Notes under the pieces: generated by a model
The model's database searches: none
What the model saw: the letters and a program-made list of their open reading frames with translations, nothing else
Told to the model about the DNA's origin: nothing
Part shown: piece after piece, positions 1-52,139 of the stretch
Layout: each line of letters begins with the position of its first letter
How positions within the stretch are numbered: position 1 is the stretch's first letter
Program-made: the position numbers and the translations under genes
Source: a virus
Lineage: Duplodnaviria; Heunggongvirae; Uroviricota; Caudoviricetes
DNA length: 52,139 nt
Virus record (IMG/VR): IMGVR_UViG_2541047752_000007
Location: 1-52,139 of that record
Reading direction: 5' to 3' (one strand)

Positions 1-231
1 TTATGTATTATCTTTGGCTGACGTTAAACCAATCTGATCAAAGAACTGCATTACGTCCTGATAGCGGTACATAACGCCACGCCCGGTACCAAGTACATCA
101 ACAGGGGCCGGGAACGGAGTTCCGTTCCGTTCCCACTTTTTACGCCATAAATAAAACGTTCCCCTGCTAATTCCCCCCAGCATACGGCAGATGGCAGGGC
201 GACTAAGAAGAATTGTCCCGGTTTTATCCAT
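1..231 (-). CDS. AlpA/excisionase-like small DNA-binding protein
   Basis: 76 aa; GTFYLWRKKWERNGTPFPAPV resembles the AlpA/Xis HTH core; last gene of the leftward operon at the prophage edge. Confidence 0.5.
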   Translation of the reverse strand: MDKTGTILLSRPAICRMLGGISRGTFYLWRKKWERNGTPFPAPVDVLGTGRGVMYRYQDVMQFFDQIGLTSAKDNT

Positions 232-886
232 TATTCACCCCCGTGTATTCAACGTGTCCTATACATCCGTCTATAATAGCTTGCGCCATATTGCGATAAT
301 CGCACGAAAATTCGTTGTCGCGGTTAAAATCAATTTCTTTTGCAGCATCTTCACCGATAACCTTAGTAGCAAGTGCAAACGCAATTTCAGCCAGTATTTT
401 TTCTTTCGGATCTACATACAACTTATGAGCGAAATGCTTCCATTCCCCGGCTTGTTCAAAATCAGGCGCATCCATTTCTACAAAAAGAGCAAGGCGATCA
501 CTTATATACTTGTATTTCAGAATAACATATTTCCGACCATCGACAGGATCTAGAAGCTCAAGCCATACTCCGCATGGAGGCTTTTCTCCTGCCATCCATT
601 CCGTAACTTCTGGCGTATCGCAATCATGCCGCTCATCTTCGATTAATTCGTCAATGATTTCACTTTCTTTGTTCATGCCATCATCATCTTTATTAGATAA
701 ATTGGCATATTTATCAAACTTCCAGCTTGCCGCCATAACAGAATAAGTGCCGCGATCAGCGCGAACACCAACTAAATAACATGATCCAAAATTATATTCT
801 TCCCTGCATGTCGATACTTCAAACGATGGGTAGCATTCAGGGTTAGTGCGATGGCTAATCACACCGATTGCTTTTGATTTACTCAT
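224..886 (-). CDS. hypothetical phage protein
   Basis: 220 aa acidic ORF, start overlaps the downstream xis-like gene; no recognisable motif. Confidence 0.4.
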   Translation of the reverse strand: MSKSKAIGVISHRTNPECYPSFEVSTCREEYNFGSCYLVGVRADRGTYSVMAASWKFDKYANLSNKDDDGMNKESEIIDELIEDERHDCDTPEVTEWMAGEKPPCGVWLELLDPVDGRKYVILKYKYISDRLALFVEMDAPDFEQAGEWKHFAHKLYVDPKEKILAEIAFALATKVIGEDAAKEIDFNRDNEFSCDYRNMAQAIIDGCIGHVEYTGVNNG

Positions 887-900
887 TTGTTTATCCTCAA

Positions 901-1077
901 TTATGCCACTGGTACATCGTCAACTTTAATAAAATAATGTGGATGATTTCTAATATCTCTCAGGTAGTAGCACTGACACTCTCGCCACTCATTAGCCGCG
1001 CGATTAAGATAAAACACATTACCATTTTCTACCTTGTAATAAATCCCGGTCGGTTTAGCTTTAAAATACTCAACCAT
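901..1077 (-). CDS. hypothetical small protein (58 aa)
   Basis: Hand-translated MVEYFKAKPTGIYYKVENGNVFYLNRAANEWRECQCYYLRDIRNHPHYFIKVDDVPVA; ATG shares a base with the ninB stop; below ORF-track cutoff. Confidence 0.3.
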   Translation of the reverse strand: MVEYFKAKPTGIYYKVENGNVFYLNRAANEWRECQCYYLRDIRNHPHYFIKVDDVPVA

Positions 1078-1508
1078 TATTGCCCCCAGCGTTTTATAAA
1101 TTCCTCGTTTAATTTTGTATCACCTGACCACTGAACGCCATGCTCAGCGCCGAACGAGTAGATCAATTCGATTAGTTCACTGAATTCTGATTTACTCATT
1201 CGACTTGTAGATGTTCCCAATACAACGAAGCCGGATTTATCCAGATTAGGCACGACGCCATATTTTTTAAGCCCGGCGGTGAATACCGCTTTCCAGTCTT
1301 CCGGCGACAGCTTCTTACCGTACCAATTAACCTGATCACTAATGTCGGTTAGCAACGCCCATAGAAGGCTATTTTGGCTTAGCGAGCGGGTTTTCTCCTG
1401 GATGGTAATTATCAGCGGGCTTTTGCTATCAGGCTGGATCTCTCTTATCTGCCTGATAGCGTTTTCTTTTACGGCGTCGTTTACTATTTCAAATCTAATT
1501 TGCCTCAT
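1077..1508 (-). CDS. ninB: NinB/Orf-family recombination protein
   Basis: 143 aa; SQNSLLWALLTDISDQVNWYGKK and VVPNLDKSGFVVLGTSTSRMSKSEFSELIELI align with remembered lambda NinB. Confidence 0.75.
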   Translation of the reverse strand: MRQIRFEIVNDAVKENAIRQIREIQPDSKSPLIITIQEKTRSLSQNSLLWALLTDISDQVNWYGKKLSPEDWKAVFTAGLKKYGVVPNLDKSGFVVLGTSTSRMSKSEFSELIELIYSFGAEHGVQWSGDTKLNEEFIKRWGQ

Positions 1509-1702
1509 AATACACCGTTACTGTTTTTCCACTGCGCCCGCGCATACATGATCGCCTGCAAAGAAATTAGACGTGAGCTTGTCATGAAAGCGCTTTTTAA
1601 GTATCTCATATCAACCACAACAGGTTTATCAGGATCGTCACCGCGCATGTATTCCGCAATAGTGCTAAAGTCTTCAATGGTTAAATCTAACTCCTTATTC
1701 AT
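1505..1702 (-). CDS. hypothetical protein
   Basis: 65 aa ORF, 4-nt overlap with ninB start. Confidence 0.35.
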   Translation of the reverse strand: MNKELDLTIEDFSTIAEYMRGDDPDKPVVVDMRYLKSAFMTSSRLISLQAIMYARAQWKNSNGVL

Positions 1703-1711
1703 GATCGCCCC

Positions 1712-1918
1712 TCACACAATACGCATTGTGTTTCGTAATTCACCGCGCAGCACCCGCAGTGCATCACGCATTGGTACAAAAACCCGGTTAAATTTTACGT
1801 GTTTATATTTCCGCATCAGTGGCGGTGTATACACCTTTGCGTCGTATACTTCCCACGGATAATAAACGCGCGTATCGTCAACAAACGTTTCAACTGAATA
1901 AAAGATTACCCGTATCAT
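1712..1918 (-). CDS. hypothetical protein
   Basis: 68 aa ORF in operon context. Confidence 0.35.
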   Translation of the reverse strand: MIRVIFYSVETFVDDTRVYYPWEVYDAKVYTPPLMRKYKHVKFNRVFVPMRDALRVLRGELRNTMRIV

Positions 1919-2472
1919 AATTCCAACCCCGTTTCACCGTTAAGTTTTTCGATCTCAAATACTGGTTTATCCGGCAGCAGGCCGTTATTTTTCCGGTATT
2001 CATTCAGGCGGCTGTCAAAATCAAACGCGAGATCATTAGCGTGACCGAAGCGCCCAGGTTTAAACAGTGAGTAAAAATTAAGGCCGTGCTTATTGGTGTC
2101 TATGCAAAGCGTTTCATCCAGTACCATTAAACGCAGCGTGCGCGACAGGTAATTCCACGGAATACCAGTTTCCGCGCTAATGTCACGCATACGCTTTTTA
2201 ACGCTGTAGTCACTAAATAACGATGCCACACGATCGCGACGTTGTGCATACAAATATTTAATTCGATAGCCAAGCAACCTGCGGCGAGGTCCGAAATATG
2301 TATATACACGCTCGACAATGCCAGTGTCGATTAAGTGTTTAATTGTCTCAGGCAAACATCCAGCTTCGTCATATTCCGCTGATAATCCTGTTTTCTGGCG
2401 TAACTGGTGCATTGTGTCGATGCCATCAAGTTCAAGGATATTGATAATTTTTGCTTCAAGTTCAATGCTCAT
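1915..2472 (-). CDS. hypothetical protein, start chosen at MSIELEAK
   Basis: ORF track 1915-2508; internal ATG at 2472 has a GAGG RBS 9 nt upstream; immediately downstream of helicase. Confidence 0.4.
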   Translation of the reverse strand: MSIELEAKIINILELDGIDTMHQLRQKTGLSAEYDEAGCLPETIKHLIDTGIVERVYTYFGPRRRLLGYRIKYLYAQRRDRVASLFSDYSVKKRMRDISAETGIPWNYLSRTLRLMVLDETLCIDTNKHGLNFYSLFKPGRFGHANDLAFDFDSRLNEYRKNNGLLPDKPVFEIEKLNGETGLEL

Positions 2473-2551
2473 TGTTTTTCGCCTCGTTTTAAGCGCGAAA
2501 ACAGCCACTAGAAAGCGGTCAACTTTCCGGTAAGCCGTTTGCTCAAGTTAA

Positions 2552-3973
2552 TTAAAAAGATGCGTTGCTCTGGCTGTTTCGTGGGGAGAATCGACTTGCC
2601 GCCGGACGTTGTTGCATTGACTGAATGCAAGCGGACGCCGCGCGGGCCTGGTTGCATGGGATGATGTTGCCGTTATCGTCAAACCGCTGGTAAACAGTCC
2701 CCGTTTTCCCGTGACGGTTTTTTGAAACGATGATCTCCATATATTCGCGGGCAACCGATTGTTCGTTGTAGTAGCCGTCGCGGTAGACCATGATGATCCG
2801 GTCTGCGTCCTGTTCAAGATTACCGGAATCACGCAGATCAGAATTGTTCGGGCGCTTGTTCGGTCGTTCCTCAACGCGGCGGGATAATTGCGCCAGTGCC
2901 GCCACTGGCACGCGCAACTCTTTCGCCATCATTTTCAATGACCACGACAATTGCCCTACGGCGAGATCATGACGTTCGGCCTTAGCCAGTTTCATTAACC
3001 CGATATAGTCAATCATCACCATCCCCAGGTTAGGATGGTCCTGTTTCATCCGTTCGACGGTGGCGCGTATTTCCTCGACCGTTAACTGCGATGCGTCAAC
3101 AATCCACACATCGAGATCGGCAAGGGCACTCATTCCCTGGGTGACGTGCGCCCAACCTTCGTCATCCAGTTTTACCGGATTACGTAGGCAGTCGGTTGAT
3201 AAATTACCAGCGCCAGCTATAGCGCGTTCAGTCATCTGATCGAGTGACATTTCAAGCGTGAAGAACAAAACGCCAACCCGCTGATCTTTACTGCCAGGGT
3301 AAGGGCGCTCAGCAGCAGCGCGGGCAATCGCCAGCGCCAACGCAGATTTACCAGACCCAGGGCGTCCGGCGAGAAGTACCAAATCAGTAGCGTTAATACC
3401 GCCTAACATTTCGTCGAGCGGTTCTATCCCTGTTTTGATGTTGTCAGAATTGACACCGCATTCCATGCGCTTGCTTAAAACCTCTGTGTATTCCTGTACC
3501 GCATCGCGCAACAGAACAGGAATGATCTTGTCTTTAGTTGCCTTTAATTTTGAATACCGGGAATCAAAATCTTTCATCGTCTCTTTGACGACTTCAAGCG
3601 TCCCCGTTTCCAGCTTGTAGCGCATGTCGTCGATTAGTTCCAACATCTGCCTACGCTGGTGTTCTTCACGTAGTAGCTGTGCGTACCCTTTCAGGTTGGC
3701 AGCAGAAGGGCACGATCGCGCCGTTTGCATCAGCGGAACAAAGTTTTCATTGCCAATCTCATCGCCAACCAATAACGCGTCGATAAGATTCCTGTTTCTG
3801 GCTTGCGCCCGGATAATTTCAAACGCCCGCTTATACAGCGGAATAGTGAACACTTCAGGATCTAGTGTAGCGAGAACATCTTGCGCGTTAGGAGTGAGGC
3901 CGCCTAATAGCAGCCCGCCGATAACTGACGCTTCACGTTCCTGCCGTAGTGAGTTTATTTGCTCAGTTACCAT
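2552..3973 (-). CDS. DnaB-like replicative DNA helicase
   Basis: 473 aa; Walker A GRPGSGKS, IIVSKNRHGKTG and other DnaB C-terminal motifs; GGAGGT RBS; about 30 aa C-terminal extension. Confidence 0.9.
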   Translation of the reverse strand: MVTEQINSLRQEREASVIGGLLLGGLTPNAQDVLATLDPEVFTIPLYKRAFEIIRAQARNRNLIDALLVGDEIGNENFVPLMQTARSCPSAANLKGYAQLLREEHQRRQMLELIDDMRYKLETGTLEVVKETMKDFDSRYSKLKATKDKIIPVLLRDAVQEYTEVLSKRMECGVNSDNIKTGIEPLDEMLGGINATDLVLLAGRPGSGKSALALAIARAAAERPYPGSKDQRVGVLFFTLEMSLDQMTERAIAGAGNLSTDCLRNPVKLDDEGWAHVTQGMSALADLDVWIVDASQLTVEEIRATVERMKQDHPNLGMVMIDYIGLMKLAKAERHDLAVGQLSWSLKMMAKELRVPVAALAQLSRRVEERPNKRPNNSDLRDSGNLEQDADRIIMVYRDGYYNEQSVAREYMEIIVSKNRHGKTGTVYQRFDDNGNIIPCNQARAASACIQSMQQRPAASRFSPRNSQSNASF

Positions 3974-3991
3974 TATGTCATTACCTCCGGT

Positions 3992-5110
3992 TTACAAAAT
4001 GGAATATTCAGGGTAATAAACAAAGCGCCCAATTTCCCCATGATCCGGGCTGTAAATAATCACCGCTGCCAGACGCCGCGACCGCCAGCCGCCATTAGTT
4101 GAATATGCGTCTTTGCCAGCTAATGTGCCGTGGTGCTCAACTATTCCAAGTGATGTTTCAACAACTGATTGATGGTGCAGATGTCCAGTGTGAGCGTAAA
4201 CAGCCACAGACCTCCCGAAATCCTCCCGCCAGTCAGATACGCAAGCCGACAATAAATTTTCCGGCTTTTTGATAGTGTGCCCGTGGTGGTAAGCAAGGAA
4301 TGTTTTGCCGTACTGTGTGTGGTGGACGATAGCAGGGGACACATCAACAGTTACGCGCGGTTCATCTTCGTAAAAAGCCGCCAGCGCCGCACGTAGCCAA
4401 ATCATGCCAGACTGATCGTGATTGCCTGATAGTACCTGGATTTCAATATCCTTATGATTTAACAACATCTTTCCTACCGCCAGACGTACCGCTCGGATCG
4501 CTACATAGACAAGTTTTGCATAGCGTGAATCGCAATCCAGTACGTGATTGCTTGATGGCGTAACTGGCAACAGCCCGTCAGTGTGAAGAACATCCCCACC
4601 GAGAAGCAAAACAGCTTTTTCAGACATCGGCGCAGCGCCCACCGCGTAGTCAAAGAATTCATTCAACACGCGTTCAGCGATCCCAGTGTCGTAGCTCTCG
4701 CCGCATTCAGCTTTATGAGCAAGCGCCCCGATATGCAGATCAAATACCGGATAAAGGGCCAGGCTTTTTTGAAAATCAATTTCAGGCACTGGCACGGCCT
4801 CCGCGCGTGGTATTTCTTCCGTGAATGCGTCGCGGGCAGCTTCCATTAGCCTTTCCATTTCATCACGGTCACGGGCAGTTTTAATCCAGCGCATGACCGT
4901 ATTACCAGCCTTATCGACAAGAACAGATTCACCAGTAATGCCAAAACCAGGCGCGCGACGCGTTGATATTAAACCGCGTTTCGCCAGTTTTGCGCCTAGC
5001 CGCTCGACGTTGCGTTTTGACATGCCATATTTTTCAGCGATCTGCTTGTACGTTAAACCGTTGTTATATTCAGCGATCAATTGCTCATCGCTGATTTTTC
5101 TTTGCGACAT
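3992..5110 (-). CDS. HTH domain fused to calcineurin-like metallophosphoesterase
   Basis: 372 aa; N-terminal LTYKQIAEKYGMSKRNVERL HTH; phosphoesterase motifs FDLHIG, GGDVLHTDG, SGNHD, YHHGH, HTGHLHH. Confidence 0.6.
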   Translation of the reverse strand: MSQRKISDEQLIAEYNNGLTYKQIAEKYGMSKRNVERLGAKLAKRGLISTRRAPGFGITGESVLVDKAGNTVMRWIKTARDRDEMERLMEAARDAFTEEIPRAEAVPVPEIDFQKSLALYPVFDLHIGALAHKAECGESYDTGIAERVLNEFFDYAVGAAPMSEKAVLLLGGDVLHTDGLLPVTPSSNHVLDCDSRYAKLVYVAIRAVRLAVGKMLLNHKDIEIQVLSGNHDQSGMIWLRAALAAFYEDEPRVTVDVSPAIVHHTQYGKTFLAYHHGHTIKKPENLLSACVSDWREDFGRSVAVYAHTGHLHHQSVVETSLGIVEHHGTLAGKDAYSTNGGWRSRRLAAVIIYSPDHGEIGRFVYYPEYSIL

Positions 5111-5143
5111 AATGTTATTTCCTCATGTTTACATTTTGTATAT

Positions 5144-5866
5144 TTATTGACAACAAACAATCTCTTTATATGTTTCTTCTACCATGTCGAATACTTCCGG
5201 CCTGTAATAAAAAAATTCAGTGCTACCATCAAACTTAACAGGGAAGTTTATTTTATAGTCACTGAAAGCATCGTGCATTTTGCTTTCTATTTCCTGCATA
5301 ATCTCAGTAGGCCCATTCCATGTTTTAACTACCTGTAAATCAGTCAGCCTTACACCTGCCTTACGAGCACTTTTAAATACTCTGTTCCTCCTTTCGTTCT
5401 CTTTTACGCTTACACCAATTTTCATTTGTGTAGGCACTTCAAGATCATCAACCATGATGTAAAGTTTTCCGTTGTAGTGTGATAAAAACCCGTATTTAGC
5501 GCATTTCGGGCAACCGCGCCCGCTCTTAATGTCTCTAGGTTTAGCCGACCACTCATGATCACAAACCTTGCAGCGGCATAATACTTTTGTACTGTTATTA
5601 ACTATTTCAACCAGCACTTCAATATCAGGATTAACCTTAGCAATAGCCGATATTTGTTCTTCATGCGATAACTTCATATTCCCAGCGCATTTCTGGCAAC
5701 CACGTCCATATTTAATATTGCTAGGTGTAGCCGACCATTCATGGTTACAAACTTTGCAGCGACATAATACTTTTGTACTGTTATTAACAATTTCCCCTAA
5801 CACTTCAACATCAGGATTAACTTTCGCGATAGCTGCAACTTGTTCTTCATGTGTTAACTTGCGCAT
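5144..5866 (-). CDS. T5orf172 (GIY-YIG-like) domain protein with duplicated N-terminal zinc ribbon
   Basis: 240 aa; two copies of HEEQxAAIAKVNPDxEVLxEIVNNSTKVLCRCKVCxHEWSA...GRGCxKCA; C-terminal GKLYIMVDD...KIGVS...TEFF matches T5orf172 pattern. Confidence 0.5.
   Translation of the reverse strand: MRKLTHEEQVAAIAKVNPDVEVLGEIVNNSTKVLCRCKVCNHEWSATPSNIKYGRGCQKCAGNMKLSHEEQISAIAKVNPDIEVLVEIVNNSTKVLCRCKVCDHEWSAKPRDIKSGRGCPKCAKYGFLSHYNGKLYIMVDDLEVPTQMKIGVSVKENERRNRVFKSARKAGVRLTDLQVVKTWNGPTEIMQEIESKMHDAFSDYKINFPVKFDGSTEFFYYRPEVFDMVEETYKEIVCCQ
5490..5866. repeat. intragenic tandem duplication, about 180-bp unit x2
   Basis: 5570-5700 and 5750-5870 are near-identical (e.g. gcagcggcataatacttttgtactgttattaac vs gcagcgacataatacttttgtactgttattaac). 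Confidence 0.8.
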
Positions 5867-6005
5867 CGCTCCAACTCCTTAAGAACATCATGCGCGCTAC
5901 AACGCAAAAACCCACCGCGACACCCGTTTGCACAGGTTGCAGTGTCTTATTGCGTCAGAGACGCCATCAGGTGGCTAATTTTCGATTTACAGAATGGTAG
6001 GTAGG

Positions 6006-6107
6006 TTATGGATTGATTAGCAGGTACAGACCGCCGAACAAGGCGACGTTAACAGCGATTGCCGCAGCGATGGCAAAAGCCAGGGCGAAAACGTGTTTAC
6101 CGTCCAT
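6006..6107 (-). CDS. small hydrophobic peptide (33 aa, one predicted TM helix)
   Basis: Hand-translated MDGKHVFALAFAIAAAIAVNVALFGGLYLLINP; GAGAGGA RBS about 8 nt upstream; below ORF-track cutoff. Confidence 0.35.
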   Translation of the reverse strand: MDGKHVFALAFAIAAAIAVNVALFGGLYLLINP

Positions 6108-6240
6108 TTTAAAATCCTCTCTGTAACGCTCTATAACGAGCTAATCGCAAAAAGGTAAGCAAGTGTAGCACCACATGCGATTTAGCTCGCTGGTGAGGTT
6201 GTTTTGTGGGTAATTTTGGATTTTTGCGGATCGTGATTGG

Positions 6241-7293
6241 TCAAAGAACGCCAGCGCGCGTATCACGTAGCGTTTTTGGTTTAAGCAGGAAATCAAGTGT
6301 CGCGGTGAAGCCATCGCCGAAGTAAAAATCTGAAGCCGTGTTTTTGAACGTTTCGAAGTAGGCGACAAAGCCGTTAATGCTTTTGTCTTTCAGGTAGTCA
6401 GTGAACGCATAGATCTTGCGTTCAAGATCCCGATCCAGTTCGGCAGGTGGTAACAGGCCGTCAAACGTGCTGTTAAATGCTTCCACCACGTCGGCAGCGT
6501 TTACAGTGGCTGACAGTTTGCGCCATTGTTCAGCATCAGTCAGATACCCATCAAATTTAGTTACCCGGCAAATGTTGATAGGCTTAGGTACTCCACCACG
6601 GCTACGCCATTGGGTTAAAGCCCACTCAATTACTAACGTGATCTCATTCTCCGTATACGCTTTACGTGTTTTTGTTTCTGTCAGTAGTTCTACGAATGGC
6701 TTAGCATCACGACATTTGCATCCTGCCTTGTCGTTGTAGAAGGCAAGGCAACGCAATGCCGCTTCGTTTACGCCATCCTGATTGACCATTTTTTGTTCAT
6801 TTTCGACAATACACGAAGTGTATATATCTTTTTCTCTTTCTTTTTCTACTTCTAATTCTAATTCATGACCCTTTCCTGACCCGGTCATGACCCTATCATG
6901 ACCTTTTTGTGTTGGATTGATTAACTTTTCTAATTTTAATTGCTCCTTCGCTGTGTTTATGGCGGCCCTGTAAGCGCTTTTAGAAGTCATTGATTGGTCC
7001 AGCCTTTTCAATAACTTTAAACAAGTTATGTGGCCTTGAGAACATTCAAACAAACCAATTTCGATGAAGTATTTCATCATTTCTTCTATACGTTTTTCAG
7101 TAGATCCGACGTTTCGAGCAATGATTCTCGCGTCATGTCGTAGGTCAAAAGTCAGATTGTGCTGATCTACGTCATAAGTTATTAGTTCGAGGCAATACCA
7201 ATAAAGCCCGTACCCTTCCAGGCCATAATCTAACAAAACGTTTTGAAGTTTTTCATCGCGGTTCGCATCGCTGTCATGCTTAAACCACTTCAT
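6241..7293 (-). CDS. phage replisome organizer / replication initiation protein (DUF4373-like N-terminus)
   Basis: 350 aa; N-terminus MKWFKHDSDANRDEKL...GLEGYGLYWYCLELI typical of Lin1244-like N-domain; GGAGGG RBS. Confidence 0.6.
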   Translation of the reverse strand: MKWFKHDSDANRDEKLQNVLLDYGLEGYGLYWYCLELITYDVDQHNLTFDLRHDARIIARNVGSTEKRIEEMMKYFIEIGLFECSQGHITCLKLLKRLDQSMTSKSAYRAAINTAKEQLKLEKLINPTQKGHDRVMTGSGKGHELELEVEKEREKDIYTSCIVENEQKMVNQDGVNEAALRCLAFYNDKAGCKCRDAKPFVELLTETKTRKAYTENEITLVIEWALTQWRSRGGVPKPINICRVTKFDGYLTDAEQWRKLSATVNAADVVEAFNSTFDGLLPPAELDRDLERKIYAFTDYLKDKSINGFVAYFETFKNTASDFYFGDGFTATLDFLLKPKTLRDTRAGVL

Positions 7294-7296
7294 AGA

Positions 7297-7554
7297 TCAT
7301 CCCTCCGGCAACATCACTACATAGACATCACTGAATGCATCAAGACGACAAACAAATCCTTTATCCATTAACGCGGCGAAGGCATCATGTACCGTATGAA
7401 CAGGAAGTTCACACATTGCGGCTACTTCTTTGCGTGATGCATCATGTACCCGTCCTTTGTTATCTGCCTTTTCAGCCAGAGCCATTAAGACAAGTTTTTG
7501 AATCGGGCTATTAAGTTTTACGTTCCATGCTTTACTAATCATGTTTATACTCAT
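7297..7554 (-). CDS. winged-helix DNA-binding protein (HTH_36-like)
   Basis: Start moved to ATG 7554 (GGAGA RBS); KLVLMALAEKADNKGRVHDASRKEVAAMCELPVHTVHDAFAALMDKGFV resembles HTH_36; first gene of leftward operon. Confidence 0.5.
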   Translation of the reverse strand: MSINMISKAWNVKLNSPIQKLVLMALAEKADNKGRVHDASRKEVAAMCELPVHTVHDAFAALMDKGFVCRLDAFSDVYVVMLPEG

Positions 7555-7662
7555 CGCATTTTCTCCTATGGTTAGAGTGAACGCGCGGGCGGGCATCCCA
7601 TTAGCATTAGATAGCAGTGACTGACCGCTCAACAGATCCCGCCGTTGCGTGATATTTGTTTT

Positions 7663-7696
7663 TCGCTTCGCAGCGACACCGGATTTTTAAAGAGCA
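7663..7696 (-). promoter_or_regulatory. candidate nut-like site (boxA plus boxB hairpin), leftward operon
   Basis: Minus strand reads TGCTCTTTAAAAATCCGG then hairpin TCGCT-GCGA-AGCGA; resembles remembered lambda nutL CGCTCTTAAAAATTAA plus boxB. Confidence 0.35.
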
Positions 7697-7821
7697 TAAG
7701 GTAAGTGCCTTTTTGTGCCTTCCGTTATCTTTTTCCTTGCGTCTTTGCAAGTATGGCCTTACCTTGTCTGCAAGTTTACAAAATGGAATTTTAAGATCAA
7801 GGCTTAAAATACACGTTTTGT

Positions 7822-7850
7822 GACTTGCATCAAACTTTTTGAGGTTATAG
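7822..7850 (+). promoter_or_regulatory. weak PRM-like promoter for the repressor gene, possibly leaderless mRNA
   Basis: GTGACT-N18-TTATAG ending about 9 nt before the cI ATG at 7860; no SD upstream of ATG. Confidence 0.3.
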
Positions 7851-7859
7851 GGTAGCGAC

Positions 7860-8507
7860 ATGAAAACAAAATGGTATGACTTAGCAAAGCAGCTCATGCG
7901 GGCGCAGGGCATGAGCCAGGATTCGCTCGCGGATCGTATGGGGATAACTAAAGGCGGCCTGTCACACTGGCTGAACGGTCGCCGAGAGCCAAATCTTGAA
8001 GATATTGCGCGGATTATGCGCGAGCTTGGTCGTCGGCAGTTTACTGTTACACATGATGGCATGGTCATTGATGATTCTGTTTCTAATACACTTCAGGCCG
8101 TGCCGCCGCGTGATTTAGGTAGTTACCCGGTTATTGACTGGAAGGACACAGTAAACAATATGGATGACGCAAGGCGTTCAGCATTACGACACGTTACGAC
8201 TAGCGTTATTTGTTCAGATGACAGTTACTGGCTGGTTGCCAAAGGTGAATCAATGAACGCGCCGCAGGGGTTGAGCATCCCGGCGGGGACGATGATACTT
8301 GTGGACCCGCACGCGCCAGCTATTGACGGCAAACTGGTTATAGCCCAGCTTGAGGAAGGGCAGATACCGACGTTTAAACAGTTGATTATTGATGGAGGTC
8401 AAAGGCTTTTACGTTCGCTCAATCCGCTGTATCCGCCAATCCCTATGAATCCAGAATCAAAAATTATAGGCGTGGTGGTTGATGCGAAGATCGTAAACCT
8501 GCCATAA
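7860..8507 (+). CDS. CI-like phage repressor (HTH_XRE plus S24 LexA-like peptidase)
   Basis: 215 aa; N-terminal HTH MSQDSLADRMGITKGGLSHWLNGRR; C-terminal GESM (Ser) and VVDAK (Lys) autocleavage dyad. Confidence 0.85.
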   Translation: MKTKWYDLAKQLMRAQGMSQDSLADRMGITKGGLSHWLNGRREPNLEDIARIMRELGRRQFTVTHDGMVIDDSVSNTLQAVPPRDLGSYPVIDWKDTVNNMDDARRSALRHVTTSVICSDDSYWLVAKGESMNAPQGLSIPAGTMILVDPHAPAIDGKLVIAQLEEGQIPTFKQLIIDGGQRLLRSLNPLYPPIPMNPESKIIGVVVDAKIVNLP

Positions 8508-8512
8508 ACATT

Positions 8513-8538
8513 AGCCGCCGAATGGCGGCTTTTCTTTG
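8513..8538 (+). terminator. rho-independent terminator after repressor gene
   Basis: agccgcc-gaat-ggcggct stem-loop followed by tttctttg. Confidence 0.5.
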
Positions 8539-8630
8539 CCTGGAAAACACCAAAACGTAAACAGAAAACGTTATTTATTATTTAAATATCAATGGCATAT
8601 AAAATATTTTAAAAAAGTATACAAAATGGA

Positions 8631-8659
8631 TTGACTCGATGTTTTACGGGGCGTATATT
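8631..8659 (+). promoter_or_regulatory. strong sigma70-like promoter (pL-like) for rightward early operon
   Basis: TTGACT-N17-TATATT; immediately preceded by the recurring tatacaaaatgga motif. Confidence 0.55.
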
Positions 8660-8701
8660 GCGAGTCAAAGGAAGGGCGCAGGTAACAAAAGCAACTTCCT
8701 G

Positions 8702-8718
8702 GCACTTTAAAAATCAGG
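8702..8718 (+). promoter_or_regulatory. candidate boxA-like element in 340-nt leader
   Basis: GGCACTTTAAAAATCAGG shares CTTTAAAAATC with the minus-strand boxA-like site at 7679-7696. Confidence 0.3.
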
Positions 8719-9007
8719 CTTAACACCTTGTCAACCGTGGAGTAACTCCCCGATGGGGGACCGAAAGCGGCACTGATAACAAGGCGCATGGGGTGTTTAA
8801 AGCGTTACATCCCCCACGAAACCGCACGCAAGGCGACGAGTCAGCTTGCTTGGAGTGAGCAAGGTCACGCCGGGAACGGCGATGATTGCGGGATTAGTTG
8901 AAAGATGTTAAGCCGCTCATTAACAATCTGGTCAGCCGCTGGAAGTGCGGCAATTAACGAAGATGATTTTTTATTAAGTATCATCAAGGATATACGGAGA
9001 TCAGATT

Positions 9008-9298
9008 ATGAGCGTTACAATTATATATGGTAAATGTGATAGCAAAATGAATGCCAGGGAACGCAGAAGGATAAAAAGAGAAAACGAAAGAAAATCATCA
9101 CCTGCAATCAATAAAACAGACAATGTGGATAAAGCTATTCGATTTGCAAACGAGGAAAGATGCAAACCAAATAGCATTAAAGAACGTCGCAAAGGATCAG
9201 TAAAATGGTATACGGAAAATGAAAGCGGCAGCTACTACCACGCAACGCAACCACGCCATTTAGGGGAAAAACCCCTGGATAAAGTCCGCTACCATTAA
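9008..9298 (+). CDS. basic protein with arginine-rich N-terminal motif, possible N-like antiterminator
   Basis: 96 aa; NARERRRIKRENERK resembles an arginine-rich RNA-binding motif; first gene after promoter and long leader. Confidence 0.35.
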   Translation: MSVTIIYGKCDSKMNARERRRIKRENERKSSPAINKTDNVDKAIRFANEERCKPNSIKERRKGSVKWYTENESGSYYHATQPRHLGEKPLDKVRYH

Positions 9299-9328
9299 TA
9301 CAAAATGTAAACATCCGGAGATGACATT

Positions 9329-9451
9329 ATGGTTATTCAGGCGCTTCAATTCAAACTGGCAGTAGCGGAAATGCTTCACGATGCCGAAATGTGGAGCGCC
9401 GCGAATAAAGCCTTATACATAGTGTTAACAGCACGGGAGATTAAATGGTGA
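9329..9451 (+). CDS. hypothetical small protein (40 aa)
   Basis: Hand-translated MVIQALQFKLAVAEMLHDAEMWSAANKALYIVLTAREIKW; GGAG RBS; stop overlaps erf start. Confidence 0.3.
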   Translation: MVIQALQFKLAVAEMLHDAEMWSAANKALYIVLTAREIKW

Positions 9452-10089
9452 AAACAGAGTTACATAAAAAGCTATGGACGATTCAGCAAACGCTGAACGC
9501 GCCGAAAAATCAGCGTAATAATTTTGGTGGATATAATTACAGGTCGGCGGAGGATATTTTAGAGGCGGTTAAACCACTGCTTCAAAATATCACGCTGACT
9601 GTTAGTGATGAAATTGTCCTGATCGGCAATCGCTATTATGTGAAAGCAACGGCGACGCTAAGCGACGGTGAAGACGTAATAGCGGTAACTGCTTATGCCA
9701 GGGAGGAAGAAAACAAGAAGGGTATGGACGCCAGCCAGCTAACAGGAGCAACATCAAGTTACGCGCGTAAATATGCTTTGAACGGTTTATTCTGTATAGA
9801 TGATGCTCGCGATCCTGATACTGATGCTTACGCGAAGCAGACAGGCCAGCAGCCGCGACAACAGAAAAACCCACCAAAACAACAACCGCAGCAGAAGAAA
9901 GCGCCGCCAAATCCTGATGAAGTATTAGCACGTTTCTGTGATGCAGCAGCGAAAGCGCAGGACGCTAACAAGCTGCGTGAAATATTTGGCAAATGCTGGA
10001 AATTACTACCGGAAGGATCGGAACATCGAATCAAGGCAAAAGATGTTTATGACATCCGGGTCGCAGAGCTTAACGGGGAGATGGGTTAA
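9445..10089 (+). CDS. erf: ERF-family single-strand annealing protein
   Basis: 214 aa; NFGGYNYRSAEDILEAVKPLL and overall ERF-like pattern; followed directly by ssb. Confidence 0.8.
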   Translation: MVKTELHKKLWTIQQTLNAPKNQRNNFGGYNYRSAEDILEAVKPLLQNITLTVSDEIVLIGNRYYVKATATLSDGEDVIAVTAYAREEENKKGMDASQLTGATSSYARKYALNGLFCIDDARDPDTDAYAKQTGQQPRQQKNPPKQQPQQKKAPPNPDEVLARFCDAAAKAQDANKLREIFGKCWKLLPEGSEHRIKAKDVYDIRVAELNGEMG

Positions 10090-10508
10090 TGAGTTTGAAT
10101 TCAATTACGCTGGGCGGGAATATCGGAAACGACATGGAAGTTCGCTACACGCAAAACGGTAAAGCGATTGGTAGTTTTCCGTTAGCTGTAACGAATGGCT
10201 ACGGTGATAACAAGCGGACAATGTGGATCACTTGCCTGGTATTTGGTGAGCGTGCGGAAAAATTAGCGCCACATATCCGCAAGGGTGGAAAAATAGTGGT
10301 AAGCGGTCGCCTGGATGTTCGGCAATATGACCGGAACGACGGCACGAAGGGGACTGCGGTAGAAGTGGCGGTTAATGAATTTGAATTCATGAATGTTAAC
10401 CAACAAGGCCAGCAGCAAGGACAGCAGCAGAAAGCGCCGCCGCAGCAGCAGAATAATAACGGGAATAATCCGCCTCCGATGGACTTCGACGACGATATTC
10501 CTTTTTAG
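10089..10508 (+). CDS. ssb: single-stranded DNA-binding protein
   Basis: 139 aa; OB-fold N-terminus, Gln/Gly-rich linker, acidic tail DFDDDIPF. Confidence 0.9.
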   Translation: MSLNSITLGGNIGNDMEVRYTQNGKAIGSFPLAVTNGYGDNKRTMWITCLVFGERAEKLAPHIRKGGKIVVSGRLDVRQYDRNDGTKGTAVEVAVNEFEFMNVNQQGQQQGQQQKAPPQQQNNNGNNPPPMDFDDDIPF

Positions 10509-10524
10509 AATCAATGTGTTAGCG

Positions 10525-10803
10525 ATGAGTGATTATCTAAAACCGCCACCGCAACCACGAACAAAAGAGCAAGTATTAAAAGAAGCCCGCGATCAAATCG
10601 ATCGCGGGCTTTTTTTATGCGGCACGGCAGCGGATCGAATGGCGAAAAGATTTAGTGACCTGTACGCGAAGCAAATCTGGTTTGACAACTGGCGAGCGAG
10701 TTCTTACCCGCTACAGAAAACTGATGATATGCAGTGGCCTGAATATGTTGATCCACGAATGCGCAAATATCGCGGGCGTATGGGCAAGGTTATTAACGAT
10801 TAA
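10525..10803 (+). CDS. hypothetical protein (ORF spans a terminator-like hairpin)
   Basis: ORF-track frame 10393-10803 with first ATG at 10525; contains hairpin 10585-10617. Confidence 0.35.
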   Translation: MSDYLKPPPQPRTKEQVLKEARDQIDRGLFLCGTAADRMAKRFSDLYAKQIWFDNWRASSYPLQKTDDMQWPEYVDPRMRKYRGRMGKVIND

Positions 10804-10815
10804 TGAGGTATTACC

Positions 10816-11067
10816 ATGACAGCTACAACATTAAGCGAAAATAACGGGCGCGGTTTTCAGGGGACTGCGGAAACCTCAGACGATGGTGATGTATTTGTCG
10901 AATTCGGTGGCGGTAACTATGAATTCGAAACGTCGGCGGGCTGGCACGATAAATGGCCTTTCCCGACGCGCAAGGAATTAAGCGAACGTAAATCATTTGG
11001 CGAAGATGCCGAACGGCTGGCTAATAACAAATGGCTTGATAAGTTCATTGCGGAGGGTGGCAAATGA
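10816..11067 (+). CDS. hypothetical protein
   Basis: 83 aa acidic ORF. Confidence 0.4.
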   Translation: MTATTLSENNGRGFQGTAETSDDGDVFVEFGGGNYEFETSAGWHDKWPFPTRKELSERKSFGEDAERLANNKWLDKFIAEGGK

Positions 11068-11171
11068 AAAAGATTGCAATGTTATCCGCCGCCGTTGCTG
11101 TGGCGGCTGTTTACCTTAGTGCGTCACTCTATATCACTGTGGCGATTGTTAAGCTGATTACTGACATGTGA
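11064..11171 (+). CDS. small single-TM peptide (35 aa)
   Basis: MKKIAMLSAAVAVAAVYLSASLYITVAIVKLITDM; GGAGGGTGG RBS; ATGA overlap with upstream stop. Confidence 0.4.
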   Translation: MKKIAMLSAAVAVAAVYLSASLYITVAIVKLITDM

Positions 11172-11178
11172 GGTTTAT

Positions 11179-11295
11179 ATGCGAGTCGACAAAAATACTG
11201 TCAAGGCTGTTTTCTGTGTGGTCGCTTTCGTCTTCATGGTGGTAATAGCTGGCGCGACTGCGGCAATTATTAGCTATATCGGCGGGGTGATGTGA
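11179..11295 (+). CDS. small single-TM peptide (38 aa)
   Basis: MRVDKNTVKAVFCVVAFVFMVVIAGATAAIISYIGGVM; GAGG RBS. Confidence 0.4.
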   Translation: MRVDKNTVKAVFCVVAFVFMVVIAGATAAIISYIGGVM

Positions 11296-11567
11296 TGCCA
11301 TTCATGAATATCAAAACGGGTGATCTGGTCGTGCTCCCGGAATACCGTAAAGACCCTGGTCTGGTTGTGCTGAATAAGACATATAACGATCTTGAGCGTC
11401 CGATCCTGGTTAAATATCTGGACGGAACAATTATAGAGCCGCGCTTCTTTGACAAGATCGAACTGAAGGCCCGTAATGTTCGCGTTAAGCCGTTCCGGGC
11501 TTATGTTGAAGACCACTGGCGGAAATTGTTCGCCGGACTGAATGGGATGTTCGGCGTATGGCTATAA
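11295..11567 (+). CDS. hypothetical protein
   Basis: 90 aa ORF, ATG at 11295. Confidence 0.4.
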   Translation: MPFMNIKTGDLVVLPEYRKDPGLVVLNKTYNDLERPILVKYLDGTIIEPRFFDKIELKARNVRVKPFRAYVEDHWRKLFAGLNGMFGVWL

Positions 11568-11749
11568 AATTGGTAAAAGTTAAAGATTTAAAAGGCGGCG
11601 AAAAGATCCGTACGTGGTATGGGTATAAATTTATCATAGCTGCCTTTTCTTTTGGGCCTGGTGGTCAGGTAACATTATTTGACGAGGAAGATGATGAGGT
11701 GGGTCAATGGCATCTTGAACAATATGTTGAGGTGTTAAATGAAAATTAA
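11558..11749 (+). CDS. hypothetical protein
   Basis: 63 aa ORF. Confidence 0.35.
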   Translation: MAIKLVKVKDLKGGEKIRTWYGYKFIIAAFSFGPGGQVTLFDEEDDEVGQWHLEQYVEVLNEN

Positions 11750-12071
11750 ATTCCATAAAGCATATGATAGCGAAACAAACAAGCTATCACTATTTATCGA
11801 ATTCGAACGCCGGATCGTGGTTGTGCCCTGGGCGCGGCGCTTCAATGACGCTGGCGGACGTAGACAATTCGCGGTCGATATGCTGTTACGCGGCTGCGGC
11901 CTTATGCGTCCGCTATCTGATTTAAAACGAATGATGCCGGGATCGTTCGGTCAGATTGATGAAATAGAAATAAGCCCGGAAGAACTGAAACGGGAGCGTG
12001 ATTTATTCCTTTCAAGCGAAGGAAACCCGTTTAATTCAGAAACTGAAATGAAATGGCATCACCCACTATAA
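11739..12071 (+). CDS. hypothetical protein
   Basis: 110 aa ORF. Confidence 0.4.
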   Translation: MKIKFHKAYDSETNKLSLFIEFERRIVVVPWARRFNDAGGRRQFAVDMLLRGCGLMRPLSDLKRMMPGSFGQIDEIEISPEELKRERDLFLSSEGNPFNSETEMKWHHPL

Positions 12072-12084
12072 AAGGATAAATATC

Positions 12085-12705
12085 ATGAACGACATCAAAA
12101 CAGCTTACTCTCTCGGTAATGAAGGTATGTTGATCACTCGCTATACAGATGATGCAAACTTTCACGAAGTGGAAATTAAAGATTATCACGAAGTATTGAA
12201 AGATATGGAAGCTGGCGCGTATGACGCTGATTTGAATCTGGCGCTACAGGTTGTTGATATTGTGATGGGTGCGTCAATCCGCGATTACGTGTCTTTAAGT
12301 ATGGAAGAAAAAACATCGGTAGCGCGTTATGTATTCTCTCTTACTTTTGTGAAGCGCATGGAGGAAGAATTCGGACGCGTACCAGTGCCGGAAGAGGTTG
12401 ATCCGCTCGCGTTCGGAAGTGCTGTCATTTTCCCGTTGAACAAGGAACAGCTTGGTAGTGTTTCACTGCATCCTATGCGCGGCCTGATGAAAAATATCTT
12501 TGAGGTTAAGATGTTGCAGAAATGCATTGAGGAAGGCCACAAAGAGGAAGAAGTAAAAGCGCTCATGCCATTGTTTTACGGTGAAATGGTTGGCAATGAT
12601 ATGCGTGCAAATGATTTCGGCGTACGGGCGGCTATCGCTGTGCTTAATGACGCACGGAAAAACGCACAGCCGACGCCTGAACAGGGAAAACGTGTACTGC
12701 ATTAA
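12085..12705 (+). CDS. hypothetical protein
   Basis: 206 aa ORF, no recognised motif. Confidence 0.45.
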   Translation: MNDIKTAYSLGNEGMLITRYTDDANFHEVEIKDYHEVLKDMEAGAYDADLNLALQVVDIVMGASIRDYVSLSMEEKTSVARYVFSLTFVKRMEEEFGRVPVPEEVDPLAFGSAVIFPLNKEQLGSVSLHPMRGLMKNIFEVKMLQKCIEEGHKEEEVKALMPLFYGEMVGNDMRANDFGVRAAIAVLNDARKNAQPTPEQGKRVLH

Positions 12706-12804
12706 CCGAGTAATTCCGATCACATAAATATACATTTTGTATTGTGATTGTATATCCGTTTTGTAAGCCGAAATCAAAAGGTTTACGGTGCGGAGGAAGC
12801 AAAA

Positions 12805-13023
12805 ATGGAACGCGAATTGATGCTTTATTGCGTAGAAGGTGGCGTAGGTCACGATGCCTACGTCGCCGGGAAAGACTATCCAGCCGATGAAGTGCTTTCT
12901 AATATGCACTTCAGAGAAAATGAAAGCCAGGTGTCTGTGTGGAAACGGTGTATTGATGGTATTGAGGTTGTAAGTATCGAACGGTATTTAGGCACGTTTG
13001 ATTACGGTGTTATTGAGGCTTAA
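12805..13023 (+). CDS. hypothetical protein
   Basis: ORF-track frame 12748-13023, ATG MERELML at 12805. Confidence 0.35.
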   Translation: MERELMLYCVEGGVGHDAYVAGKDYPADEVLSNMHFRENESQVSVWKRCIDGIEVVSIERYLGTFDYGVIEA

Positions 13024-13025
13024 TT

Positions 13026-13118
13026 ATGGACGATACATTGTTTTATATGTGCTGTTTCTGGGGTTTTATTGCCTTATACCTGTTTATCAGGTGGTTTATT
13101 GAATACCATATGAGGTAA
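13026..13118 (+). CDS. small hydrophobic peptide (30 aa)
   Basis: MDDTLFYMCCFWGFIALYLFIRWFIEYHMR; GAGG RBS 8 nt upstream. Confidence 0.35.
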   Translation: MDDTLFYMCCFWGFIALYLFIRWFIEYHMR

Positions 13119-13121
13119 TGT

Positions 13122-13316
13122 ATGGAACAAGAAACTGATTATCGAATACCTGATAGCCTAAAATTAGTTGGCATTGGTTTCGGGTGTAGATTTGTATCTG
13201 ACGCAAAAGGAGCGATTTATTTAATACGTCTTATTGATGGCGTTCAACATATAAGGAGATTAGGAATTTACATCAAAGCATTCAGAAGAGGTTATTTAAA
13301 AACTCATGAAATTTAA
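13122..13316 (+). CDS. hypothetical protein
   Basis: 64 aa ORF. Confidence 0.35.
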   Translation: MEQETDYRIPDSLKLVGIGFGCRFVSDAKGAIYLIRLIDGVQHIRRLGIYIKAFRRGYLKTHEI

Positions 13317-13509
13317 ACATTACATGGAATGGAAAATTCCAGAAGCAGCAACAAAGGCAGCGCCAGGAAATTTTTCTGGCGTTTATTTTTATATGGATGG
13401 CAAATGGTATTTCGGCAGCAGGCCGGATCACTACTATCAAGAAATATGCAAGCCTCACGTATGGGATATTAAAGAGCGCGTGAAAGGCGGGGTAATTGAG
13501 GACGTTTAA
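13306..13509 (+). CDS. hypothetical protein
   Basis: 67 aa ORF. Confidence 0.35.
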   Translation: MKFKHYMEWKIPEAATKAAPGNFSGVYFYMDGKWYFGSRPDHYYQEICKPHVWDIKERVKGGVIEDV

Positions 13510-13510
13510 A

Positions 13511-13747
13511 ATGCTTAAGAGCTTTTTTAACTGGTTGGGGGTGTGGCTTTTGGCTACGCTTTTTGTTTTCCTGGCGGCCCTGACTGTTATCGGTGTTATT
13601 ATGCTGGGTGCTATGTTTATTACGTGGTCGCTTCCTGAATTTAACGACATTGGGAATATTCTTTTTGCAGCCCGCGCTTTATTGGCTGTTAGCGCATTCA
13701 TTGGTTTTTGCTGGACTGCCGCGCCGGATTGGACTGACACATGGTGA
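13511..13747 (+). CDS. small membrane protein (two predicted TM helices)
   Basis: MLKSFFNWLGVWLLATLFVFLAALTVIGVIMLGAMFITW...; GAGGA RBS. Confidence 0.4.
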   Translation: MLKSFFNWLGVWLLATLFVFLAALTVIGVIMLGAMFITWSLPEFNDIGNILFAARALLAVSAFIGFCWTAAPDWTDTW

Positions 13748-13751
13748 TCCT

Positions 13752-13985
13752 ATGGCCTTATTCAATATGTCAGAGCCGCAATTTAACGCCGTAAAGACTG
13801 CCGCCCGCGCCGCGCTTTCGGCCTGCAAAGCGGAGGTAGAGAAGAACGGCTACAGCGATAAAGCCACGCGGCTGATATTAGATAAGCATTATCGCAAGGT
13901 CGCCCCGCTAATCAGTATTGAGCGTTTTGTGTGGTTGGTGGGGTATCTGAATAACCGCTGGGGAACAGATCAGGATTATTTCTAA
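13752..13985 (+). CDS. hypothetical protein
   Basis: 77 aa, MALFNMSEP start. Confidence 0.35.
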   Translation: MALFNMSEPQFNAVKTAARAALSACKAEVEKNGYSDKATRLILDKHYRKVAPLISIERFVWLVGYLNNRWGTDQDYF

Positions 13986-13994
13986 GGGGGCGTA

Positions 13995-14534
13995 ATGAAA
14001 AATGATTACGGCGGCAGCCATACGCCGAAAGAAATAAAGGACTTATGGCAAACGCCAAAACCCGTTTTTAGAGGAATGGATCGGGAATTCGAGTTCGTCG
14101 CGGATGTGGCGGCAAACAAGGAAAACGCATTAATCCCGAGATATATAACCGAAGAAATGGACACGCTCCATTATCCGTGGGGAGCGGTGGCGATGCCTGG
14201 TGAGTATGTCTGGATGAATCCGCCATATTCTAATCCGGGACCATTCGTTGATAAGGCGGCGCTTGAACATCAACGAAATCACATTGGCTGTGTAATGCTA
14301 TTGCCCGCTGACATTTCTGTTAGCTGGTTTATGAACGGCGTGGAGACGGCAAACGAATGCCGATTAATCACGCGCGGGCGGCTGGCGTTTATCAATGCTG
14401 CAACAGGGAAACCAGTAAGCGGGAACAATAAGGGGAGCTTGTTCTTGATCTGGCATCCACGATGCAGACATGAATGTATTTTCACGCAGATAACACGTAA
14501 AGAGCTATATGCAAGAGGTGCAGATAATGACTAA
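13995..14534 (+). CDS. dam: phage-type DNA N6-adenine methyltransferase (Dam family)
   Basis: 179 aa; LWQTPKPVF N-terminus and catalytic NPPYS motif. Confidence 0.8.
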   Translation: MKNDYGGSHTPKEIKDLWQTPKPVFRGMDREFEFVADVAANKENALIPRYITEEMDTLHYPWGAVAMPGEYVWMNPPYSNPGPFVDKAALEHQRNHIGCVMLLPADISVSWFMNGVETANECRLITRGRLAFINAATGKPVSGNNKGSLFLIWHPRCRHECIFTQITRKELYARGADND

Positions 14535-14859
14535 GGCAGCAGATTTATTGAGACTTGCAGCGGAAACCATAGAGCAAAGAGGTAAACAAAACGGCTACGA
14601 CAAAAAAGAGGAAAAATCAGCGCCAAAAATAGCCACTATTTACAACGCTAAGAAGGGAGCAGATTTAACCCCGCTTGATGTATGGGATCTGCTAATTTGT
14701 CTCAAGGAGGCGCGTTTAGAGGCCATTTTAAGCAATAAATCAGATCCGACAGACACGCTAATTGATTTGATTAGCTATAACGCGCTAAAAGCGGAGCAAA
14801 TATTAACGGAGCGGGAGGAAGCCCAAAGAAAGAAACGGGCTGTTTTGATATACCGTTAA
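14527..14859 (+). CDS. hypothetical protein
   Basis: 110 aa from ATG 14527 (GAGGTG RBS). Confidence 0.4.
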   Translation: MTKAADLLRLAAETIEQRGKQNGYDKKEEKSAPKIATIYNAKKGADLTPLDVWDLLICLKEARLEAILSNKSDPTDTLIDLISYNALKAEQILTEREEAQRKKRAVLIYR

Positions 14860-14925
14860 ATTGCGGCTGTAAGAATGCCTCAATACCAGGCGACTTAATC
14901 GCCAGCAGCAAGGTAACGCTAAATA

Positions 14926-15501
14926 GTGTCCTTGCAAACAGGCTTGATGGTAAGTGTGATAACGAATCACTACTACGCGCGGCGGGGTATCATAAAAATG
15001 GAAAGGGTGACAATTGACAGGTTATTGGCCTGCATTTATGTCGCCGTTTTCGTGATCATTAACCTTATTGTTAACCACTGCGGCCCGTGGGTAATTCCGA
15101 TCACCACGGTAGCCGCCGTGTGCGTCAATATGATGATCCGTGACTTCCTGTTATATGACGGCGGCCTGAAATGGTCGGCTACAACATGCGCCGCCGCTGG
15201 CGCAATCACGGTGCTGATAAACTACGATGCCGGGATGGTGGCGATCGCGTCATTCGTCGCGGTTGTTTCCGGTGCGCTTATTTCTGGCGGTGTTTACCGG
15301 ATTTTACCTGGCGATTTCGATTCAAAACGCTGGCCTGCGAATATAGCGTCCGCCATTGGTGATGCGTTAATTTTTCCCACGCTATCGTTTATGGCATTTA
15401 TGCCGGAAATATCAGCTATGCAATTCATCTCAAAAATGGCGGCTGTAACGGTGATCACTATCATCATTCGTCGCTATTTTACGTTCGAGGGTAGGAAATG
15501 A
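14926..15501 (+). CDS. integral membrane protein (4-5 predicted TM helices)
   Basis: Hydrophobic segments throughout; likely start ATG 14998 (MERVTIDRLL). Confidence 0.5.
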   Translation: MSLQTGLMVSVITNHYYARRGIIKMERVTIDRLLACIYVAVFVIINLIVNHCGPWVIPITTVAAVCVNMMIRDFLLYDGGLKWSATTCAAAGAITVLINYDAGMVAIASFVAVVSGALISGGVYRILPGDFDSKRWPANIASAIGDALIFPTLSFMAFMPEISAMQFISKMAAVTVITIIIRRYFTFEGRK

Positions 15502-16262
15502 GTGGGCTTAGAAATTGGGTGGTGTGGTCGCTGTACGACGGCAGCGGGTACGCCGTTAAAGATTGGGCCGACGCTGGCTATAAGTGTTATTGTTTCAATT
15601 ATGACGGCGCTAATCATGGCGATTATGAAGGCGTCAAGATCATTCATCCTAACATTGAATATGTCAACGTATGGATTGACAGCCATTTCCTGGTAATGTT
15701 CTCCCCTGAATTGTCTGTTTATCCAGATCCTGACATTATCCTGGGCTTTCCTCCGTGCGACGATCTTGCGGTGTCCGGCGCTCGTTGGTTTTCAAGCAAG
15801 CGTGAAAAAGATCCTTACTTCCAGCAGAAGGCGGCATACAACGCAAAACTGGTAGAAACGCTTGCTGACATGTACCACGTCCCGTGGATGGTGGAAAACC
15901 CGGTTGGAGCACTGTCAACGTTATGGCGTAAGCCGGATTTCATTTTTAATCCGTGCGCTTACGGTGGCTACCTGCCGGAAGATGATAAGCATCCAGCTTT
16001 CCCGGAATACATCGCCGACCGCGACGCCTACACGAAGAAAACTTGTATCTGGTGCGGCAACGGATTTAAACAGCCGCTATTTCGGCCTGTACCAATGCCT
16101 GATGAGTGGGAAGATAGTAAGCAGCACGCGAAGTTAGGCGGGAAGTCGAAGCGCACTAAGATGATCCGCTCACTCACGCCGCGAGGATTCGCCCGTGCTG
16201 TATTCCTGGCTAATGACCGGGCAATCACGCGGACTACTCTTAACCGCGTTTTACCGGATTGA
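15498..16262 (+). CDS. compact DNA cytosine-5 methyltransferase-like protein
   Basis: 254 aa; motif I-like SLYDGSGY, PC motif GFPPCDDLAVSG, ENV motif WMVENPVG; no obvious target-recognition domain. Confidence 0.5.
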   Translation: MSGLRNWVVWSLYDGSGYAVKDWADAGYKCYCFNYDGANHGDYEGVKIIHPNIEYVNVWIDSHFLVMFSPELSVYPDPDIILGFPPCDDLAVSGARWFSSKREKDPYFQQKAAYNAKLVETLADMYHVPWMVENPVGALSTLWRKPDFIFNPCAYGGYLPEDDKHPAFPEYIADRDAYTKKTCIWCGNGFKQPLFRPVPMPDEWEDSKQHAKLGGKSKRTKMIRSLTPRGFARAVFLANDRAITRTTLNRVLPD

Positions 16263-16422
16263 TGTTTACAAAATGGCGTCATTGTGTGATGTGGATCACA
16301 TAATGGCGCTTTATTGTTTGTTCGCATGTATCCGTTTTGTATACTTCAAACAAACAAAATGCTCTTTAAAAATCCGGTAACGCTGAAATGCGTAAAAATC
16401 ACCTGAAAAAGGAGAGAGCATT

Positions 16423-16599
16423 ATGTCTTTTGAGAATTACCAATGGCATGACGACTATGAACGGGAAAGTGTCATGCGTGCAATGTGCAGTGTATGCAGC
16501 ACGAAGAAGGGAGAATGTAACGAGTGCAACGAATGCGTAGATCGCTTGCTAAGGGCTGGACACGCCGAAAGGCTGAACGAAACAGAGAATCAAGAATAA
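16423..16599 (+). CDS. small cysteine-rich protein (58 aa)
   Basis: MSFENYQWHDDYERESVMRAMCSVCSTKKGECNECNECVDRLLRAGHAERLNETENQE; below ORF-track cutoff. Confidence 0.3.
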   Translation: MSFENYQWHDDYERESVMRAMCSVCSTKKGECNECNECVDRLLRAGHAERLNETENQE

Positions 16600-16613
16600 T
16601 CGGGGTGGTTTTT

Positions 16614-17219
16614 ATGCAAAACCCTAAGAAACCAATAAGACGCCGTTGCAAATGCTGCGGCGTTTTTTTTGAGCCTAAATATCACAACCAGACGTGGTGC
16701 AGTGAAGAATGTCTGGAAGAACTGAAATTTGATCAGCTATGCCGCGACCGTGAAAAGGCAATGAAGGCGATGGAACGGAAGAAACGCCGTGACAGCCAGC
16801 GCGAGGAACGAAACCGGAAGCGGAAACAGTTAAATCCGCGCAGCTACTGGATCAAGCAAGTTCAAAATGTATTTAACGCCTATATCCGCGAACGTGACGC
16901 GCGGTTGCCGTGCATATCCTGCGGGACTTACTACGGTGAGCAATGCGGGTGGGATGCCGGACACTATAGGACGGTTGCCGCTGCCGGACACCTTCGCTTT
17001 AACGAAGATAATTGCCATAAACAATGTAGACACTGCAACCAGACGTTAGACGGCAACATCGGAGGTTATCGCCCGGCACTGATTAGAAAAATCGGCCTCG
17101 CCAGGGTGGTAGCACTGGAGAACAACAACGATACGCACAAATGGACGATCGCAGAATGTAAGGAGCTAATAAACATCTACCAGGCGAAATTGGACGCCTT
17201 AAGGAGAAAGGCAGCATGA
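16614..17219 (+). CDS. ninG: NinG/Rap recombination protein
   Basis: Start at MQNPKK; RRCKCCGVFFEP, PRSYWIKQ, LPCISCG, WDAGHYR, LRFNE, HKQC align with remembered lambda NinG. Confidence 0.8.
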   Translation: MQNPKKPIRRRCKCCGVFFEPKYHNQTWCSEECLEELKFDQLCRDREKAMKAMERKKRRDSQREERNRKRKQLNPRSYWIKQVQNVFNAYIRERDARLPCISCGTYYGEQCGWDAGHYRTVAAAGHLRFNEDNCHKQCRHCNQTLDGNIGGYRPALIRKIGLARVVALENNNDTHKWTIAECKELINIYQAKLDALRRKAA

Positions 17220-17617
17220 ATGAATATACTTTTAGCCTGCCTTACCCGCCATCGAATAACCGCTATTACCGACATTCGCGTGGTTTTCACTATATCAGCA
17301 AGGTAGGGAAAGAATACCGTGAACGAGTAAGAGACATCATCGAATTATTAAATTTAAACATCAACATATCTTGCCGACTGGCAATCATCATTTATGCCGC
17401 ACCGCCGGATAACAGGACCAGGGATCTCGATAATATCCCAAAATGCCTATTTGACAGCCTTACATATTCCGAATTCTGGAAAGACGACGGTCAGATCGAT
17501 TCTATAAAAATTGTTCGCTGCCGTAAGGTAAAAGGCGGGCGATTGTTTATCAAGGTGCGCGAACGCGGAGACCTGCTACCTGATATTAACGAATACGCAA
17601 CTAATATGTGGTGGTAA
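17216..17617 (+). CDS. rusA: RusA Holliday-junction resolvase
   Basis: 133 aa; LPYPPSNNRYYRH, RDLDNIPKCLFDSL, KGGRLFI match RusA. Confidence 0.85.
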   Translation: MNEYTFSLPYPPSNNRYYRHSRGFHYISKVGKEYRERVRDIIELLNLNINISCRLAIIIYAAPPDNRTRDLDNIPKCLFDSLTYSEFWKDDGQIDSIKIVRCRKVKGGRLFIKVRERGDLLPDINEYATNMWW

Positions 17618-17619
17618 CA

Positions 17620-17801
17620 ATGAAAAACGAAATTAAAGATCTGCAAATAGACATTCAGCGCGACGAGCGTGATTTAGCCACAGTTCGACAAATTCAGGCT
17701 TTTCACATGTGAGAATTACTTGCACTGAAAGAGTTTGAGAGAAAGCTGGTGCAATCAATTTCTGATCGTAAACGCCTTATTGCTCGTTACGGGGGCAAAT
17801 A
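17620..17801 (+). pseudogene. coiled-coil small ORF interrupted by in-frame TGA
   Basis: MKNEIKDLQIDIQRDERDLATVRQIQAFHM, TGA at 17710, then same frame continues ELLALKEFERKLVQSISDRKRLIARYGGK to TAA at 17800. Confidence 0.3.
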
Positions 17802-18530
17802 ATGAATTTAGAATCCATTCTAAAATTCCACTTTCCCAAATCACCGCGATTGTCAGACGAAAGCAGGGGAACATCACCTGATGCACTTAATACGACGGAT
17901 GCGCTTACCGCCGCTGGTATGGCGCAATCGCGCGTAGCGCTTGGTTACAGCGCTTTTTTGGGGAAGATGGAACTATCGCAAACTGAAAAACACAGGGCCG
18001 TAGTTTTGCTTACAGAGCGTTTAAGAGCTATGGCAAAAGATTACGAATACGTTATGGAGTTGGACGATGAGCGACGCAATGATCTTATTATTCTTGTTGC
18101 CGTTTTCGCGTTTCGGGATTACTGCCAGAGTGCGGCGACCGAAAAGGTTTGCCCTAAATGCGGTGGAAACGGGCTTTTACCGCATCCATGCTGCGAATAC
18201 ACATCAACGGTTTGTTCGCGGTGCAACGGGAAAGGCTACGTTAAAAACCATTGCCAGCGGTGCAAAGGGCGCGGCGAGATACCGGATAAAGCAGCCAGTG
18301 AAGCAGCGGAAATGCCAGTTTTCAAAACGTGCCAGCATTGTGGCGGGCGCGGGTACTCGCGTTTCCCGGTAGATCTTGTCCGACAGGCGGTTAATCAGCT
18401 TGTTTTCCCGGTAAGCCGATCAACATGGTGGAAGAAATACAGGGTTTTCTATGAGGACGCCATAGCGGAGCTATTTAAAGAAGAAGCCCGCGCGGAAAGC
18501 GAAATTAAACGAGTGACACGGGGTGAATAA
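17802..18530 (+). CDS. Q-like late-gene antiterminator
   Basis: 242 aa; four CxxC pairs (CPKCGGNG, CSRCNGKG, CQRCKGRG, CQHCGGRG); follows ninG-rusA. Confidence 0.7.
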   Translation: MNLESILKFHFPKSPRLSDESRGTSPDALNTTDALTAAGMAQSRVALGYSAFLGKMELSQTEKHRAVVLLTERLRAMAKDYEYVMELDDERRNDLIILVAVFAFRDYCQSAATEKVCPKCGGNGLLPHPCCEYTSTVCSRCNGKGYVKNHCQRCKGRGEIPDKAASEAAEMPVFKTCQHCGGRGYSRFPVDLVRQAVNQLVFPVSRSTWWKKYRVFYEDAIAELFKEEARAESEIKRVTRGE

Positions 18531-18732
18531 TGACAAGTTAGAAATAAACGATCAGTTTGCCGTTATATTGTTCGAAGATAAAACTGGCGGCGCATGGTGT
18601 AAGAGAGTCACTGGTGCAGAAGCGCGTTTAATATTAGGTATGGCAAGCGCGTTAAACGAAGGAGAATTACCCGCCATCCCTGTTAAACCAGTCCACATCT
18701 ATAAACGGGGCGACGATGATGAAAATAATTAA
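18523..18732 (+). CDS. hypothetical protein
   Basis: 69 aa, GTG start overlapping Q stop. Confidence 0.3.
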   Translation: MNNDKLEINDQFAVILFEDKTGGAWCKRVTGAEARLILGMASALNEGELPAIPVKPVHIYKRGDDDENN

Positions 18733-19066
18733 TATTGGGTGGCTGTATTGCGAAAACTGCGACGACGACGGCATGGTTGTTAAAACTGAAAAAGGCTGCG
18801 GCTTCATACTGTATCAAGATGATAAATTTGTTTGCCCGCGATGCGGTGGTCGTGGTGAGATAGAGATCGTTGATGATATTGCTACCGCACCCAAGCCATC
18901 GCGCATTGTCCTTGATGAAAAAATAAAAATTCATCCTGATTTATTACAGCAAATTATCGATCACGTATCGGCAGCCGCAATCTATAGCGATAACAATTAT
19001 CAGCGTGAAATGAACGTCAAACGTGCGCTTAATCAGTATTTTAAGGGTGACGATGATGAAGCCTAA
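18716..19066 (+). CDS. hypothetical zinc-ribbon protein
   Basis: 116 aa; CENC...CPRCGGRG. Confidence 0.4.
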   Translation: MMKIINIGWLYCENCDDDGMVVKTEKGCGFILYQDDKFVCPRCGGRGEIEIVDDIATAPKPSRIVLDEKIKIHPDLLQQIIDHVSAAAIYSDNNYQREMNVKRALNQYFKGDDDEA

Positions 19067-19328
19067 ATTAAAAGAACATGTTTACCGCCAGTTGGTTAAC
19101 GAGTTGGCTGACACGGCCCGCCATTACGCCGGAACACAACAGCTACGCGGTCGGCTATCTTCGGTTGTTAACCGTTATATTGATGCTGGATGCCATCGCA
19201 AAGGTGAAATTACGATGGACGAGGCAATCAAGCGCCGGACGGCTGAATGGTCAGTGAGTAATACCGGATTAACCGGATACATTGAAGGCTATAACGACTG
19301 TTTACAGGATCATGGCGATGGCAAGTAA
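19053..19328 (+). CDS. hypothetical protein
   Basis: Frame of ORF 19023-19328, ATG at 19053. Confidence 0.35.
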   Translation: MMKPKLKEHVYRQLVNELADTARHYAGTQQLRGRLSSVVNRYIDAGCHRKGEITMDEAIKRRTAEWSVSNTGLTGYIEGYNDCLQDHGDGK

Positions 19329-19626
19329 AGATCTACATTTAAACCTGAAAGGAGAATACTTTTACGCCATCCGGGCGGGAAAGAAGGTGGAGGAATACCG
19401 ACTTTATAATGACTATTGGCGTAAACGCCTGAAAGGGCGGGAATATGAACGCCTGATAATCAAGCTGGGGTATCCAGCCAGCCACGAAACACACCGGATC
19501 ATAAACCTGCCTTATTTCGGGTATGAAGTGAAAACTATCACACATCCATTGTTCGGCCCTGATCCTGTTAAGGTATTCGCAATTAAATGTGATGTGAATT
19601 GGATGTTAAGGTGGGGTGAGCAATGA
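19318..19626 (+). CDS. ASCH-like (PUA-fold) protein
   Basis: LNLKGEYFYAIRAGKKVEEYRL fits ASCH N-terminal pattern; weak. Confidence 0.35.
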   Translation: MASKDLHLNLKGEYFYAIRAGKKVEEYRLYNDYWRKRLKGREYERLIIKLGYPASHETHRIINLPYFGYEVKTITHPLFGPDPVKVFAIKCDVNWMLRWGEQ

Positions 19627-19838
19627 AAAAAGCTGGCCTATCAATTAGCCGTGTATTGTGCGGTGACGAAAACGAGATCCGCATAGAAATTAAATTTAGC
19701 ACAGGTAAAGAGATAATCCTTTACACGACACCTGAAAACCTGACGCTGGCGCTTACTGGTAAATCTGAAACGCCGTGCGACGTCCGGTTGCGCAATATTG
19801 AAATTAAGGAATTAAGGAAGGTGAAAGATGAAAAGTAG
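19623..19838 (+). CDS. hypothetical protein
   Basis: 71 aa ORF. Confidence 0.35.
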   Translation: MKKAGLSISRVLCGDENEIRIEIKFSTGKEIILYTTPENLTLALTGKSETPCDVRLRNIEIKELRKVKDEK

Positions 19839-20028
19839 AATGAAACGCATGGTAAGAGCTTACGATAAGGCTTTAATGGTTTTTGATGATTTGCGACGCA
19901 ATAAGCGTGAGCGTCGTAAATGGGCGCGTTTATTCGCGAAAGAATGGCACGAAGACGATGCGACAATCGACTGTCAAAAAGACGCTGACGAATTAGCTGA
20001 CGATAACGTTTATTATATGATGTGGTGA
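19828..20028 (+). CDS. hypothetical protein
   Basis: 66 aa ORF. Confidence 0.35.
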   Translation: MKSRMKRMVRAYDKALMVFDDLRRNKRERRKWARLFAKEWHEDDATIDCQKDADELADDNVYYMMW

Positions 20029-20032
20029 CAAC

Positions 20033-20398
20033 ATGCAAATAATCATTGATTACCTTTGCCATGCAGCAAATACACTTTTCGGTTTTTATCAACAACCTTT
20101 CCTTAAAGAGTGGGATTCGATGTTAAACGATATCCTCGACAAAGGATTAATAATGGAGGTTGACGAGCTTACAATCAAAATTAATTATGAAGGTGAAGAA
20201 TATCAAATTTGGGTGGGTAATAGATGGTATTCATACGGTCATATTTATTCAATTGGTGGTAAGTTCATTAAAAGAAACCAGGAATTCAGACCGCGCTTCC
20301 GCACAATGCGCCGACTACATAACCTGCATATGAATCTATTTGAAGACCAGGAAGCACGGGAACTATTCAAGATCTACGGAGATAAATCATGGAGCTAA
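20033..20398 (+). CDS. hypothetical protein
   Basis: 121 aa ORF. Confidence 0.4.
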   Translation: MQIIIDYLCHAANTLFGFYQQPFLKEWDSMLNDILDKGLIMEVDELTIKINYEGEEYQIWVGNRWYSYGHIYSIGGKFIKRNQEFRPRFRTMRRLHNLHMNLFEDQEARELFKIYGDKSWS

Positions 20399-20619
20399 AA
20401 ATCTGGAAGGCTATCGACGTAGTTGATAATGAGTTAAGTATGTTTGCCACTGACGGAAAGCGCGCGGTGATCGCCACATGGACGCGTAACCATGATGATA
20501 TCGCTTTTCGTCGCAAGGCTGCGGAGTGGCTTTTCTCTGATGGCGGCTACACGATGAACATCGCCCAGCTTGCCAGAATGAAGGATGAAAAGCTGGTAGA
20601 CAGCTACACAACTGCATAG
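20389..20619 (+). CDS. hypothetical protein
   Basis: 76 aa ORF. Confidence 0.35.
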   Translation: MELKIWKAIDVVDNELSMFATDGKRAVIATWTRNHDDIAFRRKAAEWLFSDGGYTMNIAQLARMKDEKLVDSYTTA

Positions 20620-20629
20620 CGGGGTAAAT

Positions 20630-20863
20630 ATGCGTATCTATGAGCACAAGCGGGATAAAACCCGCTTTTTTGTTCGTGCTGGCGTTGCATACCAGTATCA
20701 CGAATGCGGATACATTGAGGCGCTTGCTTACGATCTGGATTTCGAGCAGGAAAAAGAATGGTTCGATTTCAAAATATACCGCAAGCGTAAACCAACGCGC
20801 TACGAGCGCCACGCTATCCGGGACTTTTTAATCAGCATTGAGCGCTGGGGGACAGAAGAATGA
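20630..20863 (+). CDS. hypothetical protein
   Basis: 77 aa ORF. Confidence 0.35.
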   Translation: MRIYEHKRDKTRFFVRAGVAYQYHECGYIEALAYDLDFEQEKEWFDFKIYRKRKPTRYERHAIRDFLISIERWGTEE

Positions 20864-21138
20864 GAACAAAGAAAACAGCAGATCAGAAAGCGTTAGTTAT
20901 CGCTACAACGGATGTATCGTTATTCACGAAGGGTGAAGAGATAGATCTTAAATTGCTTTTTGGAATGTTTGAGCCACACGAAAAGCCGTGGTTCGTACAT
21001 GAAGATAAACAAGGCAATATGCGCGTAGTAGTGCCTGACAGTAAAAGCGATATATTTTTTGGTATTCCAGATCCGTTACATGACGGTGAGATGTTGGCGG
21101 TGTTGTTGATCTCTGATGCTGTTACTTATAAGGGGTAA
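20860..21138 (+). CDS. hypothetical protein
   Basis: 92 aa ORF. Confidence 0.35.
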   Translation: MRTKKTADQKALVIATTDVSLFTKGEEIDLKLLFGMFEPHEKPWFVHEDKQGNMRVVVPDSKSDIFFGIPDPLHDGEMLAVLLISDAVTYKG

Positions 21139-21140
21139 AG

Positions 21141-21368
21141 ATGAAAGTCAAATTCTTGCACGATCACGGTTATCCGTCATTGAAACAGGTTGTTGGTAAG
21201 GTCGTTAATGTCGTTCATAGCGATGATGTCACTTGCATGATTAACGGTGCTGATTTAATCGCCGCTGGCGCTGATGATCATTACATCAATCCGGCGTGGT
21301 CGTATACGTTCAGCCTGGGTGACTTCGTTGGCGACAAGGGGCGCGGGCTGCAAGTGGTCGAGGGTTAA
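21141..21368 (+). CDS. hypothetical protein
   Basis: 75 aa ORF. Confidence 0.35.
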   Translation: MKVKFLHDHGYPSLKQVVGKVVNVVHSDDVTCMINGADLIAAGADDHYINPAWSYTFSLGDFVGDKGRGLQVVEG

Positions 21369-21371
21369 TAT

Positions 21372-21621
21372 CATGGACGTTTACGAAGATCTATACCTTC
21401 AGACGAATACCCACACTTTTTATTTTTTGAAAAACGGCGTTGTATATCGCAGCGACGACGGGATGGTAATGAAGGAGTGGTTATTTAAGCGTAAAGACCT
21501 ACTCGACGATCTGGTTTTTGCCGGGATATTTCGTAAACGTCCGGCTAACCTGGAAGAAGAAATGTTGATTGAGGTAATTAAAAATGAAAATCAGGGTAAG
21601 TTATTTCCGGGCGAAAGATAA
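21372..21621 (+). CDS. hypothetical protein
   Basis: ATG 21372 within ORF-track frame 21274-21621. Confidence 0.35.
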
Positions 21622-21835
21622 GGCAACAGGAAAGCAGATGGCGATCCTGGTTAACGAGGCCAATTATATGTTTGTACTTCGGCCGTGGTGCATAGCTGAC
21701 TATAACGATGATTATCGTCGTCACGGTGCGCGGAGTGCGGTAGGCATGAAAGGCTGGCAACCGCGCGACATGGAAAACTATTGTGAATGGAAATTAGTAG
21801 CAAAATACACTGTCGATTATAAAGGTGTTTTCTGA
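21584..21835 (+). CDS. hypothetical protein
   Basis: 83 aa ORF. Confidence 0.35.
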   Translation: MKIRVSYFRAKDKATGKQMAILVNEANYMFVLRPWCIADYNDDYRRHGARSAVGMKGWQPRDMENYCEWKLVAKYTVDYKGVF

Positions 21836-21838
21836 TTA

Positions 21839-22207
21839 ATGTTACTTTCACGGAAGATATGCGAACCAGTGGGGCAAATGACCCCATCAAGCCAGAAGGG
21901 TTTAATCATGAAAAGCGATAAATTCATTGCGTGCTGTTTTGTTGAAGTGCCTAAAGGTGATGCCTTCTGCGATTATGAATTTAAAGACAGTTGGGGAAAA
22001 TCTCATGTTGTAGTTGGCAAGCGCGGAGACTGGTTATACATAACAGACGACGACATGATTTTTACTGCAAACCAGTTATTCAAAATTAAGTCAGAAAATA
22101 GTGAAACGCCACTTTGCAGCATGTTTAACATGCATTATCACTCACTATTATTGTTAAAACAAGATGTTATAAATAAAGCGCGTAGCTTACCTGGTGCGGA
22201 GTTTTAA
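21839..22207 (+). CDS. hypothetical protein (start uncertain, possibly ATG 21908)
   Basis: 122 aa ORF; better RBS before MKSDKF. Confidence 0.35.
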   Translation: MLLSRKICEPVGQMTPSSQKGLIMKSDKFIACCFVEVPKGDAFCDYEFKDSWGKSHVVVGKRGDWLYITDDDMIFTANQLFKIKSENSETPLCSMFNMHYHSLLLLKQDVINKARSLPGAEF

Positions 22208-22230
22208 TTTATTACGAAGGGGAATAATAA

Positions 22231-22554
22231 ATGTCTAAATTTATCAGCGTTAAGGTTTTTCGTGGCAATTTTCCAGAAGATAAAGAAATTGGACAATTCG
22301 CAGGTGAACGTGGCGTATGTTTCCGTGTAGCTACTGAAGACGATGCGCACGTTAAATGCTTTCACGTATCTGAACCGCCTTTTAATGCAGACCATCTTGA
22401 AGACCTGAATAGAATTAAAAGCCTTATTTTTGCCTATCTGGCGTTCCCTGGCATAGCTAATGCTGATGTGGGATTGGTTGGAGCTGAACTAGTGGCAGAA
22501 TATAAAATGACTGAAGGAGAAGAAGGGGGAATTAAAATTGAGCGCATCAAATAA
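22231..22554 (+). CDS. hypothetical protein
   Basis: 107 aa ORF. Confidence 0.4.
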   Translation: MSKFISVKVFRGNFPEDKEIGQFAGERGVCFRVATEDDAHVKCFHVSEPPFNADHLEDLNRIKSLIFAYLAFPGIANADVGLVGAELVAEYKMTEGEEGGIKIERIK

Positions 22555-22792
22555 GGTATACAAAATCAGGTGTAAAGGTGAATACCCTGGCTTTACGACT
22601 GGTTGCGAATACCTGGGCCACATTGGATACGGTCCTTTCGGTGAGTTAGGGATGAATACGATTGATGACGATGGCGACAGCAGGACGCTTGGTCTTGATT
22701 CTGATGATTTCGAATACATCCCGCCGATAACTTACCGCGACGTTGATGATTTCATGGCTGAACATGACGACGAGGACGATGATTATGATTGA
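22538..22792 (+). CDS. hypothetical acidic protein
   Basis: 84 aa, Asp/Glu-rich C-terminus. Confidence 0.35.
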   Translation: MSASNKVYKIRCKGEYPGFTTGCEYLGHIGYGPFGELGMNTIDDDGDSRTLGLDSDDFEYIPPITYRDVDDFMAEHDDEDDDYD

Positions 22793-22985
22793 ATGCCTTA
22801 TTGCTGTGACTGTTTTGCTTTATATCGCTGGCGCGATCCTGATGTCATGTTTTATTAAGTTTAGCGGTGCCGAACATGGTGGACTTGAGATTCCTTTTTG
22901 GCCTGTGACTGTGTTTATCGCTTTCTTCGACGCTACGGCAGAGCAAATCAGGCGAGCCATTAAGGAGCGTAAAAATGGGAAATAG
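22785..22985 (+). CDS. small membrane protein (two TM helices)
   Basis: MIECLIAVTVLLYIAGAILMSCFIKF...; GAGGA RBS. Confidence 0.35.
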   Translation: MIECLIAVTVLLYIAGAILMSCFIKFSGAEHGGLEIPFWPVTVFIAFFDATAEQIRRAIKERKNGK

Positions 22986-23172
22986 CGACCATGAATATGA
23001 TGGCGTTTATCAGTCATTGGCTACGCGAGCTTATTACCGCCTCGAAGGTGAGCACGTTTTGATGCGCCTCGGTAGTCTTGATCGGTGGCATGAGCCATTT
23101 TTACCTATGACAGCGAAAGAAGTTATCACGATGGTTAATCATAGATACTGGCGCAAGGTTGGTGATTTGTAA
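22975..23172 (+). CDS. hypothetical protein
   Basis: 65 aa ORF. Confidence 0.35.
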   Translation: MGNSDHEYDGVYQSLATRAYYRLEGEHVLMRLGSLDRWHEPFLPMTAKEVITMVNHRYWRKVGDL

Positions 23173-23235
23173 CCATAATCGCGCATAAAAAACAAATAGA
23201 TTAAAATATTTCCTAACAATGCGAAATTGTAATTG

Positions 23236-23257
23236 CCCGGCCACGCGCCGGGTTTTT
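23236..23257 (+). terminator. rho-independent terminator immediately upstream of holin (tR'-like)
   Basis: cccggc-cacgc-gccggg followed by ttttt. Confidence 0.5.
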
Positions 23258-23278
23258 GCTTTGTTGGAGGTAAATCTA

Positions 23279-23478
23279 TGTTCGACAGAATACGGGAGGC
23301 GTGCGCGTATGTGACTGGGGCCGTAACTGCTTTTTTCGGCGCGATAACCATCAATGACATTGCCGTCTTTGTGGGTATCTTATCAACCGTAGGCACATTT
23401 GCCGTCAATTATTACTTCAAATCACAGGAGAACAAGCGAGCGCAAGAGGAACACGACGCGCGAATGGGGAATAAGTAA
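23279..23478 (+). CDS. class II holin (pinholin-like)
   Basis: 66 aa, two predicted TM segments and charged C-terminus; GGAGG RBS; directly precedes SAR endolysin. Confidence 0.6.
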
Positions 23479-23971
23479 CATGATTAGCCAATCGCTGAAG
23501 AATAAGATTATTGCTGCGGCGGCTGGTGGGGCGATCGCTATTGCGGCGGTGATGGTTAAACCATTAGAGGGCGTGGAGTACGATCCCTATCGTGATGTTA
23601 TCGGCGTATGGACCGTTTGCTATGGTCACACCGGAAAAGACATCATGCTTGGTAAGACTTACACGCAATCAGAATGCGATGCTTTGTTAAACAAGGATCT
23701 CCACAAAACCGCAAAAGCGATTGACCCCTATATTAAAGTCGAAATATCAGATTTTACCCGCGCGGCGCTTTATTCATTCGCCTATAACGTAGGTGCAACC
23801 AATTTCAAAACATCAACCTTATTAAAACTACTCAATGACGGCAAGAAATCAGAAGCGTGCGCACAGCTTAAACGCTGGGTATACGCTGGCGGTAAGAAGT
23901 GGCAAGGCCTGGTAAACCGCCGCGAGGTTGAATATGCCGTTTGCGAATGGGGGGAAACGTGGACAAGGTGA
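23479..23971 (+). CDS. SAR endolysin (T4-lysozyme-like, phage 21 R-type)
   Basis: N-terminal SAR segment [15 protein letters not shown]; [34 protein letters not shown] nearly identical to remembered phage 21 endolysin. Confidence 0.85.
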
Positions 23972-24429
23972 AGGCGTTAATTATCGCCGCTGTTGTTTGC
24001 ATTATTGCCGGACTGACCGCCGTAACATGTTATTACCAGGGTGAGGCGGCAAGGTTACAGGAAGAAGTCACGGTAACGAAAGGCGCACTGAAAACGGCAA
24101 GTAACACTATTCAGCAGATGAAGGAGCGAAACGCCGAACTGTCAAAACTTGATAAGAGGTATCACGATGAGATTAAAGCTATCAGATCTGACATTGCCGA
24201 TCTGCGCACTGGCATTGATAACGGTACTATCCGGTTGCGCGTCAACGCAATACCCGTGCGAGTGTCCGACCCCGCCGCGACCGCCAGCCGCATTGATGGA
24301 GCCACCTGCGAGCTTGATGCCACTGCTAGACAATCTTATCTATCCCTCAGAGAACAACTAAAAGAGAAAGACGCACAGATCACTGGCCTACAGGACTACA
24401 TCAAAACTCAGTGTTTACGCAAAGAATAG
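23947..24429 (+). CDS. i-spanin (Rz-like)
   Basis: N-terminal [16 protein letters not shown] then coiled-coil; start codon uncertain (ATG 23947 or GTG 23959). Confidence 0.6.
24167..24361 (+). CDS. o-spanin (Rz1-like) embedded in +1 frame of Rz
   Basis: [24 protein letters not shown] lipobox then Pro-rich [13 protein letters not shown]; AAGAGG RBS. Confidence 0.6.
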   Translation: MRLKLSDLTLPICALALITVLSGCASTQYPCECPTPPRPPAALMEPPASLMPLLDNLIYPSENN

Positions 24430-24708
24430 CAGCGCGTTGACGTGTCGCCGTTTCTGTCAGCCAGCCATAACCTGGCCAATCCTTCCCGCGAGCGACGGCG
24501 GAATAGTCAAAAACACGTAATACCGGATCAACAGTCCCATTAACAGGTCAGGCGCTACCTGGGTAGAAGAAAGCGCCATTCACCAATTTTATAAAATTCT
24601 GGAAACGGTACTGATGAAGCGCCGTTTTCAGTGTTTTATAACTGTTTTCACTCCCTGCGGTGTCGAGTTTTGCGGGGGTTATATTTTTCAGAATAGGAGA
24701 TTATTCTG

Positions 24709-25251
24709 ATGGCTAAGGCTAAAGGCATTAAATTGCCTCAATTTAAGATCCCACTCTTTGAGCATACAACCGTTTTCTTTTGCCCGACCCGCGAGATGTT
24801 CTATGAATTTTGCGAAAAGGCAGGAATTCCGATTGAACCTGATTTCGAGTTGGCTGGAGGATTAACGCTTACTTGCACTGGCGAGAATGGTGGTAACTTC
24901 TACGTGATCGCAGTATTCAACAATGAGTTGGGAACGCTGGTCCATGAATGCGCCCACACTACATTCCACGTTTTAAGTGATGTAGGCGTCGTGGCTACCA
25001 CGGATCCTACCCATCCGGCGAATGAGACTTACGCTTACATGGTAGGCCGTATCTTCGATGCGTTTTTCCCTATCCTAGCAGAATCAAACGAAGCACAGGT
25101 TGCAGCAATGCAGGCGGCAGAAGTCGTCGATCAGGCGCTGGAACAGGCAGAACAGCCGAAGGAAGAAGAAAAGCCAGCGAAGAAAGGTAAACGTAAGCCT
25201 AAGCAAAAAGATGCGTTAGTCCAGCGTGTAATGAGCTTTAAACGAGGCTGA
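24709..25251 (+). CDS. putative HExxH zinc-metallopeptidase-like protein with Lys-rich tail
   Basis: 180 aa; LVHECAHTTFH motif; C-terminal KPAKKGKRKPKQK. Confidence 0.4.
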   Translation: MAKAKGIKLPQFKIPLFEHTTVFFCPTREMFYEFCEKAGIPIEPDFELAGGLTLTCTGENGGNFYVIAVFNNELGTLVHECAHTTFHVLSDVGVVATTDPTHPANETYAYMVGRIFDAFFPILAESNEAQVAAMQAAEVVDQALEQAEQPKEEEKPAKKGKRKPKQKDALVQRVMSFKRG

Positions 25252-25253
25252 TT

Positions 25254-25343
25254 ATGATTGCATCAATATTAACGTTTATAGGCGGTATGGCGGCTGGATT
25301 CATTCTTTGCATGTTTCTGGTGGTTATGTCTAAGCAGGATTGA
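25254..25343 (+). CDS. small single-TM peptide 1 (29 aa)
   Basis: MIASILTFIGGMAAGFILCMFLVVMSKQD; GAGG RBS 7 nt upstream. Confidence 0.45.
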   Translation: MIASILTFIGGMAAGFILCMFLVVMSKQD

Positions 25344-25345
25344 TT

Positions 25346-25453
25346 ATGGATGATTACATTATCGCCGGATTAATCGGTATCTCTGTGTTTCTGGTGGGTT
25401 CTATTATAGTTGCGCTGATAAACGTATATATCAAGTATTTGGTGGAGGGGTAA
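25346..25453 (+). CDS. small single-TM peptide 2 (35 aa)
   Basis: MDDYIIAGLIGISVFLVGSIIVALINVYIKYLVEG; AGGA RBS. Confidence 0.45.
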   Translation: MDDYIIAGLIGISVFLVGSIIVALINVYIKYLVEG

Positions 25454-25454
25454 G

Positions 25455-25529
25455 ATGATTGACCCGCTCATTATCCTTTCTGCCTGCGTCGCTGTATGGC
25501 TGGCGATCATGATATTCATTGAAAGCTGA
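25455..25529 (+). CDS. small single-TM peptide 3 (24 aa)
   Basis: MIDPLIILSACVAVWLAIMIFIES; GGAGGGG RBS. Confidence 0.45.
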   Translation: MIDPLIILSACVAVWLAIMIFIES

Positions 25530-25540
25530 AGGTATTCACC

Positions 25541-25621
25541 ATGAACGCATATGAAATGCTATTGCTGGTGGCTGTGGTTGTAGTCATTGCCGTAGATGTT
25601 TATCGGGAGTTTAAAAAATGA
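25541..25621 (+). CDS. small single-TM peptide 4 (26 aa)
   Basis: MNAYEMLLLVAVVVVIAVDVYREFKK; GAAGG RBS. Confidence 0.45.
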   Translation: MNAYEMLLLVAVVVVIAVDVYREFKK

Positions 25622-25686
25622 AATGGCTTGATTTCCTTTTCCTGATTGTTGCGATTGTTCTTACCATGACCGCGCTGACTCAATAG
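25618..25686 (+). CDS. small single-TM peptide 5 (22 aa)
   Basis: MKWLDFLFLIVAIVLTMTALTQ; ATGA overlap with peptide 4; GGGAG RBS. Confidence 0.45.
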   Translation: MKWLDFLFLIVAIVLTMTALTQ

Positions 25687-25694
25687 GTGAGTAA

Positions 25695-25769
25695 ATGGAT
25701 GTTATCGAAGCCGTATTATTCGTATGTATCGCCGCGTTAATTATCGTTGGGGTGATTATCAATGTCTGA
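25695..25769 (+). CDS. small single-TM peptide 6 (24 aa)
   Basis: MDVIEAVLFVCIAALIIVGVIINV; AGGTGA RBS. Confidence 0.45.
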   Translation: MDVIEAVLFVCIAALIIVGVIINV

Positions 25770-25830
25770 CCGTGAATTATTAATCATAGCTATAGGTTCG
25801 CTGTTAGCTGTTATTGTTTTCTTCTGGTGA
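25762..25830 (+). CDS. small single-TM peptide 7 (22 aa)
   Basis: MSDRELLIIAIGSLLAVIVFFW; 8-nt overlap with peptide 6; GGGGTGA RBS. Confidence 0.45.
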   Translation: MSDRELLIIAIGSLLAVIVFFW

Positions 25831-25838
25831 GAAATATT

Positions 25839-25982
25839 ATGTTTGAATTTATCGATCTACTGATGTTCTTGCTTTGCGCTGGTGTGCTTATTATCGCGTT
25901 AATGTTATGCGCATACGTGATTGTAATGATTGGCGCGCTTATTTACAGAGAAGCAAAACAGAGATTTAAGGGTAAACAATGA
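25839..25982 (+). CDS. small single-TM peptide 8 (47 aa)
   Basis: MFEFIDLLMFLLCAGVLIIALMLCAYVIVMIGALIYREAKQRFKGKQ; GGTGAG RBS. Confidence 0.45.
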   Translation: MFEFIDLLMFLLCAGVLIIALMLCAYVIVMIGALIYREAKQRFKGKQ

Positions 25983-26062
25983 AAGAGCTATTCGACTGGT
26001 TGGAAGTATTAACATACTGCGCAAGTTTTGCGGCTTGCGTATATATCATCAATAAATATTGA
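25979..26062 (+). CDS. small single-TM peptide 9 (27 aa)
   Basis: MKELFDWLEVLTYCASFAACVYIINKY; ATGA overlap with peptide 8; AAGGG RBS. Confidence 0.45.
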   Translation: MKELFDWLEVLTYCASFAACVYIINKY

Positions 26063-26073
26063 GGGGTGACGTG

Positions 26074-26217
26074 GTGAGCAATGAAGAACTAAAAATGGCT
26101 GATGAAATAAGAAAGGCACTTGACGCGGCAGAAAATAATGAAACCGTCTACATTTCCGAACGGGAAGTGGAAAAGATGATGGATGAATTTAAATTAAAAT
26201 TTGAAAAAGATAATTGA
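26074..26217 (+). CDS. small acidic hydrophilic protein (47 aa, GTG start)
   Basis: VSNEELKMADEIRKALDAAENNETVYISEREVEKMMDEFKLKFEKDN; GAGGGG RBS; ends at TerS start. Confidence 0.3.
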   Translation: MSNEELKMADEIRKALDAAENNETVYISEREVEKMMDEFKLKFEKDN

Positions 26218-26228
26218 GAGGTGAAATT

Positions 26229-26744
26229 ATGGCCCGCACGAAAAAGGCAAATGCTGACGATAAAAAGCCAGCCGCTAAAAAGGTGGGCCGTCCGCATGGT
26301 TATACCGAAGAAAAGGCGTTAGAAATCTGTGAACTGGTGGCGGACGGTCAGAGCGTTAACAAAATTTCGAAGATGCCTGGTATGCCTACCCGTTCAACAA
26401 TCCTGAAATGGTTTAGAGACGTGCCGGAATTCTCGGACATGTACATGCGCGCGAAGGAAATCGGCTTCGAGGTATTAGCTGATGAGATCCTCGATATAGC
26501 TGATGATGCTAAGAACGTTGATAAAGACCAACTACGCCGCCACCAACTGATGATTGAAACGCGCAAATGGTTACTGGCAAAACTGCAACCGCGCAAATAT
26601 GGCGAACGCGTCACACAGGAGATCGTCGGTAACAAGGAAGAAGCACCCGTCCAGGTAGAAGTAAATCAGACTACTGTCCTTGAGATAATCGATAACCTGA
26701 ATAAGGAGTACAATACTCATGGAGACTGCGACGACAAAGATTGA
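26229..26744 (+). CDS. terminase small subunit
   Basis: Start at MARTKK; GRPHGYTEEKALEICELVADGQSVNKISKM HTH and KDQLRRHQLMIETRKWLLAKLQPRKYG typical of TerS. Confidence 0.8.
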   Translation: MARTKKANADDKKPAAKKVGRPHGYTEEKALEICELVADGQSVNKISKMPGMPTRSTILKWFRDVPEFSDMYMRAKEIGFEVLADEILDIADDAKNVDKDQLRRHQLMIETRKWLLAKLQPRKYGERVTQEIVGNKEEAPVQVEVNQTTVLEIIDNLNKEYNTHGDCDDKD

Positions 26745-28233
26745 CAGAGAGGTTCTAAGGGGGTTGTGTGTTAAAGGTTGTGCTCCCAAAGACATATCAG
26801 CACCTTTGTTTTTTAGTTCCTACTTTTATAAGCAACAGGTTGGCAAGGACTTTTTGGTTGGGCGTCATCACAGAATAATTGCCGATACGCTACAACGAGT
26901 TATTAATGGTGAAATCACCAGGTTGATAATCAACATCCCACCGGGCTATGGCAAAACAATGATTGCCACAATTCACATGATGGCCCGCTGCCTCGCAATA
27001 GAACCCCGCACCAGATTCCTGCATGTATCGTATTCACACGGACTCGCCTTGCTTAATTCCTCAGAGACAAGAAACATAATCACGATGCCGCAATATCAGG
27101 AATTGTGGCCTATGCAAATGCGCAACGATTCGAACGCGAAAAACCTGTGGTGGACCACTCAGGGTGGCGGCGTGTATGCGACGTCATCGCTTGGACAGGT
27201 GACAGGGTTCCGCGCCGGGTACATGGAACCTGGGTTTAACGGCGCAATGATTATTGATGACCCCCTGAAACCAGCTGACGCTTATTCTGATGTGGTGCGA
27301 AAGCAGGTTAATACCAATTACAACGACACGCTTTCTTCGCGCCTGGCTGTGCAAACAACGCCAGTGATCGTCATCATGCAGCGTATCCACTACGATGATT
27401 TATCCGGCTACCTGTTACGTGGCGGTAGTGGTGAGAAATGGCATCACCTTTGCCTGCCAGTGAAGATCGACAACAGTCTTGACTATTGGGATCTGTACCC
27501 GGAAAACAAATTTGCTATTCCTGTTCCTCACAACCTGCCGGATGGCTGGCTATGGTTGCATAAGCATAGTGATAAAGATGAATCAACTCTTAAATCACAT
27601 CGCCGAACATTCGAAGCTCAATATATGCAGTGTCCGCGCAAGTTCGATCAAGAGGGCGCATTGTGGACTGAAGCGATGATAACCGCCGCGCACATGATGC
27701 AGATAACGCAGGAGAAAATTCGCACGGTGATAGCCATCGACCCGGCGACAACATCATCTGATGAGTCAGACGAAACAGGGATTGTAGCCTGTTCCGCTTA
27801 TGGTGGTGGCAAGAATGCTCAGTATTCAGTAGACGGTGACTACTCAGGCCGCATGTCACCTAATGACTGGGCGCAAGCAGCAATGAACGCCTACAACATC
27901 CATGAAGCTGACGCGATGGTTATCGAAACCAACCAGGGTGGTGATATGGCAGAGGCCACACTACGCAATGCAGGATTTAAGGGCCGCATTGTTAAGGTGC
28001 ACGCAAGCAAGGGTAAATTTGCCCGCGCCGAACCAATATCTGCATTGTATGCACAGGGTAGGGTAGCCCACACTGGCAGCCTGTACACGCTGGAAAATCA
28101 AATGATGGAATATGTGCCAGCTACCGCTAAAAAATCCCCTGACCGTATGGATGCGATGGTATGGGGGATCACTGAATTAAGCCAACCACAGGCGATGGGT
28201 CTTATGTTACCTAAACGCCTGCGCGGATTTTAA
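26719..28233 (+). CDS. terminase large subunit
   Basis: 504 aa; ATPase Walker A-like PPGYGKTM; C-terminal nuclease-like region; overlaps TerS end. Confidence 0.9.
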   Translation: METATTKIDREVLRGLCVKGCAPKDISAPLFFSSYFYKQQVGKDFLVGRHHRIIADTLQRVINGEITRLIINIPPGYGKTMIATIHMMARCLAIEPRTRFLHVSYSHGLALLNSSETRNIITMPQYQELWPMQMRNDSNAKNLWWTTQGGGVYATSSLGQVTGFRAGYMEPGFNGAMIIDDPLKPADAYSDVVRKQVNTNYNDTLSSRLAVQTTPVIVIMQRIHYDDLSGYLLRGGSGEKWHHLCLPVKIDNSLDYWDLYPENKFAIPVPHNLPDGWLWLHKHSDKDESTLKSHRRTFEAQYMQCPRKFDQEGALWTEAMITAAHMMQITQEKIRTVIAIDPATTSSDESDETGIVACSAYGGGKNAQYSVDGDYSGRMSPNDWAQAAMNAYNIHEADAMVIETNQGGDMAEATLRNAGFKGRIVKVHASKGKFARAEPISALYAQGRVAHTGSLYTLENQMMEYVPATAKKSPDRMDAMVWGITELSQPQAMGLMLPKRLRGF

Positions 28234-28335
28234 GTTATTGATTATTATCAACTTCGAAAAATTTTCGAAGATGAACAAGAATAATTCTCAATTGGCTACA
28301 TAAAATCTGTCTCACAATCCCCCACAAGTTTTTCT

Positions 28336-28359
28336 ATTTTTCGCGTAGCAACGCGTAAA
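28336..28359 (+). promoter_or_regulatory. conserved 24-bp motif upstream of portal gene (copy 1)
   Basis: atttttcgcgtagcaacgcgtaaa; 22/24 identical to 40773-40796. Confidence 0.5.
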
Positions 28360-28381
28360 CATGTATTCAGGAGTAAACATT

Positions 28382-29761
28382 ATGCCATCCAATTTAGAAT
28401 TGGCGGTTAATGCTGCCTTGTCACAACGCCAGGCGGCCTTTGCCCGCTATGCAGCCGCTAACCCATTCTCAATGGGTATTGATGCAAAACGTGATGCTGC
28501 GTGGAGTGAATACGGATTCAAAGAAGAAATCACCTATGCCGATTTATACAAACTGTATCGTCGCGGTGGTATCGCTCACGGTGCTATTGAGAAGATCATT
28601 ACTACGTGCTGGCGCACCAGGCCAACGCTGATTGAAGGTACGGAAGACGAGAAAGCGGAAAAGGAAACTTCGTGGGAAAGAGAAATCAAAAAACGATTCG
28701 ACAATAGATTCTGGCGCGTAATTGCTGAATGCGATCGCCGCCGCCTCATCGGTCGTTATGCTGGACTGTTAATTCACGTCAGGGATAACAAGCCGTGGGA
28801 TCAGCCAGTAACAAAAGGCGTAGGCATTGCCAAATTTACCCCCGTATGGGCTGGTGCTCTTACACCGAAGGACTTCGAAGAAAACCCGGATAAAGAAAAC
28901 TATGGCCTGCCTACATGGTGGGAATACAAGGAGCGCATTAACAGTAAGACCATAGCAAGAAAGATACATCCAGATCGTATATTTATCTTCGGTGATTATT
29001 CTGATGATGCCATCGCTTTCCTTGAACCGTCCTATAACGCATTCGTTTCACTGGAGAAAGTGGAAGGCGGCAGCGGTGAATCATTCCTGAAAAACGCCGC
29101 ACGTCAACTGGCTATCTCATTCGACAAAGAGATTGATTTCCGTTCCCTGGCTGCGACATACGGTTGCGACGTTACAGAGCTGCGCGAAAAATTCAATGAA
29201 GCGGCAGAGGATATAAACAAAGGGAATGATGTGATGATGGCATTACAGGGAGCCACCGTTAGCCCGCTGGTCACTGCCGTAGCAGATCCGTCCGCAACCT
29301 ATGACGTCAACCTGCAAACCGCCGCCGCTGGTATCGACATTCCAACGCGTATCCTGGTTGGGAATCAGCAGGGCGAACGCGCATCAACTGAAGACCTCCG
29401 CTACTTCAATAATCGCTGTATGACCCGCCGTGAGGAAATAGGAGGCGAGCTTGAGGAACTATTCCGCAAGATGGCAGATCTCCGCCTTATCAGTATGCCA
29501 GTCGATGTATCAGTGTTATGGGATGACCTTAACGCCATGACAAAAGCCGAACTACTGGAAGCGGCACACAAGATGGCGCAAATCAATCAGGCATGTCTCG
29601 CTACTGGTGAGGAAATATTTAGCGGCGATGAGATCCGCGAAGCTGCCGGATATGAAGGGCCAACGCAGGAAGTAGAAGTGGAAGACGAGGACGATAAAGA
29701 TGAAGATGAAAGTAAAGAGAATAATCAAAAAGATTCCGCCGTCCGCGATAATGCCATCTAA
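28382..29761 (+). CDS. portal protein
   Basis: about 459 aa from ATG 28382 (AGGAG RBS); size, acidic C-terminus and position after TerL. Confidence 0.8.
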   Translation: MPSNLELAVNAALSQRQAAFARYAAANPFSMGIDAKRDAAWSEYGFKEEITYADLYKLYRRGGIAHGAIEKIITTCWRTRPTLIEGTEDEKAEKETSWEREIKKRFDNRFWRVIAECDRRRLIGRYAGLLIHVRDNKPWDQPVTKGVGIAKFTPVWAGALTPKDFEENPDKENYGLPTWWEYKERINSKTIARKIHPDRIFIFGDYSDDAIAFLEPSYNAFVSLEKVEGGSGESFLKNAARQLAISFDKEIDFRSLAATYGCDVTELREKFNEAAEDINKGNDVMMALQGATVSPLVTAVADPSATYDVNLQTAAAGIDIPTRILVGNQQGERASTEDLRYFNNRCMTRREEIGGELEELFRKMADLRLISMPVDVSVLWDDLNAMTKAELLEAAHKMAQINQACLATGEEIFSGDEIREAAGYEGPTQEVEVEDEDDKDEDESKENNQKDSAVRDNAI

Positions 29762-30647
29762 CACCGAAGACCCGACCATGACAGGTAAGTTGCGGTCTGG
29801 AGCTATTAAGCGTTTTAAATCCTGCCTGAAGAAAATAGCCGATCCATATATCGCCATACTGGACAAAATACAATATAGCCTGGCTGTTAATAAGAAATAT
29901 ACCTTCCAGATTTACATGGATGAATTGCACGACATGCTGGAGGACGCCAGCGACATGATTGATGAGATATTCGAGCTAACCGACCCGGAAAGTTTTTGGT
30001 TCTGGCAGGAATACGTGAAGGTCGCGTATCAGCGAGGCACGGCACAGGAATACGCCAACCTTACTAACCAGTCTGTCACGTACTCAAGCGTTTATCCCGA
30101 TGTATCTGCCGTACTATCAAGCACAACCTACCGCACGCGCCTTGCCCTGGTCCGTACCCGTGTATTTGAGGAAATGCGCGGGCTGACAGCACAGATCAAA
30201 AAGGATATGGCCCGCCGACTAACTGAAGGCATGGCCCGTGGTTTAAACCCACTGGAAATAGCGCGCACATTGAATCAGGAGACGCAATTACCGCTATACA
30301 GATGCAAACGTATTGCTCGAACTGAAATATGCACAGCGTTACGCACAGCGCGTATGGATGAGGCAGAAGCGGCGACAGAAGAATTTAATCTGCGCACTAT
30401 GCAAATGCACATTTCGGCATTGTCACCGACTACCAGGCTATCGCACGCGCAGCGGCACGGGAAAACATACACCATAGATGAGCAGCGCGAATGGTGGAGT
30501 AGATCCCCTAATTCAATTAACTGCAAATGTAGCACGATTACCGTATTAGTTGACGAAGACGGTAACATATTAAACGAAAGAATATTAGATCGGGCGCAAG
30601 AAAACTATAAAGTTGCGCACGCTAAATATGGCGAAGATTGGGAGTAA
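29700..30647 (+). CDS. minor head / head morphogenesis protein (Mu F / SPP1 gp7-like)
   Basis: 315 aa; position after portal; family call from remembered pattern. Confidence 0.65.
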   Translation: MKMKVKRIIKKIPPSAIMPSNTEDPTMTGKLRSGAIKRFKSCLKKIADPYIAILDKIQYSLAVNKKYTFQIYMDELHDMLEDASDMIDEIFELTDPESFWFWQEYVKVAYQRGTAQEYANLTNQSVTYSSVYPDVSAVLSSTTYRTRLALVRTRVFEEMRGLTAQIKKDMARRLTEGMARGLNPLEIARTLNQETQLPLYRCKRIARTEICTALRTARMDEAEAATEEFNLRTMQMHISALSPTTRLSHAQRHGKTYTIDEQREWWSRSPNSINCKCSTITVLVDEDGNILNERILDRAQENYKVAHAKYGEDWE

Positions 30648-30652
30648 AAACC

Positions 30653-31942
30653 GTGAGTAAAGAATTAATTCAGGTTAATACCAAATTAACCGCTAATACC
30701 ATACGCCGGGAAACTTATAACGGACGCGAGCACATTGTTGTGCCATCATATACGCTGCCATTCAATATCGTTATGAATCGTGAGTATTACCCAGAAGCTG
30801 AAATTATCGCTAATTACCAGTTACTGGAGGGGACGCTTGCACCGTTAGGCCATCCTACCGTTGACGGTAAATTTGTTTCCGCATTTAGCCCGGAAGGATT
30901 GAACACGGGTTTTTGTGGAGCGTGGAACAGAAACGTTGAGTTACGCGGCAACCGTGTTTATGTGGAAAAATGGGTGGACGTGGAAACCGCCAGCCATTCA
31001 GAGCAGGGCCGGGAATTGTTAAGCCGACTGGAAGCGCTGGAGAAGGGAGAGAGCAAAGATCCTATCTGGTCGTCCGTCGCTGTATATCGCCAGCGTATGC
31101 CAGCCACCGAAGATATGAAAGCCCAGGGCGCTGACCATGTAGTGAAAATCATGTCGATCGACCATGACGCTATTTTGCTGCATGAGCCTCCAGCCGCTTC
31201 ACCGGAACAAGGTGTAGGCCTGATGGTTAATACTGACCAGGCAAAACCGTTAATGTCGGTGGCGATGAAAGAAAACAGCTACAGAACACTTGAGAAACAA
31301 TTAACAGACGCGGCGCGGGATTTATTCCCTGATGCTGATTATGTGTATGTGGTGGACTTCACTGATAAAGAGGTGACGATCGCCACTAATGCGGAAAGTG
31401 CTCAAGTTTGCGCATATGAAAAACAGGCTGATAAAATTATTCTCAATAATGGCGAGCTTGCAACCAACGAGGAAAGTAAATCATGGTTTGCTCAGTTCGC
31501 TGAACACCTTTCTAATCTTTTCTCCCTGAATGAAAAAATTAAGGCCAATAAATCGGAGGACGATCCCATGCCTTTGACAAAAGAAGAACGCGCCGAACTG
31601 GTAAAAGAAATTAACGAAGGCTTAGCCGCCAATATCGCTAATGCAGTAGCAGAGGCATTAAAACCAGTACAGGCAAGCGTAGAAGAATTACAGACCAACC
31701 AAGAAGAATTACAGACCAACCAGAAAGCAATTAAAGAAGAAATTGCAGCAAACGCAAATAAAGAAGTAGCAGAAAAACGCGCCGCAGTAGCAAAAGTTCA
31801 CGGCGAAATTGTTGCTAACGCATTAAGCGGTGAAGCATTAGAGGCAATGTTTAAATCCCTGGGTAAAGCAACTCCGCTAGCCGCCAACACAGCAAGTGAA
31901 GACAAAAAAGGTGAAGTCCCTGACTTTAACACTTATTTCTAA
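30653..31942 (+). CDS. putative scaffolding protein
   Basis: GTG start 30653 after GGAGT RBS; coiled-coil Glu/Ala/Lys-rich C-terminal half; precedes capsid genes. Confidence 0.5.
   Translation: MSKELIQVNTKLTANTIRRETYNGREHIVVPSYTLPFNIVMNREYYPEAEIIANYQLLEGTLAPLGHPTVDGKFVSAFSPEGLNTGFCGAWNRNVELRGNRVYVEKWVDVETASHSEQGRELLSRLEALEKGESKDPIWSSVAVYRQRMPATEDMKAQGADHVVKIMSIDHDAILLHEPPAASPEQGVGLMVNTDQAKPLMSVAMKENSYRTLEKQLTDAARDLFPDADYVYVVDFTDKEVTIATNAESAQVCAYEKQADKIILNNGELATNEESKSWFAQFAEHLSNLFSLNEKIKANKSEDDPMPLTKEERAELVKEINEGLAANIANAVAEALKPVQASVEELQTNQEELQTNQKAIKEEIAANANKEVAEKRAAVAKVHGEIVANALSGEALEAMFKSLGKATPLAANTASEDKKGEVPDFNTYF
31682..31723 (+). repeat. 21-bp perfect tandem repeat x2 inside scaffold gene
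   Basis: gaagaattacagaccaacca(a/g) twice, encoding EELQTNQ EELQTNQ. Confidence 0.85.
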
Positions 31943-31956
31943 CTGGAGGGAATACA

Positions 31957-32385
31957 ATGTCTCGTTTTCGTCGTGTAAATATTGATGGTAAATCCATTAC
32001 CGAAACCTACACTGCTAAGGTCGCAGTAAAACCAGGTGAACTGGTAAAACTGGACGGAGGTAAGTTTGCAAAAGCAACCAGTGCTGATGTCGGTGCAGCT
32101 CAGTTGTACATCGTCAACCCGGCATTCCACGAAGGCAAAACCATTACTGATGCAATCGCTGCAAATGAAACTGTTGTTGCTGATTATGTGGAACAGGGCC
32201 GAGAGTTTGCTCTCCTTGTTCCTGCAGCCGCTTATGTTAAGGGTGCAGCTATTGCTCTCGCAGCTGACGGGGTGAAACTGTTTGTTGCGCCAAGTGAACA
32301 GGCAGCGCCAGATCCGATCATCGCATACTGCCAGGAAGACGTAACCCTGGAAGCGGAAGATTTTATCCGCGTTCGCGTGGCTTAA
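31957..32385 (+). CDS. putative head decoration / structural head protein
   Basis: 142 aa, Ala/Val-rich; between scaffold and major capsid; GGAGGG RBS. Confidence 0.45.
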   Translation: MSRFRRVNIDGKSITETYTAKVAVKPGELVKLDGGKFAKATSADVGAAQLYIVNPAFHEGKTITDAIAANETVVADYVEQGREFALLVPAAAYVKGAAIALAADGVKLFVAPSEQAAPDPIIAYCQEDVTLEAEDFIRVRVA

Positions 32386-32402
32386 TTTAAAAGGGGAATA
32401 AC

Positions 32403-33467
32403 ATGTACTTTACTAAAGAAAACCTTGTCGCCAACTCCCGGATGCAGAGCCATTGGAAAGAACTGTGGGCGCAACGCAATATCTTCAACGAGCAGCACAA
32501 CGCCATGATTGCAGCAAATCAGGCAAATATGACCGCTGAAATGTTGACCTGTAACGCCGTCGGCGGCTTCGCAAAAGAATTCTGGAAAGAAATCGATAAC
32601 CAAATCATTGAACTGAACACCGAAGAGGTCGGTATCGAGATCGTAAACGACCTGATGGGTGTACAGACCGTATTACCAATCGGTAAAACGCTGAAAATGT
32701 ACAACGTATCCGGCGACATTAACGATGAGGTCGTAATGTCTATGGATGGTCAAGCGCCACACAGCTTTGATCACACCGAATACGGCAGCGATGGCGACCC
32801 GATCCCGATGTTCGCAGCGGGTTACGGTGTTAACTGGCGTTTAGCTCAGGGCTTAAATACTGTAGGTATCGACCTTGCATTAGACAGCCAGCGCCTTAAA
32901 CTGAAAAAATTCAACAAAGCACGCGTCCAGTTCTACCTGAATGGTAACGATCGCATCGTGGTTGATGATCATAAAGCAATGGGTATTAAAAACCACAAAA
33001 ACACCCAGCAACTTAAACTGAAAACTGTTGCTAAAATCGACCTTACCACTGCGGCTTTCGATAAGATTATTGAATTCTTTACCACTGGTGAGTTCGGGAA
33101 ACTGGCCCGCGCCAACTTCGTAGCTAAATACGATGTAATGTGGGTATCGCCAGAAATCATGGCTAACCTGGCACGCCCACACATCGTTAATGGCGCAATT
33201 GTTGGTAGTGTGCTGGATGTTATCAAGCCGTTTGTCCCGGTTGGTGATATTCGCCAGACCTATGCGCTGACTGGCAACGAATTTATCGCTTATCAGCGTA
33301 GCCGCAGCGTCATCACCCCGCTGATTGGCATGACCACTGGCGTAGTTCCGTTACCGCGCATGATGCCGACTGATAACTACAACTTCCGCATCATGTCCGC
33401 TGAGGGTCTGCAAATCACCCGTGACATGGAAGGTCGTTCAGGAGTGGTCTACGGCAGCAATACCTGA
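32403..33467 (+). CDS. major capsid protein
   Basis: 354 aa; position; followed by strong terminator. Confidence 0.7.
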   Translation: MYFTKENLVANSRMQSHWKELWAQRNIFNEQHNAMIAANQANMTAEMLTCNAVGGFAKEFWKEIDNQIIELNTEEVGIEIVNDLMGVQTVLPIGKTLKMYNVSGDINDEVVMSMDGQAPHSFDHTEYGSDGDPIPMFAAGYGVNWRLAQGLNTVGIDLALDSQRLKLKKFNKARVQFYLNGNDRIVVDDHKAMGIKNHKNTQQLKLKTVAKIDLTTAAFDKIIEFFTTGEFGKLARANFVAKYDVMWVSPEIMANLARPHIVNGAIVGSVLDVIKPFVPVGDIRQTYALTGNEFIAYQRSRSVITPLIGMTTGVVPLPRMMPTDNYNFRIMSAEGLQITRDMEGRSGVVYGSNT

Positions 33468-33485
33468 TTGATATGTTTCTGTAGC

Positions 33486-33513
33486 TCCCCGGCGCAATGC
33501 CGGGGATTTTTTT
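33486..33513 (+). terminator. rho-independent terminator after major capsid gene
   Basis: ccccggc-gcaat-gccgggg stem-loop followed by a T-run. Confidence 0.75.
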
Positions 33514-33532
33514 TGTATGTGGAGAAAACAAA

Positions 33533-33919
33533 ATGGTTACCACACAACAGGCGCGGGAATATCTCGAAAGCCAGGGGATTGAAATACCAGACGTGGTTTT
33601 ATCTTTGCTGGTGGAGCAGGCAAATAGCGTTAATGAATGCCTTGATGCCAATTATCCGTCCTCCACTGCAACATTGATTCAGCTTTATCTCATTGGCCTG
33701 TTAGGACTCAGCCAGGCTGATAAATACGTTTCCTCGCAGACTGGTCCGAACGGTGCAAGCCAGTCTTACCGCTATGTCGATTTTAATAAGCGATGGAAGG
33801 CGGCCTATTCGTTGCTTTACTCACTGGACAAACACCATTGTACAGCCGAACTAATTCCACCAGATCCAGAAAACACCGCGCACGCCGGGCTGTGGATTGG
33901 TAAGAGCAGGAGGATGTGA
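33533..33919 (+). CDS. putative head-tail connector / packaging protein
   Basis: 128 aa from MVTTQQARE; GGAGA RBS; position. Confidence 0.4.
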   Translation: MVTTQQAREYLESQGIEIPDVVLSLLVEQANSVNECLDANYPSSTATLIQLYLIGLLGLSQADKYVSSQTGPNGASQSYRYVDFNKRWKAAYSLLYSLDKHHCTAELIPPDPENTAHAGLWIGKSRRM

Positions 33920-33921
33920 CA

Positions 33922-34107
33922 ATGTGGAACGACCTGACATTACCAAATCCAGTATTGCCGAAACCATTTACCCGCGTGTGGGTTAAAACGGATAGCGGAC
34001 GCCAGGTGGCGGCCTACCTCAATGATGCTGGCTTATGGGTAATTCTTTGCCCGCGCGTGGCGAAAACTCATCCAAAGGTCATTAGCTGGAGTTACGGCTA
34101 TGAGTAA
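33922..34107 (+). CDS. hypothetical head-tail joining protein
   Basis: 61 aa; AGGAGGA RBS. Confidence 0.35.
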   Translation: MWNDLTLPNPVLPKPFTRVWVKTDSGRQVAAYLNDAGLWVILCPRVAKTHPKVISWSYGYE

Positions 34108-34468
34108 GATTGCGCGATTCAGTTACAAGGCATTAGCCACCATCTACCCCGTAACGCATGACGACTGGACAAACGCCGACGTATACGGCGCACCATACCT
34201 GATTAACTGCGCATGGGAGCGCACCGACGGCACTGCAACAGACACAAACGGTAATGAGGTTAGCAATACAATAACCGTATTTACCGAACTGCTTCATAAT
34301 ATGCAGCCAGTGCAGCGCCCGAAAAACGGCTGGATGATTGCCACTGGCGACACCACTAATATTTCCGACCCGCTGGTGGCTGGGGCCAACGTTATTACCG
34401 GGATCGTTGAATGGGATATGAGCATGTTTAACGACACGCCGGATTATAAGATCGTGACAGGGGGTTAA
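34100..34468 (+). CDS. putative head-tail adaptor
   Basis: 122 aa; position. Confidence 0.4.
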   Translation: MSKIARFSYKALATIYPVTHDDWTNADVYGAPYLINCAWERTDGTATDTNGNEVSNTITVFTELLHNMQPVQRPKNGWMIATGDTTNISDPLVAGANVITGIVEWDMSMFNDTPDYKIVTGG

Positions 34469-34470
34469 TC

Positions 34471-34935
34471 ATGCCTATCAAGGGGGTTAAACGCGTCCGT
34501 GAGAGATTAAAGCAGGAACTAAAGGAAATCACCGATAAAAAGACGCACGAAGTTTTATGGCGCGTCGGTATGCTGGCTGGTGGCTTCGCGGCTAATATGA
34601 CGCCAGTCGATACGGGCTTCTTAATTAACAGTCAGTTCCAGTACATAGGGAACACGGCGGACGGTATGCAATTACGCCTGGGATATACGGCCCGCTACGC
34701 TGAATGGGTGCACAATATGCCGGGTACATTAAAAGGCCAGCCGCGCGAAGATTTCGGCAAAACGAATAACCTTTCAGATTTCGGACCGAAACAGGTAATT
34801 AGTTTTGGTGGTGGTACTGGAAAGGGTAATTATTGGGATCCAAATGCGGAGCCTGGATTCTTGCGTAAGGCATTCGAAGATCCTAACCACGCCGATGATA
34901 TTTATAAAGAAATTGTAGAAGGTTACAAAGTATGA
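34471..34935 (+). CDS. HK97 gp10-like head-tail joining protein
   Basis: 154 aa; position and general resemblance. Confidence 0.45.
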   Translation: MPIKGVKRVRERLKQELKEITDKKTHEVLWRVGMLAGGFAANMTPVDTGFLINSQFQYIGNTADGMQLRLGYTARYAEWVHNMPGTLKGQPREDFGKTNNLSDFGPKQVISFGGGTGKGNYWDPNAEPGFLRKAFEDPNHADDIYKEIVEGYKV

Positions 34936-35318
34936 AACGCAGCGAAGTTTACGACGAAATAAGGGATTGGATTCAATCCCACGGATACGATGAAGGCTAT
35001 ATTTTGCAGGCCCGTTTCTGGAATGAGCGAAGTAATTCGAATAATGACAGATACATCGTGATCCAGCAAAACGGCGGCGCGGCTGGTGAGGAAGCAATAA
35101 CCCGTGATTATTTCCGCATCCTGGTTATTTCAGCGCGTAATGATGCAAATATCAGTGAGGTGGAAGACCTTGCCGATGCCATCCGTCAAAGTATGTTAAC
35201 AGAATATAAAACTGATAAAATTACACACATGAAGCCAGTTGGCGCTATTCCTGCAATACAGACAAGAGAAGGGCGCTTTATTTTTACCGTAGCCTTTCAA
35301 ACCATCATATCAAGATAA
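34932..35318 (+). CDS. putative tail completion protein
   Basis: 128 aa; immediately upstream of major tail protein. Confidence 0.4.
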   Translation: MKRSEVYDEIRDWIQSHGYDEGYILQARFWNERSNSNNDRYIVIQQNGGAAGEEAITRDYFRILVISARNDANISEVEDLADAIRQSMLTEYKTDKITHMKPVGAIPAIQTREGRFIFTVAFQTIISR

Positions 35319-35331
35319 GAGGTAAATTAAC

Positions 35332-35808
35332 ATGTCTCAGACTTGCGAAAAAGGCACGTTTTCAGGCCGTGACGTTGCTGTATTCTTCGCTATCGCTTGT
35401 CCAAATGCGAAGCCGGAAACTGGAGCGTACAAAGCGTTAGGCATGATGCGTGGTAAAACACTTTCCGTTGAATGGGAAACCGCTGACGCCACCGCCGATA
35501 AATCAGCCGATTACACGAAAGAATCAATGGTTACTTACAAATCCGTTTCTTTCTCCGGCGACGGTGTGTCCCGCACTGAAGAAATCCATAATCAGAAAGC
35601 GCTGAAACGCCACGTAATTACGCCAGGTGAAACCACCGGATCACAACCTTATGTATGGCTGAAGATCGTTTCTCCTGTAGACGTAACTGAAGGCCCATTC
35701 CTTTGCACTTCCTTTAAAGAAGAAGATCCGTATGATGATGTTTCCACCTGGTCTATTGAGTGCGAAAGCGCTGGCAAGGTAACGGTAGGCGACGTTCCGC
35801 CAGCATAA
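35332..35808 (+). CDS. major tail (tube) protein
   Basis: 158 aa; position before chaperone and tape measure; terminator follows. Confidence 0.55.
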   Translation: MSQTCEKGTFSGRDVAVFFAIACPNAKPETGAYKALGMMRGKTLSVEWETADATADKSADYTKESMVTYKSVSFSGDGVSRTEEIHNQKALKRHVITPGETTGSQPYVWLKIVSPVDVTEGPFLCTSFKEEDPYDDVSTWSIECESAGKVTVGDVPPA

Positions 35809-35826
35809 CAGCCAATATTAACAATC

Positions 35827-35851
35827 GGGGCCATTTGGCCCCTTTTCTTTT
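35827..35851 (+). terminator. rho-independent terminator after major tail gene
   Basis: ggggcc-attt-ggcccc followed by ttttctttt. Confidence 0.65.
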
Positions 35852-35863
35852 AAGGTGAATACT

Positions 35864-36541
35864 ATGATCCATGTTCGTACAGGGCAATTTGCGGCTGTGG
35901 TGAACGGTAAGCGCTATGAGTTTAATCCTTGCTTTGCTGCGATGGCTAAAATCGGCAACGATAGTGAGCTTGTCGAATATTTCGCACTTATCCACGGCAG
36001 CAAATACCCTTCACGATTACCTACAGATCCAGACCTCCGCAATCGCATTATGGCACGGTGTTATGGTGAGATAGTGCAAACGTCAATGCGCATCCTGAAA
36101 TGTTGCTCAGACGACGAAACAGGCCCGTTATTGGGCAAATGTAGGTTTACTCCTTCTGGTAAATTGAGACTAAAACCCGGACTGATGCCTACAAGTGATG
36201 TTATCACGCTGGCGCAACATTGCATGTACCACGGTTTAATTGGTGACGGGCCGGAAGAAGACACGGGCGCGATCCAGGAAGGCGAGTACAAGCCGACATT
36301 TGACGTACTTGAGTTTGTTTATTCTGCCGTTGCTCACCTGGGATTGTCAGAATCAGAAGCATGGAATATGACAATGACCGGATACAGGGCCGCAGTGCGC
36401 GCTAAAACGCCGCCAGACGAAAGAAATGAAAGAAGTAGACCAAATGTTCACATAAATAAACGTGCTTATGACGAGCAAATGGAGGCCGCTAAAAAGGCAC
36501 TGGAAAGAATGAAAAATAGCAAGCAAGAAAAAGCCCGGTAG
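35864..36541 (+). CDS. putative tail assembly chaperone
   Basis: 225 aa from ATG 35864; between major tail and tape measure; no slippery heptamer found. Confidence 0.4.
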   Translation: MIHVRTGQFAAVVNGKRYEFNPCFAAMAKIGNDSELVEYFALIHGSKYPSRLPTDPDLRNRIMARCYGEIVQTSMRILKCCSDDETGPLLGKCRFTPSGKLRLKPGLMPTSDVITLAQHCMYHGLIGDGPEEDTGAIQEGEYKPTFDVLEFVYSAVAHLGLSESEAWNMTMTGYRAAVRAKTPPDERNERSRPNVHINKRAYDEQMEAAKKALERMKNSKQEKAR

Positions 36542-36556
36542 ATCCGGGCGTTCATC

Positions 36557-36976
36557 TTATTTGATTCTAATAATATCAATAAACCCGTTACCCAAATCTA
36601 CAATTGCGTAATTTTTTGCGCCCGCGCCGCCTTCATTAAAAATTCTTTCCGCGAAAGCAACTTTATTTGCCTTGCACTCGTTTGCTATCCTGTTTTTTAT
36701 TTCGCTATTATTTTCAAAGACTACGCCTACAGCAGCCTCGTTTACAAGGCCATAATTAAACCAGCGAGCATAAACTGGTTTACCTTCAAATTTTTTATCA
36801 ATTGCCTTAAAAAGAATTGCTGGCGCGGCTGGTTCTTTTTTGATCATGTCGTGATATGCTGCTACATGGTTTGCCACTTCTTCACAGTTAATGCTTATGG
36901 CCTCGTTAGCGTTCGCGTTAAATGCGAGTGCGGCAATCACAGTAAGTGCCATTTTTGCTAACCGTTTCATAATCAA
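36557..36976 (-). CDS. secreted (signal-peptide) protein, reverse-strand moron
   Basis: 139 aa; N-terminal MKRLAKMALTVIAALAFNANA signal peptide; convergent with chaperone gene. Confidence 0.5.
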   Translation of the reverse strand: MIMKRLAKMALTVIAALAFNANANEAISINCEEVANHVAAYHDMIKKEPAAPAILFKAIDKKFEGKPVYARWFNYGLVNEAAVGVVFENNSEIKNRIANECKANKVAFAERIFNEGGAGAKNYAIVDLGNGFIDIIRIK

Positions 36977-37200
36977 CTCCTACCGCTTATTATGATTTGC
37001 TAAATTCTTCCTTTAACTTATTTATACACGCATATTGTTTATTTTTTAAGTGCTTTTAACATTTCTTCGATGAAATCCGCATAGCGTTCATGTTCGTTGG
37101 GGCGGTAGTTTGCGTTTTTCATTTTCTTGTCCCCTTTTGCTTCCTCCGGTTAATCCGGCCTTTTAAATCCATTTGCTCTATCCCTTCCCTTTAGCTTCTT

Positions 37201-37240
37201 TATACAAAATGTATTCGTTGAAATGAAGCCATTTTGTATA
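37201..37240. repeat. perfect 11-bp inverted repeat upstream of tape measure gene
   Basis: tatacaaaatg - 18 bp spacer - cattttgtata; 40 bp upstream of TMP start. Confidence 0.8.
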
Positions 37241-37279
37241 AAATAGAGGCATACATCACATTCTGCATGAGGTTAAATC

Positions 37280-39619
37280 ATGGCTACCAGTGTAGGTACA
37301 ATTTATTACGAAGTTGATGCGAAAACTGGTCAACTTCTCGTTGCACAACGACAGGCAGACCAGGCCTTTGATCGTATAGAGCGCGGCGCAAAACAGGCTG
37401 ACCGCCAGGTAAACACCCTGAAAACATCCATCAAGGCACTGACCAGGGTTATCCATTTGCTAATTGCTGCCGAGGCTGTGCGCCAATTTATGGATATGGC
37501 GGAGCAAGCAAAAATGCTTCGCGTAAAAATCAAAATGCTTACGGGCGATGCAGAGTCCGCCGGACGGGTTTTTGACGGCCTGAAAGCAATATCCAGGGAG
37601 ACGGGTCAGAGCCTGAAGGATACTGGCGAACTATGGCAAGGCCTGGCTATCTCACTGAAGAACACGTCAGCTACCGAAGGTCAATTACTTAACCTTGTCG
37701 GCACTATTCAGAAAATGGGGGCGTTAGGCGGTGCGTCAGCAGAGCAAATGTCAAACTCTATGCGCCAGTTCCGCCAGTCTATAGACGGCGGCGTGCTGCG
37801 TGCTGAAGAATTTAACAGCCTACTTGAAAACACCCCGACCATCGTACAAACAATGGCCCGCCATATGGGATTATCAATGGGCCAGTTCCGCGCCGAAATG
37901 CTGGACGGTAAGATCACGGCAGAAAGGATGGTTAACGCAATCCAGGCGGCTACGCAGGAAACAAACGAGAAGTTTGCGCAGTTGCCGCGCACATCCGGCA
38001 CGGCTATCAATGAACTAAAAGTCGAGGTAATGGGTCTGGTGGAACAACTGGACGATCTTTTCGGTGTATCAGATGGCGTAGTCTCAGCTATCGACTTGAT
38101 CACAAAAGGAGTTAATGGGCTAGGTGAGGGCGCTAAATTCGCTAAAACCTGCTTTGATACGCTCAAAACGGCTGGTAGCGAATTCATCGACATGTTTGAT
38201 GATGTGGCTGTGAAGGCTGGCGAGGTGGCAGAGAAGATCATCGCAATGGTGACGCCAATCAAGGCGCTAATGGATGGCTATAAATGGATGAAAGAGATTG
38301 TCGATGAACGCAAGGAAGAACTAAACAGCAACAACGAGAAAAAATTTGGCCCTACCATCGGTAAATTCATGACGTTTAAAAACGACATTGAAAAGGCGAC
38401 CGCCGCTTATGACGAGCTTATGCAGAAACAGGCAGAAGCCAACGACGGAGCTATTACCGGATTCGATAAGCCAGTTGATAAGCCGAAAAAACAGAAAAAA
38501 GAGAAGAAATCGGAAGCTGATCGGCTTGGAGACAAGGGCATAAGCGTTTCTGATCAGTACAACAAAGACGCCGCCGCCATGCGCAAAGCGTTAGAGAACG
38601 GCAAGGCCATTGATGCTGCGTTCGCCCAGGGTAAAATCACACTCCTTGAGTACCGCGCCGCGCAAAAAGGGATCGGCAAGGAGCTGAAAGAAGAATTAGC
38701 GCAGATCCCGGTAGATGAATTGCGTGATAAATGGTCGCAAATAGTTAGCCCAATGGACCAGCTAAAAGGCGAAGTTGACCCTATCCAGCAGGCGCAAAAT
38801 GAATGGGCCGTCCGTAAGCAAATGCTTATCGACCTGGGCGCTACAGAAGCACAACAGAAACAGGAATTATTAGCCTATGAGCAGCAGATCCGCGATCTGA
38901 AGTGGGAACAGTGGCAGGCGCAAAGCCAGACAAACGGCCTGATCGGTGATTGCGTTAATGGCCTTAAAGGTGGCATGAGCAATGCGCTTGTTGGCCTGCT
39001 TAACGGTACTCAATCATTGAGCGATGTTTTTGCTAACTTAGGCAGCAATATACTTGGGAATATCGGTAACAGACTTTCGGACATAGCTGCCAACTGGATA
39101 GCAGATCAAATCATGATGGAGACACAAAGCAAAGCCACGCAGGCCAGCACAACGGCAAGCGCGGTTGCCGCTCAGGGAAGCATTGCTGCGGCGGCGGCCC
39201 CGGCGGCGGCAGCGACAGCGGCATCAACTGGCGGTAGCTGGGCGGCGGCTGGCTCGGCGGCGCTTACTGCGATCATGTCGCTGGCAACATCCATTTTCGG
39301 CGGCGGGCGCTTTAATGGTGGTAGCGTAATTGGTGGCAATATGTACCGCGTCGGGGAACATAACAGGCCGGAGCTATTCCAGACGTCTAACGGCAACCAA
39401 TACATGATCCCCGGCGAGAATGGCAGGGTTATCCCGGGCCGTGATATTGGCGGCGGCGGCGGTATCAGTATGCCTGTTTACATCGACATTCAAACCACAA
39501 ACGGATTTAGTGACGAAGACAGCCGCAGACTTGAACAGACAATGGAACGTGTAGCCATGAAAATGATAACAAGGGAATCGCAAAGACCTGGCGGGATGTT
39601 GCAACCGCGCCGCAAATAA
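37280..39619 (+). CDS. tail tape measure protein (lambda H-like)
   Basis: 779 aa; coiled-coil, Ala/Gly-rich C-terminal region; position. Confidence 0.85.
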   Translation: MATSVGTIYYEVDAKTGQLLVAQRQADQAFDRIERGAKQADRQVNTLKTSIKALTRVIHLLIAAEAVRQFMDMAEQAKMLRVKIKMLTGDAESAGRVFDGLKAISRETGQSLKDTGELWQGLAISLKNTSATEGQLLNLVGTIQKMGALGGASAEQMSNSMRQFRQSIDGGVLRAEEFNSLLENTPTIVQTMARHMGLSMGQFRAEMLDGKITAERMVNAIQAATQETNEKFAQLPRTSGTAINELKVEVMGLVEQLDDLFGVSDGVVSAIDLITKGVNGLGEGAKFAKTCFDTLKTAGSEFIDMFDDVAVKAGEVAEKIIAMVTPIKALMDGYKWMKEIVDERKEELNSNNEKKFGPTIGKFMTFKNDIEKATAAYDELMQKQAEANDGAITGFDKPVDKPKKQKKEKKSEADRLGDKGISVSDQYNKDAAAMRKALENGKAIDAAFAQGKITLLEYRAAQKGIGKELKEELAQIPVDELRDKWSQIVSPMDQLKGEVDPIQQAQNEWAVRKQMLIDLGATEAQQKQELLAYEQQIRDLKWEQWQAQSQTNGLIGDCVNGLKGGMSNALVGLLNGTQSLSDVFANLGSNILGNIGNRLSDIAANWIADQIMMETQSKATQASTTASAVAAQGSIAAAAAPAAAATAASTGGSWAAAGSAALTAIMSLATSIFGGGRFNGGSVIGGNMYRVGEHNRPELFQTSNGNQYMIPGENGRVIPGRDIGGGGGISMPVYIDIQTTNGFSDEDSRRLEQTMERVAMKMITRESQRPGGMLQPRRK

Positions 39620-39624
39620 CACTA

Positions 39625-39650
39625 AGGCCGCTATAAGCGGCCTTTATTTT
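39625..39650. terminator. bidirectional rho-independent terminator after tape measure gene
   Basis: aggccgc-tataa-gcggcct followed by ttatttt; between convergent genes. Confidence 0.55.
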
Positions 39651-39756
39651 ACATGGTAAGGATATAAATTAAACAGCACAGGAATGCGGGCGCGGCGAAG
39701 TCGCAAACGCTAGCCATATTCCATGCTTTTGGTAAAAAACCACCATACCACGGCAT
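39649..39756 (-). CDS. small hydrophobic peptide (35 aa)
   Basis: MPWYGGFLPKAWNMASVCDFAAPAFLCCLIYILTM; GGAGGG about 12 nt upstream; C-terminal part of ORF-track 39649-39840. Confidence 0.3.
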   Translation of the reverse strand: MPWYGGFLPKAWNMASVCDFAAPAFLCCLIYILTM

Positions 39757-39799
39757 TCTTTCTCGTTTCCCTCCGCAAAATTCCGCTATGTAACGATAT

Positions 39800-39934
39800 T
39801 CAGCCTGTGTGTTCCCGCGCAAAAAAGAATGTACATCCAATCAGGCCGCCAGTGAGATAATCGCCAGTAAGCAGGCCGATAACAACCTGTATAGTCGCCG
39901 CAGCCAGTGCGTGACCAATAACGGTTAAATCCAT
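39800..39934 (-). CDS. small glycine-zipper membrane peptide (44 aa)
   Basis: Hand-translated MDLTVIGHALAAATIQVVIGLLTGDYLTGGLIGCTFFFAREHTG; GGGAGGA RBS 7 nt upstream. Confidence 0.4.
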   Translation of the reverse strand: MDLTVIGHALAAATIQVVIGLLTGDYLTGGLIGCTFFFAREHTG

Positions 39935-39936
39935 CG

Positions 39937-40122
39937 TTAATCCTCCCGATCGTTCTCAAATGTGCCATCTACAAATTTTTGCAGCCCGGCGATAAGTTGT
40001 GTTGCCTGCGATTTTTCAATCACTATGGTTTCAGTCCCCATAAGTTCGGTTATCCACAGCCGACCATCCTCATCAAGATCTAACCTAACTCCGTAACATA
40101 ACTCTGTTTCGTCAATAATCAT
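39937..40122 (-). CDS. hypothetical acidic protein
   Basis: 61 aa; stop overlaps start of the 44-aa peptide gene. Confidence 0.4.
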   Translation of the reverse strand: MIIDETELCYGVRLDLDEDGRLWITELMGTETIVIEKSQATQLIAGLQKFVDGTFENDRED

Positions 40123-40231
40123 TTTTCCTCCTATAATCTTCCGTTACGTGCGACGTAACCCCTGCCGAACATCACTAACCAGATGTTCCAGATCTCCCGC
40201 TAGGTATATTTCTCCTCCTCCATATTCCACC

Positions 40232-40486
40232 TCACTTATGAGCGCCTTTCACTCCGCAATGACGGTTGTATTCCAGGTGATCGATAATTAACCAAATATT
40301 CAAATCTTCACTGAACAGCCGCCAGTCAGGATTGATATCGAATTTAAAGCCATAACCATCACGTAATTTTTTGGGGCGGGCTTCTTTTTTCAGGAAGGCG
40401 TTAAGCAACTTCTTGCCTTTCTTGATTACCCGTTCCTGTGCATTCTTTTGTGCTTTCAGGTTTTTTTCGATAGTTACCAGTTTCAT
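40232..40486 (-). CDS. hypothetical basic protein (84 aa)
   Basis: Lys-rich N-terminal half; possible toxin-like fold but no confident family. Confidence 0.4.
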   Translation of the reverse strand: MKLVTIEKNLKAQKNAQERVIKKGKKLLNAFLKKEARPKKLRDGYGFKFDINPDWRLFSEDLNIWLIIDHLEYNRHCGVKGAHK

Positions 40487-40503
40487 AACTCACCCCATCG
40501 TCC

Positions 40504-40659
40504 TTAGTTAAGCGCCCTCAGGAAGAAATCCCGGTATTCATCATCCTTCGCGTTCATCATGAATTGACCGTATTTGAATGCGTCGTCGAAACCCTTAACA
40601 ATTGCTACTTCCACTTGCTCGAATGCGTTGTTTAGCATCACTACTACATAGCTACTCAT
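40504..40659 (-). CDS. hypothetical small protein (51 aa)
   Basis: Hand-translated MSSYVVVMLNNAFEQVEVAIVKGFDDAFKYGQFMMNAKDDEYRDFFLRALN; 17 nt upstream of the 84-aa gene. Confidence 0.35.
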   Translation of the reverse strand: MSSYVVVMLNNAFEQVEVAIVKGFDDAFKYGQFMMNAKDDEYRDFFLRALN

Positions 40660-40772
40660 TTTTGGGCCTCACTTGCTGGTACCGCTTTTCTTCTTGCTTC
40701 CTGTATACAGCTTGTTGCTTCATGTGTGAATCCATATTGTAAACTAGCTATAATTCTTGTGATGAATATCTC

Positions 40773-40796
40773 ATTTTTCGCGTAGAAGCGCGTAAA
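40773..40796 (+). promoter_or_regulatory. conserved 24-bp motif upstream of tail gene M (copy 2)
   Basis: atttttcgcgtagaagcgcgtaaa, followed by tatacaaaatgtaa motif and RBS. Confidence 0.5.
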
Positions 40797-40830
40797 GATA
40801 TATACAAAATGTAACTTACAGGAGGGGGGT

Positions 40831-41184
40831 ATGCCGGAAGTGTTCAGATGGACACCACAGAGAAGCTACAGCGTAAACAGTGAGCCTAACGTGTCCGTTA
40901 TCAAGCTGGGCGATGGCTATGAACAGCGCCAGACAAAAGGGATTAATCCACTACTTGACAGCTATACGCTGGTCTTTAAAGGTACGAGCGCCGGATGCGG
41001 TGACGCCGGAAACGTGGCGCTCCAGGTTGACGCATTTTTAAGAGCACGTTGCGCGGTCGAGGCGTTTTACTGGACGCCATCTACAGACGGAGTGAAAAGG
41101 CTTTTTGTATGCCGAAAGTGGAGCATGGCGAAAGACGGCCCGGTATGCACTCTGAATGCAACGTTTGAACAAGTTATCAATTAA
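40831..41184 (+). CDS. M: minor tail protein M
   Basis: 117 aa; FRW, GDGYEQRQ, FEQVIN align with remembered lambda gpM. Confidence 0.8.
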   Translation: MPEVFRWTPQRSYSVNSEPNVSVIKLGDGYEQRQTKGINPLLDSYTLVFKGTSAGCGDAGNVALQVDAFLRARCAVEAFYWTPSTDGVKRLFVCRKWSMAKDGPVCTLNATFEQVIN

Positions 41185-41197
41185 TGGAGAAGTCAAT

Positions 41198-41383
41198 ATG
41201 TATGCTATTTGTGTAGTTGACCGCACGGGCGCTTTTACATTATTTGACGACTATGAAATCAAAGATCTTACCGTAAAGGCTGACAATGGCGAGATCTGGT
41301 ATCTTCATGACGTTGGTGACGGGTATGTCGGATGCAGATCGAGAGAGGGTAGGGAAGTTTTATTCTTGCTTGATGGCGTATAA
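41198..41383 (+). CDS. hypothetical small protein
   Basis: 61 aa from MYAICVVDR; GGAGA RBS. Confidence 0.4.
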   Translation: MYAICVVDRTGAFTLFDDYEIKDLTVKADNGEIWYLHDVGDGYVGCRSREGREVLFLLDGV

Positions 41384-41412
41384 ACACTACCCCGCGCGAA
41401 GCGGGGTTATTA

Positions 41413-41529
41413 TTATTCCATTTCCATTAACGCTATATTTTCCGCTATCGTTTTCCAGTCCAGATCTACAGCATGAACACCAAATACTATCAATCCCATT
41501 GCGATTAGTGCTAAAACTTCGATTTTCAT
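41413..41529 (-). CDS. small single-TM peptide (38 aa)
   Basis: MKIEVLALIAMGLIVFGVHAVDLDWKTIAENIALMEME; GAGG RBS. Confidence 0.35.
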   Translation of the reverse strand: MKIEVLALIAMGLIVFGVHAVDLDWKTIAENIALMEME

Positions 41530-41541
41530 AATCAACCTCAC

Positions 41542-41622
41542 TTAATTAAGAAAGGCATAAACGATGACAATCGCGCCAGCCACTACCAAAACGTTTTCGA
41601 TTACTTCGTCCACTCTATTCAT
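41542..41622 (-). CDS. small single-TM peptide (26 aa)
   Basis: MNRVDEVIENVLVVAGAIVIVYAFLN; start shares a base with upstream stop. Confidence 0.3.
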   Translation of the reverse strand: MNRVDEVIENVLVVAGAIVIVYAFLN

Positions 41623-41825
41623 TAAGGTAACTCCACTTCATTAAATGTAACAAGCACCCCTTGATTTTCTTTATTTATAATTATGAAGGCATTAATTGAA
41701 GGCAGACATCTTTCCACGCGGTAAACGTCACCAATATCTAAACTGTAATATTCTGTTAATTCTCTATTGTTCCCTTTAGCAAAACCCGTAAACCTAACCA
41801 TTCCTTGACCGTCGTACTTTAACAT
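41622..41825 (-). CDS. hypothetical protein
   Basis: 67 aa ORF in moron operon. Confidence 0.4.
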   Translation of the reverse strand: MLKYDGQGMVRFTGFAKGNNRELTEYYSLDIGDVYRVERCLPSINAFIIINKENQGVLVTFNEVELP

Positions 41826-41833
41826 ATACAGTC

Positions 41834-42082
41834 CTATAGGCTATCACGCAGATAATTAACGCCCTTATCAGTGACGAATGAATGATTAACCTGGTTTTCA
41901 TCCGTCATGATGATGAATAACTTTTCCTGTAGGTATTTCGCTTTCGGGTACAGCGTTAAGCAGACCTGGTACAAAATCCCGCGCTCAATCAGCAAATCAA
42001 TAAATTCGTGCTCATGATAACCGATAAGGCGGGCGGCCTGCTTCAACGTGTACACATAATCACTGTGATTGCGCCGCGCCAT
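41834..42082 (-). CDS. putative HTH DNA-binding protein
   Basis: 82 aa; YTLKQAARLIGYHEHEFIDLLIERGIL helix-turn-helix-like. Confidence 0.4.
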   Translation of the reverse strand: MARRNHSDYVYTLKQAARLIGYHEHEFIDLLIERGILYQVCLTLYPKAKYLQEKLFIIMTDENQVNHSFVTDKGVNYLRDSL

Positions 42083-42090
42083 ATTGCCAC

Positions 42091-42438
42091 CTATTTGTCG
42101 AACGCTCCAAGATTATCTATACAGAAATCCTTTGCCGCTTTTTCGTATTCGCGTTTTGCTTGCGGATCGTCAGCCGGGAAACCTTTTGCGTGTATTTCAC
42201 CAGGGCAAGACTGATCCATAGAGTCTGCAAAATTAACATTGAAGTTAACATTAATATCTTTCGGGTTCATATCTTCCACCTCATCAACTATCTGTACCGG
42301 ATTAGCAGCATATTTCACTGGATGGCCTAAACTACATTCAAGAATCCTGCCTTCTTCCAGGGCTACTTCTTCGCTATCAAATAATCCGAAACACTCCTTT
42401 CTGCCACTTAACCACACATCAAGACTGTATTTTTTCAT
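42091..42438 (-). CDS. hypothetical protein (about 115 aa from MKKYSL)
   Basis: ORF-track 42091-42540; internal start chosen to avoid long overlap. Confidence 0.4.
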   Translation of the reverse strand: MKKYSLDVWLSGRKECFGLFDSEEVALEEGRILECSLGHPVKYAANPVQIVDEVEDMNPKDINVNFNVNFADSMDQSCPGEIHAKGFPADDPQAKREYEKAAKDFCIDNLGAFDK

Positions 42439-42606
42439 TTTTGTTAGCCTCATATTTGACAGGTTCGATCTGGTATCCCAAAAGGCGGTCATCCTCAACA
42501 AGTAAAAGCGCGTCAACCAATGCTTCCCCCTCGTCGTCATACAGGGCGATAACCTTTTCCCTACCGTCTGTCATGAATGCCGTCAACTTCCATAGCTTTT
42601 CAGTCA
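42419..42606 (-). CDS. hypothetical small protein (62 aa)
   Basis: MTEKLWKLTAFMTDGREKVIALYDDEGEALVDALLLVEDDRLLGYQIEPVKYEANKNEKIQS; GGAGGTG RBS; first gene of moron operon. Confidence 0.45.
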
Positions 42607-42736
42607 TAACGCACCTCCGCGCCATTTTGTTAACTCCTCCTTCGTTTGAGTAAAATATACATATTGTAAAAACCACGATCAATCCATTTTGGTATGATTT
42701 GGCGTGACGCAGATCACAAAATGACAAGGTGAGAAA

Positions 42737-43441
42737 ATGCGCAATATTCCGAGAGAGATGATTATTGATTCCGTCGATGCCGGAGTTGGCGCGGTCATTG
42801 ACTTATTTGAACTGGACCTTACTCCCCTGGGAGGCGAGGTTATCCGCTTCCATTCCGGCGCGAACGGCTATTACGGCCAGGTTATCTGGAAGGGAGTAGC
42901 TTACAACAGCTACCCGATCGAGGCGACGGGCTTCGAAATGAAAAATGAGGGTGTTTATTCGCGGCCTCAAATGATTGTAGCCAATATCGGCGGACTCATT
43001 ACGGGGATGAACAACGATTTTAACGACCTTAGAGGAATGAAGGTTACGCGCCGCCAGGTGGAGGTGAAATATCTTGACGCCGTTAACTTCCCTAACGGTA
43101 ATCCAGACGCAGATCCATCTATTGAGGCTGTATCTTTTTACGTCGTTGAAGCAATGAGCGAAGAAACAGCGGATCAGGTGCAGTATGAACTGTCAACGCC
43201 AATTGATGCAGATAAAGCTGTCATCCCTGGGCGCACCATCCTTGCTGACGTTTGCCAGTGGCAATACAGAGGCGACGGGTGTATGTACGCTGGCGGACCA
43301 GTAGCAAACGATAAAGACGAGCCGACAAGCGATCCTAAAGCCGACAGATGTAGCCACCGTCTGAGCGGTTGTCGTTTACGTTTCCCGCGTCCAAATCCGT
43401 TACCAATTTCCTGTTTCCCCGGTTCAAGTAAGGTGGGCTAA
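42737..43441 (+). CDS. L: minor tail protein L
   Basis: 234 aa; LDLTPLGGE, ARFLDAVNFxNGN-like YLDAVNFPNGN, AVIPGRTILADVCQWQYRGDGC align with remembered lambda gpL. Confidence 0.85.
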   Translation: MRNIPREMIIDSVDAGVGAVIDLFELDLTPLGGEVIRFHSGANGYYGQVIWKGVAYNSYPIEATGFEMKNEGVYSRPQMIVANIGGLITGMNNDFNDLRGMKVTRRQVEVKYLDAVNFPNGNPDADPSIEAVSFYVVEAMSEETADQVQYELSTPIDADKAVIPGRTILADVCQWQYRGDGCMYAGGPVANDKDEPTSDPKADRCSHRLSGCRLRFPRPNPLPISCFPGSSKVG

Positions 43442-43443
43442 TT

Positions 43444-44175
43444 ATGGCACTTGAAGACAAAATGGTTCGCTACGCCGCAGCTCACCCGCGTGAGGAAGTT
43501 TGCGGCCTGGTGATAAATAACGAATATTTTTACCCGTGCGCTAACGTATCTGAAACGCCATACAACAGCTTCAAAATTTCGCCGGACGATTACATCAAAG
43601 CTGACGAATTAGGCGTTATAACCGCCGTTTTTCACTCTCACGTTGATGATATTCCGGTATTGTCTGCGCTGGATCGACAACAACAGGTTATTTCCGGCCT
43701 CCCGTGGCTTTTATGTTCCGGTGGCAGGGTTAGAAAATTCCGCCCGGTAGCGCACCTGTTAGGCCGAAAATTTGAGCACGGGAAAACAGACTGCTACGCG
43801 CTTTTCCGCGACGCATATCACCTTTGTGGCGTGGATCTGCCGGACTTCGAGCGCCTTGATGGCTGGTGGCTTCGCGGTGAAAACCTGTATTTAAAAAACT
43901 TGCCGCGAAACGGGTTTTATCAGGTTGATGCGCAAAGCATCCAGCCAGGTGACGTAATAATCAGGCAGCCGTTCAAAGGCGCTGACCCATGCCACGCGAT
44001 GATTTACCTGGGCGATAACACTGTTTTGCATCATGACAATGCCGGACTGTTAAGCCGCCGCGAGCAAATGCGGCCCGCTTATGTTCGACAAACGCATTCA
44101 ATATGGAGATCTGATAAATGCTCAAATTTAGATTTACGGGCAATCTTCGAAGATATTACAGCAAAGTGTGTTTAA
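43444..44175 (+). CDS. K: tail assembly protein K (MPN/JAB plus NlpC/P60-like)
   Basis: 243 aa; HSH.D metal motif, downstream Cys/His region; position after L. Confidence 0.8.
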   Translation: MALEDKMVRYAAAHPREEVCGLVINNEYFYPCANVSETPYNSFKISPDDYIKADELGVITAVFHSHVDDIPVLSALDRQQQVISGLPWLLCSGGRVRKFRPVAHLLGRKFEHGKTDCYALFRDAYHLCGVDLPDFERLDGWWLRGENLYLKNLPRNGFYQVDAQSIQPGDVIIRQPFKGADPCHAMIYLGDNTVLHHDNAGLLSRREQMRPAYVRQTHSIWRSDKCSNLDLRAIFEDITAKCV

Positions 44176-44648
44176 ACGTTGAAACGCCAGCGCAAGGGCT
44201 TCGCTTATTGACCGCGCAGAATCAGGAATTCAAGAAGGCGTTTTTAAACACTCCTTTGCGCTTACGAATTGCCGGGAAAGATTACGACGAAAAGACCGCG
44301 CCAGCTGCGGTTAATAGCAAATATCCAGATGGAACTACTGTGATTATTGCGCCAATAGTGGAAGGTGGTATTGCAGGTATTGGTGTGATCGGCTGGATTA
44401 TGATTGGGATATCAGTTGTCAGTGTCGCTTTTTCTATTTTTATGTCTCGCAACATGAAGGTAAAAACATCATCAGAAAGCGCACAGGACAACACCATAAC
44501 TAATAACACTTACACCAGCATAGAAAACAGGGTAGGCCAGGGTAGACCAGTGCCAATTTTATTAGGCGAAATGAAAGTAGGTTCAAACGTCGGATCGTTA
44601 GGCATAGACACAACCAACAATAAAGACGCCTTAGACGTTGTAAGTTAA
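44118..44648 (+). CDS. I: tail assembly protein I
   Basis: 176 aa; hydrophobic Gly-rich central segment; overlaps K end as in lambda. Confidence 0.7.
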   Translation: MLKFRFTGNLRRYYSKVCLNVETPAQGLRLLTAQNQEFKKAFLNTPLRLRIAGKDYDEKTAPAAVNSKYPDGTTVIIAPIVEGGIAGIGVIGWIMIGISVVSVAFSIFMSRNMKVKTSSESAQDNTITNNTYTSIENRVGQGRPVPILLGEMKVGSNVGSLGIDTTNNKDALDVVS

Positions 44649-44662
44649 CAGGAGAAATAACC

Positions 44663-47600
44663 ATGAGTAGCGGCGGCGGCAAAGCAAAAACACCGACTTT
44701 GATTAATGATAACCTTTATCACAAACAGTTTTATCGTGTGCTGGATATTATTTCGGAAGGTCCGATTTATGGCCCTGTCAATACCAGTGCGCCATTAAAT
44801 AGCGTAATGCTTAATGACACTCCTGTAACTGACGCGAACGGTAATACCAGTATCCCTGGTGTTAGCGTTGCGTGGCGAAATGGTACTGCCGACCAGTCAC
44901 CAATCAACGGCTTTAATGCCATCGAATCAACGGTAATGGTTAACGCGCAGGTGAAGCACGACACGCCACTTGTAAGGACGGTATCAGATCCGAACGTGAC
45001 GCGAGTCCGGTTAAATATTGGCGTGGATTCACTGGTGGAAAGCGATAGCCAATCAAACCAGAAAGAAACATCTGTCATTATGGCGATCGACGTTAAACCG
45101 TCCTCATCCTCAACATGGTCGTCTATTAAGGCCGTGCAAATAGGTCCAGGTAAAATCAGCGGAGAATACCTTGAAGCGCATATTATTGATGCGCCAGATG
45201 AAAAGCCGTTTGATATTCGCGTTCGCCGCGTAACCGCTGATAACACAAGTGATCTATTGCAGAATGATACGCGGTGGAGTAGCTACAGCGAAATAATCGA
45301 CGATAATTTGTCTTATCCTCACACTGCTGTAGCAGGCGCGGTAATTGATCACGATCAGTATACTGACACACCTACACGCACTTATCACCTGCGTGGGCTT
45401 ATTGTTGACGTGCCTGATAACTACGACCCGGAAACGCGCACTTATTCCGGTTTATGGCTTGGCGGATTTAAACAGGCTTACACTAATAACCCTGCGTGGA
45501 TCTTTCGTTACCTGGTTAAAAACGAGCGTTTCGGCCTTGCCCGCCATGCTGGTTATATCGACGTTGACGACGGCGCATTATACACACTTTCCCAATACTG
45601 CGACCAGTTGGTCGATGATGGTTACGGTGGCCTTGAGCCTCGCGTGACGCTTAATGCGTACATAACAGAGCAAATGAGCGCCCGCGATTTGCTGGACAAT
45701 ATCGCCGGGATGTTCCGTGGCATCGCGTTATGGGACGGGCAACGTCTTACCGTAATGATTGATGCACCGCAAGATCCAATAGCCACCATTACGAATGCAA
45801 ACGTCGTTGATGGCGCGTTCACTCGTTCGAGTATCGCCCGTGCGGAATGCTACAACGCCGTGATCGTATCCTGGACTGACCCGGAAAACGGGTGGGAGCA
45901 GTCAAAAGAGTATGTAGCAGATGATGAGCTAATCGCCCGCGATGGTTACAACGAAACCACGATGGAGGCGTTCGGCTGTACGTCACGCGGGCAAGCGTAC
46001 CGCGCGGGCAAATGGCTGATAGAAACAGCAAAACGCGAGCCGTCAAAATTCACGTTTAAAATGGCACGTGACGCGATTCACTTTACGCCAGGGGATATAG
46101 TCGAAATCCTCGACAATAACCGCGCAGGTGCGCGTTTAGGTGGGCGTATCGTGGCGAACAATGGAAACGTGATAACGGTCGATAAGGTTGACAGCGACTA
46201 TATCACAGCAGGCGACACCATCAGCTTACTCGACAGCGACGGCAAATTTAAAAAACATCAGATTACTGGTGTAAACGGAAACGAAATCACACTAGCGGCG
46301 GCCCCGGCATGGATTCGGAACGGTACTGTATTTGCTGTATCCACCGAAGCGGCAAAACCCGTTTTATGCCGGATCACCAGTGTAGCCGAAACCGAAAATA
46401 ATAGCGTGTATACCATCGAAGCAGCGCAACATGACCCGAACAAACAAGCGGTAGTCGATGAAGGCGCGATATTTGAAATCAACAACGACACGCTTAATCA
46501 CTTCCGTGTCCCGAACATTGAAAACCTGAAAGTGGTAAACATCGGATCTGAAACAGTTCAATGCCGAGCTACATGGGAAACACAGACAACCACGCATCGC
46601 ATGACATTCGAGATCCGCATATACAATACTGATGGTGCGGTGGTTAAAAGCTACGAAACAACGAAATACAGTTATGATTTTTATGGTATTGACGCTGGCG
46701 CGTATTCGTTAGGCGTTCGCGGAAGAAACGATACTGGCATGAAAGGCGCTGAAAGCATTGTTGATCTTGTTATTGGTGCTCCAGCCGCGCCAGTTGGCGT
46801 AAATTGGGTTCCAGGCGTATTTCAGGCGACCGTGTACCCGATAAGCAAAACCACGCTTACTACCGATACGTCATATGAATTCTACTATGCAGGGGAAAAT
46901 CAGATCACAGATCCGGCAAAAATAACCACGTCGGCACAGTTTACCGGGCGCGGGTATCAGTGGACGTTCGGCGGCATGAATACGGGCCATACTTATTACG
47001 TTTATGTGCGCACTCGTAATGCTTTTGGTGTGTCTGATTTCGTCGAGGCATCAGGTAAGCCAACAGAGGATTTTGACGAAATCACTGATTACGTTACAAA
47101 GGATGTAATGGAATCAGAGCAATTCAAGGAGATGATTAGCGACATTAAAGATCTTGGTGATCGCACTGATATTGTAGAAGGAGCTACCGAAGACCTTAAA
47201 ATAGCTACAGAGGATCTTAAAGCTGACACAGATACACTTAAAAAAGACACCGAAGACCTTTATAAAAAAGTCGAAGAAAACGCCGATGAAATAGGCAAAC
47301 ATGAGGTAAGAATAGACTCATTAGAGGTATCAAACGAAAACGTTAACAACGAACTGGCACAGGCAAAAGCAAGTTTACAAAACGCTTCGCTTGCTCTGAT
47401 CAATAACTCGCTTGCTCAAACTAACACGCGGGTTACTCTTACCGCTCAATATAAGAAAGGTCGCAACGAAACAAAGGCACAGATTGACCGCATCGACAAC
47501 GTTATCGCAGAGGAGAAAAAAGCGACAGCGGAATCACTGGAAACCATCACAGCCGAAATAAATACGATAGACTCAAACATCAAAGGAGAAATAGCCCGCG

Positions 47601-48715
47601 TAGACAAAGCAATAGCAACCGAAACGCAGGCGAGAACGGAAGCTATAAGCAACGTTAACGCCAGTATCAGCAGCCTGGAAAACAAAACTGATGCGAGCGT
47701 TTCTCGTCTCGATCAAGCTATCGCTGACGAATCAAGCGCCCGCGCTCAGGCAATATCAGGAATCAGTGCGGAGCTTGGTCTTGTTGAAAATGAGGTTGAT
47801 AAAAACAGCAACGAAATAGATCAGGCGAAAGCAAGTCTGCAAAACGCCTCGATTGCACTTATCAACAACTCAATAGCGCAAAGCAAGATGAGCACCGTTA
47901 TTGAGGCGAAGTACAGGAAAGGCCAGACAAAAACAAAAGCGGAAATAGCAAGGATCGACACAGCAATAGCAGACGAAACCCAGGCCCGCGCGGAGGCTAT
48001 AGCATCACTTGAAGCCAATATTAATGAAAACATTTCAGCAAAAATAACAGATATATCAACGGCGCTCGCAACTCACGAGGCATCAAGTGCTGAAAAATTT
48101 GTCAAAATATCGGCATCTTTCGACGATGTAAATTCAAGTATCACGGAATGGTCACAGGCTATGGCAACGGCAGACGAGGCATTATCAACCAAAATTGATC
48201 AGCTAACAGTTACCGTTAACGGAAACACAACAGCTATCGAGACGACATCGAAAGCATTAACTGATTTCAAAGGTGACGTTAACGCATCATATTCAATCAA
48301 GATTGCCACTGATAACAACGGAATGAAATATGCCACTGGCATGTCGCTTGGCCTGACTGGTAGCGGTACGAACGCTCAATCGCAGTGTATTTTCCTCGTC
48401 GATCGCTTCGTGTTAATGACGGCAGCAAACGGCACATACACAACGCCTTTCTATGTCACTGGCGGAGCAATGTATGTACGTGAAGCGTTTATTAAGGACG
48501 CATCAATCACCAACGCGAAAATAGGTTCTTACATCCAGTCAAATAACTATGTTTCCGGCAGCACAGGCTGGAAACTTGATAAATCAGGTACATTCGAAAA
48601 CTACGGATCAGTAAGCGGTGAAGGAGCAATGAAATGGACGAACACAACTATCTCAGTAAAAGATGGTAATGGCGTGTTACGCGTCCAGGTTGGGCGAATT
48701 ACCGGATCATGGTAG
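44663..48715 (+). CDS. J: tail tip / host-specificity protein J (central tail fiber)
   Basis: 1350 aa; position after I; conserved J-like N-terminal two thirds; coiled-coil repeat region near C-terminus. Confidence 0.85.
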   Translation: MSSGGGKAKTPTLINDNLYHKQFYRVLDIISEGPIYGPVNTSAPLNSVMLNDTPVTDANGNTSIPGVSVAWRNGTADQSPINGFNAIESTVMVNAQVKHDTPLVRTVSDPNVTRVRLNIGVDSLVESDSQSNQKETSVIMAIDVKPSSSSTWSSIKAVQIGPGKISGEYLEAHIIDAPDEKPFDIRVRRVTADNTSDLLQNDTRWSSYSEIIDDNLSYPHTAVAGAVIDHDQYTDTPTRTYHLRGLIVDVPDNYDPETRTYSGLWLGGFKQAYTNNPAWIFRYLVKNERFGLARHAGYIDVDDGALYTLSQYCDQLVDDGYGGLEPRVTLNAYITEQMSARDLLDNIAGMFRGIALWDGQRLTVMIDAPQDPIATITNANVVDGAFTRSSIARAECYNAVIVSWTDPENGWEQSKEYVADDELIARDGYNETTMEAFGCTSRGQAYRAGKWLIETAKREPSKFTFKMARDAIHFTPGDIVEILDNNRAGARLGGRIVANNGNVITVDKVDSDYITAGDTISLLDSDGKFKKHQITGVNGNEITLAAAPAWIRNGTVFAVSTEAAKPVLCRITSVAETENNSVYTIEAAQHDPNKQAVVDEGAIFEINNDTLNHFRVPNIENLKVVNIGSETVQCRATWETQTTTHRMTFEIRIYNTDGAVVKSYETTKYSYDFYGIDAGAYSLGVRGRNDTGMKGAESIVDLVIGAPAAPVGVNWVPGVFQATVYPISKTTLTTDTSYEFYYAGENQITDPAKITTSAQFTGRGYQWTFGGMNTGHTYYVYVRTRNAFGVSDFVEASGKPTEDFDEITDYVTKDVMESEQFKEMISDIKDLGDRTDIVEGATEDLKIATEDLKADTDTLKKDTEDLYKKVEENADEIGKHEVRIDSLEVSNENVNNELAQAKASLQNASLALINNSLAQTNTRVTLTAQYKKGRNETKAQIDRIDNVIAEEKKATAESLETITAEINTIDSNIKGEIARVDKAIATETQARTEAISNVNASISSLENKTDASVSRLDQAIADESSARAQAISGISAELGLVENEVDKNSNEIDQAKASLQNASIALINNSIAQSKMSTVIEAKYRKGQTKTKAEIARIDTAIADETQARAEAIASLEANINENISAKITDISTALATHEASSAEKFVKISASFDDVNSSITEWSQAMATADEALSTKIDQLTVTVNGNTTAIETTSKALTDFKGDVNASYSIKIATDNNGMKYATGMSLGLTGSGTNAQSQCIFLVDRFVLMTAANGTYTTPFYVTGGAMYVREAFIKDASITNAKIGSYIQSNNYVSGSTGWKLDKSGTFENYGSVSGEGAMKWTNTTISVKDGNGVLRVQVGRITGSW
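47360..48010 (+). repeat. intragenic duplication in J C-terminal coiled-coil region
   Basis: QAKASLQNASLALINNSLAQ...YKKGRNETKAQIDRIDN repeated as QAKASLQNASIALINNSIAQ...YRKGQTKTKAEIARIDT about 460 bp later. Confidence 0.7.
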
Positions 48716-48764
48716 AATTAAGGGGCCGACTTGTTCGGCCTCATTTTATTATGGAGGTGTAATA

Positions 48765-49076
48765 ATGGCTACTTTCGGCGTGGCAACATGGGACGCCAAC
48801 GGAAATCCTAATAACTACGGAATTAAACCTTCCGTAGTAGTCGGCTATATTTCCCTATCTTCCGGGCAAGTATCCGGCACATATAATTTTACCGTTCCTA
48901 CAGGATGTAAATTATCATATGCTATGACGCTTGATTATGGCACAACATCATCAACGCGCAGAAAGATCAGTATTTCAGGCGGTACTGTTTCCATTTCCTC
49001 AGCAGGTGATACGGTTGGTGCTAATATATGGCCCGCATCGCAGTGTGAACTGGTTATTTTTACGGAGAGCGCATAA
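48765..49076 (+). CDS. hypothetical tail-associated protein (MATFG paralog 1)
   Basis: 103 aa from MATFGVATW; GGAGGTG RBS. Confidence 0.45.
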   Translation: MATFGVATWDANGNPNNYGIKPSVVVGYISLSSGQVSGTYNFTVPTGCKLSYAMTLDYGTTSSTRRKISISGGTVSISSAGDTVGANIWPASQCELVIFTESA

Positions 49077-49676
49077 ATGGCTACTTTCGGCGCTTATTTA
49101 CGTTTAAGTAATGGCAATATTTTCGTAACTCCAGATTCGACACCTATGTGCCTTTATTCGCGGGTTGCTCTAAATTCAAGCCAACAGCAAACAATAGCCG
49201 TTCCCAATGGTAAGCCTGTAATGGTATTCATAAAAAACACAAACGATACCGCTACTGGTGTAGCCTATCGCAATTCATCGTCTACCATAGTGATCCCACC
49301 TGGGAATGGTTATGCGTATATATTCAGCATCTTCCCACAATCGCGTCCTAAGTGGGGGATGGCTATATGGAACGCTTCAGGGGAACTGGTATTGACAAAC
49401 GAATCAAGAATATTAACAGACATTGTTACGGTAGGCACGGCTGGATCGAGTGGTGGGATTTATATTGATCAGACGTTATCAGGATCTTATGCGGTAGTTC
49501 CTCAGATATTGGGGGCCGCTGTAGGTATGGGTTCCGCAACAATATATACAGAATCATACTACAACGGCAGCAATACACGAATTCGCGGGAAGATGGTTGG
49601 TAGCTTGCAACAGATTTACGGTTACATTAATCACGGGAACGCTATCACCGCCATTAAAACCGACGCCTATGATTAA
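49077..49676 (+). CDS. hypothetical tail-associated protein (MATFG paralog 2)
   Basis: 199 aa starting MATFGAYL; N-terminal similarity to preceding gene. Confidence 0.45.
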   Translation: MATFGAYLRLSNGNIFVTPDSTPMCLYSRVALNSSQQQTIAVPNGKPVMVFIKNTNDTATGVAYRNSSSTIVIPPGNGYAYIFSIFPQSRPKWGMAIWNASGELVLTNESRILTDIVTVGTAGSSGGIYIDQTLSGSYAVVPQILGAAVGMGSATIYTESYYNGSNTRIRGKMVGSLQQIYGYINHGNAITAIKTDAYD

Positions 49677-49912
49677 TTCAGTTCCGGGCAATCCGTTTTC
49701 TTGAAGTGGTCAACGCTTACCCATTGGAAGTTAAACGGATACCCGGCCTTAACCATTTTATGACCGCCAACATCCGCGACACCGAAGACTGCAACCGCAT
49801 ATTCATTACCTCCAGCCTGATAAGTTGCCGTGCATTCACGTTTCGGCATATCAGCGCAACCAACCATACCAGCGACCATTGCAGCTATAGCGATATTTTT
49901 AAAGCCTTTCAT
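49673..49912 (-). CDS. small lipoprotein, Cor/Llp-like superinfection-exclusion candidate
   Basis: 79 aa from MKGFKNIAIAAMVAGMVGC (lipobox MVGC); GGAGGA RBS; reverse strand just downstream of J. Confidence 0.45.
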   Translation of the reverse strand: MKGFKNIAIAAMVAGMVGCADMPKRECTATYQAGGNEYAVAVFGVADVGGHKMVKAGYPFNFQWVSVDHFKKTDCPELN

Positions 49913-50071
49913 TGTCTTATCCTCCATTGTTCCGTCGGTTGTAGTATCCATAAACATCGTTTTCTCAACATTGATATAAATCAATAAATACATTTTGTAT
50001 AAACCAGAAATGTAACGCAGATCACAAAATGGTAAAATTACCAGGTTAATTAACATAATGGAGTCATTGCG

Positions 50072-51862
50072 ATGATTTACACAACAGGCACGATAGCCGT
50101 TAGCGGAAACACAGTTACCGGAAAGGGGACTGAATTCAACGCCGCATTATCTCTGATCAGAGTTGGTTGCACCCTTATTGCCATTAGCAATCCGGTGCAG
50201 ATTTTCTCAATCACAGAGGTAAAAAGCGCAACAAGTTTATCAGTAACACCTGCGGCAAGTCCTGCTATTCCGGCTGGAACTAAATTTAGCATCCTGCTTT
50301 CAGATTCGATCTCTGTGGATGGTCTTGCTCAGGATGTCGCCGAAACACTGCGTTACTATCAGGGCAAAGAATCAGAAATAGCGGACGCAGTTGAATTTTT
50401 TAGCGACAACAAAGATGTGATTTCAGCCTCAAAATTAGCATCACAATCAGCTACCACTGCAACCAACGCTGCAACAACAGCGACAACCGCCGCCGATTCA
50501 GCCAAGACATACAGAGACGAGGCCCACGAATACGCCAATCAGACAGCAGAGCCGTACAGATATGTTTTACAGCCGCTGCCGGATGTGTGGATACCCTTTA
50601 ATGATTCGCTGGATATGATTACGGGCTATTCTCCGGGTTATAAAAAAGTGAAGATTGGTGATAATGTGGTTCAGGTTGCCAGTGATAAACAGGTTAATTT
50701 CAGTCGCGCATCAACGGCAACATATATCAACAAATCTGGCGAACTGAAAACGGCGGAAATTAATGAGCCACGATTTGAAAAAGAAGGTTTATTGATTGAA
50801 GGTCAGCGAACCAACTACATGTTGAATTCAGTAACTCCAGCTTCTTGGGGTAAATCTGCAAATATGAATGTCGCTGAGGTTGGAACTGATAGTTTTGGTT
50901 TTACTTATGGAAAGTTTGTTTGTAATGAATCATTAATTGGGCAAAGTACAACCCTTAATATGGCAGCAGTTTCAACCTCGGGGGGGGTCGATGTATCAGG
51001 CGATAATAAGAGTGTGACGACATCGTGCAGATTTAAAACGGATTTGGAACTCCTGTTAAGGATCAGGTTTGAAGCCTTCGATGGCAGCACTTCATCTAAT
51101 CTTGGATATGCCATTGTTAATACGCGGTCTTTATTGGTTGAAATCACCGGTGTAGCTGCCGACAGGCTCACCGCACGAGTTAACAAAGATGAAGCTACGG
51201 GCTGGATTTTTGTAGAGGCAACGATTCAAGCAAGTAAAGAAACTTACATAACCTCTGCAATACAATACGCACCAAAAAAAGGTGGTGTCGTTGAATCTGG
51301 TGACTATATTTATCTGGCCACCCCTCAGGTTGAGGATGGTTCGTGTGTATCATCTTTTATTATATCAGGAACGACGGCGGCGACGCGCGCAAGCGATATG
51401 GTTACAGTTCCGATTAAGAATAATCTTTATAATCTTCCTTTTACGGTTCTTTGTGAGGTACATAAGAACTGGTATAAAACGCCAAATGCAGCACCGCGTG
51501 TTTTTAATATCAGCGGTCATCAAACCGGAGCGGGGATCGAAATGGGGTTTGGTTCATCAGGTAGGTACGACGGTTTTCCGTATTGCAATATAAGTGGTTC
51601 AGACCGACGAATAAATGAAAATGCCGGGCTGAAAAAAATGCTTATTGGTATGCGGGTAAAGTCCGAACGGTCCACATGTGTAGTCAGTAACGGTAAGTTA
51701 AGCAGCGAAACAAAAACAACCTGGACTTATATTCAAAGCTCCGCAACTATTCGTATCGGTGGTCAGACAACGACAGGACAACGTCATTTATTTGGTCATG
51801 TTAGAAATTTTCGAGTATGGCATAAGGCATTAACTGATGCGCAATTAAGCGAAATTGTTTAA
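50072..51862 (+). CDS. tail fiber protein
   Basis: 596 aa; N-terminal MIYTTGTIAVSGNTVTGKGTEF; Ala/Thr-rich stretch ATTATNAATTATTAADSAKTYRDEA. Confidence 0.6.
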   Translation: MIYTTGTIAVSGNTVTGKGTEFNAALSLIRVGCTLIAISNPVQIFSITEVKSATSLSVTPAASPAIPAGTKFSILLSDSISVDGLAQDVAETLRYYQGKESEIADAVEFFSDNKDVISASKLASQSATTATNAATTATTAADSAKTYRDEAHEYANQTAEPYRYVLQPLPDVWIPFNDSLDMITGYSPGYKKVKIGDNVVQVASDKQVNFSRASTATYINKSGELKTAEINEPRFEKEGLLIEGQRTNYMLNSVTPASWGKSANMNVAEVGTDSFGFTYGKFVCNESLIGQSTTLNMAAVSTSGGVDVSGDNKSVTTSCRFKTDLELLLRIRFEAFDGSTSSNLGYAIVNTRSLLVEITGVAADRLTARVNKDEATGWIFVEATIQASKETYITSAIQYAPKKGGVVESGDYIYLATPQVEDGSCVSSFIISGTTAATRASDMVTVPIKNNLYNLPFTVLCEVHKNWYKTPNAAPRVFNISGHQTGAGIEMGFGSSGRYDGFPYCNISGSDRRINENAGLKKMLIGMRVKSERSTCVVSNGKLSSETKTTWTYIQSSATIRIGGQTTTGQRHLFGHVRNFRVWHKALTDAQLSEIV

Positions 51863-51872
51863 GGTGGTTAAC

Positions 51873-52139
51873 ATGAAAGACGTTAGCTTGCAATTTACTG
51901 ACAAACAGCAATACAACGACATTGTGATTAATAGCGGCTGGCTGGATGCCAATTGGTCAACCGTGTTTATTGATGATATCGGTTTTGTCCTTGTATTCGA
52001 CGATCCAGAAAGCGAGACACCTGTACTTATTGGGAAAAAAGGTTATTACGTCAACGTGCGTATAACTGGTGACGATGTTGATATTTCTCAGCTTGAGCCT
52101 TTCATCGTTCCAGATCCAGGCGTCCGCGCATGGGCTTAA
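51873..52139 (+). CDS. hypothetical protein, possible tail fiber assembly protein
   Basis: ORF 51855-52139, ATG at 51873; stop at last base of window. Confidence 0.3.
   Translation: MKDVSLQFTDKQQYNDIVINSGWLDANWSTVFIDDIGFVLVFDDPESETPVLIGKKGYYVNVRITGDDVDISQLEPFIVPDPGVRAWA

Follow-up and report, generated by a model that had tools for sequence, protein, structure and literature searches.

A Cor-family exclusion lipoprotein gene, most likely directed at FhuA, in a putative receptor-specificity cassette of an mEp021-like temperate coliphage

In phages of the mEpimmI group, the space between J and the side tail fibre gene is occupied by lipoprotein genes of four sequence types. Exclusion of phages that depend on the cognate receptor has been shown for type A, from the OmpA user mEp021, and for type C, from the LamB user mEp010 (PMC11893012, where the group is described). 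Exclusion lipoproteins of the Cor family are associated with FhuA: T1, HK022, N15, ES18, and phi80 are FhuA users, and, among the phages of BASEL, the complete set of three cor cassette genes is confined to FhuA users (PMC13164509 section 2.5). For KanT1 Cor, a complex with FhuA lacking residues 1-70 has been predicted (PMC13164509). The terminal receptor of PeterMerian is also FhuA (BASEL S5 table), and JLBYU60 and Teewinot have been found experimentally to be FhuA-dependent (PMC10373560). For small siphoviruses, a mobile receptor-specificity cassette located at J has been proposed (PMC8594841), and the proteins corresponding to the 103-aa and 199-aa proteins described below are regarded either as receptor-binding parts of the virion (PMC8594841) or as membrane partners of Cor (PMC13164509). 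A mode of action like that of Llp is probable for Cor proteins (PMC9586334), which have the fold and a disulphide in common with Llp (PMC9586334; bioRxiv 10.64898/2026.03.26.714494); how Cor itself works at the molecular level has yet to be solved (bioRxiv 10.64898/2026.03.26.714494).

In this study, we analysed a window of 52,139 nt, which is the whole of the virus record IMGVR_UViG_2541047752_000007 (Caudoviricetes). The whole window shows 83-92% identity to MagusPhagus, mEp010, mEp044, mEp554, and mEp021, and is, as judged from its sequence, an mEp021-like (mEpimmI) temperate coliphage. Our results make it very probable that the small antisense gene downstream of J encodes a Cor-family exclusion lipoprotein which blocks FhuA and which lies within an exchanged receptor-specificity cassette in an mEpimmI backbone. 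The features of the locus are collected in Table 1.

Table 1. Features of the cor locus in the window, with the basis of each assignment
Feature	Position	Strand	Basis or remark
J tail-tip protein, 1350 aa	44663..48715	+	Pfam GpJ domains; Phage_Tail_Tip at residues 1191-1329
Last ~58 codons of J, assigned to the swapped-in cassette and not to the mEpimmI backbone	48543..48715	+	DNA similarity break
103-aa cassette protein, phrog_557 'outer membrane protein', phi80 gp22 / N15 gp22 family	48765..49076	+	PHROG E 3.2e-29
199-aa cassette protein, phrog_425 'membrane associated protein', phi80 gp23 / N15 gp23 family	49077..49676	+	PHROG E 9.4e-50
cor CDS (stop codon included)	49673..49912	-	ORF and translation, family models, dN/dS
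Mature Cor, 61 aa, N-terminal Cys predicted to be acylated	49676..49858	-	Invariant columns, AF2 model
Cys19 codon	49856-49858	-	First residue of mature Cor
Predicted lipoprotein signal peptide, residues 1-18 (MKGFKNIAIAAMVAGMVG), lipobox MVG-C	49859..49912	-	Rule-based match
Shine-Dalgarno GGAGG	49921..49925	-	8 nt 5' of cor ATG; read directly from sequence
Conserved intergenic region, cor to side tail fibre gene	49966..50071		Cross-phage comparison
CRP-like box (candidate)	50011-50026		CRP-like sequence match
Side (lateral) tail fibre gene, flanking the cassette and outside it	50072..51862	+	phrog_1419 E 5.9e-228

Family models identify the product of the small antisense gene as an ordinary member of the Cor family. 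The protein matched PHROG 1119 'Cor superinfection exclusion protein' over its full length (residues 6-76, E 4.9e-23), and reached 55.8 bits with NF047972, the NCBIfam equivalog 'phage exclusion lipoprotein Cor', for which the curated cutoff is 31 bits; this match extends over positions 8-76 of the 78 in the profile. With the same model, phi80 Cor scored 141, PeterMerian Cor 71, and T1 Cor 55.8 bits, the last being equal to the window protein, and control scoring gave no match for T5 Llp, the BtuB-type lipoprotein of FritzSarasin, or the mEpimmI lipoproteins Lpp021 and Lpp010. In an alignment of Cor proteins from 10 phages, which took in phi80, N15, T1, ES18, mEp235, PeterMerian, bob, and Erwinia phage Eho49, the window protein keeps 14 out of 14 invariant positions (M1, G18, C19, C27, G35, V40, A56-G-Y-P-F60, V65, F70, and C75) and nests inside the T1/PeterMerian clade. 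The set of conserved residues in the mature domain (C27, G35, E37, V40, A56-G-Y-P-F60, V65, F70, and C75) is thus present in full, and C, G, P, F, and C of this set are invariant also across 75 sequences. Identity to the Cor proteins of phi80, N15, and T1, for which an exclusion phenotype has been tested, is only 35-48%.

Database searches gave the same picture. With window Cor as the query, tblastn retrieved 204 phage records, many of them labelled Cor or superinfection exclusion protein, the best phage matches showing 60-64% identity. A profile of 10 phage Cors retrieved 383 homologous clusters (90% identity), for many of which the source gives the name 'cor protein' or 'phage exclusion lipoprotein Cor'; the profile was needed for this number, as a single-sequence query gave six near-identical clusters. 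Among all 1.84 billion representatives at 50% identity, 45 Cor clusters were detected, and the Cor family is therefore small and compact. The orthologue in a prophage of E. coli Ecol_244, which is 97% identical and located at equivalent coordinates, bears the PGAP name 'cor'. Pfam contains no family for Cor, the 103-aa protein, or the 199-aa protein, and PADLOC gave no match for any of these three. The window gene is already recognised by public models and given the Cor name by annotation pipelines. The original prediction of a Cor-like superinfection-exclusion lipoprotein is supported by PHROG 1119 and NF047972, as well as by the conserved synteny described below.

The N-terminus of the protein fits the PROSITE-type lipoprotein rule, with K2 and K5 followed by a hydrophobic uncharged stretch (IAAMVAGMVG) and Cys19, which bears out the lipobox MVGC that had been read from the sequence at the outset. 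No Cor in the alignment deviates at G18 or C19, and sister cor alleles encode the canonical L-V-G-C in place of the M-V-G-C found here. Besides C27, GG-E, AGYPF, V65, F70, and C75 as conserved features, the mature protein has Ala as its +2 residue. According to the +2 rule of Lol sorting, Ala at this position predicts sorting to the outer membrane. Lipidation and outer-membrane localisation of window Cor are predicted from the lipobox and this Ala.

The AlphaFold2 model of the 61-aa mature protein, made with a 75-sequence alignment, is all-beta with a mean pLDDT of 83.5. When this model was compared with PDB by Foldseek, the best full-length match was T5 Llp bound to FhuA (8a60_B; TM 0.59/0.58, 59 of 62 columns, 27% identity), although with an E-value of only 0.06; the E-values of this fold search were weak throughout (0.04-0.4), as expected with a 61-residue query. 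The NMR structure of Llp was also among the PDB matches, and the remaining ones were Tudor/SH3-like barrels covering just part of larger proteins. Among the viral models in BFVD, an exclusion protein from a Dhillonvirus ranked first (TM 0.89), and lipoproteins from T5-like phages came next. When the Cor profile was aligned with Llp by hhalign, all three cysteines were in register and the 73 aligned columns had a probability of 85% (E 6.5e-6). A PDB profile search with Cor reached Llp only at E 0.055, mostly via the signal peptide, and BLASTP of window Cor against T5 Llp gave no alignment at E <= 100. Identity as Llp itself was rejected on the BLASTP result, and remote homology was retained on the profile result; on sequence and model together, the window protein is Cor proper, remotely related to Llp. 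Thus, of the earlier designation 'Cor/Llp-like', the Cor part stands with NF047972, whereas the Llp part holds no further than this remote kinship.

Lpp021 and Lpp010 were also considered as identities for window Cor, and both were rejected, since alignment similarity is confined to the signal peptide and neither matches NF047972. E. coli Ecol_244 and UMNK88, which belong to the genome set of PMC11893012, carry the lipoprotein type of the window, and the window gene is therefore one of the two types catalogued there beyond A and C.

In the window, cor is antisense and convergent to J and to the plus-strand genes for the 103-aa and 199-aa proteins. The order J, ~100-aa gene, ~200-aa gene, and cor is also found in phi80 (PHI80_21-24), N15 (gp21-24), T1, ES18, mEp235, PeterMerian, bob, and Eho49. 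As in the window, the antisense orientation of cor is seen in T1, PeterMerian, bob, and ES18, whereas in phages of the lambdoid and N15 types cor runs in the same direction as J. The claim of synteny, with the lipoprotein gene antisense after J, is therefore matched by eight named phages in gene order and by four of them in orientation. The 103-aa gene starts at MATFG, in agreement with PGAP and the homologues, and not at the upstream ATG at 48663. The 199-aa protein, with tblastn matches in 347 phage records and 48-62% identity to the homologues from phi80, N15, T1, and PeterMerian, is probably part of a receptor-recognition module. The two MATFG proteins next to J had been taken as paralogues. 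The pair is indeed present and has the N-terminal pentapeptide and one 13-residue motif in common (BLASTP E 0.034; profile-profile probability of 53% over 13 columns), but this does not bear out paralogy over the whole length.

The boundaries of the exchanged segment can be seen at the DNA level. Backbone similarity to mEp021, mEp010, and MagusPhagus ends at 48507-48542, around codon 1290 of J, and similarity to mEpimmI phages resumes at 49970-49984. Between these breaks lie the last ~58 codons of J, the 103-aa gene, the 199-aa gene, and cor. J is 86% identical to MagusPhagus J up to residue 1312, and its C-terminus aligns to the very end of the J proteins of phi80, N15, and T1 with 40-42% identity; tandem repeats in J amount to one short 21-nt array. 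The neighbouring side tail fibre gene is 96% identical over 1.3 kb to that of PhiR41_1. The C-terminus of J, the 103-aa and 199-aa genes, and cor thus constitute a swapped-in cassette of about 48543-49969. Furthermore, in E. coli MFDS1019527 and UMNK88 a near-identical cor allele follows J proteins whose lengths are quite different. Because the same arrangement recurs in other phages and the cor allele stands behind differing J proteins, this segment behaves as a mobile unit of receptor specificity and exclusion.

The mechanism that we propose is drawn, step by step, from established knowledge and from homologues, whereas family membership is shown by the sequence. The cassette has been inserted just downstream of a likely control region common to all members of the phage group. 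The Cor precursor would be exported, acquire its lipid on Cys19, and be cut by signal peptidase II, leaving a 61-aa beta-rich mature protein. A disulphide between Cys27 and Cys75 is probable, because both residues align with cysteines of Llp. Mature Cor would bind FhuA, a TonB-dependent transporter, on its periplasmic face and lock it in a state unusable by phage receptor-binding proteins, as T5 Llp does in its crystal structure with FhuA. Lysogens and infected cells would thereby be protected from FhuA phages, including their own phage and its progeny, and ferrichrome uptake would probably be blocked as well.

In this mechanism Cor acts without its companions. Alternatively, Cor may need the 103-aa and 199-aa proteins, which would then be membrane components of the exclusion system rather than receptor-binding parts of the virion. 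The MATFG... N-termini of both proteins, however, contain no recognisable signal peptide, and both genes are co-oriented with J and abut it, whereas cor is often on the other strand; what suggests a joint system is that the three genes always travel together. In addition, cloned cor by itself reportedly excludes FhuA-dependent phages, in work by Uc-Mass in 2004 and Arguijo-Hernandez in 2018. The locus has also been treated as a receptor-binding module attached to J (PMC8594841). We therefore consider a joint exclusion system unlikely, and prefer the reading in which Cor excludes by itself.

With regard to the target, we infer that window Cor most likely acts on FhuA and excludes FhuA-dependent phages, because the cassette is linked with FhuA use in the phages tested. 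The cassette carriers phi80, N15, T1, ES18, PeterMerian, and the Dhillonviruses are FhuA users wherever the receptor has been tested, and FhuA use is found on both deep branches of Cor, the T1 clade and the phi80/N15 clade. Among the named virulent phages, the closest Cor is that of PeterMerian (60-61% identity), and the Cor proteins of JLBYU60 and Teewinot are 61% identical to window Cor. These observations bear also on the possibility that the window gene, while encoding a Cor-family lipoprotein, is a divergent allele which blocks another receptor, for example the TonB-dependent transporter BtuB. Such a role might be suggested by the Cor/Llp-like lipoproteins that accompany BtuB-using phages (PMC13164509; FritzSarasin locus), by the identity of only 35-48% to the experimentally tested Cors, and by the use of OmpA or LamB by phages of the same backbone (PMC11893012). 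The BtuB user FritzSarasin has a 204-aa protein with 25% identity to the 199-aa protein of the window. However, the identification of window Cor as a BtuB-type lipoprotein like that of this phage (bas04_25) was rejected: the alignment between them is limited to residues 5-31 (E 2.7e-4), which comprise the signal peptide plus 'CTA', and the FritzSarasin protein lacks AGYPF and does not match NF047972. Moreover, the closest cassettes, at 61% identity, come from phages with experimentally shown FhuA dependence, and window Cor lies inside the T1/PeterMerian clade while FhuA use spans both deep branches. A target other than FhuA is thus quite unlikely.

The sequence at 49966-50085, upstream of cor, is near-invariant among mEpimmI phages that have unrelated lipoprotein genes. 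It contains short palindromes in addition to the candidate CRP-like box, and is likely to be the control region of cor, presumably with the cor promoter; a consensus scan of 49300-50300 found neither a sigma-70 consensus promoter nor an intrinsic terminator. At the other end of the gene, cor and the 199-aa gene share 4 nt at their stops (TTAA, 49673-49676), and cor transcripts would therefore run antisense into the tail genes. Given this 3' overlap, late tail-gene transcription could interfere with cor. We regard it as very unlikely that the CRP-like box makes this ~105-120-nt region a 'socket' which puts exclusion cassettes under catabolite control, or that the divergent Cor allele differs in its target or its need for partners.

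The antisense ORF at 49673-49912 was confirmed as a real gene. On the minus strand it reads from ATG at 49912 to TAA at 49675-49673, and its translated product is a 79-aa precursor, MKGFKNIAIAAMVAGMVGCADMPKRECTATYQAGGNEYAVAVFGVADVGGHKMVKAGYPFNFQWVSVDHFKKTDCPELN. Among four natural alleles, the differences are mostly synonymous, with a dN/dS of 0.07-0.26 in the cor frame, and gene calls for the identical protein exist on 11 NCBI E. coli contigs. The 79-aa antisense ORF of the original prediction is thus borne out by the positions of ATG and TAA, dN/dS, and the family matches, and so is its strong ribosome binding site, with GGAGG at 49925-49921, 8 nt before the ATG. Some gene callers report versions of 106 aa and 127 aa (P0002-P0005), whose starts at 49993 and 50056 are in frame with cor; these were rejected as true starts. 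The 79-aa start is the correct one, because homologues all begin ~18 residues before the lipobox Cys, the ribosome binding site precedes 49912, and the signal peptide must be N-terminal. A chance antisense frame or a decayed, unexpressed remnant, as might be suspected from the negative promoter and terminator scan around cor and from its overlap with the 3' end of the convergent 199-aa gene, can be practically dismissed in view of the dN/dS values, the full-length family match with every invariant residue kept, the strong ribosome binding site, and the conservation of the exact protein on 11 contigs.

If the assignment as Cor is true, this mEp021-like temperate coliphage would use FhuA as its terminal receptor, and its lysogens would resist T1, phi80, and T5-type phages and may show impaired ferrichrome uptake. 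The assignment also places one of the two further lipoprotein types catalogued in PMC11893012 in a named family and proposes for it a target open to testing, and would add one more case of receptor-specificity/exclusion cassettes moving among unrelated siphovirus backbones. Beyond correct annotation, it has little significance.

Among the named systems, the window locus most resembles those of T1, PeterMerian (Bas05), and the Dhillonviruses bob, JLBYU60, and Teewinot. [quoted passage not shown] Their genes likewise follow J and the ~100-aa and ~200-aa genes in antisense, convergent orientation, and T1, PeterMerian, JLBYU60, and Teewinot are FhuA users where the receptor has been tested. Unlike the window phage, which is a temperate mEpimmI-type phage, these carriers are virulent Drexlerviridae and Dhillonvirus phages, and, in place of the 4-nt stop overlap of the window, they have a gap of 17-30 nt between cor and the ~200-aa gene. 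The Cor proteins of phi80, N15, HK022, and mEp235 are also of the same family and encoded in the same four-part cassette, and are prophage-borne FhuA-exclusion lipoproteins (PMC13164509). However, they are about 35% identical to window Cor and have a 3-residue insertion before the second Cys, and their genes are co-directional with J and followed by a terminator, in contrast to the antisense cor of the window.

T5 Llp (PDB 8A60, 7QJF) is more distant. Like window Cor, it is a small outer-membrane lipoprotein of similar size with three aligned cysteines and a fold similar to that predicted here (TM 0.56-0.59); its gene lies beside a receptor-binding gene, and it blocks FhuA from the periplasmic side. 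Unlike Cor, Llp shows no AGYPF, no BLASTP similarity, and no NF047972 match, and its gene is divergent from pb5 with its own mapped promoter. Lpp021 (type A) and Lpp010 (type C), for which exclusion of cognate-receptor phages has been shown experimentally (PMC11893012), come from the same phage group, and their genes sit at the same site, with J on one side and the side tail fibre gene on the other, in the same antisense orientation and with the same conserved upstream region. In contrast to window Cor, they have unrelated mature sequences, are found in OmpA- and LamB-using phages, and lack the 103-aa and 199-aa companions.

DNA similarity to the backbone of the mEpimmI phage group (mEp021, mEp010, and MagusPhagus) breaks at 48507-48542 and again at 49970-49984, and we found that the J C-terminus, the 103-aa gene, the 199-aa gene, and cor, the gene for the 79-aa Cor-family exclusion lipoprotein, constitute one swapped cassette. 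This cassette shows faint similarity (68-75%) to N15 and T1 DNA. A second mosaic joint lies within the side tail fibre gene, the N-terminus of which matches the mEpimmI backbone, whereas its C-terminal two thirds (50528-51843) match the side tail fibres of Escherichia phage PhiR41_1 (96% identity) and the virulent phage VogelGryff (84%).

A cor allele close to that of the window (~94-95% aa identity), accompanied by both companion genes, is present in E. coli MFDS1019527 and UMNK88. The J genes ahead of this allele differ greatly in length (3420 and 5043 nt, respectively), and the side tail fibre genes after it vary as well. Within the phage group, J ranges from 1350 to 1727 aa. Residues ~850-1170 of the J protein in the window (47200-48050) are coiled-coil-like and internally repetitive, and align to several separate regions of the J proteins of mEp021 and mEp010, which are longer.

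A short motif, (F/W)G-x3-W-(D/N)-A-x-G, is common to the 103-aa protein, where it lies at the N-terminus, and the 199-aa protein, where it occupies residues 92-104. Mechanical ORF listing yields a frame of 137 aa (48663-49076) overlapping the end of J; PGAP and all homologues begin with MATFG at 48765, leaving 103 aa. The cassette of FritzSarasin, a BtuB-using phage, encodes a protein distantly related to the 199-aa one (L020, its locus, 4882-5777; 25% identity, E 6e-8). This suggests a common origin for cassettes serving different receptors.

Upstream of cor, a stretch of ~120 nt, which spans intergenic sequence and the initial codons of the side tail fibre gene, is almost unchanged among mEpimmI phages with unrelated lipoprotein genes (Cor, Lpp021, and Lpp010). 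It contains a CRP-like box, a palindrome, and an extended -10-like motif (table below), and no sigma-70 site was called in it by consensus scan. Across the whole window, the CRP core TGTGA-N6-TCACA has six matches at ≤1 mismatch, versus 1.34 expected from shuffles; one of the six is perfect. Public gene calls (P0002-P0005) use two in-frame starts upstream of that of cor; these are probably mis-called and lie within the conserved control region.

Features at and around cor, with the perfect CRP core match
Feature	Position	Strand	Remark
Perfect CRP core match	16285-16300
Stop codon overlap, cor (-)/199-aa gene (+)	49673-49676		palindrome TTAA
Near-invariant stretch	49966-50085
Palindrome ATTGAT-N4-ATCAAT	49970-49985		inside stretch
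Upstream in-frame ATG	49993	-	106-aa ORF version
CRP-like box TGTAACGCAGATCACA	50011-50026		inside stretch
Upstream in-frame ATG	50056	-	127-aa ORF version
Extended -10-like motif TGGTAAAAT		+	inside stretch

At the 3' end of cor, the overlap of its stop codon with that of the 199-aa gene leaves no space for a terminator, and therefore the convergent transcripts must overlap. In contrast, T1, PeterMerian, and bob, phages which also carry an antisense cor, have a gap of 17-30 nt at the equivalent place, and the gap in ES18 is ~180 nt.
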